From: Fistulifera solaris
Taxonomy: Eukaryota
NCBI GenBank assembly: GCA_030295235.1
Contig: AP026131.1
Location: forward strand, 930,001-994,000
Length of the DNA: 64,000 nucleotides
Reading direction: 5' to 3'
Part shown: positions 1 to 64,000 of the stretch, piece after piece
Layout of the letters: every line of letters begins with the position of its first letter
How positions within the stretch are numbered: position 1 is the stretch's first letter
Notes under the pieces: model-generated
The model's input: the letters and a program-made list of their open reading frames with translations, nothing else
What the model was told of the DNA's origin: nothing
Database searches by the model: none
Made by a program: the position numbers and the translations under genes

Positions 1-614
1 GATAATTGTCTTCGTGCTCCAGGATATGGGTTGCTGGGCCAGTGCCAGTCGAGAATTGATACTGAATCAGAAAGGGTTCTTCATCAGAGGCTGTTGATTG
101 GCTCATTTCGTCGTCACGAAGCAAGGCAGTAGGAAAATCGCCGTTATGCTCGGAGCGAAAGTACGTCCAATATTCTTTTCCCAGTTGAACTTTTAAAACA
201 CTCCCATCCGTTCGTCCCACCCAAATACAGCAACTTTCCTGATCGGATGCAGCAGCGATTGTCGAGACAATGGCGTTGTTTTTCTTGGCTGGAAGTGTCG
301 ACGGTTTCCATTGAGAACCCCCGCACATTCCAATTTCCAGTCTTCCAATTTCGCAGAATTCGCGCATCTTTTTGAATTTGCTCTTGTTGCATCGTTTGCA
401 CTCGTTGTTGCAGTGAGTCTGATGACTGCACACTCAACACTTCTCCTCCACCTCCTATAATTTGCCCCGCAAAGTCATCGAAGAATAATCGTTCTTCGTC
501 GTCGTTGCTGTCTTGTGCGAACCTCTGCCAGCTGGAAAACCGTCTTGATGCACGAGATAAGGTCCAACCGTGCGTTCCGTGGACGCAGAGCAATAGAATC
601 AGGTTTACGTACAT
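1..614 (-). CDS. Plastid-targeted hypothetical protein, probably beta-propeller/WD40-like; 3' end runs off the window
   Basis: Signal peptide MYVNLILLLCVHGTHG-W followed by an S/R-rich transit peptide. After a homopolymer indel near 280 the frame continues NAIVSTIAAASDQESCCIWVGRTDGSVLKVQLGKEYW to the window edge. Confidence 0.6.
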
Positions 615-729
615 TATGATAACAAATAAGGCAGCGAGTAAGGCATATTTTTTTATAATCGTCTCAGTGGAGTGCGGTGTCGTGGCGTATCTTCGTTGTT
701 TTTCGCTTTCGTCGGTTTTCCAAAAATAT

Positions 730-990
730 CTCGTTCTGGAAGAATACTCCTGACATCGGTGTTCTTCATCAAACTGAAATTCTGTGTACTTTCCATAAAT
801 TTTGGGTACCAGTGTTTTTGGCCATACCTTGTTTTTTTGTAAAAATTACAGGAATTCTGTTTATGGTTCCAGAAATTCTGGAAACTGTGTGCGTGTTCAC
901 ACAGAACTTTTGTATACGAGTTCCACAGATTCTGGAAAAGGTGTTCTTGATCATACAGGAATTCTGCGAACGATCCACGAGTTCCGGGAT
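730..990. repeat. Degenerate ~53-bp tandem repeat related to the 52-bp array at 49.4-50.2 kb, in reverse orientation
   Basis: Cores TTCCATAAATTTTGGG (~791), TTCCAGAAATTCTGGA (~867), TTCCACAGATTCTGGA (~921) and ATCCACGAGTTCCGGG (~973), each preceded by a (CAT)ACAG(G/A)A(A/C)TT(C/T)TG-like stretch. Confidence 0.65.
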
Positions 991-1322
991 TGCAATTTCA
1001 GTTTCGAAAACAAATTGAGAGTAGTCTAGAGGTCTAGCAGGCGATAAATAACATTTCTATCAGCCCTAAGACGACGGCCGAATACAGGATGGTTTCACTA
1101 AAATCTCTCTGTCTAGCTAGAGTGTGATTACTTTTCCATTCCATTTTGTCACAATCTTTTACAGTACAGTAGAAGATATTGAATGAGAGCCGGAAGTGCC
1201 TCTAATCCGTTCATGAGAAGGTGGGTGCACGAGAAACTAGTTTTGGGATATTAGAGCCTCCTAAATATTGCCTAGCGCAATAGCAATACAGTGAAGCTAC
1301 AAGTCGCGTGCCGCGAAGCCGC

Positions 1323-2059
1323 TCAGATTTGATTCTGTGGATTCTCAGGACTTTTCTTCCATAACGCAAATACCTTTTCTTTCTGCTGAGATAATCGTAG
1401 CCCTGGAAATTCTTCTTTGATCTGCGGAAGCATGGCTGCTTCAAAGTCCTTGTACAAATTCTTTGCCGGCTTACCCACTCCAGAAATACCCAGTGATCCC
1501 AATGCGGCATCGATGCCGCTGGCGGCCCTTCCTCCATAGAGGCAACATTTGCTTCTCGACCACCCGCTCCTTCCAGCATGGCTTCTGTGTTCGCCAGCAG
1601 TGGATCCAAAGGTGCTTCCGCTTCCTTCCTTGCCTTTTCTTCCATCCGTTTCTTTTCCTCCTCGACTCGCTTCTTTTCATCTTCTTTTTGTTTTCTCACT
1701 TTCTTGTCGGCACCCTTGACGAGGGCATCCTCCAACAGTGCCAAATCATTTTTGGGTTTCCCCTTGCCCTTTTTCGGACCCGCCGGTAGCTTCGATTTGC
1801 CCCCCGAACCAAGGGTTGCTTCTTCGGCGGCTAACAATTCGGCCTTTTCTCGTTTCTTACGAGCTGCCTCGTCCGCTTTGGCGGCCAATTCTTCATCTCT
1901 CGACGCTTTTCTTGCATTGGCACCCTTGGCCCATTCCTGAGCTTCCGCTGCTTCCTTTTTTCGGTCGTTTTCGGCTTGCTTTCTCGCTTCGACCTCGGCT
2001 TTTTTTGGCCATAGCGTCCACGACTTTTTGATTCGGTCCGCCCTTTTGCCGCCCGCCAT
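1323..2059 (-). CDS. CCDC124: Coiled-coil domain-containing protein 124 / Lso2-like ribosome hibernation factor
   Basis: N-terminal KKAEVEARKQAE..EAQEWAKGAN..KKREKAELLAAEE. After an indel near 1527 the frame reads GIDAALGSL..YKDFEAAMLPQIKEEFPGLRLSQQKEKVFALWKKSPENPQN*, the conserved CCDC124 C-terminus. Confidence 0.88.
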
Positions 2060-2311
2060 GATTGCTGATTGTGCTTCACTGAAATAACAATTAGCACCAA
2101 CTCTCTATTTATTGCTTGTTGTTTGAGCTTTTAACGGTAACGACTTTGATAATTGAATGTTGTACGGAGTATAGTAAATAAATTTATGACGACGAAAAGG
2201 ACGACCAAACAGAAAATGTGGGCGGCCGACGGTCGTACGCTTGAGATGAAAAAAAGTCGTTGAGTCTAATAAAATCAAACTAGGTCTCTAAATAGCTCCG
2301 TAATGCGTCTA

Positions 2312-4000
2312 TTAATTACGACGAAACTTAACTTTGACTATCAGCTCTTCTTTGGGGATAGCTGGTACCATGAATCGATGTCGAGGGTCTCGATCACCCG
2401 ACCAATCTATTGATTCGGCAGTTTGTCCTACCAGTTCAAACTCGTAGCGTTGTGTCAACAAACTCAACACCATTTTACTTTCTAAAAGTGCCAAATGCTG
2501 TCCCAAGCAATTCCGAGGACCGGCAATGAAAGGCAAGAACGTATACGGGTCTCTCTGTGCAATTAGTTGCGCATCAAGAAAACGTTCGGGATCGAACTTC
2601 ATGGGTTCAGGCCAAAATTCCGGATTCCAGTGTACACCTTGAATGTTGATCAGAATTGAGCTTCCTTTGGGGACGTAGTAGTTGTCCATGTACAAGTCCT
2701 TAATGGTACGCCGAGCCACAATGGGGACTACGGAATACTTTCGCAAAGATTCCCGAAGTGTGGCCTCGGAAAGGTCAACTTCGCGAGTGCTTCGGCATCG
2801 GGTAAGTCCTGCGCGGTCGACTTGGCCCAATCCCTTTTCACATCAAAAACAGCACACGCTTCTTGCAACAAAGGCGCTATAAGACGATCGGGATCACCCA
2901 TGAGTTCATAAAACGCCCAAGTCATCATGGCTGCGCTCGTTTCATGACCCGCTAACATGAACGTTTTCATTTCATCCCGAAATTGAGTTACCATGTTTTC
3001 GGGTAGAAAATGCGGAATCGTATCACATTCTTTTCATAGACCTGCAAGACACGATCTAATACATCCTTTTCTCGCTCACTGATTCCTTCTTTCTCTTCTT
3101 GACGTCGTAGCGCCCATCGAGTCCGAATCAAGTGACTAACGTAGGTATTCAGTTTTCGAACATTTCGCTGATATTCCCACCAGAACGGCAAACCGATCAA
3201 CCAGGCTCGATACGGATGCCACACGCGCTGATTGGATTCGTCCACAATGGGCATGTAGATTTGCGCAAAAGTCGAATCACTTTCTTCGGCCGGAAGTGAC
3301 AAGAAGGCCCCGGATATCACTTGCAGAGTCAAGTGGCGAAGCGATTCTCCAAGTGGTACCGGCTGTTGTGTCTCCACGGCTTGATCCATACTCTTCATCA
3401 AGTTTTGCAAGGCTTTCAAGGTTTGCGCGGGAATTTGTGTCAGTATGTCGGAACGCAACGGTTGACTCATTTTCAATCGTTGATGCATCCAAGATTGATC
3501 TTCTGACGTGACAATTCCCTGTCCTAGAATGACAAGAAAGTGTTTGTATGTGTTGTGAACATCCTTTTGACGTGCGAAATTTTGCTTTGCAAGACGTATT
3601 TGAGCAAGACGGGGTCCGCTATACTAAACATCGTCTTGCCGAGGAGCGTAAAGCATACAATGGGTCCGTAGGCCAGATGCCATGTCGTCAGTAAATCCCA
3701 CGGCCGATACCGCAGAAAATTGAGGGCTTGTCCTAGGATGGGAAATGCCCGTCCCTGTTTCGGGTGATGCATGTAGGGCATGCCGTAGATTCGTCCGGTT
3801 CTCCGCGACTGTTCGTTCCAGGCGAAAAGGGCCAAACCTCCTCCCAACAGAATAGCCGACACGAAGGCAAGGGGACGTTCTTGCCATAGGGAATGAAGAT
3901 GATTCCTTATGAATGAATAATAAACGAAATAAAGGTGCTCAGTGTCATTGGCAATCTTCGTATGATTAGCGAAAGAGCCGAGCGACGACGTCATTGTCAT
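2312..4000 (-). CDS. Cytochrome P450 with N-terminal membrane anchor
   Basis: I-helix FMLAGHETSA, K-helix ESLR, PERF motif, heme motif FIAGPRNCLGQHLA. Split over four ORFs by single-base indels near 3570, 3020 and 2775. Confidence 0.93.
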
Positions 4001-4724
4001 TGCCGCAATGAGAATCACGCTCTTATTGTAAAAACTTTCGCGACAGCAAGAATAGCCAAACACCTTGTTTTAGTCGATGACAAGGGAGGAATTATTCTGT
4101 GGTAGGAAACAGTTTTAGCAATGAAAGAGGGTTCGTGTTTTGCAAATCACCGCATCGTCATTATTATTTTCTCGCATCTTCCACCCAACATAACATCATC
4201 GGTAGCACTTTTTTGGCGCGCGTCCGGCGCTACAATGAAGTCCAATCGGTACCCGTCACACTATAGACTGTAAAGTTGTCCGTTTTTGCCACGACTGCAC
4301 TTTAGTCATGTCGATGTGTCAAGTTGGATCGAACTTGAGTTTCTGCGTTGAACCCATAGACTAATAAAATGAGCATTAAAATGAAAAAGTCTCGTTCGAG
4401 GAATTGTTAGAACGTGGCTGACAAAAAAATTAAGGGTGGCCGCTCTATTTATTTGTATATTCATTCGTAGATCGGGGCAATAGGTCCCGGGACTGCAGTC
4501 AAGTTGAGTCACTGTTTGTGTCGCCTACACTTTACCTGCTTGTCCAACGCAGAAGCGGTACTCAAACTCGTCCGCCTGCCCGAAATAACGCGTGTCGCAG
4601 GTCGCAGCACATTATTTATTGCGTTTGTTGTGAATGAATATCTATAATCCAGTTCAACCTTTTATTGCTTTTCCAGTGAGCCCACCCATCTTTTACAAAG
4701 TGGAAGTATAGCAAACAAGGGAGC

Positions 4725-6509
4725 ATGCCGATTAACAAGTTTCCGAGTATTCCTGTGGCGACTTGGCCGGAAGCGTTGCCGCATCCGGAGGAGACCGAGA
4801 TTCTGTCGGTCGTCGTATACCCGGATTGTATGCGATGGGCGTTGCATGTGCGTGTTCGCGATCACTTTCGTGTGAAATGTTGGTGGAAGTAAGTGTAACA
4901 TTGCAGGAACAGGTCTAGAACTACTAAAGTGTGCAAATTTCTTTAGTTGACTAGCTTAGCGATGTGCTTTCGCAAGGAAGAGTTGCTAACAGCCTTTCTT
5001 TTCATTTGCAGAACCTTCGGTTCCGCCTTACCCGAAGATGAGTCGCTTTCGCTCATCGATATATTGCCCCCTTATGTACATCCATCTTTTATGGGAAATC
5101 GCATCGGACCTCAGGCGATTCAAGAATGGTCCTTTGTTCGGCGCATAACGTTTTGGACGGTGTACGTCATGACCGTCGATAAGACAATCGATGCGGCTCC
5201 AGTCATGCATCATCTTTTTCGGGATGTTCCCTGTCGTTTCTTTGCGGTGCAGCACTCCGATTTCTTTGCGGACCAAGCGCCAGACATTCAAGATGTTCCC
5301 ATCTTTCTCGTGTCGTCGCTGCAGGCCGTTTTGCGCGATGCCGAAGAAGATGACGGACCACCGCCATCGATCTTGCTGTTGGATACGAATCAGACGCCAT
5401 TGCAATATGCGGCGTGCGATGGAACGCAAGTTCTCGGCTTCGGTACCGGTCCTTCGTGGAACATTCCGCTTTCCGGTCCGCAAGAAATCTTTTCTCGCTC
5501 CCGGGCCACCCAACCCAGCAATCTTCCAGCCTATCAGCAGCTCGTCGGGATCGTCTACTCGTGGGAACATCAAACGAAAGACAATAAACAGTATATTTGG
5601 ATCTACGGTAGTAACAAGAGTCATGTGGAGCGGATCGAAGGCATTCTCAAGCAAGTCAAAAGCCGCAACACGATTATCAGAACCATTCCCGATCTCGTTC
5701 ATCGGGGTATCGATGAGGTCCTGAAAGATCAAACCAGCATACATGGTGAAATGAATGACCCGATGGATCTTATTTTGGTAGGACAGCGCATCAAAATAAA
5801 ACTCTCGGAACAATCGTATGTGTTCGCTACGGTACGAAACAGAATCTCTGGGACAAGTAAAGATGCTGGTATTATGGAATATCAATACAGTGTAGAGTTG
5901 GATGATGGAAAACATCAGCAACTGCTTCGTATGGAACAAGTATTGCGTACGTTCATTTTGATATGGCTGTGACTGGTGTGAACACCCGAAACTTCTTCTC
6001 ACTTTTTGTTGCCCTTTCGAACACTAATCACTCAGTATCCCTAGAATTTTACATTGAGCACATGAAAGAAGAGAAGAACTATTTATCTCAGGAATCAGAA
6101 AACGAGTACGTGACTTTTTTTGGACCGAAAGGTCGAGGGGGCCAGATCAGTACTCTTCTTGTTTGAAAAAGAATGGAATCGATTGCGAGCTTCGCAGAAA
6201 GGTGTCGCAACGTACAGCACTCCCCCGCGAAAGGAGGTACAGAGTTATTCGCAAGTCACGATGAGTCAGGAAGAACGTGATGCGTCGCACAAAGCAGCAC
6301 AAGAAGCTGATCCGGCTGCCAGTCGAAAACTAAGTTATGTTGGACGACGAGTTGGCAAGCACTTCGAACAGGGTTTGTTTTACGGGACGGTCAAAAGATG
6401 GGATCCAGCCGCAATTGTGGATGATGGAGTCGACTATTGGGTGGTTGATTACGACGACGGAGATACAGAAGACTATGAAGAGGACGAACTACAAACAATT
6501 TTGCTTTAA
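4725..6509 (+). CDS. Degenerate type III pantothenate kinase (CoaX)-fold protein with C-terminal Tudor-like domains
   Basis: Exon 1 at 4725-4888 (MPINKF..WPEALPHPEETEILSVVVYPDCMRWALH). GT-AG intron 4889-5011 with a GCTAAC branch point, second intron ~5948-6035, poly-T indel near 6120. Motifs ILLLDTNQTPLQYAACDGTQVLGFGTGPS and IPDLVHRGI resemble PanK-III. C-terminal YVGRRVGKHF..FYGTV..WVVDYDDGDTED is Tudor-like. Confidence 0.6.
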
Positions 6510-6828
6510 CGAAGTCATTCTTATACTTTTTATCAACAAAAAATTGATCCATGGTGAGCAATGAGGTACTCTCCTTGATTCGATCTGTTTTAGCATATGT
6601 CGACGATCATCGCTGGTATTTGTGGTCCTTTTATCTTGGCCCCTTTCTCGCCGTTTGGTGAAGCGTGACTGGCATGCAATCACGGTCTCCTTGAACCAAC
6701 ACATTGATCCTATAGTGACCTGGCTGTTAACGGTCAACGATCCGCGGAATGTCGTTATAAAAAACGAGCAGGTTAAAGGCACACATTTTTGTTTCTCCGC
6801 CGTATCTTTTTTCGTCAGCGCTCATCAG

Positions 6829-7125
6829 ATTAGCATTACTAGTAAGCCGCGTAAGGAGATACTAAGGTATTATCCAATGAAACAAGAAGATCATGATAAC
6901 CAGCGTCCTGCAGCGCAAGTCTCTGATCCGGCTGCCGACCGAAAACTAAGTTTTATCGGACGACGAGTTGGCAAATACTTCGACGATGTTTTGTATTATG
7001 GGACGGTGAGCAAATGGGTTCCGGCGGCGGTTGTGGATGGCGGGATCGACTTGTGGTTGGTCGAATATGACGACGGAGATGCGGAAGACTTGGAAGAGGA
7101 CGAACTACAAGCAATCTTGCTTTAA
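6829..7125 (+). CDS. Duplicated Tudor-like terminal module (small gene, alternative last exon, or remnant)
   Basis: High nucleotide and protein similarity to 6215-6509 (ADRKLSFIGRRVGKYFDDVLYYGTV..DDGDAEDLEEDELQAILL*). Preceded by a pyrimidine tract and CAG at 6826-6828. Confidence 0.6.
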   Translation: MSITSKPRKEILRYYPMKQEDHDNQRPAAQVSDPAADRKLSFIGRRVGKYFDDVLYYGTVSKWVPAAVVDGGIDLWLVEYDDGDAEDLEEDELQAILL

Positions 7126-7171
7126 CGACCATTGTGAAACTCTTAGCAAGAAAAGACTAATTTATGTTAGC

Positions 7172-8427
7172 TCAAGTTTTAGCTCCTCTTTGTTTCTGTT
7201 TCGCAATTTTCTTTGCTGCAATCGACTTTTCGTAGTTTTGTGTTGCAATGGAGTATAGTAACACACCAGAAAGACCAATTGCGGATCCAATGCCCGCTTG
7301 AAAAGAAATATGATTGCCAAATGCAATGACAGAGGCGACCATGATGAAGACGCGCTTCATCGTATTTCCGACAGCAAGTGTTATAGGATGCACTTGACCT
7401 AGCGCAAAAAACATGACCTCATTATTGATGTAGTGGAACAATCCAGACAGCAGAATCGCACGGATCAGCAAGAAGATATTCGGTTGTTGTGCCACAGCGC
7501 TGCTCCAGAGCTTGGGAAACTGCCGCCCTTCTCCTAATAAAGCCATAGGAATCGATAAAAGGAACGATGACAATGTCACCAATCCGAATACATTCGGTGG
7601 TGTCAAATTTGTGCCGATACCTGCTGACGACATGGCAACTTTGCTCAAGACAGCTCTCAATGCAAAAGACAGATTACTCGCCATTGCCATTGTGAAAGCG
7701 AGCCACGAGAAACTTCTTTCTTTCAAACAGGCATACCCAACACCTCCTACTACTGGTAATAGTGTTGCATAAGCGGAAGCCGGCATCCAAGTTCCAAGGC
7801 AAACAGCCGAGACGATGGCACTGAAGAATGGTTCTAGTGACTTGACGATATGCGTAAAGGAGACTGGACCGGCTCCGAGCGAAAGCATGGTGAAAAGCTG
7901 ACCTGTAGCATGCCAAAATCCAACCTGTCGGGTAGCTTTCCGGCCCTGATCTGTTAATACTGGCAGTGGTCTCAATTTGGCAGCCCATACGATGAGGACG
8001 TAAAGTGCACCTACACCCAGCTGCAGCGATCCAACGATCATGGGAGCCGGTAAAATATTCAAGAGTCTTTTGTTGAGAACTTATTAGCCAATAAGTGAGA
8101 CATTTGAACCGATGAATAGTCACAAAAGGGGGAACTGAACTTACTGTTGTAGACAATATTAAGAGCATACCACAAACCAAAGTAGAAGCCGATTTTAAGT
8201 CGATGAATTACATCCGTCATCAAATCGCTTTGTGTTGAGACAGCCAGTTTTCCTCCTGCTCGAATCTCGACTACATTGGCAGCCAATCTGAGTGAGGTTT
8301 CAGAGGGTACTCTTCTGATGGGCGGTTTTATGGGCGAGGGTTGTCGCCATGTTGTGGTCGAATCAGCAGCTTCGATCTGCCAGATCGCGGAAGCGAGTAA
8401 GAAGTTTGATAAAGTGGAGATCTTCAT
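7172..8427 (-). CDS. Plastid triose-phosphate/phosphate translocator (TPT family)
   Basis: YFGLWYALNIVYN|ILNK (intron 8080-8144), GPVSFTHIVKSLEPFF, HPITLAVGNTMKRVF; N-terminal signal peptide MKISTLSNFLLASAIW. Confidence 0.93.
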
Positions 8428-8707
8428 AAAGGATGTGTGAGGAAGGTATGCTGCTAGACAAGTAAGAGGTCTCTTTGTTTGCTGCTGCCGATGATTGATG
8501 TCTATTATCCACACATTTCTTTCAAAGAACTCATTTGCGCGACCCTGCTCGACGTGTGCGCAGGTTTTATTGTGACGCTCGACTCTGATTCCCGAGTAAG
8601 TCTCCAGTCCCTTTTTTATGAAATAAACTAAGTGTATTAACACGATGTGACACTCAACTGAAAACAGTAATAATACCGCGAAGAGGCGGAAAATATTCAA
8701 ATTTTAA

Positions 8708-10114
8708 TCATCGAATCACTGAAAGGAATTCTTGATTAGCTTTGAGTAACGAATATACATGGTTGGTATCGTTGCTGTGCTTTGCCATCGCCGACGAAAG
8801 CACAAACGCACGCGTTCCGTCATCCACCAAGCGTGGAATGCTGCGAAACCGCATCTCCAAGCATAATTTATTCCACAAGTTTGCCAATTGCATCTCGTTA
8901 CTGTCATTTGACTGGAATAAGAGATCAACGCGATGGTTGTTTCTGAATAGCTCTTCTAAAGGAGCCATCACCCATTCCGATGAGCTACAAGTTTCACGTT
9001 GCGGAAGTATCCTGACTTTCCTTAGGGTCTCGTGTGACCCAATTAAATCCAGAAACTCTGACCATTGCTTGTCAAAGTCACTCGGCTTCGCAGATATAGA
9101 TAATTTTTGTAGGCTGTTGTTTGTTCGTAAAGATCCGACTAAGCTTTTGGACAACTCAGGTGACCAGTATTTTCCTTCAAAACACAAAGATTTCAACGAG
9201 CATCGTGGACTACCAATTGCTCTTACCAGATCACTCAGCCAAGGCTTGCGAACGTCTCTTTCCTTAACATTTAGCGTCGAGGCGAACATGGCACCTGAGC
9301 GGACAGCTTCAATGAGAGGAACGCCGGAATCGTCTCTTAAAGTGCAGTTCTCTAAAGCAAGGCTAGTCACTTTGGATCGACTCAAAACTCTACACGTTTC
9401 TTGATCAACATTGAATGAGGCAAGTATGAGCTTATCGAGAAGCATATGCTCCATAAATTTGAGGTTTTTGACCAAAAGAGGATCTGGCATCCTATTCGCT
9501 TCAAATCGAATAGATCCCGAGCGAACTATGTTGTTGTCGAGAAGAAGTCCTGAATATGAAGCCATGGAGTGGCAGTCTTCATCAAAGGAACATCCAGTCA
9601 AAGTAATGTCTACTTTGACCGAACTTTTCAAAAGCGCAGCGGCTTGTTGCGGATTGAATGTGCAATTCTCAAAAACGTAATGTCGATTCGCATTTTTGGA
9701 GAAAAACGACAACATGTCTTCTCCGGTAAAGAAGCTTGTTCCAACGAAACCATCCAAAAAGTTTGTTTTGTCTCCGTGAGTCACCACCGACTGGTAGTAA
9801 TCATCGGGTAGTTGCAAAGGCGAGAAGTAGCGGCTGCCACAGCGCCTTTATCATTGTTCGGACTGAGTACGCTCAACTCTTCCATATCATCATTATCACG
9901 AAACAGTACCATGGATGACTCGGCATACATCACTTCCCTCACATTCGTCCCATATGCGCGAGGAATACAAACAAACGAACACATTGGTGTTCTCGATCCA
10001 TAGTTTTCGACCGCCGCGGAGTTCTTCAATCAACGTTTGAAGGTTCGTTGTTTCATCCAGGCGGGTGATACGATACTCTCCTTTTTTTATTTGCTGGATA
10101 TTACCGGTCGTCAT
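8708..10114 (-). CDS. RNI-like/LRR-like hypothetical protein of a diatom-expanded family
   Basis: LRR-like segments (SLKSLCF, LRTNNSLQKLSI, HETLRKVRI) and a typical C-terminus (HVYSLLKANQE). N-terminal part interrupted by two indels near 9820-9905. Confidence 0.65.
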
Positions 10115-10444
10115 GGTTTAGTTTCGTGTGTTATGATGATCATCGGATTTTGCTATGAGATGAGTATAAAATTCGGCGAGCGACGAAAAATGAAGCAAAA
10201 CCATCACACGAGGTTCGCGTGTTGTGCACTGATCTAGACTGTAGCATTTATAGTCGTACCAAGATTCAATGTTATTTCTTAGATAATAAATTCAATACCG
10301 GTGACGCCGGCAGGGCTTATTTTGCTCCCTGATGGTCTCCGCGCCGCTCCGTGCGGTCCCTTTCATTATTCGCAATTCCAGGTAAAAACTCAAACGCAAC
10401 CCACAAAACAACTACAACCTATAGTCTAGTAGCAGAGAAACAAG

Positions 10445-11690
10445 ATGCCCCCGAACAACAGCAACAATAATAACAGCACGGAGAAACCCAGAGAAACGAA
10501 TCCTCATTGGAAGGGATATTGCTTTCTCATATTATCGAGCCTCATTAATTTTTCCGCCATTAGCAACGTCCCCGAACACGGCAATTTTGTCGGGTACAAG
10601 TTTATATCCGTATGTTTTGGTGTCGTTACGTTCTGTTTAGGGATATGTATTCTTTTGTTGGATTATGTGGACTGTTTTGTTCTTTATAAAGTCTGGGATG
10701 GCAAATTGGAGGGCTGTGTTCTTTCCTTTTGTGTATTATGGTGGATTGCGGGAGTCGCCTACACGACGCAAGTGGATGGCATTGGATATGTACGTTCCTT
10801 CATGATTGCTTTGTGCGACTTTTTTCTCTTCTTATATGTGATACGCTTCGTGTATTGGGTTCTTTCAGGTCGTGATGAATATTTACGTTACTTCATGGGT
10901 ATCTTTGGTCTGTTCCGTTTACACTTGGAATTTGTGGTCGGCCAAACGAGACCTTTTGTCCATCCAGGAACTAACGGGCGTGAGTGTCACACTCAAAGCA
11001 TGGTATATACTATTCATTGCATCGCTCGTCGTCACGGGCACGACGATTAATGTGGCTATCGTGGACATGTACGGCATTGGTTGGGAAAACCGGAGCAATC
11101 TATTCGGAATCAGTTTGGGACTATTCTCTTCAGCAGTATCGTTTGCGTTTATTTTATTGCACTACCGATTGATTGACGTGTGCACCAAAGGTGGCTGGCA
11201 CGAGTTTGTAGCTGCTTCCCTTATGATTGCACTCTGGACGATTGGCTGTGCCGTATTGACACGCGAAGGGGCCATCGGATCGACGATCGTAGGGCGTGGT
11301 TGCACCACTTTTCTGCGCGAAAGAGAAGACAATGGGGACTTTCAAACAGACTTGTATCAACCAAGTAAGACTGTCAGTGAGGACGAATGTCGTGTCTTGG
11401 TTTCCTCGGTCAATACTACGGACTTTGTCGTTCTCAACGGAACACTGCCCTGCTCGGCATTCGTTCAATACACACTGGACCGTGAAGTGAATATACCCGG
11501 CTCCAACCTATATGTTTCGGTTTGGCTGTGTTTGGCAGCTTCGATTCAAATTGCATTACGCTGGAAAGCCCAGCAGGCTGTCCAGCTAGCAGCCCGTGCC
11601 CATCAAGACCGACAAGAGGAGCACGATATAGGTGTCCGAAACAATGACGAGGATGCAGATTTGGATGATTTTGTGGACGCCAATGAGTAA
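10445..11690 (+). CDS. Multi-pass membrane protein of unknown function
   Basis: About 8 hydrophobic helices; repeated NIYVTSW/NLYVSVW motif; intron 10790-10868 joins the two ORFs in frame. Confidence 0.75.
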
Positions 11691-11708
11691 TGACACATTT
11701 GTCACAGC

Positions 11709-13360
11709 TTAAGGGCACGTTTCTTTGGGACTTCCGTCCTCCTTCATCCACGGTAACCAGCCTATTCTCGCCATGGTTGGTTTGCAATGGCCATCTTCCT
11801 TGCCAGGATCATAGAATTCAGTACCTTCGCACCAACCGATCGAGCCCGAATTGATACTGCCAAAATATTTGATCAAAGAATTTATGGCCTGACTTCGCAA
11901 ATCGGCCCAGATTTGTTTCTTTTCGGACATTCCCGAACCGCAGTCCCAACAGATACCTCCAATACCACCTTTCTCGTGGGCAGGGCCTCCGCCGATACCG
12001 TGATTTTCAAGTTGAACCACTTGTTTTTCGCTCTCGCCGGTCATGAGTCGTTCTTCCTCTTCATTTTCCTCCTCTTTTCTGCGGCTTTTTCATCCGGATC
12101 CGTCTCTTCGAGTCGACGGCCGCCGCGGCGTTTCACGGTACCGTCGTCTGGATTCAAGCGTCGGGAATACACTTTCGGTGCTCGGGCCGCCAAGTGTGAT
12201 ACAACGGTACTAACAGTAATATCATCCGGATGAACGGGATGTGCCAACACAAATTGCCGAATTTCTTTCAGAGCCGGATGCCAGAGAAAGCACAAGTAGT
12301 TGGAATGCAACATACTTCCTGACGGAAGAACCATATTAGCATCATAGTTGGCAAAGAAACGAAAATTGTACTCGACTTTGTCTTGTAAATTGTCGCAGTG
12401 TGAGATGAAGTGTTTGTCGTTGGGTTCCGGGTCCAGGCGTTGACGTTCCTCTTGTTGGCGCGGAGAGTAATCAATCTTTCGCGACATGGCACCAATCTGC
12501 GCTCGTGCATTTCGTTTCCACAATTCGAATCCGGACTCGATGGCTTTGTAAGAGTAGAAAGGGCCGTCATCGTCGTAATACAAAATGGCTTTGGTCGTCA
12601 CTTTGACGACGTCTGGATGATACCGATTCATCAGGTCATTCGGGAATCCCATTTTTAATGGATAAACAATGCGCAAAGAGTTGGCAGGATCTTTGGCAAA
12701 CTCAAGTAATTGTTTCCCTTCGCTCGACTCGTCAACGCTTCGCGGTCCATTCCATACTACTACGCACTCTTTGACCAATCCTCGAAACGCCTCCCGATTG
12801 GTTAACTTTTTGATTTGATTGAGTGTAATTCCCAATCGATCGGGATTGTAGGCCATGAAAATCACCGTCAACTGCGATTCCTGACATTCCGTTTCGGGTG
12901 GCATGCGACATTGCCATTGGATGTCATCATTGTGATTTCCTTTCTTATAATCAGCAATCGCATCAATGATCCCAAATGGTGGCAGTGTAGCCAATGTTTG
13001 ATTCTCTTTCCCAAACAACATTTCGTAGTGATGATCAAAACCGTGAAAATCAGCGTCCGCGTGTTGACAATAACTCTTGTGAGCGCGGGCGCGCAAGACC
13101 ACTTCATCCCACGCAGAATCCCAAAAGGAGGTTCGTTCAATAATTCTCTTGTGTGGTAAAATGGCGCGCTGTTCGTTCACTCCGTGTTCCTCGCTCAGAC
13201 GAATGATGGAGGAATGACTGTAGAAGAGGATCGTGAACCATCCGAGCGCGGTGATTATGAAGCATTGAAGGAAGTATTGAATCCGAAATATCGATTTCTT
13301 CGATCCATCTTTTTGTGTACTCTTCAAACTGACACGACTTTGTTGCTGTGGAAGAGACAT
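11709..13360 (-). CDS. Glycosyltransferase family 64 (EXTL2/EPC1-like), type II membrane protein
   Basis: N-terminal TM; LTVIFMAY, CVVVWNGP, DLMNRYHP, ILYYDDD (DxD), FELWKRN. Indel near 12050; C-terminus lies in ORF 11709-12044. Confidence 0.8.
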
Positions 13361-13838
13361 GTTACGTTTGAGAAGTGAATAAACTTTACAAAGACATAGT
13401 CGCAACAACAAATAATGCGCTCGTCGTTCTTTTTGTTTTCGTTTTGGTGACGAGTATGGATGACAAAAAATGACCCTTGACTTTACTAGCGTTAAGGTGA
13501 AGCAAGCATTTTTGCAGTAACGAAAAGTGTACCCGTCCTCGCAGTATCTTGTGAAGTGTGGATTACTTTTTCTCATGACTCAATCCAACTTCAGTCCTGA
13601 AAAGTGTTGACTGCACTATGTCGAGTGTATGAACTAGTCAAATGTGATACTTCGATAATTTGAAATAAGAAAGAGAATCGCAGCATTTTTGTAGTGAATA
13701 ACCAGAACTTGATAGCTTCATAGAGGAATGCAAAATCTGTCTATAGTTACTTCATTTGATTGTCGAGCCGGTCTCCAACATCTAATATTGCTAAAGACAA
13801 CTCGGTTCTTGTACGGTACTACTCAACACATGGCTGTA

Positions 13839-14836
13839 CTAGCTGGCCGCGTTTGCCTTTTTTCTTTTCCATGTTGTCCTTAATTTGCGTGCTTCCTCTT
13901 CTTCGTCTTTGTTTTTGTAAGTGACGGCGTTTTCGAGGGATTGGATGGCACTATCCGCTTCTTCCAAGGATGTTTTGGGATCCATCATGGCTACTTTGGC
14001 CAATCGTAAAAGTGCCTTCAAATTGCGAGGGTCTTTTTCCAATAACACCGCTCCCGCCTTTTTCGCTAAAGCATACTGCTTCGCTCTCATGTGCAGCGCC
14101 AAAATGTTGTTATATGAATCAATCATCAACTGCCGTGCTTCCTTGTATTGCGGATGATCAGTGCCGACTTGTTGAAAATACGTTCCATCCTGTAAGGCTT
14201 CCATGTCCTTGGCCGACTTTTCGTACAATCGGAGCGCCCGGTCCTTGCGTTGGGGCCATTCGCACAAATACAAATCGTTGGCGATCATTTTGCGGGTATT
14301 CGTTTTTTGCAGTGTAAAGTAAGGGTTGAGTCGGGACGTGTCTTTGACTTTCATGGCGCGGGTAATGTGATACAAGACGCTGGAATCGGGAGGCAACGTG
14401 TATTTGTCATTCCCCGATGAATAGGTTCGTGGATGAGGTCCAAAGGCATACTTCGCAGTAGACCATACCCAAGCCGTTTGGTGATTCATCATGCAAGTCA
14501 AAGCTATATCCAACGCATCGTTGATCTCGTTTTGTCCGACTACGACGAGCCAGCTCGTAGCTTTCTGACAAAGAGGACCATCTGTGTTATCCTTGTCGTT
14601 GGTTTGGTGAACGGTAAAATCGACCAGAACAGCATCACCAGCTTTTATTTCGGGAGACTCGTTCGATGATTCAAGCAATCCCTGATTTTGTAAACGCTGA
14701 TCACAGATCTAGAATTCAAGAAGACCACGCAAGTGAGTCTGGAGGGAGATGATGGTTGCGTAAAACTTCCGTGATAGAAAGGCTATACCTTCAGGAGCAA
14801 ATCCTGTCCTCGTAGCTCAATCCAATCACCTGACAT
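13839..14836 (-). CDS. FKBP-type PPIase domain plus TPR protein (FKBP8/FKBP42-like)
   Basis: Exon 1 MSGDWIELRGQDLLLK, intron 14709-14788; GDAVLVDFT..AKYAFG..LPPDSSVLY (FKBP); TPR LEKDPRNLKALLRLAK. Confidence 0.8.
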
Positions 14837-15396
14837 TACTGAAAAACGATTGGCTGTAAATGGTTTGACAAGGTGTTTATTTTGTTAAGAATTGGTGAGA
14901 TGCCGATAATCAAGACGGAGCGATTACTTGGAAGTTGTGAGGAAAACTGGGTCATAATTATGTCCGTGTTTCATTCATTTGTGTGTTTGTCAACGATGTC
15001 CGACACAATGTCGTACCACTACTTCAACGGTCGACGAATGCTTGCACAAGGCGAGCACGAGCACAAACCGATTGTTGAGTTTATTGGAAGTTGCCGATCG
15101 TCTGTCAAAGGCAGTGTTGTATTCATGACGTTGTCATTCGGAGAAACACGATGATTCCAAAATGAATGTGCATCATCGAATGCGCTGCATTCGTCTGTCT
15201 TCCACGGACCCCGAACGGCGCATTCGAAGATGCCCAACAGTCGACAACCGATAAGCCCCCACGGAACGACGTGTGCTACCGACACCCACCACACGCGTCG
15301 CGCGTGCTACTCTTCGCCCTACCCGTGCGTTTCAAAATTGCACACCAACACGTTTGTCAAATCACTTCACATATTATTTTTGCGCCTTCCACAACA

Positions 15397-16047
15397 ATGT
15401 TTCGTTCTGCTGCCGTGACCTCTTTGCTGGTTGCCTCTGTGGCAAATGCCTGGGTGATTGCGCCCCCAGCGCAACGATCGTTCGCTACTCGTTTGGATGC
15501 TTCCGTCGGTATCTTCTACGGAACTTGCACGGGCAGCACCAGCGAAGCGGCCGATTTAATCCACCAGGCCTTCGGTTCTGGCGTTGCCGCCGAACCCATT
15601 GATGTCGATGGCCTCACGGACGATGCTCTCGCCGCCTCATTGAAAGAACACGACGCTTTGATCGTAGGTGCCCCCACTTGGAACACGGGTGCCGAGTCCG
15701 AGTGCAGTGGTACGGGTTGGGATAAGTTCTACTATTCCAAGTTGCCCGCGATGAAATCGGAGCTCAGCGGCAAGAAGGTCGCTGTCTTTGGCTTGGGCGA
15801 CCAGAGCAGCTATTCGGAGTACTTTTGCGACGCTGCTGGAGAGATCTGGGATGTCTTCAACGGTTTGGACTGCAAGATGTTGGGTGCTTGGAGTCAAGAT
15901 GGATACGAGCACGAGGACTCGAAGAGCATCCGCGGCGACAAGTTCTGTGGCTTGTTGCTCGATGCCGTCAACCAAGAAGATATGACGGAGGATCGCGTGA
16001 AGCAGTGGGTAGCGCAGTTGATCGATGAGGGAATTCTTGCTAAGTAG
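15397..16047 (+). CDS. fldA: Plastid-targeted long-chain flavodoxin, copy 1
   Basis: ANA-W bipartite presequence; GIFYGTCTGST, LIVGAPTWNTG, KKVAVFGLGDQ, DKFCGLLLDAVNQ. Confidence 0.95.
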   Translation: MFRSAAVTSLLVASVANAWVIAPPAQRSFATRLDASVGIFYGTCTGSTSEAADLIHQAFGSGVAAEPIDVDGLTDDALAASLKEHDALIVGAPTWNTGAESECSGTGWDKFYYSKLPAMKSELSGKKVAVFGLGDQSSYSEYFCDAAGEIWDVFNGLDCKMLGAWSQDGYEHEDSKSIRGDKFCGLLLDAVNQEDMTEDRVKQWVAQLIDEGILAK

Positions 16048-16342
16048 AAGCCTAATACACAGAAAACTGCCTTAGTTTAGTTGTGTCGTCATCGCATACG
16101 TACTACGTGAAATGGTACTGGTTAAGTTGTATATCACCATTATGTAGGCTTACCGGTACCGCTTTCATTGTAGATACTGTCTCCTTTAAAGTGTGACGTC
16201 CTGTCCTTTGCCAGCTGCTAAGATACTCTCTATGTCACAGTAAACCCCGGACGAGCTTTGATAGATTGATGGCGATCCGAAAAAAAGCGTTCGTTCTCCT
16301 TCTTCTTTGTTGCTGTCATAGTAATTTCGTCTTGCTTTCACG

Positions 16343-17242
16343 ATGCTGCGATTTGGTAAATATTTTTTCTTCGTCTCCTTTGTTGTAACGGCGACAGACG
16401 CTTGGGGGATTCTTCCTCCAGCACAGCGTTTTCAGACTCGTTTGGATGCCGCTGTGGGTATCTTTTACGGAACCTCCACGGGTAGTACGAGCGACGCCGC
16501 CGAATTGATTTATGAGGCGTTCGGAGCCGATGTCGCTGCCGAACCGGTCGATGTCGATACCTTGGACAAGGGTGCTCTCGCTGACGCGTTTGGACAGCAT
16601 GATGCGCTGATCGTCGGGACACCGACTTGGAACACCGGCGCGAACACAGAACGCAGTGGCACCGGTTGGGACGAGTTGTATTATTCCAAGATGCCGGCCT
16701 TGAAAGCACAATTGGACGGCAAGAAGGTGGCGGTTTTTGGTTTGGGTGATCAAGTCAGTTATTCGGAGAACTATGCGGATGCGACCGGCGAGTTGTGGGA
16801 CGTCTTCCATGGTTTGGGCTGCACTATGTTGGGTGCTTGGAGTCAAGAAGGATATGAGCATGAGGCATCCAAAAGTATTCGTGGAGACAAATTTTGCGGT
16901 CTTTTGCTAGATGCCGTGAATCAGGAAGAGTTGACGGGAGAGCGTGTGCAGCAATGGGTGGCACAGCTAATTGAGGAAGGCATTCTTGATGGTAGTAGTT
17001 CCGTTGCGAAGCCTTCGACAGCCACCAGCAGTGCATCGCCGAAGGCTGTGGAAGAGGAAATTCCAGAATTGAAAGAAATGGCTGCAAGCAGCCGTATATT
17101 GGATGAAAACATTGCTCTTCATTCAAGTGGCGGTTTCAAAGCTCACGTCAATCCAGTGTCGGGGAAAACCATGTGGACTAGTGCAGATGGTCGCAAGTCA
17201 TTCACTACAGTTGGGACAGTCAAGAAAGCGACAAAACCGTAA
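16343..17242 (+). CDS. fldA: Plastid-targeted long-chain flavodoxin, copy 2, with ~80-aa C-terminal extension
   Basis: TDA-W presequence; GIFYGTSTGST, GTPTWNTG, GLGDQ; extension ending GGFKAHVNPVSGKTMWTSADGRKSFTT. Confidence 0.95.
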   Translation: MLRFGKYFFFVSFVVTATDAWGILPPAQRFQTRLDAAVGIFYGTSTGSTSDAAELIYEAFGADVAAEPVDVDTLDKGALADAFGQHDALIVGTPTWNTGANTERSGTGWDELYYSKMPALKAQLDGKKVAVFGLGDQVSYSENYADATGELWDVFHGLGCTMLGAWSQEGYEHEASKSIRGDKFCGLLLDAVNQEELTGERVQQWVAQLIEEGILDGSSSVAKPSTATSSASPKAVEEEIPELKEMAASSRILDENIALHSSGGFKAHVNPVSGKTMWTSADGRKSFTTVGTVKKATKP

Positions 17243-17642
17243 GATCGGCTTTTGATGAATAATTGGTAGTGCCTCTTTTGATTGACTTTCTCATTCCGAT
17301 TAAGAATTAAAGTATTCTCATTGCTGGATTCGCTTACGGCATCCGATTCGATAGTTTAGTGCAGAATGAAATTAATCCTTCTCAAGCATAAAAAAGAGAG
17401 TTGATGCTAGTAAACGTACAGGACCCTTATTATGTCATATCTAGGAGGAAATTATGGCCAATACCCAATACTATTTGATGTTAACTGTTGACGGCCAAAC
17501 GTGATCGGTCGAAACACGTTCTTCGACAACGCATCCGGCGGGAACCGCACACAATCATTTTTGACACCGTATCTTTTTACAAACTGCCGATCAGAAGGTG
17601 GTAACAAACAATACACTTTCATATTCGTTGCGGACAGTAACC

Positions 17643-19098
17643 ATGAAGTTTCTTGCAGTTTGCTTTGCCGTTTTCGTTACCTCTCAAGCGGTTAATCCGA
17701 CGGAATGTCTAACGAGTGTCGACCCTGACTTCGATTACTTTCCTGACAAAGTAACTGTTGTTGATTCGAAACTTTGGACTGTGTCTTATCACAACACGTA
17801 CAAAGTTCTCCGGAACATCGATTCCAATTCCTCATACCTCCTCTATCAGTGCGGAACAACTCCACCCGCTGACTCAAACGTTTACGACGAGGTCATTCAA
17901 ATTCCCATCGCACCCAATGTCGCGATTGATGAGGTTGTTCATATTCCGATGCTGGAGCAATTGGGTCAAGTGCAAACTATTGATGTTTTTCTTGACAGAT
18001 CCGCAGTATATTTCGTCACCATGTTTCCGAGATAAAGTTACCGCGGGAGAAGTGTTGTTGGTCGATCGAACAGAAGGAAATACAAGCCCTGACTTGCTCC
18101 TTAACCAGCCCAGCTCCCCGGAGCGTGTCATGGAAGTCTTGCAAAATGTCTCCGTCGCATTCGTCAGCCCCTTTCATAGTGACATTCCTGGAGTAGACAC
18201 GTACGTCAAGATCAGTTTTTACGCCGAATTGACCAACGCAGCCATATTCGAATGGATCAAGTTCTACAGCACTTTCTTCAACCTCGAAGCCATGGCCAAC
18301 GAAGCTGTCGAAGCTGCCGCGGATCGATACAAGTGTGTCACTGAAAATGCCGGTCGCATCCAAGCCGATTTCCCCCAACAGCCCACGGTTCTCTGGGCTT
18401 ACTACAGTGATTACTGCCTCGGATGGAGCGTGGCGAAATGCCCCAACTATTATTGCGAATTCGCGTCGGCGTGTTCCGCCCAGCTCGTGTCGGACGATGA
18501 TGAATCACAATCCTATTCTGTAGATGCATGTGGTACCAAATTTATGAATGTCACGGAGTTGGTCTCTTTCGGCAAAGACGCTGATCACTGGATCTTTCCT
18601 GCTCCCAACTGGGATGAAACCTACGTCGAATTTGAGACGGAGCTCTCTGTCATGAAATCAGTCCAGAACAAACGAGTCTTTGACTATCTCGGTGCGGGAC
18701 CTAATACTTGGTACGAGGAACGCTACGCGAGCTACTACGATGTTGTCCAAGACTTTTGTTCTGTAGTGGGTACAACTTCTCCGCTTCCAGGTGGTCGGTG
18801 GTTTCGTAACGTCTTTCAGCACAAGGAAGGACAAGCCGGTGAATGCACGAGCGAAGGCGAACATTCCATTTTGCCATATAACTTTGAATGTGATCAAGCG
18901 GTGTTCGACTTGCCCGTTGCAAGTCCGGTCGCGGCTGCACCAGCTGGTGAGCCTGTTGCGGAATCTCCTATGGGGCAGCCGGCTGTAAAACCATCGACAG
19001 GTGGGTCCGTCGCAGAAACACCGTCAAGTTCAAGTTCTTTTGCGTTAAATTATGCTTGCCTCGCTGTCATGTCGATTGGTGCTTTGATGTTTCGGTAA
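17643..19098 (+). CDS. CBA1: Cobalamin acquisition protein 1 (periplasmic-binding-protein fold), probably GPI- or tail-anchored
   Basis: Signal peptide; DYFPDKV, SYHNTYKVL, YLLYQCGT and EWIKFYSTFFNLE motifs characteristic of CBA1; S/P/A linker and hydrophobic C-terminal tail; poly-T indel near 17985. Confidence 0.8.
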
Positions 19099-19452
19099 GC
19101 GATATGGCTATAATAGCCAGTAATTAGATAACGAAAAAGTGTATGCTTGAGATCACTGCAGAACGTCATAGTTCAATTTGAAACTCTTCGTGAAATGCTT
19201 TTGTAGAAATGCAAGCGGTCCCCGAGAGAATCTGATTTCTTGCCGAACTTGGTTCGATCAGTGACTTCTTTGTTTTAGCGTGAACCGTAAAATGAGACAT
19301 CAAATTCGACTAGTCACTGCTCCAACCTACATTCCTCGGCGTTGTAAAGCCCGAATAAGAGTCCTTGTTTACAATAATTGGCGCCCTTTTCTAATGTCAT
19401 TGTTACTGCAAGCTCTTCCGTAAAAATTACTCCTATAAAAATGAAGTCACAT

Positions 19453-19707
19453 CTACACATTTTCTGACACGTCAAAAACCACACCCCCACATTTTCTGGA
19501 GACGTGAAGAACCACACTTCCACATTTTCTGGAAACGTGAAAAGCACACTCCCACATTTTCTGGGCACGTCAAAAGCACGCACCCCCACATTTTCTGGAC
19601 ACGTCAAAAACCACACCCCCACATTTTTTTCTGGAGAGGTCAAAAACCGCTCTACTACATTTTCTGGAGACGTGAAAAAGCACACCTTCACATTTTCTGG
19701 AAACGTC
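19453..19707 (+). repeat. 33-bp tandem minisatellite, about 8 units
   Basis: Consensus CACATTTTCTGGA(A/G/C)ACGT(G/C)AAAAA(C/G)CACACCCC repeated at ~33-bp spacing. Confidence 0.92.
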
Positions 19708-19819
19708 ATAAGGGCTCTTCGAACAGTGAAAGAATCATAATATCACCGCGGCCGTTGAGTATCTTTTCCATCTTCTCTTCATGTAAGAATGTTGCAATTA
19801 AAACATCCTTTGATAAAAA

Positions 19820-20600
19820 AAATCCGAACAATAGGAAAGGAAAGGGCAAGAGCCGCAAGAAGGCGGATTCAACTGCAGCACGCGACGATGAACCGTCGCT
19901 ACTGCAGCGCATGCATAGCGCACTCCCCGCACTCGGCGCGAAAGTAGCAGCGGCTACCAAAAGCGAAGGATGCTACAATCAATACAAAGAAGCTACGCTG
20001 CAGTTTCACAACTGGATGGCAAATGAGACATGTCTAACCTGCAAAATGTTCGCAGTGAATGATTATCGAACGGCGTGGAGCAGATTTTGGAGAACAGTTG
20101 GGCTGTGCATTTGGCAGAACAACCCGGGGATTTCATTGTAGATCCGCCTGAGACAAAATAAACTTGGCATTGAGTATTCGGTTGCGAGAAAAGTATCAAA
20201 TAAAAGTTTGGGTCTAAAGCTCGAGGCGACCTCAGGCACCAGTACATTATCGATATTCTCAAACATTGTCAAAAGGTGCTTTGTTTTGCAAATCGGATAA
20301 CTGCCGCAGTCTGTAGTACAAGAGATGGCACCGAAATCGCTCGACTTTAGTGGCGATTCAGTGCGGTGACGCTTGAGGACGACGATGAAGTCGAGAAAGA
20401 CTGGGATGAGTTTGAGCGTGATATCAAAGATGGCAAGTTACTCGAATGCTCTGGAGTCGAGGTGGAAGACGAAATCAACATCAAGGAAATACATCTTAAA
20501 AATGTGCCGATCGAATATAAGCGAGTGTTCTCTGTTTACCTGGTACGATGGATGATTTCATGGGCGATACTTGCAAGCACAACACGCTCCTGGTGATCTC
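19820..20600 (+). pseudogene. Decayed 5' duplicate of the adjacent DUF6604-like gene
   Basis: PNNRKGKGKSRKKADSTAARDDEPSLLQR..YNQYKEATLQFHNWMA is near-identical to 21108 onward. No start ATG, multiple frameshifts and deletions, truncated near 20590. Confidence 0.85.
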
Positions 20601-21107
20601 TCCATGCATTTTCTTCTTGGGAACGATCGACCGGCTGAACGCATATGTAGCGGGGCTTGGTTTCTTTGCACAGTCAAGCTGCTGTCTTCGTCGTATACTA
20701 GACGATGAGTATGGGTTCGTGTCCTTTACCGTACTGGGAGGTATCTACAGGCCGAGTCAAAAGAAAATATTTATCTTTCCGAAACAGAATGGTCATCCGC
20801 CATTCGCCTAATGGATCTTTTTGTGACAATTTTAGAATGAGCGAGCCTGCTTGAACAGGATACAGTCATTTTTAGCATGCTTGGCAGTGAATGCGCTGAT
20901 TACTCCCGACTCCGGAGGTATATTTACCAAAGCGGCGAGATTGAGCCTTAAAAAATGATTTCAACAACTTGCCACTTGCCACGACTGGAGATATCGGTCG
21001 TGAGTCACATACCACGGTAAGGTTCTCTCTTTTTGTTTCGAGTTCGCAAAATCATTTTCGTGCTCTTTCATTGCATATGAAGTGAATGAGCTCATTATTG
21101 GCGAAGA

Positions 21108-23894
21108 ATGCCTAACAACAAGAAAGGAAAGGGCAAGAGCCGCAAGAAGGCGGATTCAGCTGCAGCACGCGACGATGAAGCGTCGCTACTGCAGCGCATT
21201 CAGAGCACCCTTCCCACGTTTCAGGACACCCAGCCAAGATCAAATCATGATTCGACCACCAAAAGCGGTGGATACTATAACCAATACAAAGAAGCTACAT
21301 TGCAGTTTCACAACTGGATGGCAAAATGGGCCTGTCTAAGCGGCAAGATGTCCGCAGTGAATGATTATCGTACTGGAGTGGAGCAGATTCTAAAGAACAA
21401 TTGGTCTGTATTTCTATCGAAACAGGCTGAGAGTTTCATTTTGGCCCCGCCCGAGATTATGGCCAGTTTGACATCGAGCATTCGGTTGCGAGAAAAAGTA
21501 ACAATCAACATTTTTGGGTCGAAAGCTGGAGGCGATCTCGGACACCAGTATATCATCGATGTGCTAAAACATTGTCAAAAAACTCTTCGCTTTGCGAATC
21601 GGATGGCAGCCGCAGTCTATAATACAAGAGATGGCAACGAAAAAATTCATGCGATAGGTGGCCGATTCAGTGCGTTGAAGTTAGACGATGAAGAAGAAGA
21701 AAGCGAAGAAGACTGGAAAGATATCGACCGTGATATCAAGGAAGGCAACTTGCCCACATACACTGGTGTCGAAGTGGAAGAAGAGATTGATATCAGAGAA
21801 ATGCTACTTAAAGGTGACGACCGTTTCCAGGCGATCGCGCTTCTGTACACGATGGATGATCTAATGGGTAACATTCGAGTGCATTACAAGCTTCTTAAGG
21901 ATTACATGAGAGGGGATCGAAACGTGTATCCGTCTTCGAGTTGCGTGCCTTTACTCATGAAATGTGCCGTTGTGGCAAATGTTGCGATCGATACCGTTCA
22001 TCGCGCCGAAAACGAGTTGGCGGTAGAACACCCTCATTTATCCTCCTTTTATCATATTTTGGCGCTAGTAGTTTGGGCGGATGTGATTGCACAAATTAAC
22101 AAGCGAATTGGCAAGACGACGTTGATGAGAGATCCTCACATGACACTTCAATTTGTGGCAGAAGTTATAAAGTGCTCGTTTCGTGAAAGGGATGGATCGG
22201 ATGAAATTTCTCCCATTGCAAAGCGATTCAGCAAGAAGTCAAGCCTGGATATGTCCATTGCCTATGATTACGCAACTCTTATTGATCGGGACACCGATTT
22301 TGAGACTCGGGTGCAGTCGGAAATAGGTCGCGAGAGAGATACGAGCGGTGATACCGACAGACCCCACATGTGGTTGTCTCCTCTCAACTACATTGGAGGT
22401 GATTGCTGCATTATAAATACTCTGCATAGCCTCCAAGCGGTCACCCGCATACTTGGAAACAATCCTACAGCCAGAATTAATACGGGGGGACCGTCATTCG
22501 ACGAAAATACTCGTCCCGCTCGCCGTATTTGGGGCGATCTGGATAGACCATTTATTTCGTGCATTCTAGTGGAATTACACAGAACCTGCAAGAATGTACC
22601 CTTCGAAAAATTTGAGGGTTGGCCATACTTAGTGAATATCCTCGGTTTGTTCTGGCTTTATTTAAAGAGCGATCCGACAAAACCGGTGCCAATTGCTTTA
22701 TGCTTTGGTATGCATGCGATTTTAATGTCTATTTTTGTTCTTCAAGGAGACGGTGATCTGGCGCGAGTCGCTGCGTCCGCCAAGAGATCTTATAATTTGG
22801 TGTTTGAACAATGGCAGAATGGTGACTCTTCCGATTATGATATTATGGTTTACCAAGAATTTCACAGATACTCTTGCTTCGCGGGGATCGCTAAGCCCTT
22901 TATCCTATCTCCCAGGATCGATCCGGTTGCCACCGAGATGCTAGCTTTTGGAACCCGCTCATTGGAGGGGAATATATGCTTTTGCGACGTATATAGGTTC
23001 CATCTGCCTGGGGTGTTCGGTCGTTGATTCGTCAGCCCAATTAAGGTCTTCCTTCACTTGTATAACGGCCTCAGACTCCATGACCCTACCTTGAATATCC
23101 CATTCCTACATAATCTGGATTTGGTTTTTGAGAACGTGAAAGCAATTTGGGTTGATGGGAAGCCAGAAAGGGGATTTTGTTGCCAAAAGTTCTTGATTTC
23201 CTTTGGACTGAACGACAAACCAGCTACCCGTCTAGCATCTATATACAGAGCAAGCAAAGAGAGTTTCCCTATCGGTTGTAAGGTTGCCTCAAGTCGTATC
23301 AAGAGGTAAGGCGTTTTTCGCTGGTCTAGAAGTATTGGAACAGTAGGAAATTCTGCTAACAGAAGAGCTGGCTTACACAGACATTCGTACCGAATTCTTC
23401 CTCAAGATGTGAGTGTCTCTTATCGACGCCTTGTCGAGCAGAACTTCGATCCCGATGATTTAGAGAGCGTCTTCATAGAGTCCGACGGAGGCGGTGCTAG
23501 TAGCTATGAAGCTATCCTTCGTAGAACTATCTTTGATATGTACGAAGAGAAGGATAGTATTCTTCGAGTGAACTTCTCGACAGTCGGACTTACTTTGGTA
23601 GAGTTCATGAACGCTCTGGCCGATCACATGGGCTGGTCGACTATGATCGAAGATGCTGTTCAAAAGAAAAGGAGAGGAGGTGACACGACGAGCCCCACCA
23701 TGGCGTTGAAACACCAAGCGTTGACCGATATGTGGGGAGGACTTATGTCGTTCCTCGACAGAAACCCTGATGAGCAGTTGATTCCGCAATTCAATGTTGA
23801 TCGGGTATCGGCCTTTACCAAGGAATATTTTGAACAGTTAGAGGAAACGCGGTACATCTTCTTTGTCGACGAGGAGCAGCCATCGAATGCATAG
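21108..23894 (+). CDS. DUF6604-like domain protein
   Basis: YYNQYKEATLQFHNWM, SIRLREKVT and DLGHQYIIDVLK match the DUF6604 pattern; indel near 22950; intron 23306-23380. Confidence 0.65.
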
Positions 23895-24822
23895 TTCTTA
23901 AAATTCGGGTACATGTATGGATAAAAATAGAGAATACATTAGTTGTATGTATCCAATCCTGTTGCATCGTTCACGTACGCATCTCAGCAAGAGCTCGCTA
24001 CCGAGTTTCTCGAGGTAGAATTGCAAAGGCAGGTACACAACGGCAAATTTCATTTCCAGAGCGCATGAGCGTGACATATAGTGTGATCAATGTTGCTATA
24101 GTGACAAACGCCTAGAGTCTATCAACAAATGCACCGTGATGAAGGCAAATTCTTAAAAAGAATCGACACTTGCTGCCGCCGGTTGAAAAAAGTCGCCTTT
24201 GGCTCAACCGTTTCAATTCGTCGACGGAGACATCATCGGGAGCGCGAATCGCAAACACCGCAACAGCGATGCGCATTCTCTAGGCTACAAGTACTTGACC
24301 GTTTATGCATCCTACTTTATTCCAATGTACGAAGGCGAATGAAAGCAAACACAAGGTAAAGGGAGCTCCGCCTTCATTATTTTTCTCAAAAATTCAAACG
24401 AGAGCAAGGCGGACGTTTTTTATGTTTTTTGAATACATAGATGAAGTTCTTTGTTTAGCACAACGGTTTGCAACGGATAATAAAGAGGGTAGTTTTGCGC
24501 AATATTTTGCGCCTCGGTCGTCACTTCGTCCGCACGGCGTCCGTCAACGCAAAAATAAGGCTTAGACGTAACGATGCGAGGAGGCGCACTTGAAGGTAAA
24601 CAATACTAGAGTGCGCCTTAGCTTGTTTTCACAGCATTTGCAAGTCTCAATCAACCTGTTGTCAAGATTCGAACCAAGTTAATAGAGTGCTTTGTAGATC
24701 TTCGGAGTGGCTGGATATTTTTCTGGAGTGATAAAGGATCACTTATTCAGCAAGTATTTGGGTGAATTTCAATCAAAGTTAAATCGTTTTCCCGTGTTTG
24801 AAGGCACCATAAAACAGCAATC

Positions 24823-27800
24823 ATGACAGGCGATGCGGATGAAGCGGCTCAGCGAGGAAATTTGGTAAAGTCGGTATCACGAGATGCGGAAGTATCTGTT
24901 TCTAGCGCTCAAACGCAAACCCGGTTCAGCTTTTACAATGCGGAGGAATTTACGACAAGGGAAGAACCCAATCCGCATCGTTTTAATTTTTATAATGAGG
25001 AGCTGCAAAGACAAGTTGCAGCACAAACGGCATCTAAATTGGAAGAACCTTTGATTCAAGCATCCGAGGGACACGCAACTTTGAACTCTCCGCAGAATAA
25101 TCCGGATTCAATCGAAATACTTCGCTCTCTCCAACAGCATGAACAGCAAAGGTTAACAGTACTCGACAATCATGTCGATGAAGCGTTAGAGGTGTCTACT
25201 GAGAAGTCGAATCCTTATGAAGATGCAATAAAAGAAGCTCTGGCGCTCTTGAGAAAACATCGCGACCCGAGTAGCTCTGCTAGCTCACTGGATGGTCACA
25301 TGACGACGAGTTCCTTCTCTCCTTCCCTGTCAGGCAGACCCGCTGCCATTGATACCAATCCAATCGGTCACAATCTAGATCACGGAGACAATTTATTCAA
25401 CCCGACAACAACAAATTTGCCACTGTATTCACAATCCACTGCTTTAGATGCGGCGTTCTACCCATCGACGGATGTCATGACGCCCGGATCGATCTCAGCT
25501 CCTGGTGACGCCTACCAGGCGGAAATCGAGGCTCGTCGACGACAACGACAGGAACGCATGGCGAAATATGCTACCCGATTGGCGGAACTCAAGCAAGAGA
25601 ATGGCACGGTCGCGTCGTCATCGTCGCAGCTCGAGAGAACGGAAGACGAAAGTGAACATTTAGGTCTTGTTGCACCAACAACACCCGCTTTAGAACTTTC
25701 TTCTTCCGTATATCGACTGCCATCGCAACCATACGTTGCTTTTCCTTCGAACCAAATACCACACGTTGCATCTGGGTTGACAACAACAAGTCGGATAGAC
25801 GGATATCATCAACAACAAGTTCAACTCGGGGTAGAAAAGGTGCTGCTCGCTATTCTTGACCGGGCCAATAGCGGAAGTTTAGGACAGCAGCAAACGTCAC
25901 CTTTGACGAGTGGATGGCGTCAGGAAGAGAAAAAGTCACGTTCCGATGAAGCTGAACCTATTCGACAACGACAAGACGACGATGACGCCGATCCACTTGT
26001 TCAGGCAATGTCTGAACTTTTACAAAAGCCACCAGCTCCAATGTTTACGGATGATTTACCGTTGATGGAAAGAGAGGAATTGGAGCAAACTCTGGCTCTT
26101 GATTCCTTCAATGAAACCACGTTAAACGCAGGTGAAATTGCTGAGGAATCACCAACTGTACATATCCCGGAAGAAGCATTTCCTTCTGAATTGAGGCTAA
26201 CACACTCTGGCCCGGGACCGGAAGCTCACGCCGAACTGGATCGCATGATTGAAGAAGTCCTTAAGAAGAATTCCGAAGGCGCTGACAGCTGTGACTCCTC
26301 AGATATGTATACTTCTGATCCGATCAACCAACGAGTAAGGCGAATTTTAACAGCTAGCAGCAGTAACGAAGTATCTGATGGTAATCCTAACCAAGAAGAA
26401 AGCGAAAGTCTTTTGCAAGATGAAGAAGATTCCGAGATTCATGATTCAGCAGGGCTTATTGATTCGATAGACGATGTTCTCGACGTCGGAAGCGACAATG
26501 AGAATCGCTACGACGAAGAGACAAATTCTGAAATTGATACCGACAATCCAACTGTTATGAATGGTGTACTGGGGCCCCTTAGTACATTGGCTGGTGGGAC
26601 GACAGGAGTGGTGCTTGAATCAGACTCTTCGGAGGAGTCTCCGTCTCTTTTGACTCAATTTCTGCCGTGGCGCGAAACTTTGTTGCTGGAGTCTCGAGCA
26701 GTAGTGATAGTGAAGCATGTTCATCTGGTACAGAATCTTCTGGAGCACAGAGCAAAGAGAAGTCCCGGACGTACGAGCTGATGAATACATTGTTTGCTCA
26801 TTTAATCTCAGCAGAACTTCCTAAAACCAAGAAAAGATTGTATGACCGGATTCCTTCGTGGGACGAATCAAACCCAGACGAACTGGGATATCGTGTCATT
26901 CGGCTTACGTCGGAACAATTAGAAGAAGTACAAGAGGAGTATGAACTTGAAATGCGTGCGCGTCGAACAGAAAAAGAAAAGCTCGGAGACAATTCATTGG
27001 AAGATGACTTAGAGCACGCAGAGGAGCAGTTGAAAATAGAGGAACGTCTTAAGAAAGCAAATGAGAGTGATGATGGCTTCTTTTCTGCCTGGTCAAAAGA
27101 TTTTAAAGAGTCGGACTGTTTGCAAGAGTTTCCAGGGGTCAAGCCAACTGGTCGCGGTGAGATGGGCGATTTGGAGTTTTTCTGTCTCCCCATTATCTTC
27201 AAATCACACGTTACAGGTTTCGAACCCACGAAAGATATCTATCTTGAAGCAGGAAATATCGTAGCGGGACAGTATCTTGTTGAAGGAGAAATGGGCAGCG
27301 CAGCTTTCAGTACAGCCTACCGGTGTATTGATCTTAATTCAGTGGGCGACGGTCCTGATGGGCATGAAGAAGTGTGCCTGAAAGTTATCAAGAACACTAA
27401 AGATTTCTTTGATCAATCGTTAGACGAGATAAAGATTTTGGAGTTACTGCGACAGACTGGTATGTGTGATCAGAAAAACATCTTGAAGATGAAAACCTTT
27501 TTCTACCATCGCGAGCATTTAATCATTGTCACCGAACTTCTTCGACAAAATCTATTTGAATTCGGAAAGTTTATTACTGACAATGACGAAGAGCCATACT
27601 TCACGATTCCCAGGTTGAGCTATATCACTCGACAATGTCTGGTTGCTCTTGATTTCGTTCACAAGATTGGGCTTGTTCATTCCGACATCAAACCGGAAAA
27701 CATTCTTTTGGCTAGCTACAGTCGAGCAAAGATAAAAGTGATTGATTTTGGAAGCTCTTGCTATTTGACCGACAGGCAATCGTCGTATATCCAATCTCGA

Positions 27801-28369
27801 TCCTACAGAGCACCTGAGGTGGTACTTGGCCTGCCATACGACGGGAGAATCGACATTTGGTCGCTAGGGTGTGTAGTCGCAGAGATGTTTACAGGAGAGG
27901 TAACATTTCAGAATGATTCTGTTGTTTCAATGTTGAGTCGAATTGAAGCGATTTGCGGTCCTGTTCCAAAGCGAATGATCAGTCAGGGTCGCCAGAGCGG
28001 TACATTCTACACCTCTAGTTGTTTACTCTACGAAAAGGTGAAGAAATCACGGAAAGATAGCGATGACTCGCAAAGTGGCAATGACAGGAGTTCAAACGGA
28101 AGCGAGAGCGAAAGTTATCATTTCGACATATTTCAGCCCAAAAGACTACTCTTGCCGCCCGATTAGGCTTTGCTGCAGATCTGATGCGTGACTATGATGC
28201 TGGAAAACAGTTATCGCGAGAGCAGAAAAAACAAGCTGTGTTTGTTGATTTCGTTCGCTCCTTGCTGACCATTGATCCAGAAAAGCGACCAACCGCCGAA
28301 GAAGCCTTGAAGCACCCATGGATGGAATACGCGGCAACTTTGACTGAAGCGGACATAAAGTATCCTTGA
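24823..28369 (+). CDS. CMGC/DYRK-family serine-threonine kinase with long disordered N-terminus
   Basis: GSAAFSTAY, VCLKVIKNTKDFFDQSLDEI, HSDIKPENIL, IDFGSSC, SYIQSRSYRAPE; indels near 26655 and 28140. Confidence 0.92.
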
Positions 28370-28486
28370 TGGATGATTTGTCAATAAAACGTAATTAGGA
28401 ATTGTTGCCTAGCACACATTTAGTAGATTACCAATGAATTCTAGAGTTAAACATTGCGTTCTTGTTTACAAAGACCGCAAGATCGT

Positions 28487-30087
28487 TTACACCGCACCAT
28501 GGGTCATCATTACATTCGCAACACGCATGAAGCCAAGAACGGTTGCCCCCGTGTAAAGGTCGCCACGGGCATTGAATTCAGCTGCAGTTCGTTTGACATC
28601 TTGGTAGATTCTACCGACGTGTTTTGCGAGTTCTTCATCTGTTGCTCCAGTTCCCATTGCATGCACAATGCACGAACCGGTAAGTGTCATGACGTGCGGT
28701 CCGTATAACATGCCGCGTTTCTTAAGAGCGGCGCGTCCTTTGCTCGTGACACAAGATTGCGCACCTTCAATGATGCCTTGGCAGCCATTGTCAGCTAGCT
28801 TATTCACAGCAGCTTCGTCAATACTGTCCATGCCTTCACAGGGAAAGCAAAGATCACAAGCGATGTCCATAATATTCTCCGGATTATTGAACTCTGCGGT
28901 TGTGCTGGAGATGATGTATCGTCCTAGCAATGCCCCTCTCTCCTCCTTAATTTTGTTGACCGTCTTTAAGCTACCTTCCGAGATACCATCCGGTTCGTAC
29001 ACATGCCCACTTGCATCAGAAAATGTGATCGGAATCGCCCCAAATGATAACAATTTGGCAGCCAGGGAGCGAGCAACTTTGTCGCTGCCCATGATCAAGC
29101 ACTGCTTGCCTTTCAAACTGTCTTTCTTGTCTTGAAGCATCTCATTCGCAAAGTGTGCAATTCCGAATCCAGGCGACTGCGAACAAATACATACAATGAG
29201 CGATGACGAAAATAAAAGCCTGTACAAGTTGTAATGCTCACCTCAGGGAAGTCGGCTGACATGAAGTAGCGCCCCGCGACGCTGGCTTTCGGGTTGATAC
29301 GCTTGTACTGGCCAAACATGTAGCCCATTTCTTCCTCCGAAACGCCGCTACCCATGTAAGGGAAATCCTGTTCAGGACCCAAATACTTGGATAGTTCTGT
29401 CATATACGATTGACAGAAGCGCTGCAACTCAGCTTCAGATTTGTCGAGAGGGTTAAAGTCAGAGCCACCCACGGCAGCCCCGGCATCGAAGCCCGTCAAT
29501 GCGTTCGAGAAGACGGTGTTGAAGCTCAGAGACTTGATAATCGAATTGGTGATATGGGAGCCAAAGTGCAAGCTTCCCTGGTAAGGACCAAGAGAACTAC
29601 TGTACTGAATACGGTAACCTCGGTTCATTCGGATAACGCCGGTATCATCAATCCACGAGACACGAAATTGAATGTAGCGTTCCGGCTCCATGAGCGTTTT
29701 TGCCAAGAAAGCATACTTCGGATTTCTGTCAAAAACCGGAGATAGACACATCATTTTGCTCGAAATAGAATCGATAAACTCGCGATCGTACAAGTCACGA
29801 CGTTTGGCTTCTTTGATGAGGAGCTGGGCCGCCTCATTTCCTGTTTTGAAGCGGACGTCACCCTGACGACGAAACAAAGGCTTGTTGCGCCATCCTTTGC
29901 TGATTTTCATCGTCTGGTGGACACCTTCTTCAGAAGTGACCAACGATTTACGAGGACTATCCTGCAGGGACGACGAAAAGCTTCGTGACGCTGCCGGCAT
30001 GGTCGGCATCGCGGTGGACAGCGCAACTCGCTTGGTCGCGACGGATCTGGCGGTAGCGATTCGCAAAGCGGCTCGCGAGAACATCAT
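28487..30087 (-). CDS. Mitochondrial NADP-glutamate dehydrogenase homolog with substituted catalytic residues (probable pseudoenzyme)
   Basis: Mitochondrial-type presequence; EPERYIQFRVSWIDDTG..NRGYRIQYSSSLGPY, RFCQSYMTEL, GYMFGQYKRI, C-terminal GFMRVANVMMTHGAV; in-frame intron 29177-29241. Confidence 0.88.
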
Positions 30088-30515
30088 TGTCACAGCAGTA
30101 ATACAATACTTTGCTGAAGGGTTGAGTGTAAGCAAACGGTTGCTTCTGGAATAAAGTTATTGTTCGATTTTCTCGTTGCAAAACGCCATGTGAATGTGAT
30201 GGCACTCCTATCCTTGAGAGCCGGAGGTTGTCGAGACGCTTGTCGCTTGTCGCTTGTCTAAACTGGGCACTGCGCTGCTCTGCTTGTTCGGTTTCTGAAC
30301 GGATGTACACTCCAAGCTATAGAGTATAAAAATCTTCGCTTCTTTTTGTGGAAAGAAGGTACAGTAGTCGTATGTAGCTTCTATACTGGCTTAACCAGAA
30401 TAGAAGATCCGTTGGTCACGAGTTGAGAGTATCCTAGATTCTAGATGAGGCAACCACTTTTTATTACTGTTAGTTCGAACCCTCTCGATATTGCTTCTTC
30501 TAAACAAACCGTCTT

Positions 30516-33416
30516 CTATATTTTACCATGAGCAAGATCATCGTAATTGTCAATGCGGACTGCTCCGACCGCTTCCATGTCAACGATTCGCGTAAAGGAA
30601 CGAATCGGAGTGCTCGACAAAATTCCCATCCAAACATCGATTGCACTGGATGACGAAACAAAGGTCAGATCGATGAATGTGCAGCCAATCTTCACTATCG
30701 TACACTTACCTAGGATCTCGTGGTTTCGGTAAAACCGGAAGAGCCTTTTCTCCATTTTTCTTTTCGACCCAGTCATCCCCCGACGCAAAATCGTCGCCGT
30801 TAGGTTCATCATATCGTTCTTGTCGCTCCTGTGGAAACTTCTCAATGTCTTCGGCCACACCTTCTTCGGGTACTCCGAATCCATTGTGATCCGCATCGAC
30901 GTCAGCCTCGTCAGCTTCTTCGGCGACACCGTCGTCCGTTGCCTTGTCTTCATCCACTTTACTATCCTCACCTTCCTCGACCTCTTCGAGACGCCTTGCA
31001 TCAGTCTCATCAAGACGACGCTGTTCTTCTGCAGAAGGGTTCCCTTTGCGATCAAGCTCGTTGGATCCGACATCACTGTTCTCGTCAATCGTCTCAACTT
31101 CTTCGCCAATCCACCAGGGTTCATGGCCGGTCTTTTTGGCAATTACCCGGCTCCACATATCGTGCAACCCAGAAATGAATTCGAACGCGGCTTCATCCGA
31201 CGACGAACCCCATTGAAGAACTTCTCCGTATATATCGCATCGAAATAGACGCCCATCATCGTTACTCAATGAATGAACGATTAGCGAAGAATCTATACGC
31301 TGGGAGAACCCGTCGCCGGACATTTCATCCACCAATGCGATCCGAACCATACGGTACGCGTGATGCTGTACTTGATCCTGCCAACTCGTCACATTCCACC
31401 GTATGTTAGATATATGGCCTTCCTTGCGTTTCCCGACAAGCATAGCAGTAGTACCCCGGATATTCTTTTCGTTAAATGGCTGCATTCCACTTTCTTTGAG
31501 AAGCTTCGGTACACTGTTCAAAATGATATCAGGATCGCAGTAAATAGCTTGTTTGGTGGCTACACTAAAGAACAATCCCGGGGATAGTTTTGGAAGCAGC
31601 ATTAAAGCATCGTTCTTCCTCGAATGTTCCGAAAGGTGGACCGGAATCAAACGCCAGAAACCATGCTGTACGATGTGGTCATCGCCCTTTAAGGATAACA
31701 GCTTCTGGTACAGGACACTGCGTTCGGAAACAAAAGCGACATTGCAATTACCGCTTCCTCCGTTGCTATCTTCAACAAAAGGATGTGACTTATCCGACAC
31801 ACTCACCACTGTGGATGGGAGTAACGATAAATCATCTTCCAGCGCAATCGTGTACATGACGGCTCGACATCCGCTCGTGAGCGCTCTCGTGTACGTGAGG
31901 ACATCGTCCCAGAAGGTAGGAATGCACTGCGATTCGTGAGCACATTCCGAGGCACACGGAAAGACCGGCGTCCCTTTCAGACAAGCTGTATCGTATCGCG
32001 AACACGAAATGGACCCCTTACTAGCAATATGCCGCGATGGAGCAAACAGTTTACTGTTCTCCGCGGGTCTTGAGCCATAGGGGTACGTTCGTTCGTAATG
32101 CCAGGCCAGAAGCTGTTCCAGTCCATCCTTTAACTCGACTCGAGGAGAAAAACCCAACAGCGACTCGACCCGAGACATTGAGGCAAACGATGCCGTCGGC
32201 GGCTCTTGCGTCGCATCTTCAACTTGAGGGACACCAGGAAACAAATCCACTAAATGCTTTCCAATGGTTCGTAGCGTGGTCCCTTGACCCGATCCGACAT
32301 TAATCACGACGGGTCGCGGTTCACTTTTCCTACTTTCACTGCTCAACAGGGGTCGGAATTGCATAGCCGACATGACGGCATCGATAGCATCATCAATGTA
32401 TAAATAATCTCGAATATCGTCCAGGTCGGACATGGCATACGGATATTTCGCTTTATCGTCGGGAAGAATGATCGGTGACTCACCCGCGACGATGCGTTCG
32501 GCCATTTCAAATGTCGGACTACCGGGAAGACCCCAAGGACCGTAAATATGAAAGAATCGAAGGCCCACGGAATAAATACCATCCATTTCATAATAAGTTC
32601 GTGCCATGATCTCATCCAGTAGTTTTGAAACGCCGACCAAAGTTGCGGGCGTGGTGACGGGATCTTGCTCTCGAAACGGAGGTTGAAATGCGTCATGATT
32701 CCCGTTGGCGGACGGCGCCAACGTGGTATTGGCTTTGTGATTGTAGATTTCGGACGAAGACGCGTAAACGAAATGCGGTTGTCGTCGTTCCGGGTGTTTC
32801 TTTGTAAACGACTTGATTTGTTCCAAAATCGCTTCCATCATGCCCGCTTTCGGTTGTCCCTTAATACGTGGTATTATTTGCAGCTTTTGCTCGTCCACTT
32901 GTTCTTTTCATTCACATAACCGCGATGATAATGATCGGCAAAATGCACGACATGACTAATATCCGAATGTTGTTGAAAAATATGCGCGAGCACGGGAACT
33001 TCTCCCGAATCGTAATATTCCGGAATGGACGGTCGTAAATCGACGCGATAAAACGATGCCGTGACACCCAAGGTTTGTAAGACGCGAAAAGCGCGTTGTC
33101 GCTTGAATTCAAAGAGAGCCAAATCTTGATCGGTGCGGATTCCCATGGGGAGTGACGGTCCCAACGTCCCAAAGCCCTTGTCCATCGAATCTATGCAGAT
33201 GATCTTTTTCGGTCGGTACGTTCGATACAAGGCAATCGCTAGTTCGGAACCAAGAAAACCTGCGGCGCCGGTAATGACAATAACGGATTCGGGGCCTAAT
33301 GCGTCGGCTGGAACTTCATGACTGGCGGAACGAAGAAGAAGGCCGACCAGAAGAAGCAGAAACAACCCCAGTTTACTCGCCGAAAATCGGCGATTTGAGC
33401 TTGCTGGGTGTCTCAT
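30516..33416 (-). CDS. UDP-glucuronate 4-epimerase-like SDR domain fused to a DUF616 (TOD1/MUCI70) glycosyltransferase-like domain
   Basis: Signal anchor; ITGAAGFLGS, YASSSEIY, GLRFFHIYGPWG, RDYLYIDD; C-terminal LPKLSPGLFF..AIYCD..FRCDIYGEV. Indel near 32905; intron ~30647-30708. Confidence 0.75.
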
Positions 33417-33845
33417 TTTCAAACAAATAAGAGTGATTTGTTCTTAATCTCACCGCGGTAGCATGAGGAAAGGAAAAGAACGTAATGTAGCTGTGAAACA
33501 ATAATGTCAATAGAACGAGCCGTTGTCCATGGTCGATCGCCTATTGTCCTCGTCGCCTCCGTCTTTTTTTTCAACAAAACGGACGACGCTCAGTACTGTC
33601 GCATCGTGTTCATTTGAAAAAGATGTCTGTTGGATACCGTGTGACTTACCAACGGAAATTTGCTCATTTTGTTGGAAATAGTAACATACTATAATGCTTA
33701 TACAAGTTAAACGTTGAGGGATTATTTATGAGTAGTCGTTATGGAAAAACGCTCATTGATCCTTTTCCATCCATTCCTCATCATTGCTGTTGTTGCTCAT
33801 GTCTCATGTTGCATTAGAAATTCTCTCAAACAAATTTTCCACAGT

Positions 33846-36348
33846 ATGGTGGAGTCAAGGGGCTCATGGAAGCGTCCACGACGGAAACGGCCACTCATCG
33901 CCGAGAATGATGACTTGAATGACCATCGACGCAAGGACATGACAACACCCGAATCACCTCCATACGCCCTCCGACGGTCCGCTGAATCGCAAATTATTGA
34001 CGAAACAGAAGATAGTCCCGGTAAACTCAAAGCGCAGCGTCTCGAACTCGTTCGGCCCAAATGGAAAAAGGTGGTCCTTTTCTGCTTGATGCTCAGATGT
34101 CTGTGGTATTTGGGAAAGTTGCATTCGCGTGTATTGACATCTTTGAATTCCGGCACGCCAGTCCTTCGCGTCTTTCATGAAGAAAACAAGAGTAACGATG
34201 ATCTGTACAATTCTACCCTTTCTCAACAACGGCGCAACCGACTCATTCCCAATCAGCACATGAAAGACGGTTCAATTAACAACGGACAACTCATTTCACT
34301 GCCAACAATTATCATAGAGTTAAGTGGCGGCAACTACCACTGGCGAGAACTCTGCCAAAATGCGGGACTGAACGACCAAAGTCGAGTTCTGATCACCAAC
34401 CCTTTCGTTCGGGATTCTCCTGCTTCGGCACTGGCCATGTTTCTACATCATCAATGTCATGTCAAAGATATTCGACTGATCGATCCGATGATGCCCGACG
34501 ACCCTGCGTCGCGCGCACGCATCTTTCGACAATATTTGGCACCTTTGCAGAAAAGTATCCCGACACTTAAGTCAGTGGAGATTGCGACCGTGGGGAAAGC
34601 TTCCAACTGGTTCGTACACCGACAGTTCGACAAGAACATCACGCTAATGGCACCGACCCATGTGATTCATTTTCCGTTCATAAACGCGGCGAACACACTC
34701 GACGCGCGGCTTTCCGAATCGAATTTTCGATTATTATCGTATCGCACGGCTACATTGCAAATGGAAGAATATCTTTGGCAAATTTTGCAAGAATCATCGA
34801 CCGCATCCTATCTACATGTCTCATATCCTACTTCCTATGACAAAGGCAATCCGCTGGTCTTCGGTCTTTCCCAGCAACTGTCGTCGGTCCTATATCGCTA
34901 CTCTACTACGATGCGGAGTGCATCGAGAAATCAATTGCATCTGTTGCCGACCTTTGGACCTGGGGTTCTGGCAACGAGCCAAAAGTTCTTCTCCACTTCG
35001 GTTTATATTGAGGACGCTCTGGCTGCAATTCTGATGGCAATGCGTCCAACCCAGCACCCTATTCGCTACGTGCTTCCACGTTCTGTTGAAGTACCACCGA
35101 AGAGAATCCCAAAATGGTCCTGGCTCCAATCCAAAAAGCTTCATAGTAACAATACCCGATCCTTGCAATCGCTGGCATGGTTGGCCGATCACGAACACAA
35201 TGTTCATACGCACGTCCAACTGGAGAGCACCCTTGCGGAGCCATTGCAAGCTGCGTCGTTACGAAATGGCGACTGGTTGGGGTTACGGAATCCGACCTTT
35301 CCGTGCATATCTGCCTGTGGCAGCCCAGCATCGCGATGCGAGTCCTCGATTTGGGACGACATTGCCCCAGTGAGTCGAAAGGCCACTGCCAATTGCAGTC
35401 ACGTCGCCTATCAAGTCGATCTGGACCAAGAGCTGGATGCTCTACCGGAAATATCTCCTCGTATACCGAAACTCTGTCGTTTGGCTTTTGTTTCTGCTTC
35501 GGCTCCTATTGTGAATGCAGCCATCCAGCAAACTATACAAGACGGAGAGGAGGTTGAAGATGATACGAATCGCTCATTGAAAGAGAATGTAAAAATGATG
35601 AACGGAATGTTGGATTACTCCGGATGGACTCTTATTTGGTTATCACCAGCCGACGATATACTCAGTCAGGGGAGACAATGCTATTCCAGTGATCGACCCA
35701 ACGGCACTGTTTGCCGATCACATTGAAAAAGTCATGTACGTGGGGAGTTCTTCACTCGCGGCTACGGCAGATGTCGCCCTGCGTCAAATCATGCAAAGCA
35801 CAGATCGCGCCAGCTCCACCGGGGACAAGGTCAAGGAGACTCGCCGTGGTGTATCAGGACATCGCTGGATCATCACGGAGCCATACAAAGCAAGAAAGAC
35901 CGTATTTTTTGTGGGCGGAGCAGGTCCTATGTACATACCCAAAAACGTTTCCGACTTTGCTGACATGGTGAGCGATTTGGTCAAGCTTCCCGACAACCAA
36001 CTATTGTTCTATGAGCGCGTTGTAGATCTCTCTCGACACGAGGATACGAACAGCATGAAAGCTGTTGAGTTCCAATTTGTTTGGGTTGCGCTCTCTGTTT
36101 TCATACACGATTTGAAGTCGAAAGAAGCCCAGACGTTTCGTTGCGAGTGGTTCAATGAATACATGGCATGGGGCGACAACAGGAATGCCGAAGAACTTAG
36201 TCTCGCGTTTTTGTTGGGATTGAAACGTGTGGAAGGAATTATGGGCCCCGAAAAGGAAAAGAGCTGGTTTCCATTCCTCGATAGCGACGGAAATCAACTT
36301 TTAACGAGTCGCGACGAAGAAGTATTCATACGTATTTTGAGTCAGTAG
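33846..36348 (+). CDS. Divergently transcribed paralog: highly degenerate epimerase-like domain plus DUF616-like domain
   Basis: Type II TM. FPCISACG..SIWDDIAPVSRKATANCSHVAY parallels FPCASECA..TFWDDVLTYTRALTSGCRAVMY in the neighbour. FRCEWFNEY..EELSLAF resembles DUF616. Indel near 35670. Confidence 0.7.
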
Positions 36349-36524
36349 CTACGTATTAAGGCATTTAACTTGACTGTGGGACCACTTAACGATAATTTGA
36401 TCACGTTAAGTTTTTTAAAGATGACTTTTGCGATGAACACACTTGGTTTGTGACTCAACGTTAAAGCCGCGAGAAATCTATGCAAGGGGTTCGTCCTCCA
36501 CGCCGTGCAAGGCACCAGGATGGC

Positions 36525-38086
36525 TTAGTCATCGACATCTAAATCGTTCAGAAACTCACACAACTTGTCGGCGTGGTTTGACAAAAGCAGTGTAGTATGC
36601 TTCATGCACACGCTCTCTATCAGCGCGGTCGGCACCAGCAATGGTCGCAATGTTGGAGATTCCTTCACTAGCGACTCTGATCCATGAAAGAATTGATTGA
36701 ATAGATACAATCTGTCGATACTTGAACCATTCAAACACTTTTTACCCGAGCGATTCACAACACTAATCATTCGATTTCGGGAGAGCAGCTGCTCCAACCA
36801 CGAATAAGTAGGATCCTCCGGTGGATAGCGTGGCACAGCGAACGTCCGTAGCATCTTGTGTTCTTCCAAAGCCTTAAACACATTTTCCAGGTGGGGACCC
36901 CAGTTCCACGGCATAAACGTATTGCTCAAATCCAAATGCTTCAGATTTGGATTGCCCTCGATCACATTCACCAGCGCTGCTGCAACTGGTGCTATTTTGT
37001 CAAATTTAAACCATTTGCAACTTTGAACTGAGAAGTAGATTTTCTCAAAATGACCCAATTGAGCGACTCGAGTTAAAAAGGAAATCAAAAGCTCACCATA
37101 ATCCCTGACACGGCGCCGGATTACAAAGTTGATAGTAAGATCCTTTGCCACAATATCCAAAGCACTAAAATCAGCCGGTTCGATGAACATTTCGTCAATC
37201 ACGTAAAGCAGGCTATTTGTTTTAGCAGAAAAAGGAGAAAGAACACAGGAACGGCTCCAAATACCCATACTGAGCTTATCGAACGTCCCCACTTCCACGA
37301 GGCGCTTCACACTTGGCAGTGTCAAGGGCACAGTTTCTCGGTCACAATGAAAGTCAAAGATCAGCGTACCAAACGATGACTGTCGTCCCGCGAGCGCATC
37401 CACAAAGGCTGCCCCACCGTCTTTGAATCGAAATCCACTCCCTTCGCCAAAACCAGACCGGGTCAATGTCAGATGCAAAGGATACGGCCTTGACCCCAGA
37501 ATAGCTGTCTGCTCCGGAGTCCAGATTCCGGCTTGCAGCATATACTGCCGCGTCGGGTTGGCGTCCAGTATTTGAGCCAGATGTTCGGGCTGCAGTGCCG
37601 ACATGCAGAACGAGGAAGTCGACATGTTGAAATCGATTTCGAGACGAGCTCCATTCTTTCCTCCGTCTTTCAACGACAAGAAGAATGCCAGCGTCTCGGC
37701 AATCTTCTCATCATCGTCACCGAAAATACAGCCTGCCACTTTTCTTCGTTTTCCAGCGTGATATAGTTCGAAACACACATTCCGTTCCGTATGTCGTTTG
37801 TAAGCTTCGTCACCAATCACAATAACTGTTTCGTTCTCACGCCAAAAGAGACAATGATGGTGCATTTCTTTCCAACAAAATTCATCCAGACTCATCGGTT
37901 CTCTCAGAAATTTATATATGTCATAGTAGATCGAGCGTTTCAAAAACGAAAGGAGCTCTTTTGCCGCGCCGACAAGTCATACTCGGAGACGCTCTCGAGT
38001 AAGGGATTTTTCTTCGGTCGCTTCGCTTTGCGCGGTTTCAACTGAGACAGGTAAGTTCGCCATTCATCCGAATCAATGTCGTTCAT
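36525..38086 (-). CDS. RNI-like hypothetical protein of a family strongly expanded in Fistulifera-type diatoms
   Basis: IYKFLREPMSLDE, QILDANPTR, FKDGGAAFVDALAGRQSSFGTL, NPNLKHLDLS, WLEQLLSRNRMI, LRPLLVPTAL; indel near 37960. Confidence 0.7.
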
Positions 38087-38558
38087 TCTTTGATCGGGCT
38101 CGTGGATTGAAGTTACTATCGCAGTAGTTGCTTATCATGTATTGCGTTTTATTTTGCGCAATGCTCATCCTCGTCGTCGTCGTGGATCATTCATCACATC
38201 CTTCGCAGGGTGGGAGGTTTTTGTTTTCGGGAAAGATCCATCATCACGGTGTGACATGTTTTTTCCGTTGTATACCGAATAGACGCAATAACACAAAAGC
38301 AACATAATGGAGTCGGTACCGTATGTATTTACAATAGAATGGAATGTATTCATGTGTTACGTGAAAGTCGTACGTCACACAACGCGACAAAAACGGCTCG
38401 ATGATGTTTGGGTCGATCTTTCTCGTTGCTCGACGACATTCATTTCACGACGTTGCAAGAAAGAGCACGACGATTATTATCGGCATTGATTTTCTAGCAT
38501 TGTCATTTCAGCGCTTCACAAACAATACATCTTAACGCTTTCACTTACTTCTCCAAAA

Positions 38559-39505
<947 letters not shown>

Positions 39506-39517
<12 letters not shown>

Positions 39518-39705
39518 GCGACATGACAATCACTAAAATAAACAAAGAATAATCAGCAGCTACATAGACACATTGAACATGTTTACAAAAAAAGAAAAAA
39601 TTCACCCCAAGAGCTCAAGCGCTTTAATTATTGGTGCTTAAGCGACAAGACAATCACTGTACAATAATCAAAGAATAATCAACAGCTACATACACGAATT
39701 GAATA
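39506..39705 (+). repeat. ~75-bp imperfect direct duplication of the fabG stop and 3'UTR
   Basis: ATTGGTGCTTAAGCGACA(T/A)GACAATCACT...AAAGAATAATCA(G/A)CAGCTACATA at 39506 and 39630. Confidence 0.85.
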
Positions 39706-39734
39706 TCCGTAAGCTGTTCGCGTTTGTTGTTGCA

Positions 39735-40031
39735 TCACACTTTGGAAGTATGACCGTCATTGCTGTCGCTATCACTGCTATCATCAGCATCTTCCTGCAG
39801 ACTCGCCAATAAAGCTTTTGCTAGTCTTTCTTCCGCATGCCGTTGTTGTTCTTGTGCTACCGGTTGTGACGTATCGTTCGATTGTAACAAAGAACGTTCG
39901 TCCTCCCGCAGTTGTTTCAGCGCTTCACGCAAACGCTTCTCTTGTTGATCCAGCTGTACATATTGTGCGTCGAGTTGTTGAATTTGTTGCAGTGCGTGTT
40001 GCAGAAATGTTTGTTCTTGGTGTTCACTCAT
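39735..40031 (-). CDS. Small coiled-coil hypothetical protein
   Basis: 98-aa ATG-initiated ORF with Q/E/L heptads and an acidic tail. Confidence 0.6.
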   Translation of the reverse strand: MSEHQEQTFLQHALQQIQQLDAQYVQLDQQEKRLREALKQLREDERSLLQSNDTSQPVAQEQQRHAEERLAKALLASLQEDADDSSDSDSNDGHTSKV

Positions 40032-40881
40032 ATTTCATTCATTCTGACTACATTATGAATAGGATTGTTTTGAGAAGGGAACGAGAAATGAATGACGGAA
40101 TAGGGAAGCTGGTAATGGATTTTGCAGAGGCGCATAATAATAACGCGGCTTTCGAAACTTTTTTCATAAGCAAATCTTACTGGTACTGGTGCGACACTAC
40201 AATGTTCCAAGTTCCGAATGAAGATACCATCACCCAAGAAGTTTCAATCGTGGATACAAAAATTCATCTAGGCTCGTCTCTGCGGTGGTGTAACAGAAAT
40301 GGCGTCCTAGAGTTGATAACAGTGCACCGCAAATTTATTTTTTAGTAAAAAATAAATGCTACTTATACGAGGACCGTCGCCTTCTCCTTCTCGGTTATTC
40401 TTTAGTTTCTAAGCACTGTCACAAACCGCAAACACCACTCTCTAAAGGTCAAGAAAAGGACTAATACGTTCGGGCTTAGGGAGTCTACCTAGCGCCGCGC
40501 GACATGTTTTGTCATGTCCGCGCAGTCCGCGTGCGACTATCCCAATTCCTAACATTTGCGGGTGTCCGATTCCGGTGCCCACAAGAAAAGGAAGGAATGA
40601 ATCAATGAAAAGGAAGATACTGGTAGTGGATACGAATTGCTCGGCATACTGTACGTGATGTTCTGAGTTCTGAGTTCTCGGGTGCAATTTCAACCAAAGT
40701 TCTGTGTTCTTTATATCCATTTCGCTTTCCACGAATGAATTCCGTATCAGTACCTGGACTACGTAATCTTTACGCGCACATGATGAAGACGAGCTGGAAA
40801 CGAAAGAGATCCACAATATCCTTCACCCTCATTTTTCTTCGGAATTTGGGTAAAAACTACTTCCGGTCAATTTTCAGCAAC

Positions 40882-42742
40882 ATGTTGAAAGTAACACTTC
40901 ATTTACTCTTTACATCATTGGCGTTTGGCCTCAACAGCCCACGCTTCAATCAAGTCGCTACGAAATTTAAAGAAGACATTCTTGAATTTCGCGATTTCAT
41001 GGAAAGCCTACACCTCAACAAGCGTTGCAATGAGACGTCGTTGAAGGAATGTCAGTTCGCTAACTTCGACGAGTGCTTTGCAGCACTGCCCAATCCTACC
41101 TGTCCCTCCGGTCCGGAATTCAATATTCCAAGCTGCGGCTCCGGCGAAGGGTGCCCGGGTTACGTCGATTTCACAACGAGCGTGTACAGCATCGCACCCG
41201 GCACAGCTGAATCGGACCCCCTCGTCTATGAAACGATTTGCTGGACTCGTCATATGGATGAATGGCTGATACAACGCAACGAACGAGACAGGGCTTTCTG
41301 GGAAGAGCTCGGAGTCAATCCTGGAGCCATGTACTACGGCAGCACAACTGGTGTCTTTCGCTACTACCCAGGTCGCCGCACAAAGAACTGCGGAGCCTAC
41401 GATCCTCGCCCGCGCCCCTGGAGTGTTGCCCCAAGCGGTCCCAAGAATCTCCTTCTTGTCCTAGACAAGAGCGGGTCGATGGAGGGCAATCGGATGACTT
41501 TAATGAAAAAAGCGGCGATACGAGTCATCGAGACGTTGACTATGAGCGACCGCATTGCGATTGTTGTGTTCGACGAAACGGCAAGTGTCATAGCCAAGGA
41601 AGGGATGTATCTCTACCCAGCGAACAACGAGAGTAAAGCCATCCTCATCGATGCTATCACAAATTTGGAAGCCCAGGGGGAAACCAACTTCTATGACGCA
41701 TTTGAGAAGGCGTTTGATGTGCTTGACAATTCACACGGAGAGGAACTGACCGTAAACTGCAACAGTGCTCTATTGTTCTTGACAGACGGCGAGATGACAC
41801 ACCCAATAGGTACTACGCCCGAAAACGTTATCGATTTGGTTACAAGCCGTCTCAACGCAACGTCGACGAAGATAGGCAAGCCGGTTCTGTTCTTTTCGTA
41901 TTCGATTTCCGAAGAGGAAGAAGAAGTGCACTCGCTACCAAAGAAACTTGCATGCCCCCCTTGATTTTGGGGTATGGTCCAGGATTAACAGGGAAGACCA
42001 GATCGTGGAGGCCTTGTCGAGCTACCACCTCTTATTCAGTTTGGGTCTTGGCGATGATGAAAATGCTGATTTTGTTGCATGGGTGGAACCATATTTCTTT
42101 GTTACAGGAAATATATTTGGCTCGACCATTTCCGCAGTGGTATACGATCGCTCGACATCACCTCCGACGAAAATAGGGGTCGTCGGACGCGACATCGCCT
42201 TTGAAATTTTAACTGAAGCACTCGAAACCGACAACATCACCGAAGCTATTTCTGAGCTGGCCCGGTACTCAGTTGCTGTTTGCCCCGCACTTAATTTGCC
42301 TCGATGCGTCATCGAGTCGTATCGCGCGTTTTTCGGCGGGAACGAAGCTCGATGCTTTCCAGATGAATGCAGCGCGGACGATTTCAGTTCGACCGTTCCA
42401 AAGAAGTGCTTTGACTCGAGCAAATATACGGGCAACCTTACTGCAAACTCCGATAACAAGGACCGTTCGTACGAGGAGATTGTTTGCTGCGGCAGCGACG
42501 ATGGCGTTTGCCTCGGTGGCGGCAACGATGACGGCGATGACAAACTCACGAAAGCGATGATTATCGGAATTGCATTCGGATGCGTTTTTGTCGTCATTGT
42601 CGCCCTTTTGATGCTCTATTGCTGCCTTAAGCGTTCAGGTTATAGCAATCGTCGAGTGGTTGTAGTCAGAGATGCTGTTGCCGTGCCGGTTAATCCTCCT
42701 CCGATCGCTCCCAGCGCACCAACTTGGAAGTCCTCTCCTTAA
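40882..42742 (+). CDS. Cache-VWA (alpha2delta/CACHD1-like) single-pass membrane protein, copy 1
   Basis: Signal peptide; YYGSTTGVFRYYPG..YDPRPRPW (Cache), LVLDKSGSM (MIDAS), LFLTDG, WVEPY; C-terminal TM; poly-C indel near 41955. Confidence 0.85.
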
Positions 42743-43411
42743 ATACATTGACATTAATTAGTTCATGTTTGTATATCATCTTTATTAGCTATTGAGGCAT
42801 TTCTGTACGCACACAAGGCTGTAGAACTCGCTCATCGCATCCTCTGCCTCGCGCCTCATTCTCGTCGGCTACCGACAAGAAAAGACCGACCAAACGAAAG
42901 AAACAAGGATGGAGTTAAATGCTGATCTCATCCGAGGGGATGAATTTCGATGAATGAATCGTCGTCATTGAAAACAAAGAAGTTTGTAAACAGAATTAGC
43001 CCCAAGTGTTCTTTTGTCGAAAGTGCAAAATAGAACGTCGGAAAAAGATCCTTCCGGCAAAATCGTTTTCTCGTCCGCGATCTTTGACGCAATAAAACAT
43101 AGTGTACATCTACATCCAAATACGTAGTACATATACAATGTCTGTAAATACTAAGTACAGCTTGTCCGTCGTACGAACAAAGAAGAGAGATAAGCTGATT
43201 ATTATTTGGAGTCGTGGATTGTGAAAATCTTTTGATTGTACTTTGTAGCCTACTTGTACGGCACCAGTACCAGGTACCAGGTACCTGGTAGACAAATGTC
43301 GCGCTTCAAAATCACGACTGACTTCTCTCAATTATTAAATCTTTTGCGCCTCCTTTCTTTCGAATCGGAAGCAACATCATTCTTCCCATATTCAAAACGA
43401 TCTGTTGAACG

Positions 43412-45257
43412 ATGATGAGATTTACCCTTCCTTTTCTTTTTACAGCATCGGCCTGTGCTCTCAACACGGCTCTTTTCGACGATGTAGTCTCAAAAGTCGA
43501 AGAAATGGTTAGAGAGTATCGTGATTTCATGGAAAGCCTCTATCTCGAGAAGCGATGCGATGAAACTTCCCTGACGGAGTGTCAGGCAGCTAACTACGAC
43601 GACTGTTTCGCAGCACTGCCGAATCCGACTTGTCCTGCAGGCGCGGAATACAGCATCCCAAGCTGTGGCGGCGGAGAAGAGTGCTCGGGTTTCGTCGATT
43701 TTACAACAAGCGTGTACAGCATCGCCCCGGGCACCGAAGAGTCCGACCCGCTTGTGATTGAATCGGTATGTTTCAGTCGATTTATGGACGAATGGCTGAT
43801 CCAAAGAAACGAACGAGACAAAGCTGTATGGGATGAGATCGGGATAAAACCCCAAGCCTCGTTTTTCGGAAGCGCGACTGGGGCCTTTCGGTACTACCCC
43901 GGTCGCCGTTCCAAAAGCTGCGGAATCTACGATCCGACCATTCGCCCCTGGTTTGTCGCCGGTAGTAGTGGTCCCAAGAACATTGTCCTTGTTCTGGACA
44001 AGTCTGGGTCAATGCAAGGCGCCCGAATGTCGCTCATGAAAGAAGCTGCTATACGAGTCATCGAGACTTTGACGATCAGTGACCGCGTAGCTATTGTTGT
44101 TTTTGACGAAACGGCAAAGATCATTGCCGATGAAGGAAAGCATCTGTACCAAGCCAGTAATGAAAGCAAAGCCATTCTCGTCGAGGCTATCAATAACATG
44201 GAAGCTAAGGGAGCCACCAATATCTATGATGCTCTGGATAATGCGTTTGATGTGCTCAACATCTCGATTGGTGAGGAGCTTGCGGTGCCTTGTAACTCGG
44301 CCATTCTGTTTCTGACAGATGGCGAGATGACACATCCCGAAGGTATTACACCAGAAAACGTCACCGATTTGGTGACACGCCGTCTCAACGAAACATCGAC
44401 CCGAAACCAGAAACCAGTCATGTTCTTTTCGTATTCAGTTTCGGAAGCAGAAAAAGTGCATGCGTTACCGAAGGAGCTTGCCTGCTCCCATGAGTACGGA
44501 GTGTGGTCCAGGATTGACCGCGATGACAAAATTGTGGAGGCCCTGTCGAGCTACTACCGTCTATTTGCACTTAACCTAGGCCTCGAGGAGAATGGTGATT
44601 TCGTGGCATGGGTGGAACCCTACATTTACTCCACAGGAGACACCCTGGGAACAACTGCATCGGCTCCATTATACGATCGCACGAAATCGCCGCCGCTTTT
44701 TTCTCGGCGTGGTGGGTATCGACATTCCCTTTGCAGCGCTCCAACGAGCACTCGGAACTGACGACATCGCAAAAGCCATAGAGGAACTTGCCCGTCGTTC
44801 CGTGGCCGTCTGCCCGACTTTAGAGCTTACCCAGTGCGAACTCGATTCCTACCGGGCGGCCTTGGGTGGTGAAGAGTCACGGTGCCTACAGGATATTTGC
44901 AGCGCGGATGATCTTGTAGAAACCATTGCTACGCAGTGTACCGACTCGAGCAAGTACCCAGACAACCTACTTGCCAACGAGGGCGCAAAAGAACTCACCT
45001 TCGAGGAGAGTGTTTGTTGCGTCAGCGATAATGCTTCTGACACGGGCGTTTGCGTAGGCAGCGACCTTTTGGATGACGGTAAGGACGGTTTGTCTAAAGG
45101 CGCAATCGCAGGAATAGCCGTGGGCGGTGCCGTCGGACTTATGTGCCTAGTTTTCCTTTGCTTACAAATGTGTGGCGGAAAGAGCAAAGACGAGCCTAAA
45201 ACTATCTACGTGAATCCTCAACCGACCGCACCGCACCATCATCCACCGACTGCCTAA
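43412..45257 (+). CDS. Cache-VWA (alpha2delta/CACHD1-like) single-pass membrane protein, copy 2
   Basis: Tandem paralog with YDPTIRPWF, LVLDKSGSM, WVEPY and TM LSKGAIAGIAVGG; poly-T indel near 44700. Confidence 0.85.
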
Positions 45258-45886
45258 CGTTGATAACCCCATCGTTGATAAATGACCTCAGTATTTTGTT
45301 AACAGACGTTACATTTATAGTATCAGTTTAATCCTTCCTTGAATTTTTTAAACTTATTTCACAAATTCTCATGACTCATCTCCTGACGTGTGTTCAAAAG
45401 TTTGCTATACTCGTCCAACACCCAAAAGACGAACTGATCGGCATCTGGTACAGCCCGGGGTTCGTGGTACACAACCATAAATAGCTTCTACTTGTCGACC
45501 ACCAAGATGGACCGGTTTGGGGAGTCCTCTGTTGTTGCTAATCACCGCGATGGATCCACCAGTAGAACAAGCATACATCCAACCAACGAAGCGGGTAGGT
45601 AGAATCGCGGACGCGTACGAAAAGCGTTTCGCGAGAATGTTACTGAGAATCGTAGTTGAAATGCTTTATACAGTCGCCAAGGTATCATGCACCTGGAGTA
45701 GTCGATCGTGCGATTGCGAACGAGATAAGTTGTCTCTTCACCCGGAACCCGGACAAAAGCTCCTCGATTATTCCCACCGATTCTCCCGAAGCACCACCCC
45801 GCCCATCATTGCACTGGGAAACGCAACATTGAAATGCTCCTGCTTCTCAGTTTCGTAAAATTTGAGTCAGTCGAAAGTGCCTGGAT

Positions 45887-46150
45887 CCTACTTGCCAACG
45901 AAGAAGTGAAGGGACTCCCCTACGAGGAGGCTTTTTGTTGCGTCAGCGTTTCTGACACGGGTATATATTTGGGCAGTGACCGGTCGAAAGGCGCAATCGC
46001 AGGAATCCGCGGGAGATACTGTCGTATTCTTGTGTCTTGTGTCTAGTTTATGTTTGTTTCCGAATGTCTGGCGGAAAGGGCAAAGACGAGCCTGAAACTA
46101 TCTACGTGCGTCCTCTACCGACCGCACCGCACCAGAATCCACCGACTGCC
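45887..46150 (+). pseudogene. Decayed 3' fragment of a third Cache-VWA copy
   Basis: CCTACTTGCCAACGA..GCAAAGACGAGCCT(G/A)AAACTATCTACGTG..CCACCGACTGCC matches 44966-45254, with deletions and stops. Confidence 0.85.
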
Positions 46151-46299
46151 CATCTTTAATCAAGAGCTTCAGCAATGGATCAGTTGCTCGCACTTTTATT
46201 GCCCGCGCTCTTATTAGTCTCTTGTGGAATCATTCATTCCTCTTTCAAAGAAATTGATCCCTACAAAACTGATTTCTAAGCTGCAACACCAACTAGAGT

Positions 46300-47210
46300 A
46301 CCTGGAGAGCACGCAAACAGACGTCAAGCAAGCGCAGGATGAAGATAGTAAGAGTCGCTCTAGAAACAATCGGTTCCATTCCAAGTGCCCAAGGAGGTTG
46401 GTGTTTGCCAGAAAGGCTTATTCAATTGGCTCAAGTCGAACGGCAAAATTCGACCACTCATTATGCACCATATGGAGTTCCGGCTTGTTACAGCTGTGTT
46501 GTCACGGGTAAGAATCGTTGCCGACACGAAGCAACACAGAATTTAAAAGATCCGGTCACTTGCTTCGAAAGTATATGTCGCATGATTGCGGAACAGTTTG
46601 TTTCGGTTTTTTTCGGCAGAGGCAGCACGGAAGCGTTTACTTGAAATATCTTCGAACGAATTGACACCCAAGCATGTTCTCGCTCTGATTTCGGACGACT
46701 CCGCCAGAATCGATCCGGAACTTTTGGAAACGAATTTGCGAAAGCCTGCTGGTCTTACGAAAGCAGAAACCGCGTCCAATGTCGATCTCGCGCTCCATTT
46801 CCAGGAGGGAAAGGTTTCGGAACACTTTTTGAAGACGTCAATCGATGAAACAGAAATACAGAAAGCACTTTTACAAGTCCAAGGAATCAGACTTTCGAGC
46901 TGTGATATGTGTCTTATCTTCTTTGGAGCGACCGGGTGTTTTACCGATTGGAGATTTGGGTGTTCGAAAAGACATCGCCAAGTCAAGAAACACCAGCTGT
47001 TTCAACGAGACGGACAAAAGATCACAGAAAGGTTACTGCCTTACAAACCGTACTTCTCGCTACGTGATTATTACATGTGGCGGGCTGCCGACACGCCATT
47101 GCTGGAGGACTCTCAAGTTGATACGAAATCGCAATTGGACCACCGGGTGTTTCGTCGTTGAAACGAAGAGTAACAACAGTGACAACGCCAGCGACACCAT
47201 CGAAGCCTAA
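46300..47210 (+). pseudogene. HhH-GPD DNA-3-methyladenine glycosylase (AlkA/MAG1-like), probably pseudogenised
   Basis: FESICRMIAEQFVS, LRKPAGLTKA, ALLQVQGIRLSSCDM (degenerate HhH), LERPGVLPIGDLGVRK and YKPYFSL..YYMWRAAD are spread over three frames. Confidence 0.7.
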
Positions 47211-47542
47211 ACAAACACGACGTCTTGTCACTCCCTTGTAAGTAAGCCCACCTTGCACAAAAGTAGACGACATGGCGTCGGGCATTGAAATGCGTAATGA
47301 CCACATTTCTTGACGACTCTGTCGGCGCTGGTATTGCTTTCGATAACAGCGCATGAGCTGTTTCCTCCATAATTAGTCCGCGACGAATGATCACGCGCAC
47401 TGTATGGTTGTCCACGGACTAGAAGTCTTGCGGGCGGAAAAATCGTACCAGAAAGCTGCTGTGTTGATTGGTTTGAAGGGCATTGAATGTTTGCTCGAGC
47501 AATTGCACCATTTTCTTCCATAATTCGTGCCCAAAAAATGGC

Positions 47543-47692
47543 GTGTGGTATTTTCACTTGTCCAGAAAATGCGGGCATGTGCTTTGTTCTTTTTTCACGT
47601 GTGCCGAAAATGTGGGGATGTGCTTTTTTCACGTTTCCAGAAAATGTGGGGATGTGCTTTTTTCACGTGTCAAGAAAATACGGGCGCGTGGC
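47543..47692 (-). repeat. 33-bp minisatellite, 4-5 units, reverse complement of the 19.5-kb array
   Basis: TTTTCACGT(T/G)TCCAGAAAATGTGGGGATGTGC units. Confidence 0.88.
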
Positions 47693-47915
47693 TATTTCAA
47701 CTCAATGGTCGTTCCAAAAATTCTGAAATCGGTGTTTTGGGATTTTATTTTGAAGTCCTTGTAGTAATGAACATTGAATACCATTTTGTTCATAGACAGT
47801 CTATACTAAACTTCGTCCCGCAGTAATAGCTCGCCTCATAGGCGCTTTACCAGGTACGTCTATTCCTCAACTACAATCATATCATATTGACAAATCGAAT
47901 CTAACTGATTAGTTT

Positions 47916-49244
47916 TTACTTGGCCACCGCACACGGTTCACAAAAATGATCAATAGTATCCAACATGGCTTGTTCATCAAAGTCCGCGGTGAAGACACAA
48001 TTGCCCAGTTCCCCTTTTAACAGAATGAGACGCAACTGTCCATTCGCCACTTTCTTGTCGACACTCATGAGTTTCAGGAAAGTATCCCGATTCATGGGAG
48101 AATCGGGTGGCAAGGCGACCGGGAGTTTGGCCCGTTCCAACAATTTCATCGTGCGTTGCAAAAGTGACTCATCAATCCATCCCATTTGTGCACTCATGCG
48201 GGCCGCCATGGCAATACCAATGGCAACGGCTTCTCCGTGTAACCACGTTCCGTATCCCGATCCATTTTCAATGGCGTGTCCGAAGGTGTGTCCCAAATTG
48301 AGCGTCGCACGGACATCGGCTTCCTTTTCGTCCGCCTTGACGACGGCCGCCTTGTTCAAGCACGACTGCACGACCGCATAACGCAAGGCAGCCGGATCGC
48401 GTTGCACCAATCGTTCCATATTTTCTTCTAACCATTCAAAGAGAGCCGCATCCCGAATCAATCCGTACTTGATAATTTCCGAAATACCCGATTGCAATTC
48501 CCGATCGGGCAGTGTTTCGAGTGTCGCCGTATTGACAAAGACACAAGACGGTTGATGAAAGGCCCCAATCATATTCTTGCCCAACGCGTGATTGACCCCG
48601 GTCTTTCCTCCGACACTGCTATCGACCATGGCCATGACCGTTGTGGGGATTTGCACAAACGCAACGCCGCGCAAATAGACGGCGGCCGCGAATCCGACCA
48701 TGTCACCAATGACACCTCCACCCAACGCCACTAAGGTGGATTTGCGATCGAGTCCCAACTCCAGACAGCGATCGAGAATTTTTTGTAAATTGTTCATATC
48801 CTTTTGTTCTTCTCCATCAGGCAACACGAGGGTGTGAATGTCTTCGGCGCGATTGTTGCGTGATAGTAATTGTTTATAGTGATCCAAGTACATGGGTGCG
48901 ATGCGGTCGTTGGTAATTAGTAATACTTTTTTACCGGCCAAGTGTTGTTGCAACAAGGTAGCGGCTGTGTCGCAACAAAGTGAGCGAAGTGAATTCGAAA
49001 GCAAAACTATACCCTCTTGACACTTACATTCGTCTTCCGAATATCCTGTACCAATATAGATGGGATAATCGCGATCATCTTCTAGATCAACTTTTACAAT
49101 ATCGTATTGTTCTTTGCTTTCTAACGTACTGCCGAGCGAGGACCACAACGCCGTGGATGATGGACGGGAAACAGTCGTCCAGGCATTCGTTCCGCCCACC
49201 ATTGACAGAAAGAACATCCAGAAGGATGCGATGTAAGCCGTCAT
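47916..49244 (-). CDS. aroB: Plastid 3-dehydroquinate synthase
   Basis: TNA-W presequence; LPDGEEQK, ALGGGVIGDMVGFAA, PTTVMAMVDSSVGGKTGVNH, LNLGHTFGHAIE, LHGEAV; likely 63-nt intron at 48965-49027. Confidence 0.96.
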   Translation of the reverse strand: MTAYIASFWMFFLSMVGGTNAWTTVSRPSSTALWSSLGSTLESKEQYDIVKVDLEDDRDYPIYIGTGYSEDECKCQEGIVLLSNSLRSLCCDTAATLLQQHLAGKKVLLITNDRIAPMYLDHYKQLLSRNNRAEDIHTLVLPDGEEQKDMNNLQKILDRCLELGLDRKSTLVALGGGVIGDMVGFAAAVYLRGVAFVQIPTTVMAMVDSSVGGKTGVNHALGKNMIGAFHQPSCVFVNTATLETLPDRELQSGISEIIKYGLIRDAALFEWLEENMERLVQRDPAALRYAVVQSCLNKAAVVKADEKEADVRATLNLGHTFGHAIENGSGYGTWLHGEAVAIGIAMAARMSAQMGWIDESLLQRTMKLLERAKLPVALPPDSPMNRDTFLKLMSVDKKVANGQLRLILLKGELGNCVFTADFDEQAMLDTIDHFCEPCAVAK

Positions 49245-49409
49245 ATTTAAATCAACCCTGAAACGACTTAGAATCAACAAATGAAACAAAAGGCTTGTTG
49301 TGTGGGATGATGCTTTTTTTCGCAGTTTTGCGTTTTGTTTTGTTGCGACTGCAACCACAAAAAAATTTAGGTGGTAATAACTACGATAATGTTAAAGTTT
49401 ACGAGTTAA

Positions 49410-50233
49410 CAAAATTCTGGACCAACTGGTCCAGAATTTCTGGACCAACCCAGATTTTCTGCTTGAATGAAATACATTTGATCCAGAATTTCTGGACCGC
49501 CCCAGATTTTCTGTATCAAGGAAATACAACTGCTCCAGAATTTCTGGACCAGCCCAGATTTTCTGTATGATTGCAATACAGCTGATCCAGAATTTCTGGA
49601 CCACCCCAGAATTTCTGTATGAATAGAGTACAATTGGTCCAGAATTTCTGGACCAGCCCAGATTTTCTGTATGATTGCAATACAGCTGATCCAGAATTTC
49701 TGGACCACCCCAGAATTTCTGTATGAATAGAGTACAATTGGTCCAGAATTTCTGGACCAGCCCAGATTTTCTGTATGATTGCAATGCAGCTGATCCAGAA
49801 TTTCTGGACCACCCCAGAATTTCTGTATGAATAGAGTACAATTGGTCCAGAATTTCTGGACCACTTCAGATTTTCTGTATAAGTAAAAACAACGTGGTCC
49901 AAAATTTCTGGACCACCCCAGATTTTCTGTATAAGTAAAAACAACGTGGTCCAGAATTTCTGGACGACCCCAGAATTGCTGTATGATTGCAATACAGCTG
50001 ATCCAGAATTTCTGGGAATCCCCAGATTTTCTGTGTGATTGAAATACAACTGGTTCAGAATTTCTGGACCACCCCAGATTTTCAGCTTGAATAAATAAAA
50101 TACATTTGGTCCAGAATTTCTGGACCACCCCAGAATTGCTGTATGATTGCAATACAGCTGATCCAGAATTTCTGGACCGCCCCAGATTTTCTGTGTGAAT
50201 GAAATACAACTGGTCCAGAATTTCTGGACCACC
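49410..50233. repeat. 52-bp tandem array with a palindromic core, 16 cores, partial 104-bp higher-order repeat
   Basis: TCCAGAATTTCTGG(A) cores (a few with single substitutions) at 49430, 49482, 49534, 49586, 49638 ... 50162, 50214; 52-bp period with one 56-bp step. Confidence 0.97.
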
Positions 50234-50510
50234 GGGTTCCTTGGATGCACGTACAACGGAGTCCCGTTATACTCATGACTAAATCTCTTCTTTTGCGCAT
50301 GCATCTCGCGCGCGGTTTACTTTTATCGCCAAAGGCGCGAAGCGAGGAACGGCTTCCTCGCAGTCTTCGCAGCCAATGTTTTTCGCAATGTCACGACAAA
50401 ATAACTCGCTCACCTCCTTCCATTTCTCATTCGAACATTCCCGAACTCCTACCATATTATTATCTTCTTTATCGTTCTTCATCTGCTAGACAGATCACAT
50501 ACAACAAAGC

Positions 50511-51633
50511 ATGTTGTTATTACGCAACTCGACGAAAACGTCGACACGACTTGTATTGCCGTACGAAATCCGTCTGCATACCGCACACCGCGATGAACAA
50601 TTGACCCGACTTGTCGCGGAAGCCTTTGCTTTAAATCAACAGTCATTGCGGATACAACCACTGACGGGAGGCTTGTCGAATTCACTCTTTGTGGCGTATC
50701 ATCAACAACAACCGGTAGCTTTGATTCGAGTTCATCCGGATCCTCCACCGAACAACAGTCGTCTCCACCACAGCAAACACCATCCTCCTCCCTTTATTGA
50801 TCACCGCACCGAAACCAAGTTACTCCGTTGGTTGAGTCAACAACATCATTTGGCACCCAAATTGTACGGTTCATTTCAAAATGGACGTTTGGAAGAGTTC
50901 TATCCCCATCATCAACCGCTTTCATCGTGTCGTGATATGATAAAATACGCCCCCCTGATTGCCCAACGCATGGCGCAATTGCACGCATTGCCACAAGAGA
51001 TTGTTACCATATCTTGTCAGGAACGGACCCGTCAATGGCTAACATTGGCGGAATCGCTCGTCGTGTCGCACGAAAAGGAATTGACGCCCTTATTACAAAC
51101 ACTCCAACACGAATGGCAGTGGATCGAATCCGTTTTATTCCATACAACTTCCGCCGCAACACCCGCACAATCTTTTCTTGGCCCAACGCGTCTTGACGCA
51201 CGGTGATTTGCAGTCTCTCAATGTATTGGTTCACCAAGAGGATCCGACCGATGTTCGGATCATTGATTACGAATACGCCAGTTACAGTCCACGGGGATTC
51301 GATCTGGCCAACACGTTTTGTGAATATTGTGATATGAATCATTTGCGTGCCGATTATGAACGGGAGTATCCGACCACGACAGAGCAAAAGGAGTTCTTAC
51401 GGTCGTATTTGCACACATTGGGTCAACCGATTCCGAGTGAGGAGTATTTGCAGGAACTGGGCGATCAAGTGGGACGTTATACAGTGGTCTCGCATATTTC
51501 TTGGGCAATTTGGAGTATTGTACAACATTTTCAATCTGCACAACGGGAAACATTTGATTACCTGCAATACGCAAGACATCGTTTGGAGGGGAATGCGTTC
51601 AGTAAACGGCGATTTTGGGATTTGGAGAGCTAG
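50511..51633 (+). CDS. Choline/ethanolamine kinase
   Basis: PLTGGLSNSLF, APKLYGSFQNGRLEEF, Brenner motif THGDLQSLNVL, IIDYEYASYSPRGFDLANTFCEY; indel near 51175. Confidence 0.92.
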
Positions 51634-51718
51634 TGCTTTGTTACAATCATAACAACAATAGAATGATAATAAGCTATTGTTTCACTCTATTGCTATTCAT
51701 TCAAATCAAATGATTTCT

Positions 51719-53273
51719 CTAAAAATCTTCTAATCCATAGGGATCAAACTCATCCAAATTCTCATCACCTAATGCAAATACAGACGCCAAATTTGACCGA
51801 GTTCCTTCTTCATCTCCGTACAGGAAATCATACAAGTCGCGACGTTCTTCTCGAAGCTGCTCTTTGTTACCATTTTTAGACTTTGTCGTTTTCTTCTTTT
51901 GCTGTTTCGGAGCGCTGTCACTGCCACTAGAACCATTGACGCGCGGTTTATCGGTGATTGCGAATTCCAATTCATCGTTGTCTTCTTCGTCGTCGTCCTC
52001 CAAATCCATTACAATTTTGGAAGCCACGGCTACAGGTCGTACCGCGGCTGGGCGAACAGCTGGCGTTGCTTTCGCTTTTGATTTCCTCGGCGAAACGACC
52101 TTGATGGTTTCCGCTTCCCCCAGTCCACGGGGTCGTAATTGGCGCAAGGAGTCACTGGTGGATGTTACCAACGAAGGAGGCGCAGACCCCCTGGGGACTG
52201 CAGGACGAGCCGGTTTGTTTCTTTTTTCGTCTCGGGGGCAACGTAATTCCACGCTCGGCAGCCGCCTCTTTTCTTTGCTTGGAAATGGCCTCTAATGTGC
52301 GTTTGCGGTATTCCGCATCTTGCCATTTTGCTTTCATAGCGGAACTGATTTTTTCACGATGCGTGTCTCGATTGCCGGAGCCCATTTTCTCCAACATAGT
52401 GGAACGGAATTCGTCATCCTGCCATTTCTTTTTGAGTGTTTCACTGATTTTTCGACGAACATGCTCTTGCGAGTTCCCCGCCACCGTCTTTGCCAGCATG
52501 GTGGCCCGGTATTCCGGGTCCTCGGACCAGCGTTTTCTCAACGAGGCTGATATCTTGGCTCGTGTCTCTTCCGAGTGGCTGAAGCCCCTTCGGACTTTCG
52601 AAGGATCTACATTGCGTTTCCCGTCTATTTCACCGGAAGCATACTTTTCTTTCAATATCGAACTGATTTTCTGTTTTGTTTCCGTTGTGTGACGATATCC
52701 TCCCTTTTCGGTTCGACGCGCTCGTCGTTCTTTGTCTTTGCCGCTCGCTCTCGTTTCTTTTTTTTCGTTATATTCTTCTTCCGTCAATCCCAAAGTTTTT
52801 AACTTTTCCAAAAAGCGCTCCCGATTCTTGGCCCGAACTCCGGCCGCTATCCGTGCTTTGACCTCTTCTGAACGTTGCTGACCTTTGTTCCATGGTGTCT
52901 TGCCTTTGTTGGCTTGCGATATTTTGGCCTTGGAGGCGCTGGTGTGAGTGTATCCCCCATTCACGGTCGGTCTCGGTACATCGTCTGGGTCAAGTTGATG
53001 AAACAGATCATCCAAGTCATTATTATCATTTGTCAAATTGATTCCGTTTATTCGATATGAAGTGGCGACATATTCTTTTGTCTGCGAGGAAGAGTCTATC
53101 GTAGCTCGCAAATGCTGCAAACGAGGACTTAATATCCTTTTGTAAAAGTCCGTCTTATGTAGACACCTCCTCGTTGTCGGTCGGAACGCGTGAACCCAAA
53201 CCAAATGGAGAAACAGCAAAGTATGTGGCAATTTCACGACATTTCGTCGCATGCGAGACTGTGAGCGCTTCAT
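51719..53273 (-). CDS. Plastid-targeted NUMOD3 (nuclease-associated modular DNA-binding) repeat protein
   Basis: VHA-F presequence; HTSASKAKISQANKGKTPWNKG, HTTETKQKIS, HSEETRAKIS, HREKISSAMKAKW; indel near 52225; acidic C-terminus. Confidence 0.8.
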
Positions 53274-53938
53274 TGTCCCGTACTTTTCGATTTTCCTCGC
53301 GATCAGAACGTCTTTTTACTTTGATAGAGTGATAAAGGGATGGTAAACAAGGCTTCTATCGTTATTCTAAGGACGATCCACGGCGGAATTGATGGGTCAA
53401 CCAAAAAGTTGGTGGAGGAAATTGTGCGGTTGGCGCAGCGACGATCGACGATGATGTTTCTTGTTTCTTGTTTCTTCTCGCTGGCGAATGCGGAAAGCCA
53501 ATGAAAAAAGGCGCAGACAGAGAGATAGAAAGTCGTAGCGGTTTAGACCCTAATGACTCAGTCTCAGTCACTGACGTACCCCATGAATGTATGAAATGAA
53601 GAGTAGCGAAGTCATCGTTCCGGTACTAAGCATCTTGTCTTCGTACGTACGTCGATCACTTGAACTACATTGAAGCTCAGACATGTAAAGCGACTGTGGT
53701 CAGGAAAGTTTAACCCAGTGCCGATCCCACGTTGCTCCTAACGATCCCGCGCTTCGCGCTCGAAACCTTTGGATACGCACGTCCAACGTCAAGTTGGTCG
53801 ATGCAAGTGAATGCTATCCGACCATCGTTGGGAGGAGAAAGCCGAGAAACAATTGCGTTCGAAACCACCGAGATCAGTATTATTATTTGTAGGTCAACCA
53901 ATAAATCTTTTCATTGAGACACACAGAAAACAGAGATC

Positions 53939-55887
53939 ATGAAGTTCAGTAATGTAGCCGTTCTCATGGCGGTCGCGCCTTTGGCGTCGGCATTCACCGT
54001 CCCACAGTCTTCCAGATTCCAACCGAGCGTTGCGAGACAAACGGACATGCGCATGTCGTTGGCTGATTTGGAGGCCAAGTTACTCACGGAAGAACCAGAG
54101 AAGAAAAAAGACAGTCAAGGTTGAAAAGCCAAAGCCTGCTCCTAAGCCCAAGGTCGAGAAGCCAAAACCAGTCAAGGCAGAAAAACCAAAGCCAGAACCC
54201 AAGCCCGAAAAGCCAAAACCAGAGCCCAAAGCAAAAAAGCCGAAACCAGAGCCAAAGGCCAAACCAGCACCGAAGCCCGAAACACCCAAGGTTGCCGTGC
54301 CGGAAGTGAAAATTCCCGAAATCCCTTCGCTTCCAAAGAGGGCTGCGAAACCGTTACCGAAGCCGGCCCCCGCGCCCAAGCCCGTTGTAGCAGCATCCTC
54401 GTCGGATGCTTCTCCTTTGGCGGGTGTGGCTTTGGGTGCCGCACCTTTGGCTTTGACCGGTCTCGGAGCATTGGCAGCGGCTCGTGGTGCACTCTCGGAT
54501 ACATTGGCGCGTCGTGAACAAATTCAAAAGGAAATTGCTGCCGCCGAAGCCGCCAAGGCCAAGAAGAAAGCCGATGCTGAAGTTGACTTTGGGGGAGTTG
54601 TGACCGCAGCGGTAAGTATTGGAATTGTTTGTTTTGCTTATTAATAAAGTATTCTGACTTCTTGACAATGTACAGGGTCTTCTTGGAGCTGGTACACTTT
54701 CTTTGGGTCTCATCCTATCGGGAGTCACTGGCAGTGGACAGGAGTTTAGTCTTCCATCACTGCCGACTCCTGCCCCAAAGACTCAGTCTGTCCCCGTTGC
54801 CAAGAAGGTGAGTGAGCCCAAAGCACCTTCGGCTATTGATTTTAAGAGAGCTGAGCTCGATGCTGCTCGCAAAGCCCGATATGAAGCTAAGCGTGCGGAG
54901 CAAGAAGCCAAGCTTGCCGCCAACAAGGCCGAGAAAGTTGCCAAGAAGAAGACACAGGAATTACAAGAAACGGATCCTTTTGGTAAGTTGACGCGTCTGG
55001 TCTGGTATCCCGCAGCAACGATCGTTCTCTAACCTCCGCCATGATTCTAGCTGCCCTTTTGGAAAAGACACAGCTGGATGCTACTATCGCTTCTACTGCT
55101 GAAAAGAACGCCGCCACAGCCGAAAAGGCCGTCGAAGACGCCGCAAAGAAGGCCGAAAAGGATGCTGCCATTGCGAAAGAGAAAGCAGCCAAGGTGAGTT
55201 GGACGAGAGTCGCGTACTATCTTACTTTTCTTCTTGCACACCACTAACACTTTCTGCGTAGGCTGCCGCTGAAATGGAACTTGCTCTCAAGAAGGAAATG
55301 CAAGCAGCCAAGTCAAAGGATGAAAAGGCTGTTGCATCTGCACAAAAGGAAATCGAAAAGGCGACGGTTGCCAAAGATCAAGCCATCGAAGCTGCCGAAA
55401 AGGCCAAGGCCGACAAAGCTGCTGAAGCTAAGGCTGCTGCTGAAGGTAAGTATTTTTTGCACAGGTAATATTGAGAAGAAATAAGTAGTCTCACTGGTTT
55501 TCTTACAGCCGCCAGAGCTGAAAAGGCGGCCAAGGAAGCTGAAAAGAAGCTTGCCGCAGATAAGGCTGCTGCAAAAAAATGGCCGCCGAAAAGTCGGCAG
55601 CCGAGAAGAAGGCCGCTGAAGGTACGTGAAACTGCGATACTGGCTACTGCAAAAGCAATCATTCTAACTTAAATTTTCTCCACCGTTTAGGCAAAGCTGC
55701 TGAGGCAGTCGCTGCCGAAAAAGCGGCCGCTGATGCCAAGGCTAAAGCTGCCGTTGCCACAGCCAAGGCTGAGGCCCCCGCTGCCGCTCCCGCTGAAATG
55801 GCTTCTTCAGCTACAGGTGGACGAGTTTTGCCGAAGGAAGAAGTTAGTGCCGAGACTCTTGCTCTTATCAAATCACTCAAAAAGTAA
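53939..55887 (+). CDS. Plastid-targeted Pro/Lys- and Ala/Glu/Lys-rich protein with two hydrophobic helices
   Basis: Canonical ASA-F presequence; (K)PKPEP repeats; GVALGAAPLALTGLGALAAAR; five GT-AG introns (first 54612-54675, second 54983-55050); indels near 54105 and 55575. Confidence 0.75.
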
Positions 55888-56364
55888 ATCTTCTTACAAT
55901 GGCTGCAGATTAACAAGTGCACGATTTGACGTAACAGCTAGTATGATAAATTCACATATTGGATCCTTCATCATTTTGCAAGCAGTCATATCTTTCTTTT
56001 CGTGGCCGCCATGGACAATTTTACCCAAATTCCCATACTGAGCTAGAATCGCGACTCAAAACTAGAAGCAGTCCCAGAAATTTTGACCTGCATGATATGT
56101 TTGACGTTATTTATTTGACGCTTTTTATTCCGTCGTCGTTCATTGAAAAGCCAAACACAAAGCATCAACTGTGTTTTAAACTTATACGTTAACAACCCTT
56201 TACTTCCGCATCATCCGTCCTGATTGTGAATAACAGTTTGGCTGCTTTGTACATCGCCATCGTCAAAGATTTCGCAAAGTTGCACAACTGACATCTCTCA
56301 AAACGTTTCTTTTCCTAGTAGAGATTGCACGTGGCAAGCCGCAAGCATTCATGGACGAACAAAA

Positions 56365-57377
56365 ATGGGCATTTTATGGATCGTTTATATTGTAACCTTG
56401 TCATCGACTGGCGACGCTTTTCTGCTACCAAGGGTACCCATCTATAGCGTACCAACGTGTCTTTTTGTTCGACCAGAAGATTTTGCCGCCGGAAGATACA
56501 GCCGGCTGTGCCACTGCGTGGAACGCCAGAAGTCGAAGAGATGCGGAGACAAGCCGAACTACGTGAAACGGAATCCCAGGCTTTAGAGGAGAAAATAGCC
56601 AATCGACGCAAGACGGAACGTAGAGATGCCGAGGAAGAGTTTTACGAAAGAAAGTACGCCGAACAATATCAAAGAATACGGGAGGCGGCTACTCGAGAGG
56701 CAGTCGAAGCACAACGGAAACTTGAAATGGAGCAGGCATTGCTCGAGGAAAAGCGCCAGAAAAAGTTGCAACAAGATGCAATACTGGAAAAAGCTTTACT
56801 GGAACAAAAGGAAGTAGCACGGAAACAACAATTGCTTTTCAACGAGTTGGAAGAAGTACGGCAAAAGAGAGAAGGATACAAACGAGAGAATGGATATTTT
56901 GGTGAAGAGGAAGAGGGCAAAATACAACCTCAACAATCAAATACTGAGCTTGATGAGACAGAGCTGTTTTCGTCAACCTCCTTTGTTCCTAGTCCAGTCG
57001 CCAAATCCAATCTTCCTCTATTCTCTTTACCGGCAACTGCCATATTGGGAGGGCTTCTTGCACTGCGGAGTAGAGATCAAACACAGAAAGAAGTAGAGAA
57101 ACTTTTGCAAAGGAACTTGGTACAGCGAAGCAACCAGATCTTTGGCCAGTCGAAGAATCAAAAGGAAAGCCTAAAGGCCTTTGAGGCCACTTTGCTGCAA
57201 AGAAAGAAAGAGATCACTAATTATGGAAACTTAGCCGTGGTACGCCTATTTGCCAGTTGCAGTGAAGACCATTGTGGCGACACTAACTTGTTATGTCTTT
57301 CTCGACAGGCTTTGTTTGGAATCTCGATTTTCGCCGAACTGGGCATCGTTGTTTTAAAAAGAAGCGCGGCAATGTAG
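56365..57377 (+). CDS. Plastid-targeted coiled-coil protein with two C-terminal hydrophobic helices
   Basis: GDA-F presequence; indel near 56493; E/K/R coiled coil; LPATAILGGLLALR; in-frame intron 57240-57308 before ALFGISIFAELGIVVL. Confidence 0.7.
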
Positions 57378-57793
57378 ATACGGATGTATTCCTCTCCAAG
57401 GAATAGACGCTTTTGTGGTTCGTCTTTGAGTTGACACCTCGGTGATTATTCTTTGATTTAGCTAGGGAGGCTAGGTGCGACGTGTGTGTGAAACCGTCAA
57501 ACTTCAACCGCTATCATCGAAAGGTCGCTTCGGTTTCAAAAGGTGCTATGTATGTGTCCCGCTCCCGCATTTTCGTCATTCGTCATGTTTTTTCTCCCCC
57601 GCGCAAAAAACTAAAAACATCCACGACGACGAATGATGAACTATGGACATGACATTCAAGTAGTTTACCAGGTATTACTCCGTATACAATACTTTGAACG
57701 ACAGCTTCTTCTCTCGGAGTGAGAAAGAGGATTAGAGAATCGTTATCTTGAGACGCTTAGCACACTTCTTTTGGCCGAGTGCATGCGACAAAG

Positions 57794-59106
57794 ATGCGTG
57801 TCATTGCATTCGTCTCCCAAATGTGTCTGTGTTTTTCGTTCGTCCAACAGTCTTTTATCCGGAGGAGTGCGATCTTTGTTCAGTTGGAAGATTTCTCGGC
57901 TGGAACGATTCGAGAAGCACGTCCTTTTCGTGTGGGCGAGAAGAATGCCGAAGGCAAGAAGATTAGTGAGAATGCGTCATTTCTCAAACCCCTCCTCCTC
58001 TTGATGTACAGCCGATGGAGCCAAAACCAATTGCTCCTCTTCAATCCGAAATTGAAGCAGCAAGAAAAAGAAAGCACGCGGAGGCATTAAAAAAGGAGCT
58101 GGAAGCCATGGAGAAGCGAATTGTGCAAAGAAAAGAAGATGCTTGGCGAGAAGCTCGACAAAAGAGGGCCATTCTGTTGCAGGAAGAAGCAGCTCTCGCG
58201 GAAGCTGAGAAAAAACGTGCGGCAGCCGAGGCTGAAGTGAAGCGGCTAGTGGCAGAGAAATCGGATACTGTCAAAAATGAAGAGGCGGCGCAGAGAGCGG
58301 AAGCAGCGAGCCTTCAAGCCGACGCCGAAGAAGAAGTCGCCGCGTCGAGAGCCCAGAAAGCGGAAGAGGAAGCCTATGAGGCGCAGCGTCGATCAGAGAA
58401 AGCTCAACAAGAAGTAGAAGAGTTTCGACGGAAAGCAAAGAAGGATTTAGACGAAGCACGTCGGCAAGCTCAAGAATACGCCGATAAAGCGAAATTGGAA
58501 CGAGAGCAGACGGTAGCAAAAATAATACAACCGGAGGCTGAGACAGAACTGGAGGCGGCAAAGCTAGAGAACGGGAACGTTGATGTGGTGACAAAGTCAG
58601 AAGCAGTGCTAGCTGGGAAGGAACAAGGCAACCCATTAGTAGCTTCAAAAGAGAATTTGATTGAACAAACAGAGCTGGTAAACTCGTCGGACCCGGTCGA
58701 AGAGACTCTAAGTCTTGCGATAGAGAAGCTGGATCAATCGGACCCGCCACTGCTTCCTCTTGGAATCATTGAATCTACTGAACCATTCACATCGCCTATA
58801 TCAGCCTCCACCGTTCGAATTGCTACTTCCGATGTTGGTGTTGCCGCACTACCATTTGCCGCATTTGTTGGCGGTACGATCGCTTTCCGCAACCATCGAA
58901 TTAAGCAACAGCTGGAAAGACATGTAACACTACGGGAGCTTTCTAAAGAACGGATAGAGGAACTGGCAGAAGAAGATTCAAATCGTATGCAGGTGAGTGT
59001 TACGGATGACTGTGCTACAAATACAAACTATGTCTAATTTACTGTCAAGTTTTTCTTTTGGGCGAGTATAACCACTGCTTTCGGTATGGCTACTCTGCAA
59101 CTGTGA
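57794..59106 (+). CDS. Paralogous plastid-targeted coiled-coil protein with two C-terminal hydrophobic helices
   Basis: CFS-F presequence; indel near 57985; coiled coil; ALPFAAFVGGTIAFR; intron 58993-59049, then FFFWASITTAFGMATLQL*. Confidence 0.7.
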
Positions 59107-59215
59107 TGTAGAAGGGAACTTTTCGCTAGCAACGGTTCGTTTCCGCGGAGTATGAGATCGTAGCTACACTGCGCATCGAGCTAAACTAATAAGGCAAATA
59201 AAAATAACACGATCT

Positions 59216-60082
59216 TCAGAATTCTTCAATTTCCATGGGCTGCAGACCACTCTTCTTCTTTGCTTTGATTTTGGCGGATATTTGCGCCGGAATGCGCGTC
59301 GCTTTCTCCAATCGCCGTCTTCGGGTTCGCGTGGTTTCTCGATACCCATCCCAAACCGCAAATCCGATCCCACCCACCATGGCCAGAACAACGATCAAAC
59401 AAATCCAAGCCACTGTGATAAAGAAGTTGGGACTGTTGCTGGATTCCTCCAGTGTCCCCGCCGTCTCTTTATTTTGTTCGCCGTAATGAAACTTCGCTTT
59501 CAACGCGTCACTTTCCGGATACTCACAGTGCAAGCCACTCCAGCCTGTTGGACATTCGCAACCCGGATGCCGTTTAACTTCCTCCGGATCCATCGATTTA
59601 CAGCGACCCCCATTCATACAGTACGCTCCTCCCGCCTGTCCCAAGGATTGTTGAATTTCGAGACTCTTTTCTGCATCGTCCGGCAAACAAAAGACGGTGG
59701 ACATGCGCTTGCACGTGCGACGCGCGTACGCCGACGCATAATCGGTCGTTTCCGTATTGCAGCCGCAGTGATAATACGCATCCCCATCGTACCCAATGTC
59801 CCGTACGCACTTGGCGCCGTTCGCACACATTGTCGAATTCCCTGGCCCCGGACATTCGTCAAATTGGACTTCACATTCCGGACCGGCGTGATAGAGAGGA
59901 CAGTGGCAATAAAATTTTCGTGCCGGTGCGTATTCGTGCACATCCGAAAAGTCTCCACCCGTGTGAATTTCCGTCATGGTTTCCTTACAGACGCCGCCGT
60001 TTTGACAGTGCAACGTGCACTTTTCCTTGCCCCACGCGGTGGCGAAATGGGGCAGTAGGGCGAAAACGAAGAGTCGTAGCAT
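59216..60082 (-). CDS. EGF-like repeat single-pass membrane protein
   Basis: Signal peptide; CQNGGVC..CHCP..GPEC, CANGAKC, CMNGGRC..CECPTGWSGLHCE; TM near the C-terminus. Confidence 0.88.
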   Translation of the reverse strand: MLRLFVFALLPHFATAWGKEKCTLHCQNGGVCKETMTEIHTGGDFSDVHEYAPARKFYCHCPLYHAGPECEVQFDECPGPGNSTMCANGAKCVRDIGYDGDAYYHCGCNTETTDYASAYARRTCKRMSTVFCLPDDAEKSLEIQQSLGQAGGAYCMNGGRCKSMDPEEVKRHPGCECPTGWSGLHCEYPESDALKAKFHYGEQNKETAGTLEESSNSPNFFITVAWICLIVVLAMVGGIGFAVWDGYRETTRTRRRRLEKATRIPAQISAKIKAKKKSGLQPMEIEEF

Positions 60083-60712
60083 ATTTTGGCTTTGTGGGGC
60101 CTTCTTTATAGAAAGCGATGTAATACAAATAAAAGAATATGAACGATGGAGGGTATCAGTAATGATAAGGAATGCTTTTAGTTGATGAAGATTGGATGCA
60201 ACGGAGGAATATAATTATGACTTTTGATCGTTATGTCGTGATCACCAACCAAGATCCATTTTGGTGAGAAAAAAGGTGCCAAGACTTTTTGCTAAGCAGG
60301 AAAATAGACCGTGATAACGTAAAACGAGCTCATAGTGAATAGATGATACTGACTTAATGTGAAAAAAAAGAGTACTATCCGTGTCTCGCGACTGAAACCC
60401 AGTCGTGACGAAAAGTCGCCTACACTTAGAGCTATAGTGAAGGAGAGAGTAGCCTTGACCCTGCTGTACCAGCCCTCTTTCTCGAGGAGTTCGACGCAAC
60501 AAAAAACGAAAGAGACGCGATGATGAGAATGATGATCATAGTCTAGACAAATGCATTATGCTGTTCAGGTATTAACAAGCCATTCTTCTGCTTCTCCCTC
60601 TCTGCAGTAACGGAAACACTAGTGACAGGGTAGCGTACAGACCAAAGATTGCTCTCCGATGAGAACATTCGATGGATGAAGCACGATTTTTGCGCCACGT
60701 GCAGGAGAAATA

Positions 60713-61927
60713 ATGAGGGGGAACAGCCGCGTCGCTTTTCTCGTTTTGTGGCTGACTTTGACGCTTATTCAAGTAGATCAATCGTTTACATCCGAAAATA
60801 ACGCTTTGTGGGAATCATTATCGGAAGAAGGCATCATTTTCTTTTCCGACGATGACGAGCACGAACGAATCATTGCGGCACTGGATGGGAGTTCCTCCAC
60901 GAGCGAAGAATCTACCAAATCTGTCGAGCTTCATCAAAAACGTACAAATAAGCTTAGGGATGCGTCAAAACCAGCCAACCCGAAAGAGAAACGACAATCT
61001 GCAGCAAAATTTACAAAGGGTGTAGTTCAGCAAGTGAAAAAGGAACCTATCTATTCTTACCTTCCACTTCCAGAGATATATCGCGTGAAACATGCGACAA
61101 TCGACGTTGTACCCAAACAGCCCGAGTCTTCCATACCGGTGACCGCATCCAGTACCCAACCAGCTGTCGGTATGGAGGAGCAGTCGTCCTTCGACACACA
61201 AGTCAGTCCTTGGGTGCGCGACTTTCTCTTGCGACATACGTGCGATCAACTGCTACCGGTGCCACGTGATTTTTGTGTCGATAATTTCAATCTCCTGCAC
61301 TTGGCATCCGCCATTGAACGGATTGGGATTCAAAGTCTAGCACCGAACGAATCGATACCGGCTTCTTCCAAACCGTATCCGATCTACCGCGCGGCGCTGC
61401 GCTTGATCGTACAAGACGAGCCAGTACCAGAACACGTACCGGTCGATCTCCAAACGGCGGCCACGGCCTTGTTTTTGTTGATTCATCAGCGGTATGCAAT
61501 GTCACCCCGTGGATTGGATCTGTTGCGACGCCGCTTTCAGCGGGGATCGGCGGTCTTTGGTCGGTGTCCACGGATCTCCTGTTCGGGTATGCCCCTGCTT
61601 CCGTACGGCGACTCGGATAATCTCAATCCCATGGAATACATGCCCACAGAAAACAACGCATCGGTGGAAAATCCTTCCATCTCTTTGCAACAACGAAGAG
61701 TGAAACGCTATTGCGCTTTGTGTGGTGAAAGCTTTTATCATTGGGAGTCAGAAATTGATGGTTGTGCTTGGGGTACATCGTGTTGCCACTTGTTTTGGAT
61801 GGTGTACGGAAAGGATGTGTTTGCGGAATGGTTAGAATGGAAACCGTCCCGCCATTCTCCGAACGAAGCACGCATCTTCGGTTTCCGTCTTCATCCCAGC
61901 GCGCATCTTACCGCTACGAATCAGTGA
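60713..61927 (+). CDS. Casein kinase II regulatory (beta) subunit-like protein with N-terminal signal peptide
   Basis: VPRDFCVDNFNL, LIHQRYAMSPRGL, FGRCPRISC..PLLPYGDSD, VKRYCALC, IDGCAWGTS, RIFGFRLH. Confidence 0.88.
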   Translation: MRGNSRVAFLVLWLTLTLIQVDQSFTSENNALWESLSEEGIIFFSDDDEHERIIAALDGSSSTSEESTKSVELHQKRTNKLRDASKPANPKEKRQSAAKFTKGVVQQVKKEPIYSYLPLPEIYRVKHATIDVVPKQPESSIPVTASSTQPAVGMEEQSSFDTQVSPWVRDFLLRHTCDQLLPVPRDFCVDNFNLLHLASAIERIGIQSLAPNESIPASSKPYPIYRAALRLIVQDEPVPEHVPVDLQTAATALFLLIHQRYAMSPRGLDLLRRRFQRGSAVFGRCPRISCSGMPLLPYGDSDNLNPMEYMPTENNASVENPSISLQQRRVKRYCALCGESFYHWESEIDGCAWGTSCCHLFWMVYGKDVFAEWLEWKPSRHSPNEARIFGFRLHPSAHLTATNQ

Positions 61928-62025
61928 ATGCTATTCATTCATAATTCTTTTGAATTTTTCTTTGCACTGTAAATTTTATTTCTCTATTTCTAAGGTGCCG
62001 AACACACTCAATCTGTCGAACCAAC

Positions 62026-63371
62026 TCAATCGAGTCGCGTGGATCCCATTTTGCGCAAATCGCGGGACATGTTTTTGTGATGACTTTCGTTCGTACCACC
62101 ACCGATTTCCATGAGCTTGGCATCCCTCCACAATCGTTCGACATTGTATTCGCCCGTGTAACCGTTCCCACCCAGGACTTGTATGGCACGATCGGCGACA
62201 GTTTTGGCCATGGAGGCACAAAAGAGTTTGGTGCCATCGGCATCGAGACCGTTGCCGTGCGTCGACAAATTTAAGGCATTCGCCACCGCGTACACATACG
62301 ACCGTCCCGCCATGTATTCGGCGTAACTTTCGGCTATTAGGCGTTGAATCTGTCCGAATTCAAACAAATTCTTGGCCCCAAACGCGGTTCGTTCGAGTGC
62401 GTACGCTTTCATTTCGTCGATACAACGACGCGCGATACCGACACTCATGGCGGCCAATCCGAGTCGTTCAATTTCCAAATTGCGCATCATACACAAGGTA
62501 GCACCATTTACGGTTCCGACAATGTTTTCGTTCGGAATTCGAACTTGATCGAAGACGAGTTCCGCCGTCATGGAGGCCCGCATTCCCAATTTGTTATTGA
62601 TTTTTTGTCCCAATCGGAATCCTTCCATGCCTTTTTCTACTACAAATTGTGTGATATCTGTTTTCCCCGGCCCCGTCCTCGCGTACACCAAGAACAAATC
62701 TCCGGTGTCTTGACCGTCCAGCGTCCCATTGGTGATCCACAATTTCGTGCCGGTCAAACGCCAATGATAATCTCCATCTTGGACGGCTTTTGTTTGCATT
62801 CCCAACACATCGGTGCCGGCCTGCGGTTCACTCATACACATGCCTCCTATGTGAGTGCCGTCACACGCAGCCGGCAAGAATCGTGCTTTTTGTTCCGGTG
62901 ACGCATTGACGGACAAGTTGTTGATCAGCAGCAACGAATGTGCCAAATACGAGAGACACAAGGCCGGATCACTGTAGGACAATTCTTCGTGGACCGCACA
63001 CACGGCCGTGGCCGTAAATTCGGTCCATCCCGTTCCACCGTATTCGATTTCGGGAACTGTCAATCCCAACAAACCCAAGTCGGCCAATTTGCGAAACAAG
63101 GGAACATTGAATTGTTCCTGTTCATTGAAGGTACGTGCTTGCGGTTCGACCTAGTGATGGATGTGTGTATGAGAACGGGAACGACAGTTCAACTCATACA
63201 AAAAACGACGACATGTACCTCTTGTGCGACAAAGGATCGCAACGTTGCGCGCAATGCCGCATGTTCGGACGTCGGATTCCACAAGGTCGACAAGGGTGTC
63301 GTCGACCGAAACCGCCGTGATAACACGAGCTGCTTGCTGCGGGGGCGAATGAATCGCGTCGTCAAGAGCAT
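62026..63371 (-). CDS. IVD: Mitochondrial isovaleryl-CoA dehydrogenase
   Basis: EELSYSDPALCLSYLAHS, GMCMSEPQAGTDV, KLGMRASMTAEL, IQVLGGNGYTGEYNVERLWRDAKLMEIGGGT; intron 63151-63218. Confidence 0.9.
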
Positions 63372-63778
63372 GGTGCACAATTATGAAATCAATAGTGTAA
63401 AAAGAATTAAAACAAAGTTGACCCGGAGGGACGATGTCATAGAGAAAGAATGCAACAGAAGAACGAACGAAAACGAGAAAAGAGTTCTTTTTTCGTTTAA
63501 TTTTTGACGTCGTGTCACGCGAGGTGCACCCAAAAATGTCGTCCGGTTCGCATCCGTCTACTTTATCCCGATAGTCATACAATCCGACTATCCTTACTCA
63601 AGTAGTCTCGCTCCCGATCCTCGTCCGTTCGCGATGTCGCGCCGCTTCTTTATTTGCGTTGCAACGACGCTAACGAGGCGAAGATGATGTTGCTTCTCGT
63701 TGTTGTCATGATATATATAATAAAGAAACAGATACTCATTCTATTGAAAGCAGCAACACTAGAGTTTCACACCATCAA

Positions 63779-64000
63779 ATGACACAAGAATCCGAAGAAG
63801 AGAAACAACCCGACGAAACAAAGCCCACGGCGCGCGTCGATTTGCCACTCGAATGGACGCAACTGGGGAAACCCGAGGAAAACAAACAATTACCAATTCG
63901 TTATCCGGAAGAAGTCACCGACATTGATCCCGAAGATGATGAATTGATTGTCGTAGGAACGGCCGGTATGAAAATTACGAATCTCGGACCCGATTTTCAT
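63779..64000 (+). CDS. Probable PP1 regulatory subunit 7 / Sds22-like LRR protein, 5' fragment only
   Basis: Open frame MTQESEEEKQ..IRYPEEVTDIDPEDDELIVVGTAGMKITNLG running off the window; resembles the N-terminus of stramenopile Sds22 homologs. Confidence 0.5.
   Translation, partial: MTQESEEEKQPDETKPTARVDLPLEWTQLGKPEENKQLPIRYPEEVTDIDPEDDELIVVGTAGMKITNLGPDFH

What the first reader, a model, noticed from the sequence alone, without database searches (positions are those of the whole stretch)
28487..30087. Intact mitochondrial glutamate dehydrogenase homolog lacking every key catalytic residue
Seen: a full-length, frameshift-free, spliced gene. Known: NADP-GDH motifs GPYKGGLRF, QIFKNAL, GGGKGG and VPAGDIG carry the substrate-binding and catalytic residues (E. 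coli GdhA K92, K116, K128, D168). Here they read GPYQGSLHF, TVFSNAL, GAAVGG and FPYMGSG. The TGK..GGS..RPEATGYG loop becomes AGRYFMSADFPESPGFG, and the dinucleotide loop GSGNVA becomes GSDKVA, while the surrounding scaffold residues are well preserved. Inference: selective loss of the active site with a retained fold points to a pseudoenzyme, for example a regulatory subunit of a hetero-hexameric GDH or a scaffold in diatom mitochondrial nitrogen metabolism. A new substrate is also possible.
Basis: partly seen in the sequence, partly recalled or inferred. Interest (0 to 1): 0.75.

Follow-up and report, generated by a model that had tools for sequence, protein, structure and literature searches.

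The report
Catalytically dead glutamate dehydrogenase, stramenopile-wide
A diatom gene labelled glutamate dehydrogenase is expressed and kept by selection but lacks the residues the reaction needs, and the same dead version occurs in diatoms, brown algae and oomycetes, so it must do something other than the textbook reaction.

Summary
A two-exon gene on the minus strand (28487-30087, one 65-nt GT..AG intron) encodes a 511-aa GdhA-type protein. It differs at 12 residues, with no indels, from a Fistulifera solaris protein named NADP-GDH. By alignment to E. coli GdhA, K92, K116, K128 and D168 read Q, S, V and G.

The gene is not decaying. Intron-less contigs with a T-run (poly-A) end exist. A second copy differs at 26 synonymous and 4 non-synonymous sites. 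The AlphaFold model is confident and matches solved GDHs (TM up to 0.93).

The losses are ancient, not strain-private. All 111 ochrophyte and 8 oomycete relatives examined lack K128 and D168. They belong to a stramenopile family marked by a conserved basic N-terminal extension that ordinary GDHs lack. Three labyrinthulid-like members still keep K128 and D168.

Inside the clade the former pocket sites vary more than the average column. Forty-eight family-specific sites are at least 90% conserved.

Best reading: a mitochondrion-targeted pseudoenzyme that still self-assembles and acts by binding. Its partner is unknown, and a Thermus-like hetero-hexamer could not be tested.

Nine literature searches found no description. 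This scan had noted dead GDHs in bacteria before, but no look-alike of this protein.

The parts
28424..30189 (-). Approximate transcript extent (5'UTR about 100 nt, 3'UTR 63 nt)
   Evidence: run contigs reach 30186 (X1) and 30189 (X2). The X1 contig carries a loose end of T's before 28424 on the + strand, which is a poly(A) tail on the minus-strand RNA.
29242..30087 (-). CDS exon 1, residues 1-282
   Evidence: ATG at 30087. Pfam ELFV_dehydrog_N at 1e-36.
29177..29241 (-). Intron, 65 nt, GT..AG
   Evidence: sequence; contigs in 3 of 4 runs join 29176 to 29242 and skip exactly 65 nt (ends CT..AC on the + strand); the spliced product has the same length as P0001 with no indel.
28487..29176 (-). 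CDS exon 2, residues 283-511 plus TAA
   Evidence: Pfam ELFV_dehydrog at 1.2e-35.
29956..30087 (-). Residues 1-44: presumed mitochondrial presequence (in the first 45 residues: 6 R/K, 1 D/E, 22 S/T/A)
   Evidence: composition; pLDDT below 50 for residues 1-44; of 124 family members with a complete N-terminus, 120 have at least 2 R/K in the first 25 residues and 86 have no acidic residue there. Targeting is inferred, not shown.
29794..29925 (-). Residues 55-98: family-specific N-terminal extension (GVH ... WRNKPLFRRQGDVRFKTGNEAAQLL ...), absent from canonical GDH
   Evidence: W66, P70, L71, R73, R74, G76, D77, F80, G83, E85 and A86 are at least 91% conserved in 131 family sequences and fall in gaps in canonical GDH. 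Mean pLDDT is 80 for residues 61-70 and 93 for 71-80.
29302..29685 (-). Domain I (ELFV_dehydrog_N, residues 135-262), holding the four replaced catalytic/substrate positions
29578..29580 (-). Q170 in place of E. coli K92 (substrate-binding Lys)
   Evidence: In 111 ochrophytes: E 73, A 15, Q 7, S 7, others 9.
29506..29508 (-). S194 in place of K116 (substrate-binding Lys)
   Evidence: S in 83 of 111 ochrophytes; R in 8 of 8 oomycetes.
29470..29472 (-). V206 in place of catalytic K128 (GGGKGG reads GAAVGG)
   Evidence: V in 86 of 111 ochrophytes and no K in any.
29350..29352 (-). G246 in place of D168 (PAGDIG reads PYMGSG)
   Evidence: G in 111 of 111 ochrophytes and 8 of 8 oomycetes.
28496..29170 (-). 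Domain II (ELFV_dehydrog, Rossmann-type; residues 285-509)
29072..29089 (-). GSDKVA: the Gly-rich dinucleotide loop with its second Gly replaced by Asp
   Evidence: D occurs at this position in only 3 of 111 ochrophytes; G in 102.
28901..28996 (-). Residues 343-374, a family-specific conserved segment (E..KIKEERGALLGRYIISST)
   Evidence: E343, I358, R362, A364, G367, R368, S373 and T374 are at least 91% conserved in 131 family sequences and occur in at most 30% of canonical ones.
28559..28585 (-). Residues 480-488, a family-specific conserved segment (A.EFNARGD)

Best explanation
This is a functional nuclear gene of a Fistulifera-type diatom. It encodes a GdhA-derived protein that can no longer carry out the glutamate dehydrogenase reaction.

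The protein belongs to a stramenopile-wide family defined by a conserved, basic N-terminal extension placed in front of the GDH fold. In the ochrophyte + oomycete branch of that family the catalytic Lys and Asp and both substrate-binding Lys residues are gone.

Proposed working:
- The about 44-residue presequence takes the protein into the mitochondrion (inferred).
- The intact domain-I core lets it self-assemble like a GDH (model support only).
- It acts by binding and not by catalysis, as a scaffold or regulator. The binding would use the surfaces under family-specific constraint: the N-terminal arm, residues 343-374 and residues 480-488 (inferred).

The partner is unknown.
For: Shown:
- Gene structure, and identity to a named F. 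solaris protein (12 substitutions, no indel).
- K92/K116/K128/D168 read Q/S/V/G.
- Contigs lacking the intron occur in 3 of 4 runs, and one has a T-run end. The runs' kind is only guessed as RNA.
- Of 30 coding differences to the second copy, 26 are synonymous and 4 are not. With 343 synonymous and 1190 non-synonymous sites this gives pN/pS of about 0.04.
- 80 of 82 long relatives lack the GGGKGG Lys. D168->G holds in 111 of 111 ochrophytes and 8 of 8 oomycetes.
- 32 of 58 canonical near-invariant columns are kept.
- AlphaFold gives pLDDT 89.2 and pTM 0.86. Foldseek gives 9yis_A at E = 1.2e-41, and TM 0.92-0.93 normalised by target length to 5gud_A and 1aup.
- With 18 pocket columns masked, ochrophyte + oomycete + labyrinthulid-like sequences form one clade of 165 tips with support 0.984.
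- All members share the N-terminal motif, which is absent from the canonical and plant sequences aligned.

Arguing for 'dead' over 'retooled':
- The former invariant pocket sites have mean entropy 1.52, against 1.17 for all 399 columns. 93% of random draws of the same size were lower.
- The nicotinamide-side motifs PCATQNE, EGANMP and KAANAGGV are degenerate and variable in 91 diatom/bolidophyte sequences.
- Fistulifera has Asp at the second Gly of GxGxxA.

Arguing for a new binding role: 48 sites are at least 90% conserved in 131 family members and occur in at most 30% of canonical ones. They cluster in the N-terminal arm and two domain-II segments.

Self-assembly: two copies of residues 45-511 scored 0.48 against a best control of 0.00.
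- The mark was reached by 21 of 30 microbial proteins solved as pairs of one chain and by 0 of 23 solved as single chains.
- On eukaryotes it was reached by 17 of 29 pairs, but by only 1 of the 7 with no older solved relative.
- The runs agree in at least 91% of contacts, and the partner's pLDDT is at least 85.
- The interface is strand 134-146 plus the C-terminus.
- GDH hexamers are solved, so this pass may come from memory. It shows likeness, not binding.
Against: - No activity, localisation or partner data exist for any member.
- Loss of the known catalytic set does not prove that all catalysis is absent.
- The Gly-rich loop and the SDxSG motif are still conserved in most members, so dinucleotide binding may persist outside Fistulifera. 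Oomycete members keep most cofactor-side motifs.
- Some replacement residues are fairly fixed in ochrophytes: H at R96 in 99 of 111, M at G167 in 87 of 111, V at K128 in 86 of 111. This could reflect a new pocket and not drift.
- Three labyrinthulid-like members keep K116, K128 and D168, so the family is not uniformly dead.
- The grouping of the whole N-extended family (172 tips) has support of only 0.07.
- The positions of the family-specific sites in 3D were not mapped, because no coordinates were available to me.
Confidence: 0.6

Rival explanations
1. Regulatory subunit of a hetero-hexamer. The dead protein co-assembles with a catalytically active GdhA-type GDH of the same compartment and tunes it, as Thermus thermophilus GdhA does for GdhB.
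For: The domain-I core and the modelled dimer interface are intact. A catalytically inactive regulatory GDH subunit is documented in T. thermophilus (passage read in PMC9570180). Foldseek lists that hetero-hexamer, 3aoe_A, at rank 45.
Against: - No canonical paralogue of this organism could be retrieved, so neither co-occurrence nor shared compartment is known.
- Identity to canonical GdhA-type sequences is only 31-37%.
- The family carries its own conserved N-terminal arm and surface segments, which suggests partners other than a GDH.
- The Thermus pair belongs to the short GDH type and is only 20% identical to this model.
Confidence: 0.12
2. Retooled enzyme. The GDH fold now catalyses a different NAD(P)-dependent reaction on an uncharged or basic substrate, using a new residue set.
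For: - All carboxylate-binding lysines were replaced together, and some replacements are fairly fixed in ochrophytes (H at R96 in 99 of 111; G at D168 in 111 of 111).
- The Gly-rich loop is kept in most members.
- Labyrinthulid-like relatives with K92->R/H still keep K128 and D168, which looks like a change of specificity that preceded the loss.
Against: - No polar residue set in the cleft is conserved across ochrophytes and oomycetes.
- Former pocket sites are more variable than average.
- Nicotinamide-side motifs vary freely among diatoms.
- Fistulifera has lost the second Gly of the dinucleotide loop.
Confidence: 0.14
3. Metabolite or redox sensor. The protein still binds NAD(P)(H) or an amino or oxo acid without turnover, and passes that signal on to a partner.
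For: GxGxxA and SDxSG are conserved in most members. The model fits closed, ligand-bound GDH structures best (5gud_A, rmsd 2.1).
Against: Substrate-pocket positions are variable. 8 of 111 ochrophytes, including this gene, lack the second Gly. The motifs that contact the nicotinamide are degenerate in diatoms.
Confidence: 0.1
4. Decaying relic. The gene is a pseudogene-in-waiting with no function.
For: Loss of every known catalytic residue.
Against: - The reading frame is intact.
- Contigs are spliced and poly-A-tailed.
- 26 synonymous against 4 non-synonymous differences between the two copies.
- 45-78% identity over exon 1 across diatoms, brown algae, raphidophytes and oomycetes among the K128-less hits.
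- 48 family-specific sites are conserved at 90% or more.
Confidence: 0.02

Closest known systems
Hexameric NADP-dependent glutamate dehydrogenases of the GdhA type (E. coli GdhA 4fcc/3sbo, Clostridium symbiosum 1bgv/1aup, Corynebacterium glutamicum 5gud, Plasmodium 3r3j/2bma, Babesia 9yis)
   Same: Same two Pfam domains. PDB sequence matches down to 2.7e-49. Same fold, with target-normalised TM up to 0.93. The same inter-subunit strand appears in the modelled dimer. 32 of 58 near-invariant scaffold columns are kept.
   Different: K92, K116, K128 and D168 and their motif neighbours are replaced. The cofactor-side motifs PCATQNE, EGANMP and KAANAGGV are degenerate. There is an extra conserved N-terminal arm and a presequence.
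Thermus thermophilus GdhA, the catalytically inactive regulatory subunit of the GdhA/GdhB hetero-hexamer (PDB 3aoe)
   Same: A GDH-fold subunit that does not catalyse and is kept for a non-catalytic role (PMC9570180, passages read). It is found as a structural match at rank 45.
   Different: It belongs to a different GDH lineage (short type, 20% identity to this model) and is bacterial. The partner here is unknown, and no hetero-oligomer was tested. The leucine site and the AMP-sensor partner were not examined here.
Land-plant 'NADP-specific GDH' of about 637 aa (cluster of P0139; I recall this as the Arabidopsis At1g51720 type, not checked by any search)
   Same: A eukaryotic GdhA-type protein annotated as NADP-GDH that also lacks K128 (GGAAGG) and D168 (SEEMG).
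   Different: It lies outside the stramenopile family in the trees and keeps K116 and R96. It lacks the VHG..RPLFRR arm and instead carries a zf-C17orf113 zinc finger (PF25431, 1e-25). This is probably an independent loss.
Labyrinthulomycete relatives (Hondaea fermentalgiana P0342 and unnamed P0345/P0347/P0348)
   Same: Same family: the shared N-terminal motif, and a common clade with support 0.984.
   Different: They keep K116 and D168. P0345, P0347 and P0348 also keep K128 (GGSKGG), so they may still be enzymes. The family-specific domain-II segments of the ochrophyte/oomycete branch are not shared.

Membership tests
ELFV (Glu/Leu/Phe/Val) amino-acid dehydrogenase superfamily, GdhA-type | N-terminal dimerisation/substrate domain (PF02812) followed by the Rossmann-type domain (PF00208) | tested here: met
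   E-values 1e-36 and 1.2e-35, both far above the gathering scores. One search gives the same result for P0001.
ELFV (Glu/Leu/Phe/Val) amino-acid dehydrogenase superfamily, GdhA-type | GDH fold | tested here: met
   pLDDT 89.2; 338 PDB matches at E <= 0.001. The listed matches (ranks 1-49) are GDH chains, with target-normalised TM up to 0.93.
Functional glutamate dehydrogenase (EC 1.4.1.2-4) | Catalytic Lys of GGGKGG (E. coli K128) | tested here: not met
   Val206.
Functional glutamate dehydrogenase (EC 1.4.1.2-4) | Asp of PAGDIG (E. coli D168) | tested here: not met
   Gly246. G in 111 of 111 ochrophytes.
Functional glutamate dehydrogenase (EC 1.4.1.2-4) | Carboxylate-binding lysines K92 and K116 | tested here: not met
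   Gln170 and Ser194.
Functional glutamate dehydrogenase (EC 1.4.1.2-4) | Dinucleotide loop GxGxxA/G | tested here: not met
   The loop reads GSDKVA, so the second Gly is Asp. 102 of 111 ochrophyte relatives keep the Gly.
Functional glutamate dehydrogenase (EC 1.4.1.2-4) | Measured oxidative deamination / reductive amination | not testable with these tools
   Needs a recombinant enzyme assay.
Thermus-type regulatory GDH subunit | Forms a hetero-hexamer with an active paralogue | not testable with these tools
   No canonical paralogue of this organism was retrievable.
Thermus-type regulatory GDH subunit | Common descent with T. thermophilus GdhA (short GDH type) | tested here: not met
   short-type GDHs, including 3aoe, score 1e-14 or weaker, against about 1e-49 for the GdhA type; 20% identity.
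N-extended stramenopile GDH-like family (defined here) | Conserved N-terminal arm (D/N/G)VH ... W(R/K)x(K/R)PLFxRxG ... FxxGxxAAxLL in front of helix 1 | tested here: met
   The arm is present in the window protein (residues 55-90).
N-extended stramenopile GDH-like family (defined here) | Falls inside the ochrophyte + oomycete + labyrinthulid clade when the pocket columns are masked | tested here: met
   a 165-tip clade with SH-like support 0.984. The window protein is sister to P0001.

The most novel reading that the evidence does not exclude
The family is a stramenopile-wide mitochondrial protein that gave up catalysis at the base of ochrophytes + oomycetes. It reused the GDH hexamer as a platform. 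The conserved, strongly basic N-terminal arm (KxWRNKPLFRRxGDxRFK) and the new domain-II surfaces would bind a non-GDH partner, possibly nucleic acid or the mitochondrial nucleoid. I recall RNA binding as a reported moonlighting activity of mitochondrial GDHs, but no call checked this. On this reading, 'mitochondrial NADP-GDH' should be removed from diatom, brown-algal and oomycete nitrogen models.
Probability: 0.12. Interest if true: 0.8.

Novelty: new variant of a known kind. Interest (0 to 1): 0.62.

Why it matters
Sources name members of this family 'glutamate dehydrogenase (NADP+)' in diatoms, brown algae, eustigmatophytes and oomycetes (names). Annotation-based nitrogen-metabolism maps and transcriptome readings can therefore count it as a GDH route for ammonium.

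If the protein is dead, that route does not exist through this gene, and expression changes in it mean something else.

The family also offers a graded natural series:
- labyrinthulid-like members that keep K128 and D168;
- oomycetes, which lack the catalytic residues but keep the cofactor-side motifs;
- diatoms, which have lost both.

This series could show how an enzyme fold is turned into a non-catalytic protein. The conserved N-terminal arm gives a concrete handle for finding the new partner.

Tried and rejected
- **Whole genome.** The window's genome is not held. Paralogues in the same organism could not be listed.
- **Sequencing runs.** No RNA holder is listed on record; the four runs are 'RNA?' by guess only.
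- **Canonical GDH of the same organism, needed for a hetero-complex test.**
  - None was named among the 82 hits or the 120 listed of 865.
  - The atlas look-up of P0150, a canonical sequence with a signal-like N-terminus, returned only bacterial clusters.
  - The one complex job was therefore spent on two copies of the protein itself.
- **Names for the unnamed sister groups** (P0101/P0106/P0108/P0373 and P0103/P0198/P0205). Three cluster look-ups gave almost no names. A taxon number printed in one source label resolved to a fungus, which does not fit, so it was not used.
- **Literature.** Nine searches found no paper describing this family as inactive.
- **Phaeodactylum gene J13951.** One paper calls it cytoplasmic (PMC8811913, passages) and another calls it mitochondrial (10.1101/2023.05.31.543125, passages). 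I could not tell whether it belongs to this family. The gene tables in supplements were not consulted, and bioRxiv supplements are closed.
- **PMC1716157** (outline and abstract only) concerns Chlorella GDH and is not relevant.
- **Drosophila Bb8** was considered as an analogue of a structural GDH paralogue and rejected, because it keeps GDH activity (PMC10652781, passages).
- **Earlier notes of this scan.** They hold dead GDHs in bacteria only. There is no look-alike of this protein and no notes on this genome.
- **His174/Glu pair as a new catalytic dyad.** Rejected: the position that is Gln170 here (E. coli K92) is E in only 73 of 111 ochrophytes, and the pair is absent in oomycetes.
Full report
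**1. What is there**

On the minus strand, two open frames abut a 65-nt GT..AG intron. Exon 1 runs 30087..29242 (282 codons), the intron 29241..29177, and exon 2 29176..28487 (229 codons plus TAA). The spliced 511-aa product, computed from the window, has the same length as database protein P0001, which NCBI names 'glutamate dehydrogenase (NADP+) [Fistulifera solaris]'. It differs at 12 positions with no indel, and five of the differences lie in the first 43 residues. The window is therefore a Fistulifera-type diatom, holding either the second gene copy of that species or a close strain.

**2. Family and fold**

Pfam finds ELFV_dehydrog_N (1e-36) in exon 1 and ELFV_dehydrog (1.2e-35) in exon 2. 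Against PDB sequences, exon 1 matches 56 distinct chains at E <= 0.001. The GdhA-type NADP-GDHs score around 1e-45 to 1e-49, and the short-type GDHs around 1e-15 or weaker.

An AlphaFold2 model of P0001 was built with a 99-row alignment. It has mean pLDDT 89.2 and pTM 0.86. Only residues 1-44 and 54-59 fall below 50. Foldseek against the PDB gives GDHs throughout: 9yis_A at E = 1.2e-41, and TM normalised by target length of 0.92 to 5gud_A and 0.93 to 1aup.

**3. The catalytic residues**

The HMMER alignments to Plasmodium and Babesia GDH show the replacements directly:
- GPYKGGLRF reads GPYQGSLHF.
- QIFKNSL reads TVFSNAL.
- GGGKGGSDF reads GAAVGGSDF.
- VPAGDIGV reads FPYMGSGV.

I fetched E. 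coli K-12 gdhA and aligned it. K92, K116, K128 and D168 correspond to Q170, S194, V206 and G246.

In the second domain, PCATQNE reads PCEGMDS, EGANMP reads EGAQSC, KAANAGGVATSG reads HVMTLTGSCIVH, and GSGNVA reads GSDKVA. The roles of these residues (substrate carboxylate binding, catalytic Lys, Asp, nicotinamide-side contacts) are recalled from established knowledge of GDH structures. They were not tested here.

**4. It is a live gene**

Four coded public runs of one study hold the stretch. Their kind is only guessed as RNA.

Laid on the window, contigs in 3 of the 4 runs join 29176 to 29242 and skip exactly the 65-nt intron (ends CT..AC on the + strand). One contig ends in a run of T's before 28424, which is a poly(A) tail 63 nt after the stop. 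The fourth run covers the intron unspliced. Intron-less, A-tailed contigs are what cDNA gives.

The same contigs carry a second version of the gene. Of the 31 differences listed, 30 are in the CDS: 26 are synonymous and 4 are not. The four non-synonymous ones are among the 12 differences to P0001. With 343 synonymous and 1190 non-synonymous sites, pN/pS is about 0.04. The table does not cover every base, so this is a sample and not a full count.

**5. The losses are ancient and shared**

A search restricted to proteins of 495-2000 aa gave 82 hits. 80 of these lack the Lys of GGGKGG; only P0081 and P0082 are canonical.

Named members of the K128-less set include:
- diatoms: Epithemia, Cyclotella, Thalassiosira, Cylindrotheca, Chaetoceros, Leptocylindrus;
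- other ochrophytes: Triparma, Ectocarpus, Undaria, Discosporangium, Heterosigma, Ochromonas;
- oomycetes: Pythium, Phytophthora, Peronospora, Achlya.

A second search added Fragilariopsis, a Nitzschia, Tribonema, Octactis, Nannochloropsis and Aulacoseira (120 of 865 listed). Several members come from transcriptome collections, so orthologues are transcribed in many species.

For column statistics I aligned all proteins then held that were 400-650 aa long, plus the window product and E. coli GdhA. That made 211 sequences; shorter and longer ones were left out. Of 58 columns at least 93% invariant in 28 canonical sequences, 32 keep the same residue in at least 80% of 111 ochrophyte sequences. 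The 18 that changed consensus are E30, A87, K92, G94, R96, E112, Q113, K116, G126, K128, G137, A166, G167, D168, K197, G203, R207 and T211. D168 is Gly in 111 of 111 ochrophytes and 8 of 8 oomycetes, and none has Lys at K128.

**6. A family with its own hallmark**

A 17-sequence alignment and a motif table show that all these proteins have an extra conserved stretch between a variable presequence and the first GDH helix. The stretch reads (D/N/G)VH, then about 8-13 residues, then W(R/K)x(K/R)PLFxRxG, then FxxGxxAAxLL.

It is present in ochrophytes, oomycetes and a clade that includes Hondaea fermentalgiana, a labyrinthulomycete (63% identical to P0113). It is also present in two unnamed groups. 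It is absent from E. coli GdhA, from the five other canonical sequences shown, and from the two plant sequences shown.

I built a tree from 222 sequences and 424 columns, with 18 pocket positions removed so that they could not drive it. Ochrophyte + oomycete + labyrinthulid-like sequences form a clade of 165 tips with SH-like support 0.984. The ochrophyte + oomycete part has 151 tips and support 0.827. Joining the further unnamed group, to make 172 tips, has support of only 0.07. For that group, common origin rests on the shared arm alone.

Inside the labyrinthulid-like clade, P0345, P0347 and P0348 keep K116, K128 (GGSKGG) and D168, with K92 changed to R. The Hondaea group keeps K116 and D168 but has Arg or His at K128. 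The arm therefore came first, and the catalytic residues were lost later. They were lost completely in the lineage leading to ochrophytes and oomycetes.

**7. Dead or retooled?**

In the 111 ochrophyte sequences, the former invariant pocket columns have a mean Shannon entropy of 1.52 bits (16 of the 17 tested had enough occupancy to be scored). The mean for all 399 scored columns is 1.17. 93% of 10,000 random draws of the same size were lower. The pocket has gone from invariant to somewhat more variable than average. The exceptions are G at D168 (fixed) and H at R96 (99 of 111).

The nicotinamide-side motifs are nearly canonical in oomycetes (PCAIQND, EGANxP). They are many-formed in the 91 diatom/bolidophyte sequences. 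The second Gly of GxGxxA is replaced in 8 of 111, including Asp in this gene.

By contrast, 48 positions are at least 90% conserved in 131 family members and carried by at most 30% of canonical sequences. They cluster in the arm (66-98), in 119-130, in 343-374 (ERGAxLGRYIIxSTT) and in 480-488 (EFNxRGD). Constraint has moved from the cleft to other parts of the protein. I take this as the signature of a binding protein and not of a new enzyme, but it is an inference.

**8. Assembly and location**

Two copies of residues 45-511 were folded together. The score was 0.48, with the best of 3 controls at 0.00.
- The mark was reached by 21 of 30 microbial proteins solved as pairs of one chain and by 0 of 23 solved as single chains.
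- On eukaryotes it was reached by 17 of 29 pairs, but by only 1 of 7 without an older solved relative.
- The runs agree in at least 91% of contacts, and the partner's pLDDT is at least 85.
- The interface is strand 134-146 with residues 127-131, 151-156 and the C-terminus.

Solved GDH hexamers exist, so the pass may come from memory. It shows that the protein still looks able to pair like a GDH, not that it does.

The first 45 residues hold 6 R/K, 1 D/E and 22 S/T/A and are predicted disordered. Of 124 family members with a complete N-terminus, 120 have at least two R/K in the first 25 residues and 86 have no acidic residue there. This fits a mitochondrial presequence. No targeting predictor was available, so the location is inferred.

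**9. Comparison with what is known**

The protein is a member of the ELFV/GdhA-type superfamily by domains and fold. It fails every sequence criterion of a working GDH.

The closest functional precedent is T. thermophilus GdhA. It is described as a catalytically inactive subunit that acts as the regulatory subunit for activation by leucine in a GdhA/GdhB hetero-hexamer (PMC9570180, passages read). That protein is bacterial, belongs to the short GDH type, and has a known partner. Here the lineage, the compartment and the added arm all differ, and no partner is known.

Land plants have a separate GdhA-type protein of about 637 aa that also lacks K128 and D168. It carries a zinc finger and lies outside this family in the trees.

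Nine full-text searches found no paper that describes the stramenopile proteins as inactive. The library lacks most subscription journals, so this is not proof that nothing is in print. Earlier notes of this scan record dead GDH paralogues in bacteria but nothing resembling this protein.

**10. Verdict**

This is not a private oddity of one diatom. It is one member of an old, conserved, expressed family of GDH-fold proteins that lack the GDH catalytic set and carry a family-specific N-terminal arm.

My confidence by claim:
- It is not a glutamate dehydrogenase: about 0.9.
- It is non-catalytic altogether: about 0.7.
- It works as a self-assembling binding protein in mitochondria (the full statement): about 0.6.

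What it binds is unknown.

Noticed in passing
P0139 and its cluster (209 members, land plants); not in the window: Land-plant proteins of about 637 aa named 'NADP-specific glutamate dehydrogenase' also lack the catalytic Lys (GGAAGG) and the Asp (LPSEEMGV), and K92 is Arg. They carry a zf-C17orf113 zinc finger (PF25431, 1e-25) in front of the GDH domains. In the trees they lie outside the stramenopile family, so this looks like a separate loss.
   Followed up: partly
P0345, P0347, P0348 (unnamed, in the clade with Hondaea fermentalgiana P0342): These family members have the N-terminal arm but still keep K116, K128 and D168 (GGSKGGSDF, ..DLNV), with K92 changed to Arg. They may be the last catalytically competent members and would date the loss.
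   Followed up: partly
window 28487-30087, contigs of runs X1-X4: Two versions of the gene are present in the same runs: contigs identical to the window, and contigs with 5-8 differences per 130-250 nt. The four non-synonymous differences are among the 12 differences to database protein P0001. Both copies therefore appear to be represented in what look like cDNA contigs.
   Followed up: partly
P0009, P0019, P0022, P0028, P0029: Five database relatives carry 20-60-residue insertions exactly where the window's intron sits (between ..FPE and SPGFG). They look like read-through of an unspliced intron in gene models or transcripts. This suggests the intron position is conserved among diatoms.
   Followed up: no
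P0185/P0251/P0252 and P0162/P0193: A few otherwise canonical-looking GdhA-type proteins outside the family have also lost K128 alone or with D168. P0185/P0251/P0252 read GGSNGG with G at D168; P0162/P0193 read GGAAGG with PAGDIG kept. These are sporadic, independent losses in unnamed organisms.
   Followed up: no
window 26619-28369 (+) and 30706-32907 (-): The neighbours are ordinary. Upstream is a protein kinase (Pkinase, 1.8e-39) that ends about 120 nt from the GDH-like gene's 3' end, and the two converge. Beyond the 5' end, on the minus strand, is a 733-aa ORF with a partial NAD-dependent epimerase/dehydratase domain (2e-13).
   Followed up: partly
literature: PMC8811913 and 10.1101/2023.05.31.543125: Phaeodactylum gene Phatr3_J13951 is called a cytoplasmic GDH in one paper. 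In the other it is called a mitochondrial GDH with loss-of-function variants in some accessions. Whether it is the orthologue of this dead family could not be settled here.
   Followed up: partly
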